From positions 1 to 44,434 of the forward strand of contig JACRFK010000004.1 in NCBI GenBank assembly GCA_016217925.1: a DNA stretch of 44,434 nt, written 5' to 3'. Positions within the stretch are counted from its first letter, which is position 1; every line of letters begins with the position of its first letter. A model generated the notes under the pieces. That model worked only from the letters and a program-made list of their open reading frames with translations, did no database searches and was not told where the DNA came from. Of the stretch, positions 1-44,434 are shown in pieces. A program made the translations under genes and the position numbers. The DNA comes from Candidatus Kaiserbacteria bacterium (GTDB taxonomy: Bacteria > Patescibacteriota > Minisyncoccia > Phycocordibacterales > UBA2100).

Positions 1-1086
<1,086 letters not shown>

Positions 1087-1302
1087 CGCTAGGAATTCTA
1101 AGAACCGCGTATTGCTCGTTGCGTCTAAACAACGAGACTTTGTTTTCTTGCCGCTTTTTTGAAAAGGAACGGCATCCTTTTTTGCTTTGTGTTTTTTCCT
1201 GCATCACGCACCGGAGACTTTAACCGGCACGCAATGTTGTTGATTCGCACAAACCCTACTCGGGTCTGCGCTTTGTTTTTCTTTCTTTTTTTCGCTCTTC
1301 GG

Positions 1303-1314
1303 TTGTCAACGATC
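1303..1314 (-). promoter_or_regulatory. boxA-like rRNA leader motif GATCGTTGACAA
   Basis: Resembles the GATCTTTGAAAA-type boxA of rRNA leaders and lies about 220 nt upstream of the 23S. Confidence 0.45.
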
Positions 1315-1330
1315 TACGTATTTGGTCCCG

Positions 1331-1360
1331 TCCTCCGGAGGAGGATCTGCCTTCGGCAGA
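1331..1360. repeat. 30-nt double-hairpin REP-like element (family A), intergenic copy
   Basis: TCCTCC-GGA-GGAGGA + TCTGCC-TTC-GGCAGA; same layout as 2022-2051 with compensatory changes. Confidence 0.75.
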
Positions 1361-1384
1361 AAAAAAGCCGCTTGAAAGCGGCCT
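1360..1384 (-). terminator. intrinsic terminator-like hairpin in the 23S leader
   Basis: Minus strand AGGCCGC-TTTCAA-GCGGCTT followed by a T run. Confidence 0.55.
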
Positions 1385-1458
1385 GGTCGCAGAGCTGTTA
1401 CACTCGGCTACCTGTGCCACTTCGTGAAGCTTTTAAGCGATAACATATACGTCTGAGG

Positions 1459-1487
1459 AGTATATTCGGGCACGAGGAGCATGTCAA
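1459..1487 (-). promoter_or_regulatory. sigma70-type promoter facing the 23S
   Basis: TTGACA (1487-1482), 17-nt spacer, TATACT (1464-1459). Confidence 0.8.
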
Positions 1488-1567
1488 CCCCGTTAGAGGC
1501 TCCAAAAACTGTGTGTATGTGGAAATCTTGAACCTCGAAACCTTATCGGAGGTTGCCTCTAACGGGG
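1488..1567. mobile_element. MITE-like terminal-inverted-repeat (TIR) element, copy 1 (80 bp)
   Basis: Ends CCCCGTTAGAGGC / GCCTCTAACGGGG; TCAA on both flanks (1484-1487, 1568-1571). Confidence 0.7.
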
Positions 1568-1598
1568 TCAAATATTGCCGTGGACAATGAGGGGACAA

Positions 1599-2333
1599 TC
1601 AGGATTTCTTGGTTTTTTTGAGGATTTCAGCCGCCTTTGTGAGGTCTCCCGGAGCATTTATCTGTATCCAATCGGCCGTGAAAATGGGCTCAAGACGTAT
1701 CCCGAGTGCCTTTGCCGCAGCGATGACCGTCTGCGGTAGGCCGTATTCGAGACTCCCCTCTTGTTTTGGCACAAGCGGTTGAGAGAAAAGTCGTGTGTCG
1801 AGCGCGAACATGTTGGTACTCGCGAGTCCGGGTTCCGTCCCCAAATCGCCTTCAATAATCGCGGTTATGTTCGCGTTTTCGTCGAGCTGCACAGCTCCAG
1901 CACGGTGCATTTCGGGCATTTGTTGGACAAGGAGCTTCCATGAGTTCGACTCTTCGGCGCACTGTTTGAGATCTTCCGAGTCGAAAATATCATCACCGTT
2001 CAGCACCAGGAATCTGTCTTTTCCGCCGGAGGCGGATCCGCCTCCGGCGGACAGAACATCCTTGGCAGCCCACAGGGCACCCGCGGTCCCGTTGAGGTCG
2101 CCCTGCTCCACATACGTAAGCGCGCGACCGCGATACGAACCTTTATATTTCTTCTTAATAACATCAGAGAGGTGCCCGATTATCAACACGACTTCCTGTA
2201 TTTCTTCGGGAAGCGCGTCGAGTTTGTGTTCGAGCAACGTTCTGCTATCCACCACGAGCATCGGCTTGGGAACGGCGGTCGTCAATTCTTCCATGCGCGT
2301 ACCGCGCCCTGCGGCGAGAATGACTGCTTGCAT
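1599..2333 (-). CDS. sugar-phosphate nucleotidyltransferase (NTP_transferase family)
   Basis: N-terminal QAVILAAGRGTRM-KPML motif and NGDD motif. Start set at MQAV, 7 nt after TACAAT. Confidence 0.88.
   Translation of the reverse strand: MQAVILAAGRGTRMEELTTAVPKPMLVVDSRTLLEHKLDALPEEIQEVVLIIGHLSDVIKKKYKGSYRGRALTYVEQGDLNGTAGALWAAKDVLSAGGGSASGGKDRFLVLNGDDIFDSEDLKQCAEESNSWKLLVQQMPEMHRAGAVQLDENANITAIIEGDLGTEPGLASTNMFALDTRLFSQPLVPKQEGSLEYGLPQTVIAAAKALGIRLEPIFTADWIQINAPGDLTKAAEILKKTKKS
2022..2051. repeat. 30-nt perfect palindrome (family A) in frame in the nucleotidyltransferase
   Basis: TCCGCCGGAGGCGGATCCGCCTCCGGCGGA is its own reverse complement; encodes SAGGGSASGG. Confidence 0.85.
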
Positions 2334-2355
2334 GAGCACTATTGTAGCAAACGCA

Positions 2356-2384
2356 AAGCGGCCCCGCCGAAGGCGGGGCCGCTT
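2356..2384. terminator. GC-rich hairpin (13-bp stem) downstream of the MscS-like gene
   Basis: AAGCGGCCCCGCC-GAA-GGCGGGGCCGCTT; the core matches the family A half-site. Confidence 0.55.
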
Positions 2385-2402
2385 GAGAACAAAACCGAAA
2401 AC

Positions 2403-3095
2403 CTAATCCCGGTGATGCGCAATCTCCGAACGGATGCGCTCGATCGTGCGAGAAGCGGCTTCTTTGCCGCCCAAGCCGAATGCGAGACCGAATGCGAGTG
2501 AGAGGGCGATCACGAGCCCCGTGAAGAGTGTCTGGATGAACGTGCTTGCGACCTGGAGCTGATCGAGTGCTGCCATGATGGCGAAGATCCAGATGGCCCA
2601 CTTGGCGACCGCGCCAGCGAGATTTGCCGCGTGCGCACCTGCAGCTCGTGCGGAACCACTCACCAACCCTCTTACTACCTCAGCAACAACGGCACCTAGG
2701 ATAAGAATGAGGACCGCTACGATGACCTGCGGCAAGTACCCCAATACCACCTGCTGCAAGAATATCGTGACACGGTTGAGACCGAGAATGTCGAGTGAGG
2801 CGACCAAAAATACCAAAATCATGAACCACATGACCAAGGTGCCGAGGAAGCGCCCGATGTCGAGCGTGAAGCCCGCCTCCTTTGCGGCGTCGTTGAGGCC
2901 CGCCGCCTTGAGTGCGTCGTCGATTCGAAGCACTTTGACCACCTCAACTACGATGCGATACAGAATTACCCCAACTATCCAACCGATCACGAAAACGATG
3001 ACTGCCGCGAGTATCGCCGGCAGGTACTGTGCGACGGTGAACCACAGGCCCGAGAACGAGCTCTGTACCACATCCGCCGATTGCGCAACTATCAT
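2403..3095 (-). CDS. MscS-associated TM-helix repeat membrane protein (CmpX-like)
   Basis: Repeated YLPxI(L/I)xA(V/L)IxxxxG transmembrane units and C-terminal GLAFGLGGKE. Confidence 0.75.
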   Translation of the reverse strand: MIVAQSADVVQSSFSGLWFTVAQYLPAILAAVIVFVIGWIVGVILYRIVVEVVKVLRIDDALKAAGLNDAAKEAGFTLDIGRFLGTLVMWFMILVFLVASLDILGLNRVTIFLQQVVLGYLPQVIVAVLILILGAVVAEVVRGLVSGSARAAGAHAANLAGAVAKWAIWIFAIMAALDQLQVASTFIQTLFTGLVIALSLAFGLAFGLGGKEAASRTIERIRSEIAHHRD

Positions 3096-3279
3096 AAATA
3101 TATGCGTATATTAAGAATAATGTTTATAAAGGATCTTCGACCCCTGTATGGAAGTAATGATACCACCCAGGCACTTCTGTGAAGGGCCGCGGCGAAGCCC
3201 GTGTGGATACCCGCCGGAGGCGGGCGGGCGGAAAAAAGCTATATTTTGAGGCCTCGTTTGCTTCTCTCTCCCTACGGAG

Positions 3280-3903
3280 CTACAACAATCTGTCTTTATC
3301 GAGCAGCACGAGGTGCGGAAAATCGAGGGTATCCCGCATAAGACGGTCTTGAATGGTGAGACGATAGCGGAATTCCGGACCCGAAAAAGCCGCATACCGT
3401 ATCTCACGGCCAAATTGACGTTCAAGTGCACGGATCGCGGTCTCAAGACGCCCTTCGTTCAAGCCGTCTGCTGCGACCAGGAGATCGGCCGGGCGCGACG
3501 GATCCCCCATGAACGACCCCGAGAGCACCACAGCCACAAATCGCCCCGATCCCTTAAGCCCCTTGAGTATGCTGGAGTAATGCACCGGCGAGACTTCGTG
3601 CACGAATTTCGAGAGAGCTACCGAGTGCTTGAATGTGGGGTCGATTGCCCACGCCTCTTTCTTTTGTTTCCCTTCTATTGTGCGGTTGCTGCTATTTCCG
3701 AGTGTAATTACGAATTTCCCGAGCCTCAGTATCCCCAATTTCTCGAGTGCTTTTATCTCTTTCTGTGCCGCCGGCAGCGACACGCCTGCGCGCTTCGCGG
3801 CCAGAGGCGCTGTGAAGACCCCGGACTGGTCGAGAAAAAAGGCGCGGAGAACCTTGGCCCGATTCGTATTACCCATGAAAGTCGCCAAAAAGTCCCCTGC
3901 CAT
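3280..3903 (-). CDS. conserved hypothetical: winged HTH plus nucleotidyltransferase-like C-terminal domain
   Basis: N-terminal helical HTH-like segment and C-terminal VVLSGSF..ADLLV motif. Confidence 0.55.
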   Translation of the reverse strand: MAGDFLATFMGNTNRAKVLRAFFLDQSGVFTAPLAAKRAGVSLPAAQKEIKALEKLGILRLGKFVITLGNSSNRTIEGKQKKEAWAIDPTFKHSVALSKFVHEVSPVHYSSILKGLKGSGRFVAVVLSGSFMGDPSRPADLLVAADGLNEGRLETAIRALERQFGREIRYAAFSGPEFRYRLTIQDRLMRDTLDFPHLVLLDKDRLL

Positions 3904-3954
3904 AGAGGCTCATTATCCCCGTACAGAGACATCAGTCAACTTCGAAAAAACCGG

Positions 3955-4770
3955 CTATTTCCCGCTCTCCGCTATGGCCCTGAAGGTCACAAGTGCCTGG
4001 TGGAGGGCCCGCACATCATGCGTACGTATGTAGTCGGCACCCTGCGTAGCCGCGAACACCTCCGCCGCAAGTGTGCGGCTTTGGATGTCGATGTCAGGAG
4101 ACGGTGCAATGTTGCGCAGGAACGACTTGCGTGAGACCGATATCATCACCGGCAGTCCGAAGTGCTTTTTTAATTCCGCGACATGCGAGAGGACGGCGAG
4201 CGAAGGCTCCGGATTGCTTGCCAGGAAAAATCCCATGCCGGGGTCAATGATAAGGCGCTCGCGCGCGATACCTGCCGCTTCGAGTGCGGGCAACCGGGTC
4301 CCGAAAAATGAATAGATGGAGTCGAAAACTTCCCGCGTGGTTTTCGGGATGCGCACCGCCTTGTCGAGGTCGGAAATAAAATGCATGACAACCAACTGTG
4401 CCCCGGACGCCGCGAGCTCCGGATACAAAGACTCATCGGGAAATCCGCGGATATCGTTAAGATACGCGATGTGTTTTGCCATCCCAAACCGCAAGACTTC
4501 CGGTTTGGTCGCATCAATCGAAACATCAAGGCCCGGCCTTGATATTGCTTCCAATACGGACCGTATCCGTTCGATTTCAACCTCCGCCGGCACGGGTGCG
4601 GAATGCGGATTGCTCGAGGCGCCGCTTATTTCAACGATATCCGCACCTTCCGCAAGAAGTTTATTTGCGTGCTCTATCGCAGCGCCTGATTCAAGATACT
4701 GTCCGCCGTCGGAAAACGAGTCGGCGGTGATGTTGACGATGCCTACTATTTTCGGTCGATGGGCTTTCAT
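3955..4770 (-). CDS. folP: dihydropteroate synthase, Sul-like
   Basis: GIVNITADSFSDGG, DPGMGFFL, SRKSF and IRTHDV motifs. Confidence 0.93.
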   Translation of the reverse strand: MKAHRPKIVGIVNITADSFSDGGQYLESGAAIEHANKLLAEGADIVEISGASSNPHSAPVPAEVEIERIRSVLEAISRPGLDVSIDATKPEVLRFGMAKHIAYLNDIRGFPDESLYPELAASGAQLVVMHFISDLDKAVRIPKTTREVFDSIYSFFGTRLPALEAAGIARERLIIDPGMGFFLASNPEPSLAVLSHVAELKKHFGLPVMISVSRKSFLRNIAPSPDIDIQSRTLAAEVFAATQGADYIRTHDVRALHQALVTFRAIAESGK

Positions 4771-4835
4771 AGAGATAGGATTTTAGCATGGTACCCGCTT
4801 TTTGAGCTTTGCGGATGCCTCTGCTAGTATGCCGT

Positions 4836-5189
4836 ATGGATTACATTCACATTGACGACCTCAGAGTCTCCGGGAATCACGGAGTCAGAGAGGAGGAGCG
4901 GGCGAAGCCCCAAGAGTTCCTCATCTCGATACGCATCGGCGCCGACACGAAAAAAGCGGCATTGAGCGGACAACTTGCTGATACTATCGACTACCACGAC
5001 ACGCTGAAACTTATCGAACACGTATTTGAGAACACGAGCCACAGCCTCCTCGAGACAATAGCCGAGCATATCGCCGCAGAGATACTGAAGGACAAGCGCG
5101 TGAGCTCGGTCGAACTGACCATAAAAAAAACAGGCGTGTGGCGCAACGGCATCCCCGGCGTCACGATCCGCCGGGAGCAGGCCCGATGA
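4836..5189 (+). CDS. folB: dihydroneopterin aldolase
   Basis: GNHGV-EE..PQEF, DTIDY, LLETIAE and LTIKK motifs. Start at MDYI, after TG-C-TAGTAT. Confidence 0.88.
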   Translation: MDYIHIDDLRVSGNHGVREEERAKPQEFLISIRIGADTKKAALSGQLADTIDYHDTLKLIEHVFENTSHSLLETIAEHIAAEILKDKRVSSVELTIKKTGVWRNGIPGVTIRREQAR

Positions 5190-5649
5190 TGGACAATTTG
5201 TTTGGCGGGAGTTCACCCAGAAGCTGGGAGACCATCTTTTTCGTCACGGGTTCTCGAAGAGCCGGCGCAATTTCATAAAGCGGCCTCAGCACAAAGTCGC
5301 GCTCGCGCAGGCCTGCGTGCGGGACGGTGAGTTCGGGGGTATCGATAATTTCATTTCCATACAAAAGAAAGTCAATATCTATCGCTCGCGGGGCATTGTG
5401 CTCATGCTCCCCTATCTCTTTTTCAACCGACTTTATTTTCTTGAGAACATCCTCCGGAGAAAGTTCCGTCGTCGCCTCGCACACCGCATTGAAAAAGTCC
5501 GGCTGATCCGTGACATACATCGGCTTGGTTTCGTAGGTTGGTGAAATCTTCGTAACAGTAATTTCTGGCGCGAGCGAAGCGAGCGCCCTTTGAATGTTCC
5601 CTGCCCTATCGCCGAGATTTGAACCGAGTCCGAGATATATCGTCTTCAC
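5161..5649 (-). CDS. folK: 6-hydroxymethyl-7,8-dihydropterin pyrophosphokinase
   Basis: YLGLGSNLGDR, YETKP, PRAIDIDFL, LTVPH and ERDFVLRPL motifs. GTG start. Confidence 0.93.
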   Translation of the reverse strand: MKTIYLGLGSNLGDRAGNIQRALASLAPEITVTKISPTYETKPMYVTDQPDFFNAVCEATTELSPEDVLKKIKSVEKEIGEHEHNAPRAIDIDFLLYGNEIIDTPELTVPHAGLRERDFVLRPLYEIAPALREPVTKKMVSQLLGELPPNKLSIIGPAPGGS

Positions 5650-5722
5650 GCCCGCATACTAGCGCGTGCTTTTTGTCTCTGCTAGAGTGCCCTCGGCGGT
5701 ATGCGCCATGAGGAGATTGACC

Positions 5723-5977
5723 ATGAACTTGATTCAGAAGGTCAATGATTGCGGTATTCCTACGGGCGAACATTTCTCTGCGAAAGCGCCCCCAGGAAGA
5801 TTCCGTGTCGTCGTGTTCGACCAAGCGACGGGGGCCCACTATAAGCTACCCGACTTCGGATCCCTGGCCACGGCGGAAGCTGAAGCGAAGGGCCGGGCGT
5901 TCGGTCCTATCATTACCGATATCTATGACTCGGCCGGCAAGAATCTCGGCACGTTCGGGAAAAATCAGGATGAATAA
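5723..5977 (+). CDS. hypothetical protein (84 aa)
   Basis: AGGAG 7 nt before the ATG; protein-like composition; hairpin terminator follows. Confidence 0.6.
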   Translation: MNLIQKVNDCGIPTGEHFSAKAPPGRFRVVVFDQATGAHYKLPDFGSLATAEAEAKGRAFGPIITDIYDSAGKNLGTFGKNQDE

Positions 5978-5993
5978 GTTCTGATCAAACCGC

Positions 5994-6020
5994 AAATGGC
6001 CCGCATTGCGCGGGCCATTT
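5994..6020. terminator. hairpin terminator between convergent genes
   Basis: AAATGGCCCGC-ATTGC-GCGGGCCATTT followed by TGTTTT. Confidence 0.65.
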
Positions 6021-6126
6021 TGTTTTCCAGGAATGAAAAGTTTACTTGAGTGTAACCTGTCACACATCGTTTCCTGCTGGAAACGTGCGCGACCCCGCCT
6101 CGCAGCCAAGCTGCTCCGGCCGAAAG

Positions 6127-6486
6127 TTACTTCAACGTAACTTTCCCGCCTGCCGCTTCTATCTTTGTCTTCCACGCCTCCGCGTCCTCTTTCTTCACGT
6201 CGGCCTTCATGAGGACCGGCGCGCCTTCAACCATGGTCTTCGCTTCCGAGAGACCGAGGCCCAAGACCTCTTTCACGATCTTAATGACCGCGATTTTCTG
6301 TTCACCGAACGAAGTGAGTTCTACGTTGAACTCCGACTTCTCTTCGGCTGCAGGACCTGCTGCAGGACCGGCGACGGCGACTGCCGCTGCCGAGACTCCC
6401 CACTTCTCTTCGATTGCTTTGACGAGTGTGTTGAGCTCGAGCACTGTCATCTTTTCGACTGCTTCGATGATTTGTTCTTGTGTCAT
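6127..6486 (-). CDS. rplL: 50S ribosomal protein L7/L12
   Basis: [29 protein letters not shown] and AGGKVTLK. Confidence 0.97.
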
Positions 6487-6535
6487 AGGAATAGTTAGTT
6501 AGCCACTAGTGGATAGCCACTAGGGCGCTCATAAT

Positions 6536-7033
6536 TTACGAACTCTTAGTCTCTGCGACTTTACTCAACACGACCGCAAAACGCTGACGCGGTGAGTTGA
6601 TGAGTTGTGCGAACATAGCACGCAACGTCGCCATCCCCGGGATCGTTGCGATCTCCTGCATGTGCGCGGCGTCGACGAGCTTGCCCTCGAAGATGCCTCC
6701 CAGGATAGAGAGCTTGTCGGTAAATTTCTTGCCGAATTCGTGCACAAGCCGCGCCGCGACGGTGGCGTCAGTGCCCCCGCCATATGCGATAGCGACTTCG
6801 CCCTCGAGCGGCAATTCGGCATGCGCATGTCCGAGTTGTTCGAGCGCTCGGCGGATGAGCGTCTTCTTCGCGACAAAGTACGAGACACCGTCCGCGCGAA
6901 GAGCACGGCGCATCGCCGACTCGTCAGACACGGAGAATTTCGTAAAGTGCACGAAGACCGACGACGCGCCCGTCTTGAACGCCTCGGCGAGCTTATCGAC
7001 TATTACACCCTTCTCTGCTTTTGTTTTTGCCAT
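6536..7033 (-). CDS. rplJ: 50S ribosomal protein L10
   Basis: KAEK..IV..L, VAKKTLIRRA and upstream position relative to rplL. Confidence 0.95.
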   Translation of the reverse strand: MAKTKAEKGVIVDKLAEAFKTGASSVFVHFTKFSVSDESAMRRALRADGVSYFVAKKTLIRRALEQLGHAHAELPLEGEVAIAYGGGTDATVAARLVHEFGKKFTDKLSILGGIFEGKLVDAAHMQEIATIPGMATLRAMFAQLINSPRQRFAVVLSKVAETKSS

Positions 7034-7138
7034 CTTAGATTTTGTTACGAGCAAAGCGAGTTACTAAATCTTAGATCCCGTGAGATGGCGAAGCCTATCT
7101 CTCTGGGATTGTTCGACCAACAAGGTTGAGGAGTTCGA

Positions 7139-7170
7139 GCCCATTAGAGACGCTACGCGCTCTAACGGGC
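7139..7170. repeat. short hairpin sharing the TIR-family ends
   Basis: GCCCATTAGAG-ACGCTACGCG-CTCTAACGGGC; no flanking duplication. Confidence 0.65.
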
Positions 7171-7171
7171 C

Positions 7172-7248
7172 GTGCCTCGGCAGGCGTCTTACGACTTGAA
7201 TCCCGCTCTTTCACTGGAAAGGGCGGGAACCCGCTTTCTCTGGCCTTG
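7172..7248 (-). promoter_or_regulatory. probable L10 leader (rplJ autoregulatory RNA)
   Basis: Minus strand AGAGAAAGCGGG...TTCAAG...CCTGCCGAGG resembles the kink-turn core of L10 leaders and lies in the expected position. Confidence 0.5.
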
Positions 7249-7256
7249 TGCGGTGC

Positions 7257-7284
7257 ATAGTACAGGATTTAAGCCACGCGTCAA
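7257..7284 (-). promoter_or_regulatory. promoter for rplJ-rplL
   Basis: TTGACG (7284-7279), 16-nt spacer, TACTAT (7262-7257). Confidence 0.6.
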
Positions 7285-7350
7285 CCCCGTTAGAAATTGC
7301 GCCCACGCTTGCGCGCCCTAATGGGCTGGGGCGGGCTATTTCTAACGGAG
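7285..7350. mobile_element. MITE-like TIR element, copy 2 (66 bp)
   Basis: CCCCGTTAGAAAT / ATTTCTAACGGAG; TCAA on both flanks. Confidence 0.7.
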
Positions 7351-7458
7351 TCAAATTGACATATTTGTCAAATATGCTATGGTTTCCGGCGGGAAGGCGT
7401 CAAAATAAGTGGACGGAGCTCCTCAGTTGTGTCAATCACAATTGAGAGGTAATCGACC

Positions 7459-7680
7459 ATGATTCCTGATACACCGGCAAGCGAAGTAATCGAGCACTGC
7501 AAGAGGCGTTACGGGCACGATGCGTTGTTCCAAAAGGTAATGCTCGACCAAGTCGAGCGGCTCCTGAAAGGAAAACGCGCACTGTTCCTCGAGAAGCCCG
7601 AATGCAGGGACCTCGGTGAAGAAGTCTTATGGATCTGCTTCAGCAAGAAGGCAGTCCTCGCTTCGCCATTGCAACGGTGA
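7459..7680 (+). CDS. hypothetical protein (73 aa)
   Basis: GAGGT SD before the ATG; upstream TTGACA (7356) and TATGGT (7378). Confidence 0.5.
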   Translation: MIPDTPASEVIEHCKRRYGHDALFQKVMLDQVERLLKGKRALFLEKPECRDLGEEVLWICFSKKAVLASPLQR

Positions 7681-7768
7681 CGGGAAAGACGTCAAAAACA
7701 GTTCACCATGCGTCGCGCCGGGCCCTTCGGGACCCGGCGCAAGTTCTATTCAAAGGAGCGGCAGGAAA

Positions 7769-8050
7769 ATGGGCGAATGTTTGAAACGTATTGAAGGGAG
7801 GAAACTCCTCGAGGCGTCGAAAAATGACGCAGAAAACGCAAAGGCCGTGATAGAAATCAGAGGTGGCCTGATGAGCAACGCCTTCTGCCGGATTATCGAG
7901 GAGGCGCGTACGTGTACTTTCGAACGACTCGAAAGCCTCGTGGCAAATCTGCATCCGGATAACAAGAAGTTGCTCAGGGGGATAACCCTGGAAACCGGAC
8001 TGGCGTTTTGGAACCCGAAGAAGCGGCGTGAATTCCGGTTCTGGGAATGA
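7769..8050 (+). CDS. hypothetical protein (93 aa)
   Basis: AGGAG/AGGA upstream of the ATG; charged helical composition. Confidence 0.5.
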   Translation: MGECLKRIEGRKLLEASKNDAENAKAVIEIRGGLMSNAFCRIIEEARTCTFERLESLVANLHPDNKKLLRGITLETGLAFWNPKKRREFRFWE

Positions 8051-8098
8051 CTCAAGGGCGGGCGAACCGCGCAGCGCCGGACTTCATTGCCCGGCGTT

Positions 8099-8266
8099 TT
8101 ATTTTACCTGCTTGAGCATTGCTGCGGCCGCAGCGGCCTGTTGCTGTTGTGCGTCCTGCCCCGATGCGTATTTCTGTACCGCGTATGTCACTCCGAAGCT
8201 TATCGAAATGAGCAGCGTAAAGCCGAAGAAAAAGCGTGCAAACGAGTTTACCGGCGACAGAGCCAT
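8099..8266 (-). CDS. small single-TM protein (55 aa), absent from the ORF track
   Basis: Hand translation gives MALSPVNSFARFFFGFTLLISISFGVTYAVQKYASGQDAQQQQAAAAAAMLKQVK; TATAAT 7 nt before the ATG. Confidence 0.7.
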   Translation of the reverse strand: MALSPVNSFARFFFGFTLLISISFGVTYAVQKYASGQDAQQQQAAAAAAMLKQVK

Positions 8267-8391
8267 AACCTATATTATACGCCTTGTATTTAGAAGTACT
8301 TCTTCATCGGTTCCAACGAGGGCATCTTGCCAAGGGTTTGTGTGATGAGGGGGAGAAGGAGAAAGCCCGAGAAGGCTCGGATCATGTACTT

Positions 8392-8604
8392 TTAGAGTGA
8401 GTACCCGAGCAAAGAAAGTAGGATGGAGAATAAATAAGGTGCAGCGAGGTAACCTATAGTGCCAAAAAACACGCTGAGAATCAAAGAGTTGACTGTGTTG
8501 ACTTTGATACCGAACCTAGCTACCAAGAAAACTATAGAGAAGACCACTATAAAACATGCGTATCCAAAATTCACTAAGAATTCCCCCAATCCTATATCAT
8601 CCAT
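8392..8604 (-). CDS. small hydrophobic membrane protein (70 aa)
   Basis: Two TM-like segments; starts 3 nt after the lipase stop. Confidence 0.55.
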   Translation of the reverse strand: MDDIGLGEFLVNFGYACFIVVFSIVFLVARFGIKVNTVNSLILSVFFGTIGYLAAPYLFSILLSLLGYSL

Positions 8605-8607
8605 ATA

Positions 8608-11019
8608 TCAGTGGTTAATTAACCAATTTATATCCGCCGCCAATAATTCATATGCTTGCTGGTTAATAATACCAGTCTTTTTGACGCCGTTGAGTATGCT
8701 GAGCATGGATTTGTATATGCTGTTTTTATTACCTGGTCTTTTTTGCTGCTGCGCCAACGTAAGTAACGTGCTGAGCGACGTTTTGATGCCGGCAGATTTT
8801 ATCCATCCCAGAGAGAATGCGCGATTAATGTCGCTTTGAGTGCTGTTCGCCGTCGCTATCACCTGGATTACCCTCTCTGAAGTCGTGGCGTTATTTACGA
8901 GATCCATTGCATAGGCAGAGATCGTGTGGTTACCGAGTGTTTGAAAGAAAAGGTCGGTCGTAGAGCTTGCCGCAACGGTCGTTGTGTCAAAGGCAACACT
9001 GGATGAAGCAACTCCGGTCGCATCACTAAAGATGGCGCGTATCGGCAGCTTCTCCGAATGCGTGTAAGTCGCTGATGTAGGTTGAACAATGGTGATGGTT
9101 GGAGGAGTCTGGTCAACGGGCGCAATGGTAGTCTGATTTGGTTGGTCTGGATTCACGTCAACGCTAAGCTCGGTTATCAAATCCGGTAGCGTTTGTCCGG
9201 TAAAGAACGTTTCGCTCGAAGTTGCATTGCCGATCACTCCTGTGGCGATTGTATAAGAACCGCCGTTGCCGGTGCCCTGTGTGATGATTTTGTATACACC
9301 GTCGAGTGGATTAGGGATAGTTATGTATTCCTCATCGGTCCCAAAACCGGAGTAAAAAGCGTCGGGAATTTGATTGAACTCGTCTCCGGTGGCAAAGTTC
9401 TTCCCGACCTTCAGACCATCAGGCGCGACGACGACAATGTCAGCCGGAGAAAGGATTTGGAAGATAAGTACATTCTTCAATGTTTCTGCCAACCCGTGAT
9501 TATTGTTAACAAGCGTTGCCGCGTCGTTGCCTGTGAGTTTCTTAAATACCATACCTTCTGTCTTGGTGGGTAATTCGTTATGTTCCGAACTAGTGATTTG
9601 TAGATCGCTGATAACCAAAGCCGCGGAAGACAACGGCACAGTGCCGTCACCGGCTCCGCGCTCTAGCCCCTGATCAGTTGAACTATCGCCAAATCTCTCC
9701 GGCTTGCCGAGTCCCCACAGGGCTACAGGGTTGACGACGGTTGGTGGAACAACACGGATGGTTGTAATTGTTGTGTCATCAGCGGTCTGACCAACGAAGT
9801 TCGAAATCGTTACCCCAGAATTGTAGAGTTCAGTAACATTGTTGTTCAAATCAGAAAGGAAGAGGTTGTTGGGATACCAAGCTGAATTCGGAAACGAAGG
9901 AATGTTAGACGAGCCGACGTGTTTGATATATCCGTAGACGGGTAGTAATTCTTGGACAGAAGGGACGGGAAAGTTACGTTCGTAGTCGAATAGCTTTGAA
10001 TAACCATGTTTACGCGCTTCAATCCTGAGAAAGGTTAATAGCTGTTGATCGCCAGCGTCAGTGTCTGCTTCTCCCCCCTCCCACATCAAATAAGCTTTCG
10101 GTGCACCTAGGTGTGGCGTACCGAGGAATATTAGTTTCCGGACATCGTGCTCATAGTCATTCGACTGAATATATTGTCTTGCGACGAGACCTCCCATCGA
10201 GTGGGCTACTATATCGACTTTGTCACACCCACAAATAGTTTTGACCTCATCTATTTTCTGCTTCAAAAGAAACGCCGTTTCTCTATTGGACACGCGCCAC
10301 TCATAGGGAAACGGGAAAAGCGTTACACCCTTCTCATACCCATTCGCATCGAGAGTATCAATAAGGTTGTCATATGCATGCGTGATAGGGTCGATGAGCC
10401 ACTCCCCGTTGTGCTGAGCAGATCCGAGGATCCCAGGAATAATGACAACGGGTGTGTACGCGGTTGGAGCGCTTGCGTCGGTGACGGTAAAGCGAATGGT
10501 TTCTATGTAGTCTTCGGCAGATTGCGCATACGCGGTCTCACCAAACACAAAATGCAAAAAGGTATTGAAGGGATTCCTATTCACCTGAGATGCTCGTTCT
10601 TGGTACACGTCGAGCTCATAGACTCCCGGCTGCTCCCAGATGAACGTTTGCGCACCGGAAAATCCCCCAATCGGTCCTATGAGTTCTCTTGTTTGCGATT
10701 GCTCTTGTTTGAGTACGCGGTACAAAACACCGCTCACACTGAAAGAAACTCCGGATTCGCTGTGAGCAACGTAGACATCCTTCGAGACGTGGAGTGGAAC
10801 AGGGTACGTTCCGCCATCTTCCATAAATGTGAGTCTGGCCGAAATAAGCTCGCCTGTATTGTCATCAAATATCATGTCGCCCCACACAAGCTGCGAGGTA
10901 TCCGCATTGGATGTCCTGGGTGTCGCGAGAAGGAGGAGTGTGGCGGCCGACGCGGCCAAGAATATTGCCGTGCCGTGCATGTGAGGCGGCCAAACACTCG
11001 ACCTCGGAGCGTTTTGCAT
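8608..11019 (-). CDS. secreted alpha/beta-hydrolase (LCAT/PGAP1-like lipase or acyltransferase) with C-terminal Ig-like/helical domains
   Basis: Signal-like N-terminus, PVVIIPGILGS, FPYEWR, VAHSMGGL nucleophile elbow, LGTPHLGAP and GDGTVP. Confidence 0.85.
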   Translation of the reverse strand: MQNAPRSSVWPPHMHGTAIFLAASAATLLLLATPRTSNADTSQLVWGDMIFDDNTGELISARLTFMEDGGTYPVPLHVSKDVYVAHSESGVSFSVSGVLYRVLKQEQSQTRELIGPIGGFSGAQTFIWEQPGVYELDVYQERASQVNRNPFNTFLHFVFGETAYAQSAEDYIETIRFTVTDASAPTAYTPVVIIPGILGSAQHNGEWLIDPITHAYDNLIDTLDANGYEKGVTLFPFPYEWRVSNRETAFLLKQKIDEVKTICGCDKVDIVAHSMGGLVARQYIQSNDYEHDVRKLIFLGTPHLGAPKAYLMWEGGEADTDAGDQQLLTFLRIEARKHGYSKLFDYERNFPVPSVQELLPVYGYIKHVGSSNIPSFPNSAWYPNNLFLSDLNNNVTELYNSGVTISNFVGQTADDTTITTIRVVPPTVVNPVALWGLGKPERFGDSSTDQGLERGAGDGTVPLSSAALVISDLQITSSEHNELPTKTEGMVFKKLTGNDAATLVNNNHGLAETLKNVLIFQILSPADIVVVAPDGLKVGKNFATGDEFNQIPDAFYSGFGTDEEYITIPNPLDGVYKIITQGTGNGGSYTIATGVIGNATSSETFFTGQTLPDLITELSVDVNPDQPNQTTIAPVDQTPPTITIVQPTSATYTHSEKLPIRAIFSDATGVASSSVAFDTTTVAASSTTDLFFQTLGNHTISAYAMDLVNNATTSERVIQVIATANSTQSDINRAFSLGWIKSAGIKTSLSTLLTLAQQQKRPGNKNSIYKSMLSILNGVKKTGIINQQAYELLAADINWLINH

Positions 11020-11073
11020 ATTCGCGCAATTATCCCACGTGTTTTCGTGCCTGGGTCTCTTTTCCCCATGAGC

Positions 11074-11098
11074 AGAGCCCCGCTGTGGGCGGGGCTCT
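11074..11098. terminator. hairpin downstream of the 11119-11949 gene
   Basis: AGAGCCCCGC-TGTGG-GCGGGGCTCT. Confidence 0.55.
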
Positions 11099-11118
11099 GA
11101 AGAAAACGCTAGTAAAGG

Positions 11119-11949
11119 TTACGGATGCGAATTTACGTATGCTCGCGTCAGGGCTCCGAAGAAGCCAGACGCAGGTTTGATACCCGCGGCCTTCTGGAGC
11201 TTGATGAGCGCTGCTTTCGTCGCTCCACCGAATTTCGATGTCTCGTTGCCCGGCGAGCCTGGGCCGCTTGATGCGACAACGTAGCCGTGAGTATTGAGAT
11301 ACACCTGGAGTGCTTTCACATCAGCGCCCGTGGAGCCGACTTGCAGACTGCGGCTAAAGCCCGCGCCTGTAGCCGGTGCCACCCCACCCTGCAAGGCCTG
11401 CAGCTGTGCCACAAGAGAGGCGAGCAGAGCTTGGAGTGAAGCAATGGTCGGGGTCGCGGGTGTTGCAGGCGTAGCTGGAGTTGCTGGCGTGGCAGGCGTA
11501 GCCGGGGTTGCTGGTGTGGCCGGAGTTGCCGGAGTTGAGCCGCCTCCTCCGCCACCTCCGCCGCCACCTCCGCCGTGTCCGCCGACATCCAAATTACAAA
11601 GCGCACCGTCTGGGGTTACCGTGACAGTTAACGCTCCCGTCGCCGTGTAGGAGAGAGTGGACTGCGCGCTCGTGCAAACGTTTGATGAGTAGGTAGTCGA
11701 ATCGGGACTTAAGATATTCCGGTTGGGTGCCGTCAACGCGATAGAGGAACCGTCTGCGAGCGTGAAGCTAAAAGTGGTCGCCCCCACTGTAATCGATTCT
11801 ACAACCGCGGTTGTGCCCGAGACGTTGATTGTGATGCCGTTGACGCTAATGACCGTGTCGGTCGTCAGGCTGACGTCGTCGGCCGCGGCGAACGTAAGCG
11901 CCGGGACGAGGAACGCGACCGCCGATCCGATTGCAATTAGTTTTCTCAT
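11119..11949 (-). CDS. secreted protein with poly-Gly/(TPA)n linker and C-terminal peptidoglycan-binding domain
   Basis: Signal peptide, G-run, TPA repeats, FSRSLQVGSTGADVKALQVYLN and FGGATKAAL. Confidence 0.8.
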   Translation of the reverse strand: MRKLIAIGSAVAFLVPALTFAAADDVSLTTDTVISVNGITINVSGTTAVVESITVGATTFSFTLADGSSIALTAPNRNILSPDSTTYSSNVCTSAQSTLSYTATGALTVTVTPDGALCNLDVGGHGGGGGGGGGGGGSTPATPATPATPATPATPATPATPATPATPTIASLQALLASLVAQLQALQGGVAPATGAGFSRSLQVGSTGADVKALQVYLNTHGYVVASSGPGSPGNETSKFGGATKAALIKLQKAAGIKPASGFFGALTRAYVNSHP

Positions 11950-11990
11950 GTCATGCGGATGTTAGCTGGTAATTGAACAATCCGCGTCAG

Positions 11991-12602
11991 TTATTTGCAG
12001 ACACCAGCTTCTGTGACCAACGCTCCCGCGCCACTGATGTAGATCCTGTAGTTGACTCCAGCGGGACCTTCCAGCTGAATACACGTGCCCCCGGGCGCAG
12101 CTTTGCTCGTGGAGAGCTGGAGGGTGGTCGTCGCCGTGCCCTCTATTACTGCTTCTGCAACTGCGATCTGCGACGGGGTCGTCGAACCAACAGCGAGGTG
12201 AGTGATCGTGGTAGATGCAAGAGTCGAAGTTGCCGAGACGGAGATCGTGCTACCAGTCGAGAAGGCGCCCGCAGCTGTGGTGGTCGCGTTACCGCCTACC
12301 CACAAGGCCCCTGCCACAGAGACCGCCCCAGTGGTCGAGGCCGTAACGAGCGAGGTATTGCCGACAGCGCTGAGTACACCAGCTGCAGAAAACGTCGATG
12401 TTGCCGTTCCGCCAAAGTACGAGATACCGGTCGCGGAGAATAGTGTAGTTGACGCGGTCCCGCTGACTGTTAAGTTCCCGCCAGTCGAGATGTTCGTGCT
12501 AATAGTCGTCGCGGCACCTACGGTACCGACGACGAGGAAGACGCCGGCAATAACCGAGATCGCCATTGTAACTGCCTGGTCCAAAGTGAACGTTCTTTTC
12601 AT
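11991..12602 (-). CDS. secreted Thr/Ser/Gly-rich surface protein
   Basis: N-terminal hydrophobic segment ending VGA|ATTISTNISTGG and beta-rich repeats. Start set at MKRTF. Confidence 0.7.
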   Translation of the reverse strand: MKRTFTLDQAVTMAISVIAGVFLVVGTVGAATTISTNISTGGNLTVSGTASTTLFSATGISYFGGTATSTFSAAGVLSAVGNTSLVTASTTGAVSVAGALWVGGNATTTAAGAFSTGSTISVSATSTLASTTITHLAVGSTTPSQIAVAEAVIEGTATTTLQLSTSKAAPGGTCIQLEGPAGVNYRIYISGAGALVTEAGVCK

Positions 12603-12796
12603 AATTTGACTTAAAAATAATAATTGCCTACTAATACAGCGAGTTCGACGCTCGTTGTGTAAAACCAAACTGACAAGATTGACGAGGCCCTCATGGGACA
12701 CTCGTATCCATAATCCTACACCTCGTAATTGGATTGCCTTGTGAAGACACCCACAAGAAGTGGATAACTAGGTCCTGGAGGTTTGCCGGTCCAGGC

Positions 12797-15016
12797 CTAT
12801 GCACCGAGACTTTTGAGGAATACGGGGTCTGTTTCGACCAGCCCGGGAGACTTTAACCTCAATTCTTGAACTATTTCGACCGCTCGGTCACGGTTCCCCG
12901 TCAGGAACTCAGCTTTCGCAAGATCGTAGAGCACGGGATAGTCCATAGGGTTGTCCGTTACAATGTCCGTTAGGAAACGCCGCACATTCGGCCAATCTTC
13001 CGCGGCAATGTAGTAGCGAAGGGCTTTGCGAGCGACGTCCGTCCCCCCTCTATAAAGTGGCAGGCCTTCGTCAGCCCACTTTTTGGCAGACACCTTGTCC
13101 CCTACGACGAAATAAAGCGAGGCGATAATGAAGCGCGGCTCGGCAAGGCCGGGTACTTTCGCCGCATACTCTTCGAGCGGGACGAACGCCTCACGATAAT
13201 ACTGCTCCCGTTCTGCCGCTGACTTTGCCTGATCTCCTTTCCGAAGCGCTATGTTGCTCAAAAGGTACCAAGGTTGCGCGCGCTTGGGAGAGAGCAGGGT
13301 GGCGCGGGCGAGGACCGCACGGAGCGTCGCTTCGTCGACAGCCTCTTCTGGAGGGGCGGAATCGAGCACATGGGCAAGGTACACGGCCGTACGCGCGTCA
13401 TACGGGTACCGCTCGTAGTTCGAGGTGAGCGTCTGAAGCGCGTACCGATAGGCAGCGACACGCTGTGCCCCAGCTAGCATCGTCTGCTGATTATCCGTAT
13501 ACATGGTGTATGCCTGATAGCCATACTCTATGTCGGCATATGTATTGAGGGAGAGACCGCGCTGAAAGTCAGATATAGCACGGTCCACATCCGTCACATG
13601 ATAGGTATACCCGTCTGCAAGTAATAGGTTGGCCCGCAAAGGCTGAATGACAATGGGATACAAAAGGACGACTATCACGCCCGCGACACCGTACGAGAGT
13701 AGTCGGGGAGCTTGCATGCGCATGACAGAAGGAGTTTCTTTGTTCGCAGGATCTTGCGCACTTTCGTACGCAAGCGCGGCAGCGAGCGCCGCGAGTAAGA
13801 ACCACAGCGTCACCGCCGTATCAAAGACGAAGAAATTCTGTATCGCGTACGTGCCTGAAAGAAGTAGCAGGAACACACCGAGTGGTTCTTTGCGGCGGAA
13901 TAGAGTGGCTCCCACGTATCCGAGCGATGCGATCAGCCCCGTATAAAGCAGCGTGCCGAGTATGCCGAACTGCACGAAGTAATCGAGGAATGCATTGTGC
14001 GAGCGATCGAACCACTGCTCGAGGATCGCGCCTGGGTCGTAGACGCGATCGAATATCCCTGCTATGTGTTCCGCGCCATAGCCGGTAAGCGGACGTTTCA
14101 TCGCCTCCCCGAAGACATGCTGCCAAATGAAGAGCCGGCTTGATACGGTCGCGTCAGAGAGCGAGATGGAGGCAATGCGGCGTACCGGCTCAAATGGTGC
14201 GTGTCTCAACTGCTCGCGGAACGAGAAAAACAAACCGGCGAATAAGAGAAGCCCCGCAAGACCAACGCGCGCGCTTGTCCGTGTACGTTGTTCCCCTTTC
14301 CATGCAAGGTATAACAGCGTAAGAAAACCAACGACAAAAAGTGCGAGCAGCGTGCCGCGCGTTGCGGCGAGGACGATCGCAACAAACTGGAGCGCGGCAC
14401 CGACGTAATATACCTTGCGCCAAGATCCACGTGACTCTCCCGCGATAGCGAGCGTCGCCCACACCGCCATACCGAGGTATCCGGCGAGAAATGCCGCGTT
14501 GCCAAGTGTGCCACCGAGGCGTCCCCGCGCCTCCGCTACGAGTGTGAAATTAATCCCCGAAATCTCACTCAACCACTGTACGAGGACGTACGCTGAAACG
14601 GCGGTCGCTACCCACGCGACGAGCTTGAAAAGTTGCCACAAGAATTTCCTGTCCGCAGAAAGCAGGACGCTATAGAAAAAGAGAACGGCTATCGTAAGTG
14701 TCAGCAAGCCATCGCCTCGGTCATATACGGACCAAAAACTATGGTAAAAATCTATGCCAATGAGGGATGTTGCGTATGCGACGAAAAGCAGGGCCGCGGG
14801 GAGCCAAGCCAATTTGTTTCGCAGCCTACTCCAATAAAACTCGTGTCCAGAGAGTGCGAGGTACGCGAATGCTGCAAGCGCTATAATGCCGAGTCCGCGA
14901 AAGAGCAACGTCTTCGGAGCGATGAACGGATACAGAAGTCCGTTGATATACACGAGCGAAAGCAGCGCGGGCGCGAGGAGGAGCCAAGTGAACGACCGCG
15001 CCATGTACTTCCCCAT
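12797..15016 (-). CDS. O-antigen ligase family (Wzy_C) membrane protein with TPR-like C-terminus
   Basis: Many TM segments, GTLGNAAFLAGY, TRG, R..IW, GYGAE and RSHN..LD. Start uncertain (15016 or 15004). Confidence 0.85.
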   Translation of the reverse strand: MGKYMARSFTWLLLAPALLSLVYINGLLYPFIAPKTLLFRGLGIIALAAFAYLALSGHEFYWSRLRNKLAWLPAALLFVAYATSLIGIDFYHSFWSVYDRGDGLLTLTIAVLFFYSVLLSADRKFLWQLFKLVAWVATAVSAYVLVQWLSEISGINFTLVAEARGRLGGTLGNAAFLAGYLGMAVWATLAIAGESRGSWRKVYYVGAALQFVAIVLAATRGTLLALFVVGFLTLLYLAWKGEQRTRTSARVGLAGLLLFAGLFFSFREQLRHAPFEPVRRIASISLSDATVSSRLFIWQHVFGEAMKRPLTGYGAEHIAGIFDRVYDPGAILEQWFDRSHNAFLDYFVQFGILGTLLYTGLIASLGYVGATLFRRKEPLGVFLLLLSGTYAIQNFFVFDTAVTLWFLLAALAAALAYESAQDPANKETPSVMRMQAPRLLSYGVAGVIVVLLYPIVIQPLRANLLLADGYTYHVTDVDRAISDFQRGLSLNTYADIEYGYQAYTMYTDNQQTMLAGAQRVAAYRYALQTLTSNYERYPYDARTAVYLAHVLDSAPPEEAVDEATLRAVLARATLLSPKRAQPWYLLSNIALRKGDQAKSAAEREQYYREAFVPLEEYAAKVPGLAEPRFIIASLYFVVGDKVSAKKWADEGLPLYRGGTDVARKALRYYIAAEDWPNVRRFLTDIVTDNPMDYPVLYDLAKAEFLTGNRDRAVEIVQELRLKSPGLVETDPVFLKSLGA

Positions 15017-15029
15017 ACGAGTATGCGCG

Positions 15030-15722
15030 TTACTCCACTGAGGCAGCGAGGTCGGCTTCGGCTTGCTGTATCGCATCGGTGTCCTCAGGCATGTGTGCCT
15101 TGAGGAACTCAAGACGCGCGCGAATGTATTGCGAGGTCGTCTGCGCAGCGATCATGCGGTCGTATGCGACTCGCGCGCTCTTGTAGGCGCCGAGTCGTTC
15201 GAGCAGCTTTCCCATGTTGTGCCACGCAAGCCCGGTCTTCGTAGAATCTATCGCGAGCGCATAATTCAGATAGGTGAATTCTTTTCCACCATCGCCGAGC
15301 AGTTCATATTGATTGGCGATGCTCACGTAGAGCTCGTAGTTGGTGTGCGCTCCGGAATTGATAAGACCTTTCAATCGAGTTATATCCGCGCGCACGCTCG
15401 CCTCAAGCTGTCCGCTGTCTTTATGTGTACCTGCAAAATCCCATGAGGCTACAACGTCTCCCGGCACAAGGGAAAATACCGATGGAAACGCTACGGGCGG
15501 TGTCGCTTTCTGTTTTGTAATGGGAGAGGTCTGTGAAGTGGAGCTGGAAGGGGTCGCGGTTGTCTCTGCCGAGGAAGTTGAGGCCGTTCCCGGTAGAGGC
15601 AGGGACGGTGAGGCACTCTCCTTCGCCCCCAATGTCCCAATAACACCGATGGCGATAAGCACGGCAATACCTGCATAGATTCCATACTCTCTCTTCACCC
15701 CGTTAGAAGCTTCATTCATCAT
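15030..15722 (-). CDS. membrane-anchored protein with TPR-like C-terminus
   Basis: N-terminal TM, S/T-rich linker, AWHNMGKLLERLG TPR-like motif. The start region overlaps TIR copy 3. Confidence 0.7.
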   Translation of the reverse strand: MMNEASNGVKREYGIYAGIAVLIAIGVIGTLGAKESASPSLPLPGTASTSSAETTATPSSSTSQTSPITKQKATPPVAFPSVFSLVPGDVVASWDFAGTHKDSGQLEASVRADITRLKGLINSGAHTNYELYVSIANQYELLGDGGKEFTYLNYALAIDSTKTGLAWHNMGKLLERLGAYKSARVAYDRMIAAQTTSQYIRARLEFLKAHMPEDTDAIQQAEADLAASVE

Positions 15723-15790
15723 AAGAAATATTTATTGTGAGTAACTAAAGAAGTTGCGGCGTGATAATCTCCAGCTGGCTTCTAACGGGG
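15698..15790. mobile_element. MITE-like TIR element, copy 3 (93 bp)
   Basis: CCCCGTTAGAAGC / GCTTCTAACGGGG; TTCA on both flanks. Confidence 0.72.
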
Positions 15791-15810
15791 TTCATATGCG
15801 AAAGAGTGTA

Positions 15811-15870
15811 CCCCATTAGATAACCAAGGTCGAGCTCGTCGTGACAAGCATAAATTTCTACCTCACGGGG
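15811..15870. mobile_element. degenerate TIR element, copy 4 (60 bp)
   Basis: CCCCATTAGA / CCTCACGGGG; TGTA on both flanks. Confidence 0.5.
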
Positions 15871-15942
15871 TGTACTCCATGAGATACCTACAGTCGAGCG
15901 TGACTGTCTACAAAGCGCGTTGCGCTATATACTCATCGGTAT

Positions 15943-16389
15943 ATGACGGAAGCCGACCTCGTCACTGCACCCGACTCCGAGACAAGCCCGTCTTTATTGG
16001 CGATCGGGTCTTCCAGTACGCGTGAATTCATCCGTTATTTTGCCGCATCATGTGTCGCTCTCGCCGTGGATTTCTCCGCGCTCGCATATCTTACGAGCGT
16101 GGTACGCATCGAGTATCTCGTCTCCGCTGCGATCGCATTTTTGCTTGGGCTGGCCAGTATCTATATACTCTCCGTTCTATGGGTATTCGAACGACGGAAC
16201 GCACGGGAGCCACTCGTTGAATTTTTTGTTTTCGCAGCTATAGGGGTTGTTGGTCTTTTCCTCAACGAGGCCGTTTTGTGGCTTTTCACCGGAGTGTTCG
16301 GCATATTCTACCTCGTATCAAAGTGCCTGAGTGTCGTCCTCGTTTTCATGTGGAATTACATCGCACGAAAGTTTCTCCTCTTCCGCTAG
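15943..16389 (+). CDS. GtrA family flippase-like protein
   Basis: EFIRYF..S..AL.VD, YVLS..WVF and WNYIARK.LLF pattern. Confidence 0.88.
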
Positions 16390-16390
16390 T

Positions 16391-17938
16391 ATGCAGCGCG
16401 AAAAGACAGCGGTCATTATCGGCGCTGGACCGGCTGGGTTGACGGCCGCGTACGAACTTCTTTCCCAAGCACAGATGCGTGTCGTCGTGATAGAACGCGA
16501 CCCGCGATACGTCGGCGGCATATCCCGGACCGTTAATTTCAAAGGCAATCGAATCGATATCGGCGGTCACCGCTTCTTTTCAAAATCGGATCGAGTGATG
16601 CGTTGGTGGTCCGAATTCTTGCCCGTAAGCGCACCAGGAGATACGGGCATAACGTATCAACGCACCACGCGCGCGCTCACGAAAGGTATGAAAGTGGCAA
16701 CAGATGCGGACGGCGACAATATTCTCCATGTACGACCGCGAAAGACGCGCATCTTGTACAACGGAAGATTCTTCGATTACCCTATCGGCCTTTCCCTCTT
16801 GACCCTGCGCACACTGGGTGCGCAAAAGGTGCTGCGTGTCGCCGGCACGTACCTCGCGGCGGTATTTTTCCCTATACGGCCTGAAAAGACGCTTGAGGAT
16901 TTCTTTCTGAACCGTTTCGGACGGGAGATGTATGAGACATTTTTCAAGACATACACTGAAAAGGTGTGGGGGGTTCCATGCCGCGAACTCTCGGCACAGT
17001 GGGGTGCACAGCGGATAAAAGGCCTATCCGTCGTCTCAACGATTTCGCATGCCATCCGGAAAGTTGCCGGCGGCACACTGAGTGGCAAGGGCGTTGAAAC
17101 TTCCCTTATCGAGCAATTTCTGTACCCGACGTATGGGCCCGGCCACCTGTGGGAGCGTGTCGCCGAGAACGTGAGCGCGATGGGCGGTGATATCCGGATG
17201 GGAAGTGATGTAACGGCAATAGACATGTCCGGAGGGCGCATAACGGGTATTACCCTGCGGGACGCGCACGGCGAAACCACAATACAGTGCGACTACCTCC
17301 TATCGACGACGGACGTAAAATGTCTTGTCGAGATGTTGCCGCATGTGCCGGCCACGGTACGGAATGTCGCTGAAAAGCTTCAGTACCGCGATTTTATCAC
17401 CGTCGGTCTCTTGCTGGAGAAGATACCCCTCGAAAAAGATGGGACACCGATCACTGATACTTGGATGTACATACATGAAAACAGTGTAAAGGCCGGCCGG
17501 GTACAGTTCTTCCATAACTGGGAACCGCACCTCGTCGCAAAACCGGGTCGTGGATGGATCGGTTTGGAATATTTTTGCAATGAAGGCGACACGCTCTCAG
17601 AACGAAGCGATGTGGAACTTATTTCACTTGCGTCTGAAGAACTGCAAACCATCGGTCTCCGGCAAGGCATTAAAGTCCTCGACGGGACTGTGATCCGCCA
17701 GTCGAAGGCGTATCCCGGCTACTTCGGTGCGTACGAACAATTTCCCGAGGTTCAAAAATACCTTGATTCTATACCGAATATTTTTCCCATCGGCCGGAAC
17801 GGCATGCATCGCTACAACAACCAGGACCATTCAATGCTCACCGCAATGGAGTCAGTGGACATGATCGTGCAGGGTCGTTCCGAGAAATCCGCTTTGTGGA
17901 ATATCAATGCTGAGGAGGAATACCACGAATCAAAGTAG
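16391..17938 (+). CDS. FAD-dependent oxidoreductase (UDP-galactopyranose mutase/protoporphyrinogen oxidase-like superfamily)
   Basis: [23 protein letters not shown] and [15 protein letters not shown]. Confidence 0.88.
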
Positions 17939-17973
17939 GCCGGATCACCCCGATACTTTTCCCCGCACGATTT

Positions 17974-19113
17974 CTAAAGAATGATCTCCCTGGTGTCCGC
18001 GTTGAGAAAAATGACAAGTCGTACGACAGTGACCAACATAATGAAGCATATCAGAGCCCATTCGTAACGGCGCTCCGTTAGCCAATGTGCCCACGAAAGC
18101 GGCCGGTACTGACGCGCAAGGATGAAGAGCCAAAGAGGCAACAGGATGTCCCATGCGAGGTAGAACGGCATAAAATAGCGGATCGGGTGGAACGCGAGCG
18201 GGGCGAGAAGTGCCGTGAACAGAGCCGTCGCCCCCAAAAACCAGAAGTACACATCGAGCGGTACGCGTGCCTCACTGTCTCCAGGCCGGAAGAATTGCCT
18301 GCACACCACGATAAGCGAGACGGCTACCGAGAGAATGGCGAACGGGAACGTGAGCAGGAACGGAATGAGGATTTCTATGCCGACCAACGCTTTATTCGCA
18401 AACATCTGCTCCGGGATGCTGCTGAGGTACGCAACAGGGTCTGTCCACATATACGGGTCGAGCGCAAAAAGTGTGAGCATGGTCGTGAGGAAGAGGACTA
18501 AAACGCGTTGCCTGAACATGTACACTAAAAATGGAAGAGAGGTGGCGAGAAGGAACGCGCCGGTATCGACGCGTGTGGCAAGCAAGAACCCCGAACATAT
18601 ACCCAGATAGAGCATCGGTTTGTAGCCGCCGAGGTGTCGTGTTTTCCCCGCATACAACAGCAAAAGGACGAATACAACGGTCAGAAGAGCGGCCGCAGTT
18701 GAGGGTGGTGTGCCGTGGAGAAGCCGCAAGTCCGGCACGAGTATGAGAGCGGTTGCAAGCCACCATAGACTCTGCGGCCGAAGGATATACGCAAGAGCCG
18801 AGACAATCGCTATACAAATAGCGGCAAACTCGGCCATAACAATGCGCACTGCCGTTCTCGGATTTGCACCCTCGTATATCAACCCGGCCATCGGGTAGAT
18901 AATCGTCGTTCCCGGATGCACATACGTCACATCTTCTGATGTAAGTGGAGTGCCGACAGCTATTTTTGCGGCGTCAGTTGCCCACCAATTCTCATCTGCT
19001 ACAGGAAACGTCAACCAAAACACTATCTGAACAGCAAGTCCGACTCCAAGAACGGCGAAAAAAACTAGAGCGGTACGGGAGGTGGAAAGTACGTGTGTAG
19101 AAACATTCTCCAT
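17974..19113 (-). CDS. multi-pass membrane glycosyltransferase (GT-C fold-like)
   Basis: Many TM segments, early DE motif, YVHPG and RYFMP. Start set at MENV. Confidence 0.65.
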   Translation of the reverse strand: MENVSTHVLSTSRTALVFFAVLGVGLAVQIVFWLTFPVADENWWATDAAKIAVGTPLTSEDVTYVHPGTTIIYPMAGLIYEGANPRTAVRIVMAEFAAICIAIVSALAYILRPQSLWWLATALILVPDLRLLHGTPPSTAAALLTVVFVLLLLYAGKTRHLGGYKPMLYLGICSGFLLATRVDTGAFLLATSLPFLVYMFRQRVLVLFLTTMLTLFALDPYMWTDPVAYLSSIPEQMFANKALVGIEILIPFLLTFPFAILSVAVSLIVVCRQFFRPGDSEARVPLDVYFWFLGATALFTALLAPLAFHPIRYFMPFYLAWDILLPLWLFILARQYRPLSWAHWLTERRYEWALICFIMLVTVVRLVIFLNADTREIIL

Positions 19114-19186
19114 AGTATGACGTCTCACGTTACCTTGAACGTTAGACATTCTAACATAGTTACTTTGGCCGGAACGTCTTGCCTTC

Positions 19187-19220
19187 AAACCAAAACCGCC
19201 CTTGCGGGCGGTTTTGGTTT
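19187..19220. terminator. terminator of the S-layer-like gene
   Basis: 15-bp perfect stem AAACCAAAACCGCCC-TTGC-GGGCGGTTTTGGTTT. Confidence 0.75.
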
Positions 19221-19287
19221 TTGTTGCCGGATCGTTCTCCTCCGGCCGGAGGACGAGCAACGAGTGTTGCTCTTCGATAAGCGCCGC

Positions 19288-22200
19288 TTAGAAGTTGACC
19301 GACTTGTTGCCGATCGTGAGTGGAAGCGTTCTTACCAGGTAATCACCCGTCCAGTCAGAGGTCGAAGCTCCCGTTGCACTCGAAGAGTGATCGGCGAGAT
19401 CAGACCAGTCAGACCATGCGAATGAAGCTGCGGTGCTCACACCTTGCGTACCAGCGGCTGATCCGAAGACAGCAGTCGAAGACGCTGTCGTTTGCGGATT
19501 GGCGATGGATGCACTGATGTTGTTCGCACCGGACGCGATACCGCCGACGGTTCCACGAAGCTCGTATGTCTTCGAGGTGCCTGCGTCAACCGTCTCGACG
19601 GTCGTCGGACGGAAGTGGACCAAACACGTTGTCTGATTCAGACAAGCGTCGAGAGTTCCGAGGTCAGTCGCGACAACTGTCGTTGTTGCCATGGTACCTG
19701 CAATCTGGTTGGCACCACTCCATACTGCGAGAGTGGTTGTCGCACCAACGGTGACAGCTGCAGTCTTGTTGAGGGTGATGACCACAGAGCCCCAATCGAT
19801 CTTACCTGCCGCATCAGCCGTGACGGTGAAGCGTCCGAGGACCTGGTTGGATCCTGCGTTGAGCGTCGCCGCGGCGGAATTGTCAGTCGAGAGGACCGGT
19901 TTGGACTTGCGGACGTACATCGTACCCTTGCCGCTTGTGGCTGCACCGTTGAGGTTCGCGTAGGAAGCCATCGTTGTCGATGCTGTGCCTGCGCTATCCA
20001 CTGCCTTGAAGCCTGTGATCCAGCTGAGGTATGCCGAGATTGCTGTACCGGACGTGGCACCGTTCGCGACTGTCGGAATGTTGACGTAGACATCAATGGT
20101 CTGCGTCTCATTCATCGGAATAGCGAAGGTGAGACCGGTGAAGGTCGCCGTCGAGTACACCTGCGTCCCCGAAGAGAGCGAAAGTGCCTGCGAGACACCT
20201 GCCGTATTGCCCGGCCACTTGAGGGTGACGGACGAGACGGATGTCGCGGCGTTTGCCGGAATAAGGACCGCAAGCTCTTGGACCGTGAAGCCAGAGTTGG
20301 ACGCTGTGAAGTTGAAGGAACCGACTTTTACGTCGTTGCTACCTGCAATGACGTTTGCATTGTCAGGCGATGTTCCTGTCGACTGTGTGAGCGAGCCCGT
20401 ACCGACCGTGATGGTCTGGAGGTTGACATCGTTGCCGGTGTCAGCAGTTCCGTTGGTATCGAGCGTGACCGAGTTGCTCGTCATGATGCCGAGACCGCCC
20501 GTCGTTTCATCCAACGTAGCGATCCACGTACCGATGTTCGAGCCGGACTTGATGTTACCGACAAGGTCGATAGTCTTGGTCGATGAGACCGGGATATCGA
20601 AGTTGACGGAGAACGTGTTGTCCGTCGAAGGCGAAGGCTTCGCCGTTCCGATCTGTGCACCCGTCGCAGAATCAACGAGGCGGAGGTCCGTGATGGATGC
20701 CGCTTCGTCAGCTGAGAGGTTGACAACGATCGTGTTTACGTTCACGCCTTCCGTCGAACCCGACGAGAGAGTGAACGAGCCGAGACGAGCGTTGCTCGTA
20801 CCAGCGATGATGGTCTGATTGCCGTACCCTGAGTACTTCGTCGCTGTGAGTGTCGCAGACGAGATAGTGAGGGTGTTGCCTGCCACATCCGAACCCGGTA
20901 CGCTCACCGAAGTGAGAGAGACCTGGCCGAACGCGTTTGAAGAACCATCGTCAAGCGTGATTGCTACTGTCTGACCGGAGGTCAAAGCTGTACCAGTCGA
21001 GCTCTTCGCATCTGCGTAGATGTCGATGATGTGTACCGCTCCCGCCTTCGCGATGAAGGAAGAACCGAAGGTGAATTCAATGTCCGTACCATCAGTCAAG
21101 TCCTTGGTAGAACCGACCTGTACGCCATCGACGAATACTTTACCGTTGTCGAGACCAGCCTGCGCGCCAGCCGATGTGTCGGCGTTGACGTTGAGGGACT
21201 CGATCTTCACGTCTTCACCCGATGCACGGAGCTCGAAGGACGCGAACTTTTGGTTCGACGCTCCGAGTGTGATGTTCGAGGAAGGCGAGGTGTTCGCTTT
21301 CACGACCGAGACGGCAGCCGAGCCGATCGTCTGTACGCCCGAGGAGCGTGCAGAGAAGGCTGAGCCAGCCGCAGTCGCAAGTATCGGTTGGTTGAGCTCG
21401 GTGTCGATGAAGCGAGCGTCTGCCGCGCGACGAAGCGAGAACTGCATCGTGAGGCTTGAGCCACCGACGACGTCACCGACGACCTTGATGGTTCGTCCGC
21501 CCGATTCGAGGCGTTTTGGTGTTGCCGTGAGGTCCCATGCGACAGAAGTTTCTCCTGCCACGAGGTTCGGTACGGCCTGGCCGACTTGGACACCGTCTAC
21601 GTAGAGACGGAGATTCCTGACGTCGTTAAGACCGATAGAACCGAGGTTGCGGAGCTGGAACGAGGTCAGATTGACCGCGCGCGTGCCGATAGTCGCCACG
21701 TTCTGCCAGACCACGACGTCGTTTGCTGGCGTCAGGTTTGTGTTCGTTCCCGGGGTTGTGCCGGAAGCGAAGTCGACCGTTGCGAGAGTCGCCGAAGAGA
21801 CCAAGAGCGCTGAGCCCGTGATCGGAAGGACGACAGACGAGTCGAGAAGACCGGACGCGCTGACGCTCGTGAGCTGGACGCCGACCTGTTGGCCGTTCGT
21901 CGAGCCTGCGATGTCTGAGCGGACGGAGATCGTGATCATGCCGCCGGCCGGTACCGTGAAGAGACCGGACGGAGCGTTGAAGTTGAACGCCGTGTTGCTG
22001 ACCCCTGCGGAATCAGTAAGACGCGTTGCCCCATTGAAGAGGTAGACGTTGGCGAGCGTCGAATCAGATGACACGCCGATGCGCTTGAACGCAAGGTTCG
22101 TGACAGTGATCGGAGCGCCTGTCGGGTTCGAGAAGGTGAACTTCGCGAGTTCCGCGATGGCCTGTCCTTGGACGAGCGCGCCGTACGTCGGGTTGTCCGC

Positions 22201-22725
22201 AGCGAGCGCGACCTTGAGGCCGTTGCCCGTTACTGGAGTGCCCGGAATTCCGGGTGTACCCGGTGTGCCTGCGCACATCGAGTTCGCCTTTGCTCGGGTC
22301 ATCGGACCCCAGATGCCGACCGGCGAGATGCCGTTGGCAGACTGGAACTTCGAGACCGCAGCACTTGTCTTTGCGCCGAAGTACGACGTTTCATTGCCCG
22401 GAGAGCCAGCGCCTGTTGCGGCAATCTGAGCCCCGTGAGTGTTAAGGAATTTTTGTACCGCCATCACTTCACCTCCAGACTTACCGACTGAAAGGTTCTG
22501 CGTGAAGGTCGCGCAGCTTGCGCCGGCCGTAGACGAGCCGCCCTGCAATGCTGCGATTTGTGCCATCAACGACGCGATCTGTGCTTGGAGATCAGAAAGC
22601 GTGTCCGCTTTTGCCGGAGTGGCAAACGAGAACGCGAATCCGAAGACCAAAGCAACAGCAACGACGATTGCGGCAACATTTTTTGTTGCTAATGCTTTAC
22701 TCATAGTTAATTTTGACTTTTTCAT
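19288..22725 (-). CDS. large secreted S-layer-like surface protein with N-terminal peptidoglycan-binding domain
   Basis: Signal peptide, coiled-coil, FTQNLSVG..GGEVMAVQKFLN, YFGAKTSAAV and long Thr/Ser/Ala-rich beta repeats. Alternative start 22704. Confidence 0.82.
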   Translation of the reverse strand: MKKSKLTMSKALATKNVAAIVVAVALVFGFAFSFATPAKADTLSDLQAQIASLMAQIAALQGGSSTAGASCATFTQNLSVGKSGGEVMAVQKFLNTHGAQIAATGAGSPGNETSYFGAKTSAAVSKFQSANGISPVGIWGPMTRAKANSMCAGTPGTPGIPGTPVTGNGLKVALAADNPTYGALVQGQAIAELAKFTFSNPTGAPITVTNLAFKRIGVSSDSTLANVYLFNGATRLTDSAGVSNTAFNFNAPSGLFTVPAGGMITISVRSDIAGSTNGQQVGVQLTSVSASGLLDSSVVLPITGSALLVSSATLATVDFASGTTPGTNTNLTPANDVVVWQNVATIGTRAVNLTSFQLRNLGSIGLNDVRNLRLYVDGVQVGQAVPNLVAGETSVAWDLTATPKRLESGGRTIKVVGDVVGGSSLTMQFSLRRAADARFIDTELNQPILATAAGSAFSARSSGVQTIGSAAVSVVKANTSPSSNITLGASNQKFASFELRASGEDVKIESLNVNADTSAGAQAGLDNGKVFVDGVQVGSTKDLTDGTDIEFTFGSSFIAKAGAVHIIDIYADAKSSTGTALTSGQTVAITLDDGSSNAFGQVSLTSVSVPGSDVAGNTLTISSATLTATKYSGYGNQTIIAGTSNARLGSFTLSSGSTEGVNVNTIVVNLSADEAASITDLRLVDSATGAQIGTAKPSPSTDNTFSVNFDIPVSSTKTIDLVGNIKSGSNIGTWIATLDETTGGLGIMTSNSVTLDTNGTADTGNDVNLQTITVGTGSLTQSTGTSPDNANVIAGSNDVKVGSFNFTASNSGFTVQELAVLIPANAATSVSSVTLKWPGNTAGVSQALSLSSGTQVYSTATFTGLTFAIPMNETQTIDVYVNIPTVANGATSGTAISAYLSWITGFKAVDSAGTASTTMASYANLNGAATSGKGTMYVRKSKPVLSTDNSAAATLNAGSNQVLGRFTVTADAAGKIDWGSVVITLNKTAAVTVGATTTLAVWSGANQIAGTMATTTVVATDLGTLDACLNQTTCLVHFRPTTVETVDAGTSKTYELRGTVGGIASGANNISASIANPQTTASSTAVFGSAAGTQGVSTAASFAWSDWSDLADHSSSATGASTSDWTGDYLVRTLPLTIGNKSVNF

Positions 22726-23254
22726 CCAGCACCACTTTTGCGCTTCGAACTCTGGTGACTTTGATACGCTGAACGTATGCGTTCAATCATTTCAAAACCC
22801 TAAAGCTCAACCTGCAAAAGTGGTGCTGGACCGTACACTCCACCCTTTCGACGAGGAGTCGTGTACGTTGTGTGCCTTCTGCTAAATAAATAACTGATAA
22901 CTGAAGACAACTAATAATTTGGTCTCTGCCCACCAACGTGGTAGGAAAAACCCCGAACATTTGCTAGCCCTTCCACCGCCAAGATGACGGGACCAGGATT
23001 AGCAGCGAGGAGTGAGTGGAATTTCAGTCATGCAATCGTTACCGGACAAGATCAGGATATTCAGTAACACGTCTCAGAATTTTATGTATCCGAGAAGCGG
23101 GCCATAAACGGCCTGTTATTTTTCTCTATTCAAATGTCAACGAACTGCACAGAGGACACTCGCCCTCATGCGCCTACACGACATCCTATGGGGATGCCGT
23201 CGCACAATTATATACTAGGGACCATGCTGCACATGAATGCACCGCTCCCCCGTT

Positions 23255-23263
23255 TGTGGATAA
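23255..23263 (-). promoter_or_regulatory. DnaA-box consensus TTATCCACA
   Basis: Single perfect 9-mer in a long intergenic region. Confidence 0.35.
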
Positions 23264-23474
23264 CTTGTGGCTACAAAAAGCCTTCGTCTCGCGACGAATG
23301 GGCGTTTTATGAACACTCGCTATCGCCCGCCACAATACCCTAGTGCTCTAAGGGAGTCAATTGAGTAGACGACTCATATGCGCTTATCTTTCAGGTCACA
23401 CCATGCGTGACGGGGCGATGAAGGAATTACGGGGCTTTATCGCGTATTCAAGTGTGGATTAAGACACGAAATCT

Positions 23475-24221
23475 CTAAATGACAATGGAGTACTTACTCC
23501 AACGCTTAAGGCCTGTTTTTCTGACCCTACCGGACCCTACGAGAGTGACGAGATGGCGTTGTATCATTTTTTCACTGTATTCGGGCAAATTAAAGGCGAT
23601 GTCACGAATCCCAAGCTCCCCGCCAGCACGCAATACAGAAACAATGCGCTCCTCTCGGACGTTTGAGCTGCGTCTGTCTGATATCTTATCGGACATTGTT
23701 GGTGTGTCCTTTACGACCATCTTGTCCTTTACGGCAACAATGTCCTTTACAAATTTTTCATCGATATCCAGTGGACCGTCTTTTGAAAGGGCGAATGTCT
23801 CTGACGACGGCGAGCTCTGGGACACGCTCAAGAAGTTACCAAGCTCGTCGAGACCCTCGATCATAGTGTTTGTGTTCTGTAGGGAGAGAAAGCCGCCAAC
23901 GGCAAGCACACGCACAAGGGATATCAAATGTCGTATTGATGCCCGACTTAATACGACTTTTTGCGAGTCGGTCCTCATCTCATCGCGCAAAGCAAGGATG
24001 CTTCCGAGCATTTTGACGGCCTCTTCGCGAACGGAGACCCTGATGGCCTCTCTCGCCTCTATATGGTTTGTTACCAAAAAGAGTGCGGCAACAAGGCGCT
24101 CGGCACGGCTATACGCCCTATCAGCCGACTGGTTAGCCCCAAAAGGACTGGTACGTACCGTCTGTTTATCAAAATAACGAAATAGAGGATTCGACTTCTG
24201 TATGTCTCTTTTGTCGTCCAT
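23475..24221 (-). CDS. conserved hypothetical: helical N-domain plus C-terminal DeoR-like winged HTH
   Basis: C-terminal REERIVSVL..GELGIRDI..YSEKMIQRHL..LV..GRV.KTG.KRWSKY. Confidence 0.7.
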   Translation of the reverse strand: MDDKRDIQKSNPLFRYFDKQTVRTSPFGANQSADRAYSRAERLVAALFLVTNHIEAREAIRVSVREEAVKMLGSILALRDEMRTDSQKVVLSRASIRHLISLVRVLAVGGFLSLQNTNTMIEGLDELGNFLSVSQSSPSSETFALSKDGPLDIDEKFVKDIVAVKDKMVVKDTPTMSDKISDRRSSNVREERIVSVLRAGGELGIRDIAFNLPEYSEKMIQRHLVTLVGSGRVRKTGLKRWSKYSIVI

Positions 24222-24432
24222 TATATGTCCGTAGTATGTACTAGGAGCGTAAAGTACAGGGGACGTCTGTGAGTATATAAAGGACGTAGAAACTTCGCAA
24301 TCCCCACCCACGGTCCATTTCCCAGGCCAACTTCCAGGCCGACTCTCCGAGTGTTTCGAGCATCGGGTGAGTTCCCCTGTCCCCGTAGCATGTAAGTACT
24401 AGTTTGTAACATGTCGCTCCGAAGCGAGATGA

Positions 24433-24511
24433 CCCCGTTAGAAGTTAAGGAATATTCGACTTTGCAGCCGACTAATTTTTTGAAGCATTTTTGTCGTCAC
24501 TTCTAACGGGG
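24433..24511. mobile_element. MITE-like TIR element, copy 5 (79 bp)
   Basis: CCCCGTTAGAAGT / ACTTCTAACGGGG; TGA on both flanks (3 bp only). Confidence 0.65.
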
Positions 24512-24531
24512 TGATATGATGTCACCATGAA

Positions 24532-24643
24532 TCCCGTTAGAAATCGCGGACACGCGAAGTCGAATTTCTCAATAGGGTACGTTATTGGCGATAACCGAAT
24601 GGGGTGGGCCGCTTTGATAGGCCGCGTCCTATTTCTAACGGGA
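24532..24643. mobile_element. MITE-like TIR element, copy 6 (112 bp)
   Basis: TCCCGTTAGAAAT / ATTTCTAACGGGA; TGAA on both flanks. Confidence 0.72.
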
Positions 24644-26880
24644 TGAAAGCAAAGCAGAAACGCGGGAAAGAGAAGGATCCGAATAAGGATGACGACGAAG
24701 TAAAGATCAGTTCCGTGAGCACCGAAGCGATGCGGGGCGTGTTCGCTATATTCTGTGTCGCACTCGCCGGATTTCTTGTACTCGCGGAGCTCGGCGGCGG
24801 AGGCACTATCGGCGGCACACTCCACGAGTGGCTCACGTGGCTCTTGGGCGTGGGGTATCTTCTCCTTCCCCTTTCTCTCATGCTTCTTGCCACTCTTATT
24901 TTCCGCTCATTCGAACGCAACTTTGGATGGGTGCAGTTCATAGCAATGACGATTTTCTTGCTATCCGGACTCGGTCTTATCAACCTCGCCTTCTCCGGCC
25001 GTGGCGGTATTCTCGGCATCAGCATCTCAAATCTCATTGTATCCGGAGTGGATACAACGGCGACCGTTATCTTTCTTATCGCTTTTATCATCGCGGCGCT
25101 CGTCGTTGCGTTCGACATCCATCTCGGTGTGGTAGCGGCGAAGATCGCAGGTCTTTTCCGCAATACTGCCGAGAATAATCCGGAAAATGAGGTATCGGAC
25201 GTGCCTGTCGTCGGGCTCCCGGAAGAAACGCCTCAAGAAGAAGCCGAGGCTAGCGCCGAAGTAGCAGAGGTTCCCGAAAGTAAGTCGGGGGGGTCTGGTA
25301 ATCCCATAGCAAAATTCTTCAGTGGCACAGACGCGACGACAGATGGGTTCCCGATCATCGCGGCAACTGGAAGCACCTATATTCCCCCACCGGTATCGAT
25401 ACTTGCAAAAAATAAGGGCAAACCAGAGGTCGGCGATGTGAAGGCCAATATGAACATCATCAAGCGGACCCTTCAGAATTTCGGCATCCAGGTAGAGATG
25501 GACGAGGCATCCATCGGCCCGACCGTGACGCGCTATTCGATGAAACCTGCCGAGGGCGTGCGCCTCTCGAAGATAATCGCTCTCCAGAGCAATCTCGAGC
25601 TTGCGCTTGCCGTCTCCCCCGTACGCATCGAAGCGCCGATACCTGGAAAATCACTCGTCGGCATCGAGGTTCCCAATATCTCACGCACGACACTAGGCCT
25701 CGCACCACTCATTTCTGATGACGCCTACCTCCAATCCGACAAGCCGCTTTTGCTCGCGCTCGGCCGCTCTATCACCGGAACACCCCATTTTGCGGACCTC
25801 GCACGCATGCCGCACATGCTCGTCGCCGGTACGACTGGCGCGGGCAAGTCCGTCGCCATACACGACTTCATCGTCTCACTCCTCTATCGATGCGGGCCCG
25901 AACGTCTGCGGTTCATCATGGTCGACCCGAAACGGGTCGAGCTCACCGTGTATAATTCTATCCCCCACCTACTGACTCCCGTCATCACCGACGCAAAGAA
26001 AGCGATACTCGCGCTCAAATGGCTCGCAAAGGAAATGGAACGCAGGTACAACATCCTCGAAGCTGAAGCGGTCCGCGATATTGCCTCGTACCATAAAAAC
26101 GTCGTGGCGCCGGCACTCGAGAAGGCTGCGAAGAGAGAGGACGACAAGCCGCTGCCGGAAGCGATGCCGTATATCGTACTTGTTATCGACGAATTGGCCG
26201 ATATCATGTCCACCTATCCGCGAGAGCTTGAAAGCGGCATCGTGCGCCTGGCACAGATGAGCCGCGCAGTCGGCATTCACCTGCTCCTCTCTACTCAGCG
26301 ACCGAGTGTGAAGATCATCACAGGTCTCATCAAAGCAAACATCCCCGCGCGCGTCGCCATGCAAGTCTCCTCGCAAATAGACTCACGCACCATTCTCGAC
26401 GGGGGTGGCGCCGAGAAGCTCCTAGGGGCGGGCGACATGCTCTTCCTCTCGGGCGAAATGTCCAAGCCGCGCCGCATCCAGGCACCGTTCATCTCCGAAG
26501 ACGAAGTCAAAAAAGTCGTCGCGCACATTCTGAGGAACAACGACGGGACACTTCCGAGTGAGATAGATTTCTCGGACTCACGCATGGGCCAAGGTCCCGA
26601 CCCGATATTTTCCTCCTCGATAGGAGACGACAATGAAGAGGACGAGCTCTATGCCGATGCGAAGCGCACGGTCATAGAAGCTGGCAAAGCGTCTACTTCC
26701 TATCTGCAGCGCAAGCTTGGCGTGGGCTACGCGCGCGCGGCAAAACTCATCGACATGCTCGAAGAGCGCGGTGTCGTCGGGCCTCAAGACGGCGCGAAGC
26801 CACGCAGCATCATAGGAGAGGGCAACGCGGACGAGCTTGCACAAGAATCAGAAGAGGGCGAAGAAACACTCGAACGTTAG
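24643..26880 (+). CDS. ftsK: DNA translocase FtsK/SpoIIIE
   Basis: N-terminal TMs, GPTVTRY, MPHMLVAGTTGAGKS, MVDPKRVEL, GAEKLLGAGDML and gamma domain STSYLQRKLGVGYARAAKLID. Confidence 0.96.
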   Translation: MKAKQKRGKEKDPNKDDDEVKISSVSTEAMRGVFAIFCVALAGFLVLAELGGGGTIGGTLHEWLTWLLGVGYLLLPLSLMLLATLIFRSFERNFGWVQFIAMTIFLLSGLGLINLAFSGRGGILGISISNLIVSGVDTTATVIFLIAFIIAALVVAFDIHLGVVAAKIAGLFRNTAENNPENEVSDVPVVGLPEETPQEEAEASAEVAEVPESKSGGSGNPIAKFFSGTDATTDGFPIIAATGSTYIPPPVSILAKNKGKPEVGDVKANMNIIKRTLQNFGIQVEMDEASIGPTVTRYSMKPAEGVRLSKIIALQSNLELALAVSPVRIEAPIPGKSLVGIEVPNISRTTLGLAPLISDDAYLQSDKPLLLALGRSITGTPHFADLARMPHMLVAGTTGAGKSVAIHDFIVSLLYRCGPERLRFIMVDPKRVELTVYNSIPHLLTPVITDAKKAILALKWLAKEMERRYNILEAEAVRDIASYHKNVVAPALEKAAKREDDKPLPEAMPYIVLVIDELADIMSTYPRELESGIVRLAQMSRAVGIHLLLSTQRPSVKIITGLIKANIPARVAMQVSSQIDSRTILDGGGAEKLLGAGDMLFLSGEMSKPRRIQAPFISEDEVKKVVAHILRNNDGTLPSEIDFSDSRMGQGPDPIFSSSIGDDNEEDELYADAKRTVIEAGKASTSYLQRKLGVGYARAAKLIDMLEERGVVGPQDGAKPRSIIGEGNADELAQESEEGEETLER

Positions 26881-26881
26881 T

Positions 26882-27319
26882 ATGTTGCCCTATCGAGACA
26901 GCAGGTTAACGTATATAGCCCTCGGCATTTTTTTTCTCATTGTTCTTAGCTATGCATACTACGAGGCCCGTGGACTGCTTTTCGGGCCAACGATTATCGT
27001 AGCCTCGGGGGTCATAGAGGTGCACGAGCCATTCGTTATGATACAAGGGCGCGCCGAACGGATATCTTCCCTTTCGATGAACGGTAAGACCGTCCCCGTC
27101 ACAGAAAGTGGCGCATTTGAGGAACCGTACCTACTCAACCTCGGATACAATCGCGTCGTACTCGACGCGAGCGATAAATACGGACGTACCCGCCGACAAG
27201 CCATCGAGATCATCTATACCCTCTCGACGACCACGGCACAGACAGCCGCAGGTATCACAACAACAGATTCAACAAGCTCACCGCAAACCGCATCATCCAC
27301 ACAGGGTGTAGCGCAATAG
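26882..27319 (+). CDS. single-TM protein with Ig-like domain
   Basis: N-terminal TM and GAFEEPYLLNLGYNRV..A.DKYG pattern. Confidence 0.7.
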   Translation: MLPYRDSRLTYIALGIFFLIVLSYAYYEARGLLFGPTIIVASGVIEVHEPFVMIQGRAERISSLSMNGKTVPVTESGAFEEPYLLNLGYNRVVLDASDKYGRTRRQAIEIIYTLSTTTAQTAAGITTTDSTSSPQTASSTQGVAQ

Positions 27320-27374
27320 GCGTGCTCCGATATACTGACTACTTACTACCAACCACTAACCAACAACTACCCCT

Positions 27375-28481
27375 ATGGCCGGATTCAAGAAAAAGGAAAA
27401 AGCGCCACCAAAGACGACCGGAAGTGGGAGCGACGCTGATATCGAGCGAGCGATTTCCCAAATAAAGACAAAGTTCGGCGACGAATCCATCATGATGCTC
27501 GGTGCGCAGCCGAAGGTGGATGTGAACGCCATCTCGACCGGCTCCATCGGCGTTGATTGGGCGCTCGGCATCGGCGGATTGCCGCGGGGCCGCATCATCG
27601 AGATATTCGGGCCGGAATCATCCGGCAAGACGACGCTCTCACTGCATGCCATCGCCGAAGCGCAGAAAAAAGGCGGCGTATGTGCGTTCATCGATGCGGA
27701 GCACGCGCTTGATCCGGAATATGCCAAAAAGCTCGGCGTGAGGATCGAAGAACTACTCGTTTCCCAACCCGACACCGGCGAGCAAGCGCTCGAAATCGTC
27801 GAATCGCTCGTTCGCAGCGGCAAAATTGACGTCATCGTTATAGACTCGGTCGCTGCGCTCACGCCCAAAGACGAGATCGAGGGCGATATGGGTGCACAGC
27901 ATGTAGGCAAACAGGCCCGGCTCATGTCGCAGGCACTCCGCAAACTGACCGCAATCGTAAGCAAGACGAAGACCGTCATCATTTTCATCAATCAGATACG
28001 CATGCAAATCGGGGTGATGTTCGGCAACCCCGAGACGACGCCGGGCGGCAAGGCGCTCAAATTCTACACTTCGGTACGCATCGATATCCGCCGCATCGCG
28101 CAGATAAAGAAAGGCGACGAAGTGATGGGTGGTCGGCACCGCGTAAAGATCGTGAAGAACAAGATTGCCGCCCCTTTCCGGCAAACCGAATTCGATATGC
28201 TCTACGGCGAAGGCATCTCAAAAGAGGGAGAGGTGCTTGCCCTCGGCGAGAAACTCGGATTTATCCAGAAATCGTCCGGCGGAGCTTACAGCACAATGGG
28301 CCCCTCCTCCGCCAAGGCTCCGAAGGGCGAGGAAACCAAAATGGGGCGCGGCTATGACGCCGCCCGCACTTTTTTGCGCGAAAACAAACCGATATTGAAT
28401 CAACTGCTGAAGGATATTAAAAAAGGATTGAATGAAGGCGGCGGAGTTCAGGGGAAAAGCGCACAACAAGGAGACGAATAG
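27375..28481 (+). CDS. recA: recombinase RecA
   Basis: [27 protein letters not shown] and [17 protein letters not shown]. Confidence 0.98.
28302..28328 (+). repeat. 27-nt element (family B) in frame in recA
   Basis: CCCTCCTCCGCCAAGGCTCCGAAGGGC encodes PSSAKAPKG; matches the tatD copy. Confidence 0.75.
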
Positions 28482-28528
28482 CGCCGAAAAGGTGGACAAA
28501 CGGGATTTTTTGGCTAGAATGCTCCCAC

Positions 28529-29095
28529 ATGTCCATGCTTGCATATAACGAAGTGCTTCCGAAAAAACTGGTTATCGTCGACGGCGAGCCATACGAAGTG
28601 CTTTCTGCATGGGTATTTCGCAAGCAGCAGCGCAAGCCCGTCAATCAGGTAAAGCTCCGCAATTTGAAGACCGGCTCGATGGCCGAACAGACGTTCCACG
28701 TATCCGACAAAGTGGAGGAAGCCGAAGTCGAGTCGCGTCCCGCCATTTTCATATACGAACGCAACGGCGAGTGGTTCTTCCACGAGGCAAGTGACAAATC
28801 AAAACGATTTGCGCTCGATGCGGACCACATCGGCGACTCCGGAAAGTACCTCAAGGGAAATACGGAGGTCGAGGTGCGATGGTTCGATGAAAAGCCGATA
28901 CAGGTGAAGATCCCGGTCAAGATGGAACTCAAAGTCATTGATGCCCCGCCGAATACCCGCGGCAATACGGCCCAGGGAGGCAGCAAGGTCGTGAAGCTTG
29001 AGACAGGGGCCGTGATGGACGTCCCGATGTTCATCGAAACAGGCGATGTCATCAGAATAAACACCGAGACAGGCGAGTATGTCGAGAGAGTCTAG
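28529..29095 (+). CDS. efp: elongation factor P
   Basis: IVDGEPY, KLRNLKTG, PNTRGNTAQGG, LETGA..VP.FI..GD and INTETGEY.ER. Confidence 0.96.
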   Translation: MSMLAYNEVLPKKLVIVDGEPYEVLSAWVFRKQQRKPVNQVKLRNLKTGSMAEQTFHVSDKVEEAEVESRPAIFIYERNGEWFFHEASDKSKRFALDADHIGDSGKYLKGNTEVEVRWFDEKPIQVKIPVKMELKVIDAPPNTRGNTAQGGSKVVKLETGAVMDVPMFIETGDVIRINTETGEYVERV

Positions 29096-29124
29096 GGGAG
29101 AGTACGCCTGCCCCTAAAGGACTG

Positions 29125-29194
29125 CGATTTGTCGTCGCGCTATGCGCGAACAAATCGGGAGCCCGTAGCCTGCGCGGAGCGCTATGCTACCGGG
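29125..29194. repeat. two adjacent hairpins after efp
   Basis: 29125-29157 CGATTTGT..ACAAATCG and 29162-29194 CCCGTAGC..GCTACCGGG; both contain GCGCTATGC. Confidence 0.5.
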
Positions 29195-29236
29195 GTCGAG
29201 CGGGTCTAAATCACTGCTCAGGCTATAATGGCCACC

Positions 29237-30133
29237 ATGCCGGTAAGTATCGTGGCGGAAGGCGGCTCAATGCGCGCGGCGTACGCCGTCGGAGCGGTGA
29301 ACGCGCTTTTTTCTCACTACGGCCTCAAACGGGTCGACGTCGTTACGGGTACCTCGGGCTCGGCTCCTGCAATGGCATTTTACGCTGCCGGCTCCTTCCC
29401 TTCCTGCTACAACGCATGGCGCGGGGAGGTCCCTTCTCCGCGACTTTTGGGTTTCTCGAACATCCTGCACCGGCGACCGTACTTTGATATTGATTATCTC
29501 GTGGACGTCATTGTGCGTGAACGCGCAGGACTGGACGTCACAGCCCTAAAACGCTCCCCGGTGCGGCTTGTCTTACCTGTTACTTCTTACCGCACCGGTC
29601 ACATAGAATATGTAGATTTCAATACATCGAACCTCAACGTATTCGACGTGATGAGAGCCGCGATGAGCATTCCTATCGCCTACAACAAAACCGTCCGGCT
29701 CGACGACGACACCTACTTCGACAGTCACCTCGGAGACCCGCTCTGCCTCGACAACCCGTACATTGCGGGTACGAGAAAGATAATCATCCTCACATATCCC
29801 CTCGACTATGTGTGGTCGCGCAGGAAAAGGATGCAGACCCGTCTGTTCCGTCCTCTCATCAGCTCCGTCGTGTACCGCGCGCTTTTGGCATCGTTTGATA
29901 AGCGGGCGGAGGCAATGCGGCGATGCCATGAATGCATGCAAACCGGGGATGTGATAATCGCGCCGGTGAAGTTGGAGGGGCGACCGCTCGATAACAGTCG
30001 ACAAAATATAGATTTCCTCATCCGGCAGGGATACGAAGACGCAGTCCAAAATCTCCATCTTCAGGGTTTAATCGGTACGATGCGGACGTCGCCGAGGGCC
30101 GACTTCTATTTCCCGCCCCCAACAACCGTATGA
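29237..30133 (+). CDS. patatin-like phospholipase 1
   Basis: AEGGSMRAAY oxyanion loop, GTSGS nucleophile and RAAMSIP..YN....D..Y.D. Start 7 nt after TATAAT. Confidence 0.82.
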   Translation: MPVSIVAEGGSMRAAYAVGAVNALFSHYGLKRVDVVTGTSGSAPAMAFYAAGSFPSCYNAWRGEVPSPRLLGFSNILHRRPYFDIDYLVDVIVRERAGLDVTALKRSPVRLVLPVTSYRTGHIEYVDFNTSNLNVFDVMRAAMSIPIAYNKTVRLDDDTYFDSHLGDPLCLDNPYIAGTRKIIILTYPLDYVWSRRKRMQTRLFRPLISSVVYRALLASFDKRAEAMRRCHECMQTGDVIIAPVKLEGRPLDNSRQNIDFLIRQGYEDAVQNLHLQGLIGTMRTSPRADFYFPPPTTV

Positions 30134-31059
30134 ATATCAGCATCGTAGCAGAGGGTGGAGGTGTCCGTGGCGCGTATGTGTGTGGGGTTATGTGCGCCCT
30201 GTGGATGGAATACGGCTTGCGGCGGGTAGACGTCGCTACGGGGACATCTGCCTCTGCCGGCACGCTCGCCTACTTTACCGCAGGCCACGGACACCGCGAT
30301 GCCTGGGATGTATGGACCAAGGAGGTCGCCTCTCCGGAATTTATCAGCGTGCGTAATCTACTTCGTCTACGCCCGTTGATGGACCTCGATCATCTCATCG
30401 ACGTCGTATTCAGATACCGTTACCCGCTTGATGTCGCCGCAATAAAGAGATCCTCGATGCGATTATTTATTCCGGTCGAATCAGTCACCACCGGCAAGAT
30501 TGAATACATAGATGCACAGCGTTCTCCGTACGATGTCTTCGAAATATTAAAGGCGTCCAGTGCCGCCCCGATTGCGTACAATAAAACAATTGCACTCGGC
30601 GGAGACCGTTACTGCGACCCCTATTTCAACGAGGCTGTCCCACTCGGTGCCCCCGCCCTGGCCAGAACAAAAAAAATAATCATACTCGCCAAACCCCGTA
30701 CCCACGAACTCGCTGTCGAGAGCAACGTTGCCATACATCTCGGCAGACCTTTTATTTCCTCCGCGGTTTATCGCACGATGCTTCACTCCGGCAAGCACCG
30801 GAATGCGCTTATGGAACAGTGTAAAACGCTCGAAGAAGAGGGGCATATCGTTATCGCCCCCGAACATCTCTACGGTAGCGCATTAGGTAACCGACCGGAA
30901 TCCCTTCGATACATGATCCGGCGGGGCTATCAGGATGCCGTCGCACACGGACCACTGCGAGCACTTGTGGAAGATCTGTGTCGCTCACCAAAAAGGAGTG
31001 CTTACTTCGATAGTGATAATCTCGCTCCTATCCGGCCGAGTTTTATGGACACCGTATGA
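30130..31059 (+). CDS. patatin-like phospholipase 2 (tandem paralog)
   Basis: AEGGGVRGAY, GTSAS and KASSAAP..YN....GG..YCD; overlaps the upstream stop (ATGA). Confidence 0.85.
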   Translation: MNISIVAEGGGVRGAYVCGVMCALWMEYGLRRVDVATGTSASAGTLAYFTAGHGHRDAWDVWTKEVASPEFISVRNLLRLRPLMDLDHLIDVVFRYRYPLDVAAIKRSSMRLFIPVESVTTGKIEYIDAQRSPYDVFEILKASSAAPIAYNKTIALGGDRYCDPYFNEAVPLGAPALARTKKIIILAKPRTHELAVESNVAIHLGRPFISSAVYRTMLHSGKHRNALMEQCKTLEEEGHIVIAPEHLYGSALGNRPESLRYMIRRGYQDAVAHGPLRALVEDLCRSPKRSAYFDSDNLAPIRPSFMDTV

Positions 31060-31358
31060 ACATCGGCATCGACATCGTCCGTATTTCACGCGTTGAAGAA
31101 CTGCTGCGCGACCCGGTGCGCGCGGGAGAGGTGTTCGCGCCTGAGGAAATGACCGCGGATGTACAGACGATGGCCGGGCGGTTTGCCGCGAAAGAAGCGT
31201 ATTTCAAGGCGGCCGGTGAAAAACGCGATTGGAAATCGGTCCTGGTATTGAAACACGAAGGGGGGATGCCGTATCTCGTGTGCCCCGAGGAAAACAGAGC
31301 TAAAGTGAGCATCAGCCATGACGGCGAGTATGCAACTGCTATAGTTCTTATCGAATAG
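31056..31358 (+). CDS. acpS: holo-[acyl-carrier-protein] synthase
   Basis: IGIDIV, AGRFAAKEA..KA and SISHD..YA.A.V. Confidence 0.93.
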   Translation: MNIGIDIVRISRVEELLRDPVRAGEVFAPEEMTADVQTMAGRFAAKEAYFKAAGEKRDWKSVLVLKHEGGMPYLVCPEENRAKVSISHDGEYATAIVLIE

Positions 31359-31359
31359 T

Positions 31360-33852
31360 ATGAAAACCGAGTTACGGACCATCACCGACCTTATTGAGTC
31401 GTTTGACGCAAGACGCGGCGACGCAATCATATACAAGAACGGCTTCAGGACCTTCCGCTATTCATATCCCCAACTCGCCTCTCTCGTCCGTAAGTGTGCG
31501 TCGCTGTACCAAAAACACGGGATACAGGCCGGGGACAAAATCGCGCTCTGGGGACCGAATCGTCCCGAGTGGGTCATTGCACATTTGGGTGCCGTATATT
31601 GCGGCGCGGTAGCGGTCCCGATAGACATACAAGCTCTTCCCGAGGCAGCCGCAAAAATCGTGCAGCATTCAGAGGTGCGACTCATTGTCAAATCCGCGCT
31701 GCGCAAGCCGTATCTCACCGAAGTCCCGACCATTATCTTGGACGACTTGGAATTCGACCTCGACCTTCCGGAAGCCGGCCCCCGGGAAGCGCGCGAGGAT
31801 GAGCCCCTGGATATCGTTTACACATCCGGAACGACCGGCGACCCCAAGGGAGTCGTGCTCACGCACGGCAATATCATGTCAAACGTGCGCGGTATCATCG
31901 AACATCTCCGGGTGGACGAACGGGACTCCATCCTGTCGTTGCTCCCGATAAGTCACATGCTCGGACAAACGTGCGGAGTGCTTGCTCCTCTTGCAGCCGG
32001 AATGTCCGTCGTCTTCTTGGGCTCGATGACCGCGGGCGCGATGTTCGCGGCATTCCGGCAGGAACGCATCACCATCGTGCTCGCGGTACCGCGGATACTC
32101 CAAGGAATACGCTCTGGTGTTGAATCGAAGCTGCAAAGCAGCGGAATCGGGCGTATGCTCTCCCGGCTATCAGTGCGGACCGCAGGCGCACCCCGGACCG
32201 TGAAAAAAATATGTTTCTTCCTCATACATCGTCCCTTCGGTTCTTCACTCCGCTTTTTTGTTTCCGGAGGAGCCGCTATTGACGCCGCGACGGTCTCTTT
32301 TGCGGACCGGTTCGGTTTCAAAATACTCCAGGGATACGGTCTCACCGAATGCTCGCCCATTCTGACCGCTGAACGCGAATCGGAAGCGGGAGGCAAAAGC
32401 GCAGGAGTTGTTATCAGAGATGTGGAGCTCCGCATTGCGCCGGACGGGGAAATCCTCGCCCGCGGGCCGAATATATTCACTGAATACTATAAGGACCCGG
32501 ATCGCACCGCAGAGACTTTCAGAGAAGGCTGGTTCCTGACGGGAGATTTCGGAGAGCTTGATGCCGGCGGACATTTGTCTATTAAGGGCCGGAAGAAGGA
32601 GACCATCGTGACTCCGGCGGGAGTAAATGTATATCCGGACGACGTCGAGCCTATTCTGAACGCCGTGCCCGGCGTGAAGGAATCGTGCGTAGTGGGTATA
32701 CAACGCGACGACGGTGAGGAAGTACACGCCGTCGTTATCCCCTCGGACCCGGCGGTCCCGGCATCCGAGATTATGCACGCCGCAAACGGCCGCCTGAACT
32801 CGAGCCAGCACATCCAGTCGCTGTCATTTTGGACCGGTCCCGAATTCCCCAAGACGACGACACTGAAAATTAAACGCGGGCTTGTTCGTGAAAGTGTCAG
32901 AGAGGCGAGAAAAGGTCATGTCGCAGCCGCCGTCGCACCATCGAAGCTGCGAGGCCTGATATCCCAAGTGACACGGGTGCCGGTGGAGGAGATTGCGGAG
33001 AATTCTCGCCTGTATGCCGACCTGAAGCTTGACTCAATCGGGCGTATCGAGCTTTCTTCGCTCATAACCCAGGAGTACTTCTTTGATTTTGAGGAGGACC
33101 ACATCACCGAAACGACGAACGTCGGAAACCTCGAACGCATCGTCGCATCGCGCGCAAAACTAAACTCGTATTTTAACTTCCCCGGGTGGCCGCACTGGCG
33201 GATCATGGCCATCGCACGCTTCCTGGGGATGGAGCTGATTAACGCTAACATTGCACGCTTCTTTATCCGGGAAACCATCCGCGGCAAGGAAAATCTGCGC
33301 GGACTGCACGGCCCCGTCATTTTCGCCGCCAATCACGTGAGCTTCGGCGACCATGCCCTTATATTTCGAGCCCTGCCGTATCGTTATCGCTACATGTTCG
33401 CTTCCCCCGCATTCGCCGAATTCTTTTTCTTGGACAAGAGCAGACCCCCCTGGGAACGCGCGTGGAAAAAGTTCTCGTATTATTACGGGGCAGCAACTAT
33501 GGCGCTTTTCCCCACATCGGAGGTCTACAGCTCAAAGCGCGCGCTCGAACACACCGGCGGCCTCATCGACAGCGGTGAAAGTATTCTCATCTTTCCTGAA
33601 GCCGAGCGCACGCGCACGCGTGAAATGCTTCCGTTCAGAAAGGGCACCGCAATATTACTGAAAAACATACGCGTACCGGTCGTCCCTATCGGTCACCGTG
33701 GGATGGAATATATTTATCCGCGCGATGCCGCATTCCCGCACTTCGGAAAGGCGACGGTCAACATCGGAAAACCGATAACGTTCGGGAAGGAGTCAATAGA
33801 GGAAATTACCACCCGACTCCAGGCAGAGATTGAAAAACTCAGACATCTTTAA
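31360..33852 (+). CDS. fusion of long-chain acyl-adenylate ligase, ACP (PP-binding) and PlsC-type acyltransferase
   Basis: YTSGTTGDPKG, GYGLTECSP and TGDFG; DLKLDSIGRIEL Ppant site; ANHVSFGD (HX4D) and IFPEAERT. Confidence 0.9.
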   Translation: MKTELRTITDLIESFDARRGDAIIYKNGFRTFRYSYPQLASLVRKCASLYQKHGIQAGDKIALWGPNRPEWVIAHLGAVYCGAVAVPIDIQALPEAAAKIVQHSEVRLIVKSALRKPYLTEVPTIILDDLEFDLDLPEAGPREAREDEPLDIVYTSGTTGDPKGVVLTHGNIMSNVRGIIEHLRVDERDSILSLLPISHMLGQTCGVLAPLAAGMSVVFLGSMTAGAMFAAFRQERITIVLAVPRILQGIRSGVESKLQSSGIGRMLSRLSVRTAGAPRTVKKICFFLIHRPFGSSLRFFVSGGAAIDAATVSFADRFGFKILQGYGLTECSPILTAERESEAGGKSAGVVIRDVELRIAPDGEILARGPNIFTEYYKDPDRTAETFREGWFLTGDFGELDAGGHLSIKGRKKETIVTPAGVNVYPDDVEPILNAVPGVKESCVVGIQRDDGEEVHAVVIPSDPAVPASEIMHAANGRLNSSQHIQSLSFWTGPEFPKTTTLKIKRGLVRESVREARKGHVAAAVAPSKLRGLISQVTRVPVEEIAENSRLYADLKLDSIGRIELSSLITQEYFFDFEEDHITETTNVGNLERIVASRAKLNSYFNFPGWPHWRIMAIARFLGMELINANIARFFIRETIRGKENLRGLHGPVIFAANHVSFGDHALIFRALPYRYRYMFASPAFAEFFFLDKSRPPWERAWKKFSYYYGAATMALFPTSEVYSSKRALEHTGGLIDSGESILIFPEAERTRTREMLPFRKGTAILLKNIRVPVVPIGHRGMEYIYPRDAAFPHFGKATVNIGKPITFGKESIEEITTRLQAEIEKLRHL

Positions 33853-33874
33853 AATGCATGCTACGCTTCCCGTC

Positions 33875-35005
33875 ATGAAGTCTCGAGAGCGTGCGGCGGC
33901 GTTGCTGGCGCAAGCCGGCATCACTCCCGACGGGAGCAACCCTTGGGACCCGCAGATACATAACGAACATCTCTTTGACCGCCTGTTCGCCGGGGGTACG
34001 CTGGCACTTGGAGAAAGTTATATGGACGGCTGGTGGGATGTGGAGGACTTATCCGGATTTATTTTCCGGCTATTTCGATCTGACAGCGTGCAACAAATGC
34101 TTCGCATAGGCATGGTCCCCCAGATTATTAAGTCGAAACTATTCAACTTACAAAATCGGAGCCGGGCACGGAAAGTCGGGGAGGACGTCTACGACATCGG
34201 CAACGACCTCTACGAGGCTATGCTTGGTCCGAGCATGGCGTACACTTGCGGCTATTGGAAAAACGCGTCGAATTTGGACGAGGCGCAAGACGCCAAGTTT
34301 GATTTCATTTGCCGCAAGCTCGGCCTTAAATCCGGCGACAATATACTCGACATAGGTTGCGGGTGGGGAAACTTCCTCGCATACGCCGCTAGAAAGTACG
34401 GTGTCTCTGGTGTCGGTATTACTATATCGAAAGAGCAAATCACCTTTGCCCGCGAAGTCGTGCGCGGGCTGGATGTTGAGATACGCTTCGAGGACTACCG
34501 CGATACGCTAGGAAAGTTCGACCATATAGTTTCAATCGGCATGTTTGAACACGTCGGACCAAAGAATTACCGCGTATTTATGAAAAAGGTGCGTAGTCTG
34601 CTGTCCGACGACGGCCTATTTTTACTCCATACGATCGGACACAGCAAAGTATCGCGAAGCCTTGAGCGTTGGTTCAACAAGTATATCTTCCCGAACGGTC
34701 ATTTGCCGTCGATAACACACATAGCCAAAGCGACGGACCGGCGAAATCTCTTCGACAAACCCGTCCTGACGATGGAAGACTGGCATAACTTCGGTGCTGA
34801 TTATGACAAGACTTTGACGGCGTGGTACGCCAATTTTGAACATTCGTGGCCGAAATTAAAGGGAAAATATGACGAGCGTTTCTATCGTATGTGGAAATAT
34901 TACCTACTTGTGTCTGCAGGGATGTTCAGAGCCCGATACCTGCATTTGTGGCAAATCGTGTATTCAAAAAATGGCGTCGTGGGAGGATATACATCTATCA
35001 GATAA
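33875..35005 (+). CDS. cfa: cyclopropane-fatty-acyl-phospholipid synthase
   Basis: LGESYMDGWW, YDIGNDLY, MAYTCGYW, LDIGCGWG, SIGMFEHVG and KYIFPNG. Start chosen 7 nt after TG-C-TACGCT. Confidence 0.95.
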   Translation: MKSRERAAALLAQAGITPDGSNPWDPQIHNEHLFDRLFAGGTLALGESYMDGWWDVEDLSGFIFRLFRSDSVQQMLRIGMVPQIIKSKLFNLQNRSRARKVGEDVYDIGNDLYEAMLGPSMAYTCGYWKNASNLDEAQDAKFDFICRKLGLKSGDNILDIGCGWGNFLAYAARKYGVSGVGITISKEQITFAREVVRGLDVEIRFEDYRDTLGKFDHIVSIGMFEHVGPKNYRVFMKKVRSLLSDDGLFLLHTIGHSKVSRSLERWFNKYIFPNGHLPSITHIAKATDRRNLFDKPVLTMEDWHNFGADYDKTLTAWYANFEHSWPKLKGKYDERFYRMWKYYLLVSAGMFRARYLHLWQIVYSKNGVVGGYTSIR

Positions 35006-35037
35006 AGAAAAAACCCTTGTCGGGGATTTTTCTTTTT
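35004..35037. terminator. bidirectional terminator-like hairpin between cfa and rpsR
   Basis: A-run, CCC-TTGTC-GGG, T-run. Confidence 0.5.
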
Positions 35038-35044
35038 CGATAGT

Positions 35045-35245
35045 TTACTTTTGGATGAACGGGAGGAGACCCATGAAGCGCGCGCGCTTTATCGCCGCTT
35101 CCACTGCTCGTTGCTGCTTGGCGGTGAGACCGCTCTTCCCGCGGCCTACGATGCGGCCGTGCGGGTTGATGAATTGCTTCAAGAGGTCCACGTCTTTGTA
35201 GTCAACGTGCTGAATATCATTCTGTGTGAGGATGTTGTTGCTCAT
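35045..35245 (-). CDS. rpsR: 30S ribosomal protein S18
   Basis: [13 protein letters not shown] and [17 protein letters not shown]. Confidence 0.96.
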
Positions 35246-35246
35246 A

Positions 35247-35705
35247 TTAAAATGGGATGTCGTCCGGATTTATATCATCTTTCGGGTAATCAATGCCTGC
35301 TCCTCCACCTGAAGACACATCGTCGGGTGGTGTCTGGTCATCGCCTCCTGCGCCTCCGCTTGTCGAACGGGCGCCTCCGCTACCCTTGGGGCCGAACTGT
35401 ACGCGGTCTGCGACGACTTCGGTGCGGTACTTCTTCTCACCGTCCTTTTCCCAGCTGCGCGTCTGCAAGCGGCCCTCTACATAGACCGAGCTTCCCTTTT
35501 TGAGGTACTGGTTGACGGTGTCTGCTTGGCGACCGAAGACGACGACGTTGTGGAATTCCGTCTGCTCCTGCTTTTTGCCGTCGCGGTCCTTATAGGTGCG
35601 ATTGGTAGCAACGGAAAAGTTGACGACGTTCATGCCGCTTGGCAGCGCCCGGAGCTCGGGATCACGGGTCAAATTACCGAACAGCATCACTTTGTTGATA
35701 TACAT
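35247..35705 (-). CDS. ssb: single-stranded DNA-binding protein
   Basis: [25 protein letters not shown] and C-terminal DDIPF. Confidence 0.97.
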
Positions 35706-35723
35706 ATGAAAACAAGTGTAACA

Positions 35724-36239
35724 CTACTCGGTCGTAATGTCCTGGAGCGCCTTCTCAAGGTCCTCTTCGGAAACGGGGGCTGAGACTTCCTCGACGCGTC
35801 GCGGCGCTTGCTTGATGACATCGGTGCGCTTCACTTCGCGGAGCTGTGGAGCTTTCATCTTGGCACGCGTATCCTCGCGCACCGTTTGGAACAAGAGAAA
35901 GCGGAAAAAACTCTTGTTTTGCTTGAGGAACGCCTCGATGGTCTGCGCTGCCGCGATAGGAGCTTCAAATTTTATCCATCCAAAGTATCCGCGATCGTAT
36001 TCAACGCTCTTTTCTCCTTCACGTAGAGAAATGGGATATGTGAGCTTCATCAAGGATGGTGCACCCTCGGCGATGAAAGAACCGCTCGTCTTCTCGATCG
36101 CCTCGCGAAGAGTGGAGACGACTTTGTCCAAGTCCTCTTCTTTTGTATCAGGATTGATGTGGTAGCCGACTTCGTATATGCGAAGAGCCGTCTCCGGTGC
36201 GTCGGTTTCGTTCATTTCTATCACTGCATCATCTGCCAT
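35724..36239 (-). CDS. rpsF: 30S ribosomal protein S6 with C-terminal extension
   Basis: YEVGYHINP, LTYPI, GYFGW and RFLL; rpsF-ssb-rpsR synteny. Confidence 0.9.
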   Translation of the reverse strand: MADDAVIEMNETDAPETALRIYEVGYHINPDTKEEDLDKVVSTLREAIEKTSGSFIAEGAPSLMKLTYPISLREGEKSVEYDRGYFGWIKFEAPIAAAQTIEAFLKQNKSFFRFLLFQTVREDTRAKMKAPQLREVKRTDVIKQAPRRVEEVSAPVSEEDLEKALQDITTE

Positions 36240-36288
36240 ATGTCCGAAGACTCTATCACAAGCCCCATAGCCCCGCAACAAAAGAATT

Positions 36289-36316
36289 GGCCCCGCGGCG
36301 CTTGCGCGTCGCGGGG
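36289..36316. repeat. GC-rich hairpin upstream of rpsF
   Basis: GCCCCGCGGCGC-TTGC-GCGTCGCGGGGC. Confidence 0.5.
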
Positions 36317-36341
36317 CTTCAAGGACTTTCGGTGTCGGACG

Positions 36342-36881
36342 CTACTGCTTTCCCACCCTGGGAGGCGGCAGTTCGTTCAACAGCAGCAGCGAAACGTCAA
36401 CGCAGTCGACTAAGAATTGCGCCAGGTTGGTCGCAATCATCCGCATAATTGCATCCGATGCGAAGATGCCAATGAGGTCCCGCTCGAATCGCATGACATA
36501 CATGACGCTGCACGTCAGCGTGTCGCCACTTTTGATTGACCACGTCTTGCTGACGCTGCCGCCGTTCGCGTGGACGATATCGAGCACCCGTCGCGCATCG
36601 TCCTCGTTAGCCGAGGTTTCCATGGCGAAAGTGTGCGCGAAGCCTATTGAGCGAGAGGGTTCATCCCACTGCGCGGAGAAATGCGACCCTTTCGGAAGCC
36701 TGCCCTTCATTGCTCGCAGAATTTGTGCCGATCGTTCGTCGAACGTCTGTGCCGGATCGATACTGACGTCACAGGAGTAGAAGCCAGAAAACTTTTGATT
36801 CTCTGTGACCTTTCCGATGATGAAGGGACCGAGCACGCCTTGTTGATTCAGGGCCGATAGCACCACGTCGAGCTTAATCAT
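36342..36881 (-). CDS. hypothetical protein (179 aa)
   Basis: AGGAG SD upstream of the MIKL start; no recognised motif. Confidence 0.6.
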   Translation of the reverse strand: MIKLDVVLSALNQQGVLGPFIIGKVTENQKFSGFYSCDVSIDPAQTFDERSAQILRAMKGRLPKGSHFSAQWDEPSRSIGFAHTFAMETSANEDDARRVLDIVHANGGSVSKTWSIKSGDTLTCSVMYVMRFERDLIGIFASDAIMRMIATNLAQFLVDCVDVSLLLLNELPPPRVGKQ

Positions 36882-36954
36882 GACCTTCTCCTTGTTGGGT
36901 GGTTCCGCAGGTAGAAAGAACGTGTGAGAGTCGAAGAACAGCAAACACTGGTCG

Positions 36955-38943
36955 TCACGGACTCTTTTCGAGTATGGTGACTACACCGGCGTTTGCATCA
37001 ACTTGAACTAGGTCCCCGTCTCGGAGGAGTTGCGTAGCCACTTTTGTTCCTACGATGCAGGGTATTTTCCACTCTCTTGAAATGATCGCGGCGTGGCACG
37101 TGAGACCCCCTTCATCGGTCACGATCGCAGCTGCGTTCTTTACGTACGGGATCATTTGCGGATTCGTCATGCCGGTGACAAGAATGGCTCCTTTTGGAAT
37201 TTCTTTGACCGCGGTCCAAGATAAATGCATGACGACGTGTCCGGTCGCCTTGCCTTGGTATGCAACCGTCCCGACAATGTCTTTCGGCTGGTCTTTCTCA
37301 ATTAGCTCTTTCCATTTCATGAATTCGTCGCCCGTAACACACCGCCAAGAGTCGTCTTTGCGAATGAACGCACATCCCCGTAAACGGGCGCGGGCATTCT
37401 CTATGGGGGGCTTCTTCCCTTTCAACGCTTCTTGCACCTCATCGGGAGACAGCGCATAGAACTCCTCACGCGTGACGTGGAACTTCTGTTCGAGTAACTC
37501 TGCAAAGGTATCGAAACCGTTCGTAAGTATATTTTCCGCACTTGCGTGCAGCTCAAGCTTTATTTTTCCCATGAACTCCAAAACGTGCCGTGCATAGTCG
37601 TGCCCGGATTCTTTCTTGAGAACGATGTCTTCAAGAGCGCTTTGCATGGGTTGGTCGCAATAGAAATAGACCGCCATCGTCCTTTTCCATATGGCGAGGA
37701 GCCGCTTCCACTCCTCTAGGGCGACCGCGCCCGCAGCAGGCCTCTGATATTCCACGAGTGTGGTATGTACCTCGGCAGCTCGCTTGGTGATTTCCTCAAA
37801 AAAATCTTTGTCGAGCAGTTTCTTCCCCCGCTCGCGAGCCTCTTCCATCCCTTCATCGGTCAGGTAGGCGCGGACCACGCCATCTTCGACCAGTGTCCGA
37901 TACTCAAGCGTCCCATAGCTATCAGGGGCAAGAATAATGTAATGATGTAATATACCGAGATCGGTCTGCGTATAATGTAAATGGTGTTTCTCTTTTTTGT
38001 GGAGAGAAGTGATAGGTCTCGCCTGCAGAATATAAAATTTCCCATCTTCGAGTGCCCATTCGATGTCGCACGGAAAACCATAGTGCTTTTCAATAACGAC
38101 GACAAGGTCCGCCAGCTCTAGTATCTGGGCGTTGTTGAGGACCTGTTCATACGCTTTCGGCACCTCGACCGTGATTAGTTCGTTGCCCTCCATGTCGGCA
38201 GAACGTACGAGGGCCTGACTTTTCTCGGCAATATTGATCTGAATAATTCGGCGCGGGTCCTTTCCGACCAGGTAAGAATCCGGCGTGATTGAGCCTGAAA
38301 CGATGGGTTCGCCGAGGCCGAACGCCGCCTCGGCGAGTAGTTGATTCATATCTTCCGTAACCGGATGGACGGAGAACGCGACGCCGGCAGAGTCGCTTGC
38401 AATCATCTTTTGGACAACTACCGCCACGGATATTTTCTTTTCGTTGAGGCCTTTCTTATGCCTGTATGCGATGGCCCGAGGCGTAAATAATGACGCCCAG
38501 CATCTGCGCATGTGTTTCAGAAGCGTTTGCTCGGTCGTATTGAGGTAACTCTCGAGCTGCCCTGCCCATGAAGCACCTATTGAATCTTCACTTGTTGCAC
38601 TGGAGCGAACGGCCACATGCGGAGCTTCGAGCAGTATGAAATTTTTGACGACTTCAAATAGAAGGTCGTCGGGGATGGGGGCGCTTTCGATCATCGACCG
38701 GATTTCCCGTGATACGGACTCAAGAGATGTAGCGTCCGCGGGATGCACCCGCCGCAACAGGGCGTCGATCTTCGAGTCGAGGCCATTCTGGGACAGGAAG
38801 TGTTCGTATGCCGAGCTGAGTATCACAAATCCGGGCGGTACGGGTACACCGCTTTTTGTCATTTCACCGAGCGACGCGCCTTTGCCACCGGCACTCGGCG
38901 CATCCTGATTATTTATATGCTGTAGTTGTTTTACGAATTTCAT
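36955..38943 (-). CDS. PEP-utilizing dikinase, PPDK_N plus C-terminal phospho-His swivel domain
   Basis: AGGKGASLGEM, VAVRSSATSED..ASWAGQLESYLN, QARPIT and C-terminal TDEGGLTCHAAIISRE. Start set at MKFVK. Confidence 0.88.
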   Translation of the reverse strand: MKFVKQLQHINNQDAPSAGGKGASLGEMTKSGVPVPPGFVILSSAYEHFLSQNGLDSKIDALLRRVHPADATSLESVSREIRSMIESAPIPDDLLFEVVKNFILLEAPHVAVRSSATSEDSIGASWAGQLESYLNTTEQTLLKHMRRCWASLFTPRAIAYRHKKGLNEKKISVAVVVQKMIASDSAGVAFSVHPVTEDMNQLLAEAAFGLGEPIVSGSITPDSYLVGKDPRRIIQINIAEKSQALVRSADMEGNELITVEVPKAYEQVLNNAQILELADLVVVIEKHYGFPCDIEWALEDGKFYILQARPITSLHKKEKHHLHYTQTDLGILHHYIILAPDSYGTLEYRTLVEDGVVRAYLTDEGMEEARERGKKLLDKDFFEEITKRAAEVHTTLVEYQRPAAGAVALEEWKRLLAIWKRTMAVYFYCDQPMQSALEDIVLKKESGHDYARHVLEFMGKIKLELHASAENILTNGFDTFAELLEQKFHVTREEFYALSPDEVQEALKGKKPPIENARARLRGCAFIRKDDSWRCVTGDEFMKWKELIEKDQPKDIVGTVAYQGKATGHVVMHLSWTAVKEIPKGAILVTGMTNPQMIPYVKNAAAIVTDEGGLTCHAAIISREWKIPCIVGTKVATQLLRDGDLVQVDANAGVVTILEKSP

Positions 38944-39005
38944 ATGTCTGTAAGAGATACCAGGCCCCGGCTCGCGCCGGAGCCTGGTATGTATTTCGCG
39001 AAAGA

Positions 39006-39605
39006 TCACGCCGGGATGGGCAGATAGTAGAACTCCACCAGGCGACTCGCATCGAAGCAAAACACGCCGATATCGCCCTTCTTGAAGTTGTATCGAGGTC
39101 CCCACTCGCCGGTGAGTTCCGCAATGCAGCTTTCGCAAAGCGGACCGTGTGAGTTCAAGAGGACGTTTTCGCCAGACGAGAGCGAGAGACCGCGGCTCGT
39201 CACGTAGTCGCCAAGCCTCTTGCCCTCGGCGCGAAGAATGTCGGGCGCGGTCTCCCAGCATGCCTGGGCGCTCGTCCCCTTCGCCTTCGCCATCTCCGGG
39301 TACCACCCCCACTCGTCGAGATTACGGGGATGGATTTCGGGAGCGACGATGAACGTCGTGCGGTCAACATGAGGCGGCGCGTTGAGGTCAAGACTCTGGC
39401 GCGTCCGCTTCATACCGGAGTAGATGTAGTCCTTGAAGACGACACCCTTGAGATGGAACTCGCGGACTTTCGCCGCAACTTCCAGTGCTTCAACTGCAAG
39501 CGAGGCGTCCGTGTCCCAGCCACAGTGCGTGGGATTGATCGGATTCACTTGCAGGTAGTGACGCTGAAGCCAGACCCGCCGAAGCGGGGACTTGATAAGG
39601 GGCAT
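39006..39605 (-). CDS. hypothetical protein (199 aa) with CxxC motif
   Basis: GAGGAG SD upstream; HGPLCESC motif. Confidence 0.6.
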   Translation of the reverse strand: MPLIKSPLRRVWLQRHYLQVNPINPTHCGWDTDASLAVEALEVAAKVREFHLKGVVFKDYIYSGMKRTRQSLDLNAPPHVDRTTFIVAPEIHPRNLDEWGWYPEMAKAKGTSAQACWETAPDILRAEGKRLGDYVTSRGLSLSSGENVLLNSHGPLCESCIAELTGEWGPRYNFKKGDIGVFCFDASRLVEFYYLPIPA

Positions 39606-39777
39606 TGTGCTCTCCTCGTGTTGGGCCGCTCAATATCTACACAAGCTGATTGCCTGCTGACTGAGCGACTGGGCAACAGTTTGGGTGTAACGTCAATTAA
39701 TGTCAATGATTTTAGGACAAAAATGGGCTTATTTGAGTGACTTTTATATGTTTCTAAGAGAGTAGATGTCAGGATAG

Positions 39778-39805
39778 TTGACATTATCCAAATCATGCAT
39801 ATACT
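39778..39805 (+). promoter_or_regulatory. promoter for trmB, probably leaderless
   Basis: TTGACA, 16-nt spacer, TATACT, then ATG 7 nt later. Confidence 0.75.
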
Positions 39806-39812
39806 GGGCCCC

Positions 39813-40571
39813 ATGAACATAACAGAGGCGCTCAAACAATTGGGGCTTGATGATAAGGAGGTTTCGGTCTATACAGGGCTTCTTGAATTGGGAGAGGCTT
39901 CGGTTCTGACGATCTCGAAGAAAACAGGTGTAAAACGCCCGACCGCTTACCTGGTACTTAACGCCCTCGAAGGGCGGGGCCTCGTTTCGCGCACGATAAA
40001 AGCGGGTAAGACACTATTTACTGCGCAGCATCCAAAAACAATTCTCACCGAAGCGGAGTTGCGCGTTAAACAGCTGCAAGACGTTATTCCTCAATTTGAG
40101 GCGATGATGCACCGCTCGGATGATCGTCCCCGGGTGAAGATCTACGAGGGAAAAGAAGCGCTTGATCGCGCGTACGATGACTCTTTTGTTATCAAGGGCG
40201 AGCAACTTTTCATGAGCAACATGGATATCGTACATGACGTCTTTCCACGTACATTGCAAAAAATTGACTATGCGACACTCTCACCGGCATACCGCGTGCG
40301 GGAATTGCTGGCTGACGGTGCGACGTCGCGAAAATATGCGGCACGAGTGAGCGGGGCCTATCGTCAAACACGATTCATACCCGCGGCGTTTTCGCCCTTT
40401 GCGACTGACATCGGAATATTCGGCAACAACACCATCATCACAAGCGGCAAAAAAGAATTCTTCAGTGTGCGTATTGAGAGTGAGGAAGTTACCAGCGCGT
40501 TTCGTATGATGTTTGAGGCTATGTGGCAAATTTCAGGAGATCCCAAAAATCCGCCGGGCGTTGCCCAGTAA
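39813..40571 (+). CDS. TrmB family transcriptional regulator
   Basis: LKQLGL..KE..VY..LLELG, ISKKTGVKRPTAY.VL..L...GLV and PRVKIYEGKE. Confidence 0.88.
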   Translation: MNITEALKQLGLDDKEVSVYTGLLELGEASVLTISKKTGVKRPTAYLVLNALEGRGLVSRTIKAGKTLFTAQHPKTILTEAELRVKQLQDVIPQFEAMMHRSDDRPRVKIYEGKEALDRAYDDSFVIKGEQLFMSNMDIVHDVFPRTLQKIDYATLSPAYRVRELLADGATSRKYAARVSGAYRQTRFIPAAFSPFATDIGIFGNNTIITSGKKEFFSVRIESEEVTSAFRMMFEAMWQISGDPKNPPGVAQ

Positions 40572-41396
40572 CTGTTCCCTCACCTTCTCAAAATCCTCGC
40601 CGCGGATTGCGGCTATTTGGCGGACGACGAGTTCGACGTAGGCCGGTTCGTTGCGTTTGCCCCGGTGCGGTGCGGGGGTCACGTACGGCGCGTCGGTTTC
40701 AGAGAGGAGCATATCGAGCGGAGTGTTTTTTATGACTTCGTCGTAGTCGTGGGTGAAAGTAACTACTCCGGTGAACGAGAGCGTGAAGCCGAAATCGAGG
40801 TACTTCTTTGCGGTCTCCCAATTGCCGGCAAAGAAATGTGTATCCCCCTTTACCTTGGCGTGAGCCTTTAATATCTGGAGTGCATCGTCATACGCATCTC
40901 CGGAGGTTAAACCTCCGGAGATTGAAGGGCGGATGTGGAGCATGAGAGGCTTCCCGAGCTTGTTCGCGAGTTCAATCTGCTGGATGAATACCTCCTTTTG
41001 AATATCTTTGGTACTTTCGTTCGCGCGGTAGTAATCAAGCCCGCATTCCCCCACCGCAATCACTCGCGGACTTTTGCCAAGCGCTTCATACGCCGCCATA
41101 TCAAATACTTCTCCTCGTGACGTAAAGCCTTCCTTGCCCTCCGAAGCCTCGGCGAAGGAGGGACCGAGCTCCTGCGCGTCGTGATACGACTTCGAAGTGT
41201 GGATGGGGTGCAATCCGATGGTCGCAAACACGTTGTCATATTTCTCGGCGAGTTCCACTGCACTCTTAGAAGTATCGAATTGCGTCCCGACTACATTCAT
41301 CCCCACTCCGGCGTCTTTTGCTCGCAGGATAGTCGCTTCGCGGTCGCTGTCGTATGCGACAAAATTCGTATGGGTATGTGCGTCGAAGTATTTCAT
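40533..41396 (-). CDS. tatD: TatD family hydrolase
   Basis: FDAHTH, IGLHP, VGECGLDY, LMLHIR, HFF and LSETDAPY. Confidence 0.93.
   Translation of the reverse strand: MKYFDAHTHTNFVAYDSDREATILRAKDAGVGMNVVGTQFDTSKSAVELAEKYDNVFATIGLHPIHTSKSYHDAQELGPSFAEASEGKEGFTSRGEVFDMAAYEALGKSPRVIAVGECGLDYYRANESTKDIQKEVFIQQIELANKLGKPLMLHIRPSISGGLTSGDAYDDALQILKAHAKVKGDTHFFAGNWETAKKYLDFGFTLSFTGVVTFTHDYDEVIKNTPLDMLLSETDAPYVTPAPHRGKRNEPAYVELVVRQIAAIRGEDFEKVREQLLGNARRIFGIS
41136..41162 (-). repeat. 27-nt hairpin element (family B) in frame in tatD
   Basis: CCCTCCTTCGCCGAGGCTTCGGAGGGC encodes PSFAEASEG; CCCTCC/GGAGGG stem. Confidence 0.75.
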
Positions 41397-42268
41397 GCTG
41401 AATATAATAACGTAATAGCGAGAGACGACACCACGACCGCGGCAAGTTTCCGTAGGTTGATGTGGTCCTTATACCACCAAACAGAAAGAATGATCGGGAT
41501 GATGATGTAGTGCGCTTGAATTACGTACACAAGACTGACGAGGCCGACGCTTAGAGCTTGATACAACGAATACGCTGAAATGAGTCCGAAGAAGGCGGAA
41601 GCCGCCCCGAGCAATACATCTCTCTTATCTGCATGCGCCAACATCGACTTGCCGGCTCCATGTTGCTTCAAAAGTATAGCAGCAGATGCGCAGGTGCCGG
41701 CGATTTGAGATGTGCCCAACATGAGCAATACTGCGGGACCATAATGAAATCCTTGCTTGCTAAGAAGCAGGGAGCCAGCTGAAAGAACCGTTGATGCAAC
41801 GAGAAGTTTCAGTCCCAGAAATAGATTCTTTTGTCGACTGTGCTCGACGGAAGACACAAGGAGGAGCGGCACCGTCAAACTCAATCCTATGCCGACGTAT
41901 TGTATGACGTTTAATGGATCGGCAAAGAAAATCACGCCGCCTATTACGACGAGCAACGGGCCAAGCATTTTGTTGATGGGAAAAAACAGAACGCTGTCTA
42001 TGTACTTTAACGATTCTATCCGTATGAAGTTACCGAGGCCGTGCACTCCCCCGGCGGCAAGTCCGAAGGCCGCTATCACCAACCACTGGGACGGGAGTTC
42101 CTGCAGTCCGACAAGGAAAAATATCGCCACAACGCCCGACAGGCCATACATGAGGAATCCGTTGAACGCGGAACTACGACCTTCTTCGGCTACGATTTTC
42201 TGCACAAAAAGCGCCAATCCCGCGAAGAGGGTTGACGCAAGAGTCCAGAGAAACGTCGCCTGGTCCAT
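41393..42268 (-). CDS. EamA/DMT family transporter
   Basis: About 10 TM segments in two similar halves. Confidence 0.78.
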   Translation of the reverse strand: MDQATFLWTLASTLFAGLALFVQKIVAEEGRSSAFNGFLMYGLSGVVAIFFLVGLQELPSQWLVIAAFGLAAGGVHGLGNFIRIESLKYIDSVLFFPINKMLGPLLVVIGGVIFFADPLNVIQYVGIGLSLTVPLLLVSSVEHSRQKNLFLGLKLLVASTVLSAGSLLLSKQGFHYGPAVLLMLGTSQIAGTCASAAILLKQHGAGKSMLAHADKRDVLLGAASAFFGLISAYSLYQALSVGLVSLVYVIQAHYIIIPIILSVWWYKDHINLRKLAAVVVSSLAITLLYSA

Positions 42269-42269
42269 G

Positions 42270-43718
42270 TTATTCCTTGCGCGGGAACAAATTCTCCGGC
42301 TTTTTGTTCGCGAACACTGCCTCCAGGATCTTCCTGCTCGTCTCGGGCATGAAGGGCTCTATCGCTTTCGCTATCCATGCGAGCTGCTTGACCAAATCGG
42401 TTATCATTTCCGCACCGCGTTTTTTATCTTCCTTCACGATCTTAAAAGGCTGGTCTTTTTGGATAGCCTCATCTATTCCAGAGACTGCGCCCCAGATGTT
42501 GTTCGTTACAGTATTGAGGTCGTATCCGCGCATTGCTTCCTCGACCACAGGTGAGTACTTGAAAACGAACATTGCCTTGTCCGTAAAGACCGGCTTATCG
42601 AGATTTGTCTCGGCAAGTTGCATTACGCGGGCCGCAAGATTGCCGAGCCCGTTGGCAAGATTGGCATTGTATATCTCCTTGAATTTCTCCATTGTAAAAT
42701 CAGAATCCTCAAATGGATGTACATGGCGCGCGAGGAAATAGCGTAGCGCGTCGGTGCCATACTCTTTTACGATCGCGAGCGGATCGATGACGTTGCCGAC
42801 GGATTTGCTCATTTTCTGTCCCCCACTTGTGATGAAGCCGTGATACAAGACCTGCTTCGTGGTCGGAAGCTCCGCGGACATGAGCATTGCCTGCCACATG
42901 ATGGATTGGAACCGTACCTGGTCTTTGCCGGCCAATTGGAGAGTCGTCCCGTTCGTCCAGAATTTCGCGAAATTACCGTCCGTATCTTCAGGCCATCCCA
43001 AGGTCGATACATAATTCGTAAGCGCGTCGAACCATACATACATCACCTGCGTGTCATCGCCGGGGACCGGAATGCCCCACGACATTTTTTCTTTCACGCG
43101 CGAGACGCTGAAATCTTCAAGCCCCTGCTTCACAAAGTTGAGCGCTTCAAATCTCCGCCACTCGGGTATGACGACACCTTCTGTGCCGAGGTATGTCAAA
43201 AGCTTGTCTTGATACCTGCTGAGTTTGAAGAAGTAATTCTCTTCTTCGATTTCGACGAGGTCCATCGTCGGATGGTTCGGGCACTTACCGTCTACGAGCT
43301 CCGTCTCCTTGACGAACGCCTCGTCACCGACGCAGTAGAGGCCCTTGTATTTCTTTTTGTAAATATCGCCCGCGTTTTCACACCGACGCCAGAGCTCTTG
43401 CGCAGCCGCCACATGATGCACATCGGTGGTTCGGATGAACGCATCGTACGAGAGGTCGAGCGCGCCGCGCAGTTTTTTGAACTCTCCCGCAAAATGGTCG
43501 ACATACTCCTGCACGTCGCGCCCCTCTTCTTTCGCTTTTTGGAATATCTTTTGGCCGTGCTCATCGGTACCTGTGTTGAAAAACACATCATCTCCCACAA
43601 GGCGCCGGTAGCGCGCAACGATATCGGCCTGCACCATCTCCAACGCAAAACCGATGTGCGGCTCGGCATTGACGTATGGTAGCGTCGTGGTTAGGTAGAA
43701 CGACCTGCGAGCATTCAT
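42270..43718 (-). CDS. metG: methionine--tRNA ligase (short form)
   Basis: YLTTTLPYVN..PHIG, TGTDEHGQKI, YVWFDAL.NY and KMSKSVGN. Confidence 0.96.
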   Translation of the reverse strand: MNARRSFYLTTTLPYVNAEPHIGFALEMVQADIVARYRRLVGDDVFFNTGTDEHGQKIFQKAKEEGRDVQEYVDHFAGEFKKLRGALDLSYDAFIRTTDVHHVAAAQELWRRCENAGDIYKKKYKGLYCVGDEAFVKETELVDGKCPNHPTMDLVEIEEENYFFKLSRYQDKLLTYLGTEGVVIPEWRRFEALNFVKQGLEDFSVSRVKEKMSWGIPVPGDDTQVMYVWFDALTNYVSTLGWPEDTDGNFAKFWTNGTTLQLAGKDQVRFQSIMWQAMLMSAELPTTKQVLYHGFITSGGQKMSKSVGNVIDPLAIVKEYGTDALRYFLARHVHPFEDSDFTMEKFKEIYNANLANGLGNLAARVMQLAETNLDKPVFTDKAMFVFKYSPVVEEAMRGYDLNTVTNNIWGAVSGIDEAIQKDQPFKIVKEDKKRGAEMITDLVKQLAWIAKAIEPFMPETSRKILEAVFANKKPENLFPRKE

Positions 43719-43724
43719 AGATCG

Positions 43725-44434
43725 TCAGGCGCTCGTGTGCTCCTGCAAACGGCCAGTCTCGATGTCACGCGCAAGCTCTTGTATCACCGCAGCCGCCGGT
43801 ACCGAGAGGAGGATGCCCAGAAATCCCGCGAGTTCCGCCCCGACGATGAGGGCTAGAATGACTAGGAACGGTGCCACTCCGACGACACGAGTGACGACGA
43901 GCGGATAGATGAGGTGATTCTCGAATTGTTGGAAAATAATGTAGAGCACAGTGACCGCGATGCCCATACCAAGTCCGCCGCCCGCGAAGGCGATGAGGAC
44001 CGCCGGAACCGCAGCCAAAGTCGGCCCAAAGACCGGAATTATCTCGAACACCGCCGCAAACACCGCAAGCAGGAGCGCGTGTTTGACGCCGAGAATAGTG
44101 AGTCCGAGATAGACCAAGACTCCCATGATGACCGCGAGGATAAGCTGTCCCTGCATCCAGAGACCGATCTTGTGCTGTGAGCGGCGCCACAGATCGATCA
44201 CGTATTTCTGGTATCTCTTGGGCGAGATGACATGCAGGAAATCGTCAACACCCGTCTCGATGACCGCAAAGTAAAATGAAAATATTATAATAAGAACGAA
44301 CGAGAACACGCCACCAAAGACCCTGGCGACCGCGCTGAATGCGTTGCCGAACGTACCACTGATATCGAACGCGCTTCTGATGCCCGCCATGATGTCGTCG
44401 GCGGAGATGGCTGAGGGAGACGGGATGCCCAATA
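43725..44434 (-). CDS. AI-2E family transporter, 3' part (truncated by window end)
   Basis: W..GQLIL, IIPVFGP, QQFENHLIYPLV and GILLSVPAAAV. Confidence 0.88.
   Translation of the reverse strand, partial: LGIPSPSAISADDIMAGIRSAFDISGTFGNAFSAVARVFGGVFSFVLIIIFSFYFAVIETGVDDFLHVISPKRYQKYVIDLWRRSQHKIGLWMQGQLILAVIMGVLVYLGLTILGVKHALLLAVFAAVFEIIPVFGPTLAAVPAVLIAFAGGGLGMGIAVTVLYIIFQQFENHLIYPLVVTRVVGVAPFLVILALIVGAELAGFLGILLSVPAAAVIQELARDIETGRLQEHTSA

What the first reader, a model, noticed from the sequence alone, without database searches (positions are those of the whole stretch)
29237..35005. Putative phospholipid salvage and re-acylation operon (patatin x2, acpS, ligase-ACP-acyltransferase, cfa)
Seen: four genes with overlapping or 1-nt-spaced stop/start codons behind one TATAAT, followed by cfa. 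Established: patatins release fatty acids and lysolipids; adenylate-forming ligases load fatty acid onto ACP; AcpS activates ACP; HX4D acyltransferases acylate lysolipids; Cfa cyclopropanates phospholipids; CPR genomes generally lack de novo fatty-acid synthesis. Inference: together these form a cycle that strips acquired (host) phospholipids and rebuilds them as the cell's own membrane. This would address how a CPR cell gets its lipids. AcpS needs CoA, which would probably have to be imported.
Basis: partly seen in the sequence, partly recalled or inferred. Interest (0 to 1): 0.88.

Follow-up and report, generated by a model that had tools for sequence, protein, structure and literature searches.

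The report
Fatty-acid salvage operon in Kaiserbacteria
A tiny symbiotic (CPR) bacterium carries a tightly packed five-gene operon that could free fatty acids from acquired lipids, load them onto a built-in carrier and re-attach them to membrane lipids, giving a testable candidate answer to how such cells, thought unable to make fatty acids, build membranes.

Summary
Five same-strand genes lie at 29237-35005: two patatin-like lipases, a 100-aa AcpS, an 830-aa acyl-AMP ligase / carrier domain / PlsC-like acyltransferase fusion, and Cfa. Two junctions are ATGA overlaps and one is a 1-nt gap. A conserved TATAAT sits 7 nt before the first ATG. All catalytic motifs are intact. RecA is 90-92% identical to Candidatus Kaiserbacteria, so the organism is CPR.

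The conserved core is only acpS plus the fusion. acpS was adjacent in 13 of 15 CPR/DPANN contexts and in 0 of 5 free-living contexts (Geobacter, Chloroflexota, Nitrosomonas). A patatin gene joins in 6 of 15, in unrelated neighbourhoods. cfa appears only in this Kaiserbacteria genus and looks laterally acquired.

The fusion is not CPR-specific. It belongs to a very large "ElbD-like without reductase" family, and no member has demonstrated acyltransferase activity. The patatins have no signal peptide, so they act inside the cell. Absence of FASII could not be tested from this window.

Best reading: an Aas-like exogenous fatty-acid activation and lysolipid acylation module that carries its own carrier domain and its own PPTase. 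The papers searched did not describe this cassette in CPR.

The parts
29224..29229 (+). TATAAT -10 element, 7 nt upstream of the pat1 ATG. The spacing suggests a leaderless or near-leaderless transcript.
   Evidence: TATAAT-N7-ATG is invariant in the window, L089 and L085. There is no -35, and the consensus scan did not flag the site. The relative L084 has a hairpin followed by TATAAT before acpS.
29237..30133 (+). pat1: cytoplasmic patatin-like phospholipase, 298 aa. It has the GGxR oxyanion motif, nucleophile Ser40 (in GTSGS) and Asp162.
   Evidence: Pfam Patatin 1.8e-14. The dyad residues are invariant in 7- and 45-sequence family alignments. No TM or signal segment was found.
30130..31059 (+). 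pat2: paralogous patatin-like phospholipase, 309 aa, 42% identical to pat1. Dyad residues are Ser40 and Asp163. The gene is hypervariable between close relatives.
   Evidence: Pfam Patatin 8.7e-13 plus DUF6363. The AF2 model has pLDDT 88, and its best PDB matches are CapV/CapE, PlpD, patatin and iPLA2. It is only 52% identical to the orthologue in a relative whose neighbouring genes are 85-96% identical.
31056..31358 (+). acpS: short (100 aa) AcpS-type 4'-phosphopantetheinyl transferase.
   Evidence: PF01648 3.1e-11 and TIGR00556 above its cutoff. It aligns to the Bacillus AcpS structures 3HYK and 1F80, with the GIDI and FAAKEA motifs present. It lies next to the fusion in 13 of 15 CPR/DPANN contexts.
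31360..33852 (+). Tri-domain fusion, 830 aa: acyl-AMP/ACP ligase (residues 17-501, nt 31408-32862), carrier domain (residues 529-593, nt 32944-33138, Ser559 at 33034-33036) and PlsC-like acyltransferase (residues 639-778, nt 33274-33693, H659/D664 at 33334-33351).
   Evidence: Pfam. Invariant motif residues are seen across 20 homologues and their coordinates were confirmed. The adenylation domain is closest to FadD13 among PDB entries. The C-terminal domain model has pLDDT 87, and its top fold match is T. maritima PlsC 5KYM (E 7e-11, TM 0.63-0.66).
33875..35005 (+). cfa: cyclopropane-fatty-acyl-phospholipid synthase, 376 aa. An alternative in-frame ATG lies at 33854.
   Evidence: NCBIfam equivalog NF008686, 542 bits against a cutoff of 400. 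It is about 51% identical to E. coli Cfa 6BQC, E 2e-116. The start was chosen by conservation. Its GC is 0.50, against 0.54-0.56 for its neighbours.
35007..35037 (.). Short hairpin flanked by A- and T-runs, between the convergent cfa and rpsR genes. It is a possible bidirectional terminator.
   Evidence: Read directly from the sequence. It did not meet the criteria of the terminator scan, so the evidence is weak.

Best explanation
This is an operon for re-using acquired fatty acids in membrane glycerolipids.

1. AcpS transfers 4'-phosphopantetheine from CoA to Ser559 of the fusion's carrier domain.
2. The N-terminal adenylate-forming domain activates a free long-chain fatty acid with ATP and thioesterifies it to that in-cis carrier.
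3. The C-terminal PlsC-like (HX4D) domain, sitting at the inner face of the membrane, transfers the acyl group to a lyso-glycerolipid (lyso-phospholipid or lysophosphatidate).
4. The two cytoplasmic patatin-like Ser-Asp hydrolases supply substrates, free fatty acid and/or lysolipid, from lipids already taken into the cell.
5. In this genus Cfa then cyclopropanates unsaturated chains in place.

Shown here: gene content, order and coupling; intact catalytic motifs; folds; CPR origin; conserved acpS-fusion linkage that is specific to small-genome lineages. Inferred: fatty-acid substrate, acceptor identity, in-cis channelling, the patatins' role as substrate suppliers, and the biological role (bulk membrane building versus repair).
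For: - Domains and motifs.
- PlsC-like fold of the acyltransferase domain.
- Patatin fold and invariant dyad.
- Translational coupling and a conserved -10 element.
- acpS lies immediately next to the fusion in 13 of 15 CPR/DPANN contexts. These include Kaiserbacteria, Sungbacteria, Uhrbacteria, Nanobdellota and Woesearchaeota, in unrelated neighbourhoods.
- acpS was adjacent in 0 of 5 free-living contexts. One-sided hypergeometric p is about 0.0014, but the samples are not independent.
- Patatin is coupled to the fusion in three separate settings: the Kaiserbacteria relatives, Sungbacteria L086 and L097. It is also adjacent but divergently oriented in L002.
- Other glycerolipid genes lie beside the cassette elsewhere: CdsA in the Woesearchaeota locus and a DAG-kinase-like gene in the Uhrbacteria locus.
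- Precedents. E. coli Aas performs the same two-step chemistry with free ACP (PMC11416262). The ligase and ACP activities of the homologous ElbD core were shown in vitro (PMC9131029).
- Need. CPR are reported to lack lipid synthesis and to be enriched in lysolipids (PMC7242380). No lipid uptake or breakdown mechanism had been identified as of 2024 (PMC11665869).
Against: - No family member has demonstrated acyltransferase activity. None was detected for purified ElbD (PMC9131029).
- The family is abundant in free-living, FASII-bearing bacteria, where its role is unknown.
- Absence of FASII, PlsX/Y/C and acpP in this genome is untested. None lies in the 44-kb window, which is not informative.
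- The cluster has no flippase or transporter. The MFS gene next to the Saccharibacteria homologue is not recognisably LplT.
- Hydrolase plus re-acylase in one operon is a futile cycle unless their substrates differ.
- cfa and the second patatin are lineage-specific.
- The CoA source for AcpS is unknown.
- Substrate chain length is only inferred. All ligase NCBIfam hits fall below their curated cutoffs.
Confidence: 0.55

Rival explanations
1. The biochemistry is the same but the role is membrane repair or homeostasis, as for LplT/Aas in E. coli. The module mops up toxic lysolipids and free fatty acids produced by the cell's own or foreign phospholipases. It is not the route by which the cell obtains its bulk lipids.
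For: Aas/LplT is a repair system (PMC11416262). The fusion family is widespread in free-living bacteria that make their own fatty acids. The patatins are intracellular.
Against: The dedicated acpS is retained next to the fusion specifically in reduced genomes. That argues the carrier-dependent step matters where little else needs a PPTase. Carrying two hydrolase genes in a streamlined genome is costly for mere repair.
Confidence: 0.2
2. The fusion makes a specialised lipid rather than re-acylating phospholipids. Candidates are an ElbD-type precursor, an acylated non-glycerolipid acceptor, or a neutral lipid. Its link with the patatins reflects turnover of that lipid.
For: ElbD, the only genetically studied relative, acts in ether-lipid synthesis (PMC9131029). 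ElbD-like hits in DPANN have been read that way (PMC11868695). The acceptor specificity of PF01553 domains is broad.
Against: No reductase (FAR) domain and no elbB/C/E neighbours are present. The best structural match is the LPA acyltransferase PlsC. CdsA and DAG-kinase-like neighbours in other loci point to phosphatidate metabolism.
Confidence: 0.13
3. The patatins and Cfa are functionally independent passengers (toxins, defence effectors, stress adaptation) that happen to share a transcription unit with acpS and the fusion.
For: Patatin is absent from 9 of 15 cassette contexts and cfa from 13 of 15. pat2 is hypervariable, like conflict genes. The closest structural matches of pat2 are the CBASS effectors CapV and CapE. 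cfa looks laterally acquired.
Against: None of the cluster's proteins matches a PADLOC patatin-effector model (only Cfa matches a PADLOC model, mad2), and no cyclase lies nearby. Patatin is translationally coupled (4-nt overlaps) to the cassette in Kaiserbacteria relatives, Sungbacteria L086 and L097. Structural similarity to CapV is at the level of the general fold (15-17% identity).
Confidence: 0.1

Closest known systems
E. coli Aas (2-acyl-GPE acyltransferase / acyl-ACP synthetase) with the LplT flippase
   Same: It carries out the same two-step chemistry in one polypeptide. An adenylate-forming domain loads fatty acid onto a phosphopantetheine thiol, and an HX4D acyltransferase domain then acylates lysophospholipid at the inner membrane face (PMC11416262).
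   Different: The domain order is reversed: Aas is AT-ligase, this protein is ligase-ACP-AT. Aas uses free AcpP, whereas here the carrier is fused and comes with its own acpS. No lplT partner is present. NCBIfam Aas equivalog scores are far below cutoff (166 against 1221 bits).
Myxococcus xanthus ElbD (ether-lipid multidomain enzyme), and the 'ElbD-like homologues lacking FAR' noted by Lorenzen et al. 2014
   Same: They share the ACS-ACP-AGPAT core architecture, and this protein belongs to that homologous family. The ligase and ACP functions of the core were shown in vitro (PMC9131029). Longer ElbD-type forms (1,418-1,789 aa) turned up in the same genome scan.
   Different: There is no FAR/reductase domain and no elb operon neighbours. 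Here the partners are acpS and patatin. ElbD's acyltransferase activity has never been demonstrated.
PlsC (1-acyl-sn-glycerol-3-phosphate acyltransferase), Thermotoga maritima 5KYM
   Same: It is the best structural match of the C-terminal domain (E 7e-11, TM about 0.65). It shares the HX4D and FPEGxR-type motifs and a long N-terminal helix like the membrane-anchoring helices of PlsC.
   Different: PlsC is a stand-alone enzyme that takes diffusible acyl-ACP or acyl-CoA. Here the donor is presumably tethered in cis. Sequence identity is only 18-20%.
Soluble acyl-ACP synthetase AasS (Vibrio harveyi) and Chlamydia AasC/LpaT
   Same: They activate exogenous fatty acids to acyl-ACP for incorporation into phospholipid. 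AasS appears among the PDB sequence hits (8HSY, 9e-21). The Chlamydia pair is a salvage route in a reduced genome (PMC5693948).
   Different: Those enzymes are separate proteins that feed a complete FASII/Pls system through free ACP.
Eukaryotic Lands cycle (PLA2/patatin-type iPLA2 plus LPLAT)
   Same: It follows the same deacylation and re-acylation logic, with a patatin-fold hydrolase and an AGPAT-fold acyltransferase.
   Different: The eukaryotic cycle uses acyl-CoA, its enzymes are unlinked, and its purpose is remodelling rather than acquisition.

Membership tests
Patatin-like phospholipase (PF01734) | Pfam domain score above the gathering threshold | tested here: met
   pat1 scores 54.8 bits and pat2 49.3 bits, against a threshold of 27.7.
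Patatin-like phospholipase (PF01734) | Gly-rich oxyanion motif, nucleophile-elbow Ser and catalytic Asp (Ser-Asp dyad) | tested here: met
   The GGxR motif, Ser40 and Asp162/163 are present. Ser and Asp are the invariant columns in a 45-sequence family alignment. The local motifs are non-canonical: GTSxS instead of GxSxG, and D-P/S instead of DGG/A.
Patatin-like phospholipase (PF01734) | Patatin alpha/beta fold | tested here: met
   The pat2 AF2 model has pLDDT 88. There are 27 PDB matches with E<=1e-3, all patatin-fold lipases.
Patatin-like phospholipase (PF01734) | Lipid acyl-hydrolase activity and substrate or positional specificity | not testable with these tools
   This requires an enzyme assay.
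AcpS-type (group I) phosphopantetheinyl transferase | PF01648/TIGR00556 match, with the Mg/CoA-binding Asp near the N-terminus and the FAAKEA Glu/Lys motif | tested here: met
   PF01648 scores 43.7 against 25, and TIGR00556 scores 54 against 45.35. GIDIV and FAAKEAYFKA are present, and the protein aligns with 3HYK and 1F80. All NCBIfam equivalog models score below cutoff, so it is a divergent short form.
E. coli-type Aas (acyl-[ACP]--phospholipid O-acyltransferase) | NCBIfam equivalog score, and N-terminal acyltransferase followed by C-terminal synthetase with no carrier domain | tested here: not met
   NF006386 scores 166 bits against a cutoff of 1221. The architecture is ligase-ACP-AT.
E. 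coli-type Aas system | Partner LplT lysophospholipid flippase | tested here: not met
   No MFS gene lies in the cluster or the window. The MFS gene next to the Saccharibacteria homologue does not match an LplT model.
ElbD (myxobacterial ether-lipid enzyme) | ACS-ACP-AGPAT core | tested here: met
   Pfam architecture. Homologous long forms were found in Myxococcales, Phycisphaerae and Acidobacteriota.
ElbD (myxobacterial ether-lipid enzyme) | FAR-like reductase domain and elbB/C/E operon partners | tested here: not met
   No reductase domain is found in the 830-aa protein, and the neighbours are patatin, acpS and cfa.
AGPAT/PlsC-type LPLAT (PF01553) | HX4D motif I, motif III (FPEGxR-like), motif IV Pro, and the PlsC/GPAT fold | tested here: met
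   H659, D664, F745-P-E747 and P776 are invariant in 20 homologues. The fold search returns 5KYM first, then GPATs.
AGPAT/PlsC-type LPLAT (PF01553) | Acyl transfer to LPA or a lysophospholipid | not testable with these tools
   This requires an assay. It was not detected for ElbD in vitro (PMC9131029).
ANL adenylate-forming fatty-acid ligase | A3 (TSGTTGxPKG), A5 (GYGxTE), A7 (TGD), A8 (GRxK) and A10 Lys motifs | tested here: met
   The invariant residues are T155-G164, G325-E330, T394/D396, R411/K413 and K503. The best PDB hit is FadD13, 2.4e-49. All NCBIfam ligase models score below their cutoffs, so substrate class is inferred.
Cyclopropane-fatty-acyl-phospholipid synthase (Cfa) | NCBIfam equivalog cutoff and full-length similarity to E. 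coli Cfa | tested here: met
   NF008686 scores 541.8 against 400. 6BQC matches at E 2e-116, about 51% identity over 357 positions.
CBASS patatin effectors (CapV/CapE) | Match to defence-system models and association with a CD-NTase | tested here: not met
   There are no PADLOC hits for pat1 or pat2. No cyclase lies in the window. Only fold-level similarity is seen.

The most novel reading that the evidence does not exclude
The acpS + (ligase-ACP-PlsC) cassette, often with a patatin, may be the main, horizontally shared route by which fatty-acid-auxotrophic ultra-small symbionts of both domains assemble diacyl membrane lipids from scavenged fatty acids and lysolipids. That would cover CPR bacteria and DPANN archaea. 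It would be a self-contained 'one-enzyme acyl-ACP economy' in which the fused carrier is the cell's principal or only phosphopantetheinylated protein. It would also imply that some DPANN archaea handle bacterial-type acyl lipids. The hypervariable second patatin would then tune the system to the lipids of a particular host.
Probability: 0.3. Interest if true: 0.85.

Novelty: new variant of a known kind. Interest (0 to 1): 0.7.

Why it matters
How CPR/Patescibacteria obtain membrane lipids is an acknowledged open question. A 2020 study reported that enzymes producing or requiring ACP were not identified in the CPR genomes it examined, and proposed lysolipid uptake (PMC7242380). [quoted passage not shown]

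This locus offers a concrete and cloneable candidate. It is a carrier-containing acyltransferase with its own PPTase, linked to lipases, and conserved across several CPR and DPANN lineages. The question therefore becomes testable with ordinary heterologous expression and lipid assays.

The locus would also assign a function to a very large uncharacterised protein family, the ElbD-like proteins without a reductase domain. That family is also present in Geobacter, Chloroflexota and many other groups.

Tried and rejected
It returned mostly stand-alone acyl-CoA ligases. Only about 15 loci carried the three-domain form, and the window's own species was not recovered.
- The metagenome scan with the single protein gave only one close relative.
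- The listing of cluster members returned no organism names. Taxonomy came from RecA instead.
- The word-indexed homologue search for pat2 found only 6 proteins. The exhaustive profile search was needed.
- I tested whether the MFS gene beside the Saccharibacteria homologue is LplT. NCBIfam gave no support.
- I tested the defence-effector idea for the patatins. PADLOC gave no hits.
- I looked for a known RNA element in the conserved 140-nt leader region upstream of pat1. Rfam found nothing at gathering threshold, and the fold z-score is only -2.05.
- An NJ tree of the fusions shows CPR sequences scattered among free-living clades. This is consistent with repeated HGT, but the tree is a rough distance tree without support values, so I do not rely on it.
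- Literature searches for Patescibacteria combined with patatin, lysophospholipid, acyl-ACP synthetase or PPTase found no description of this cassette.
- Absence of FASII could not be addressed.


Full report
**Observation**

On the + strand, between efp (28529-29095) and the convergent rpsR-ssb-rpsF genes, lie five ORFs. Pfam and NCBIfam assign them as follows:

| Gene | Coordinates | Assignment |
|---|---|---|
| pat1 | 29237-30133 | Patatin, 1.8e-14 |
| pat2 | 30130-31059 | Patatin, 8.7e-13, plus a weak DUF6363 hit |
| acpS | 31056-31358 | PF01648, 3.1e-11; TIGR00556 above cutoff |
| fusion | 31360-33852 | AMP-binding 6.5e-73, PP-binding 2.1e-07, Acyltransferase 9.9e-13 |
| cfa | 33875 (or 33854)-35005 | Equivalog NF008686, 542 bits against a cutoff of 400 |

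The pat1/pat2 and pat2/acpS junctions are ATGA overlaps, and acpS/fusion is separated by 1 nt.

- **cfa start.** The ATG at 33854 lies 1 nt after the fusion's stop codon. Relatives have ATA at that position and conserve the ATG equivalent to 33875, so the likely spacer is 22 nt.
- **pat1 start.** The longer ORF from 29228 is not conserved.
- **Promoter.** The motif TATAAT-N7-ATG is invariant in the window and in relatives L089 and L085, the latter at 66% fusion identity. That spacing fits a leaderless or near-leaderless transcript. There is no -35 box, and the consensus scan did not flag the site.
- **Terminator.** A short hairpin with flanking A/T runs follows cfa. It did not meet the scan criteria.

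**Organism**

RecA is 90-92% identical to proteins named Candidatus Kaiserbacteria / Paceibacterota / Parcubacteria. The named genome Kaiserbacteria RIFCSPHIGHO2_02_FULL_55_20 carries the same cluster. CPR origin is therefore confirmed. The rest of the window looks typical of such genomes: large PG_binding proteins, a Wzy-like protein, a TrmB regulator and a PEP-utilising enzyme. It contains no fab, acc or pls gene. Forty-four kilobases cannot show that those genes are absent from the genome.

**The proteins**

Both patatins keep the GGxR oxyanion motif, the nucleophilic Ser and the catalytic Asp. In a 45-member family alignment, those Ser and Asp residues are two of only three invariant columns. 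The flanking motifs are non-canonical: GTSxS, and D-P or D-S.

An exhaustive profile search shows that they belong to a large family of roughly 290-aa proteins, with 854 cluster representatives at E<=1e-30. The pat2 model (pLDDT 88) matches only patatin-fold lipases. Neither patatin has a signal peptide or TM segment.

AcpS is a short, group-I-type PPTase with its motifs intact.

The fusion keeps all ANL core motifs, the carrier Ser559, and the HX4D motif (H659/D664) with motifs III and IV. These residues are invariant across 20 homologues.

- The ligase domain is most similar to FadD13-type fatty-acyl ligases.
- The C-terminal domain model (pLDDT 87) matches T. maritima PlsC best (E 7e-11), followed by GPATs.

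Cfa is about 51% identical to E. coli Cfa. Its GC is lower than that of its neighbours, which suggests lateral acquisition.

**Comparative context**

The fusion family is huge: 7,929 of the 8,000 scored candidates have E<=1e-10. It includes Geobacter sulfurreducens at about 39% identity, where a source names it an acyl-ACP ligase / acyl carrier fusion.

Within the Kaiserbacteria backbone (ftsK-recA-efp ... rpsR-ssb-rpsF) gene content grades as follows:

| Fusion identity to window | Cluster content |
|---|---|
| 92% | All five genes |
| 66% | One patatin, acpS, fusion |
| 57-59% | acpS and fusion only |

Contexts outside that backbone, in unrelated neighbourhoods:

| Locus / lineage | Arrangement |
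|---|---|
| Sungbacteria L086 | patatin-acpS-fusion |
| L097 | fusion-patatin, with a 4-nt overlap |
| L094 and L096 | acpS-fusion |
| Uhrbacteria L004 | acpS-fusion, with a convergent DAG-kinase-like gene |
| MAG labelled Methanosarcinales, L002 | Divergent patatin, then acpS-fusion |
| Nanobdellota L087 | acpS-fusion |
| Archaeal locus with a histone-fold gene, L095 | acpS-fusion |
| Woesearchaeota L006 | fusion-acpS, with a convergent CdsA |
| Saccharibacteria L008 | fusion followed by an MFS transporter; no acpS |

Geobacter, two Dehalococcoidia, an Anaerolineaceae and a Nitrosomonas MAG carry the fusion with no adjacent acpS or patatin.

| Neighbour of the fusion | CPR/DPANN contexts | Free-living contexts |
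|---|---|---|
| acpS | 13 of 15 | 0 of 5 |
| patatin | 6 of 15 | 0 of 5 |
| cfa | 2 of 15 | — |

For acpS the one-sided hypergeometric p is about 0.0014. Five of the 15 contexts are related Kaiserbacteria, so the samples are not independent. A rough NJ tree places the CPR fusions among different free-living clades. That would fit repeated transfer, with acpS linkage arising or being kept wherever the genome is reduced.

**Mechanism**

The best-supported reading is an Aas-like salvage and acylation module.

1. AcpS primes the fused carrier.
2. The ligase loads a fatty acid onto it.
3. The PlsC-like domain acylates a lyso-glycerolipid at the inner membrane face.
4. The cytoplasmic patatins provide fatty acid and/or lysolipid from internalised lipid.
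5. Cfa modifies the products in this genus.

Gene content, coupling, motifs, folds, taxonomy and the conserved linkage are shown here. Substrates, in-cis channelling and the physiological role are inferred.

The main weaknesses are these:

- No acyltransferase activity is known for any family member. None was detected for ElbD (PMC9131029).
- The family occurs in FASII-bearing bacteria.
- FASII absence is untested for this genome.
- The cluster has no transporter.
- A hydrolase and a re-acylase in one operon form a futile cycle unless their substrates differ.

The step of attacking host membranes fits a different gene better. The 803-aa LCAT/PGAP1-like lipase at 8608-11019 has an N-terminal hydrophobic anchor and a GHSMGG motif.

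**Comparison with known systems**

- **Aas/LplT.** The module works like E. coli Aas/LplT (PMC11416262) but is not a member. It differs in domain order, has a fused carrier, scores far below the equivalog cutoff and has no LplT partner.
- **ElbD.** The fusion is homologous to the ACS-ACP-AGPAT core of ElbD. It belongs to the 'ElbD-like homologues lacking FAR' noted in 2014 (PMC9131029), and ElbD hits in Woesearchaeia have been reported (PMC11868695). It lacks the reductase domain and the elb neighbours.
- **Literature on CPR.** The searches found no paper describing acpS-fusion(-patatin) as a cassette in CPR or DPANN. A 2024 perspective says that lipid uptake and breakdown mechanisms are unidentified in Patescibacteria (PMC11665869). 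Probst et al. reported that enzymes producing or requiring ACP were not identified in the CPR genomes they studied (PMC7242380).

**Verdict**

The conserved functional unit is acpS plus the fusion. Patatin is a frequent accessory, and cfa is a recent local addition. The fusion itself is a known, though uncharacterised, family.

I class this as a new variant of a known kind, with interest 0.7. It makes the CPR membrane-lipid problem directly testable.

Noticed in passing
window 30130-31059 (pat2): pat2 is hypervariable. Against a relative whose RecA, EF-P, pat1, AcpS, fusion and Cfa are 85-96% identical, pat2 is only 52% identical. DNA identity drops to 0.42-0.66 across the gene and recovers to about 0.9 within acpS, and GC3 is lower than in the neighbours. 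This points to allele replacement or diversifying selection.
   Followed up: partly
window 8608-11019 (-): An 803-aa LCAT/PGAP1-like alpha/beta lipase. It has an N-terminal hydrophobic anchor or signal, a GHSMGG nucleophile elbow and a C-terminal Ig-like / OmpL47-like region. It is probably a surface or secreted lipase that could act on host lipids.
   Followed up: partly
window 1-1086 (-): This is the 5' third of a bacterial 23S rRNA gene (Rfam RF02541, 799 bits), cut by the window edge. ORFs listed at 90-395 and 805-1092 are therefore spurious.
   Followed up: yes
window 29096-29223: A roughly 130-nt intergenic region between efp and the -10 element is conserved with L089 at about the level of coding sequence. 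It contains a strong hairpin at about 29125-29157. There is no Rfam match, and the fold z-score is only -2.05. L085 lacks the region.
   Followed up: partly
L098/L099 1498-3699 (-): In the named Kaiserbacteria relative, two tandem GDSL-like lipase genes sit just upstream of recA, a few kb from the cluster.
   Followed up: no
L008 10518-11765 (+): In a Saccharibacteria genome the fusion has no adjacent acpS but is followed directly by an MFS_1 transporter. This is reminiscent of aas-lplT, although NCBIfam does not recognise the transporter as LplT.
   Followed up: partly
L003 7224-7952, L009 7021-7866, L012 7177-8007 (+): In all three Chloroflexota loci a metallo-beta-lactamase-fold gene lies immediately upstream of the fusion. 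This is a conserved partner different from the one in CPR.
   Followed up: no
L095 2894-3976 (+); L006 10705-11655 (-); L004 10474-11466 (-): Other lipid genes lie beside the cassette in DPANN and CPR loci. A FabH-like KAS III sits in an archaeal locus that also has a histone-fold gene. A CdsA-type cytidylyltransferase sits in Woesearchaeota, and a DAG-kinase-like gene in Uhrbacteria.
   Followed up: partly
window 3955-5649 (-): folP (Pterin_bind) and folK (HPPK) lie adjacent, a partial folate branch in a CPR genome.
   Followed up: no
window 33854-35005: Cfa is about 51% identical to E. coli Cfa, and its GC is 0.50 against 0.54-0.56 for its neighbours. It is present only in this Kaiserbacteria genus among the contexts seen, which suggests acquisition from Proteobacteria.
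   Followed up: partly
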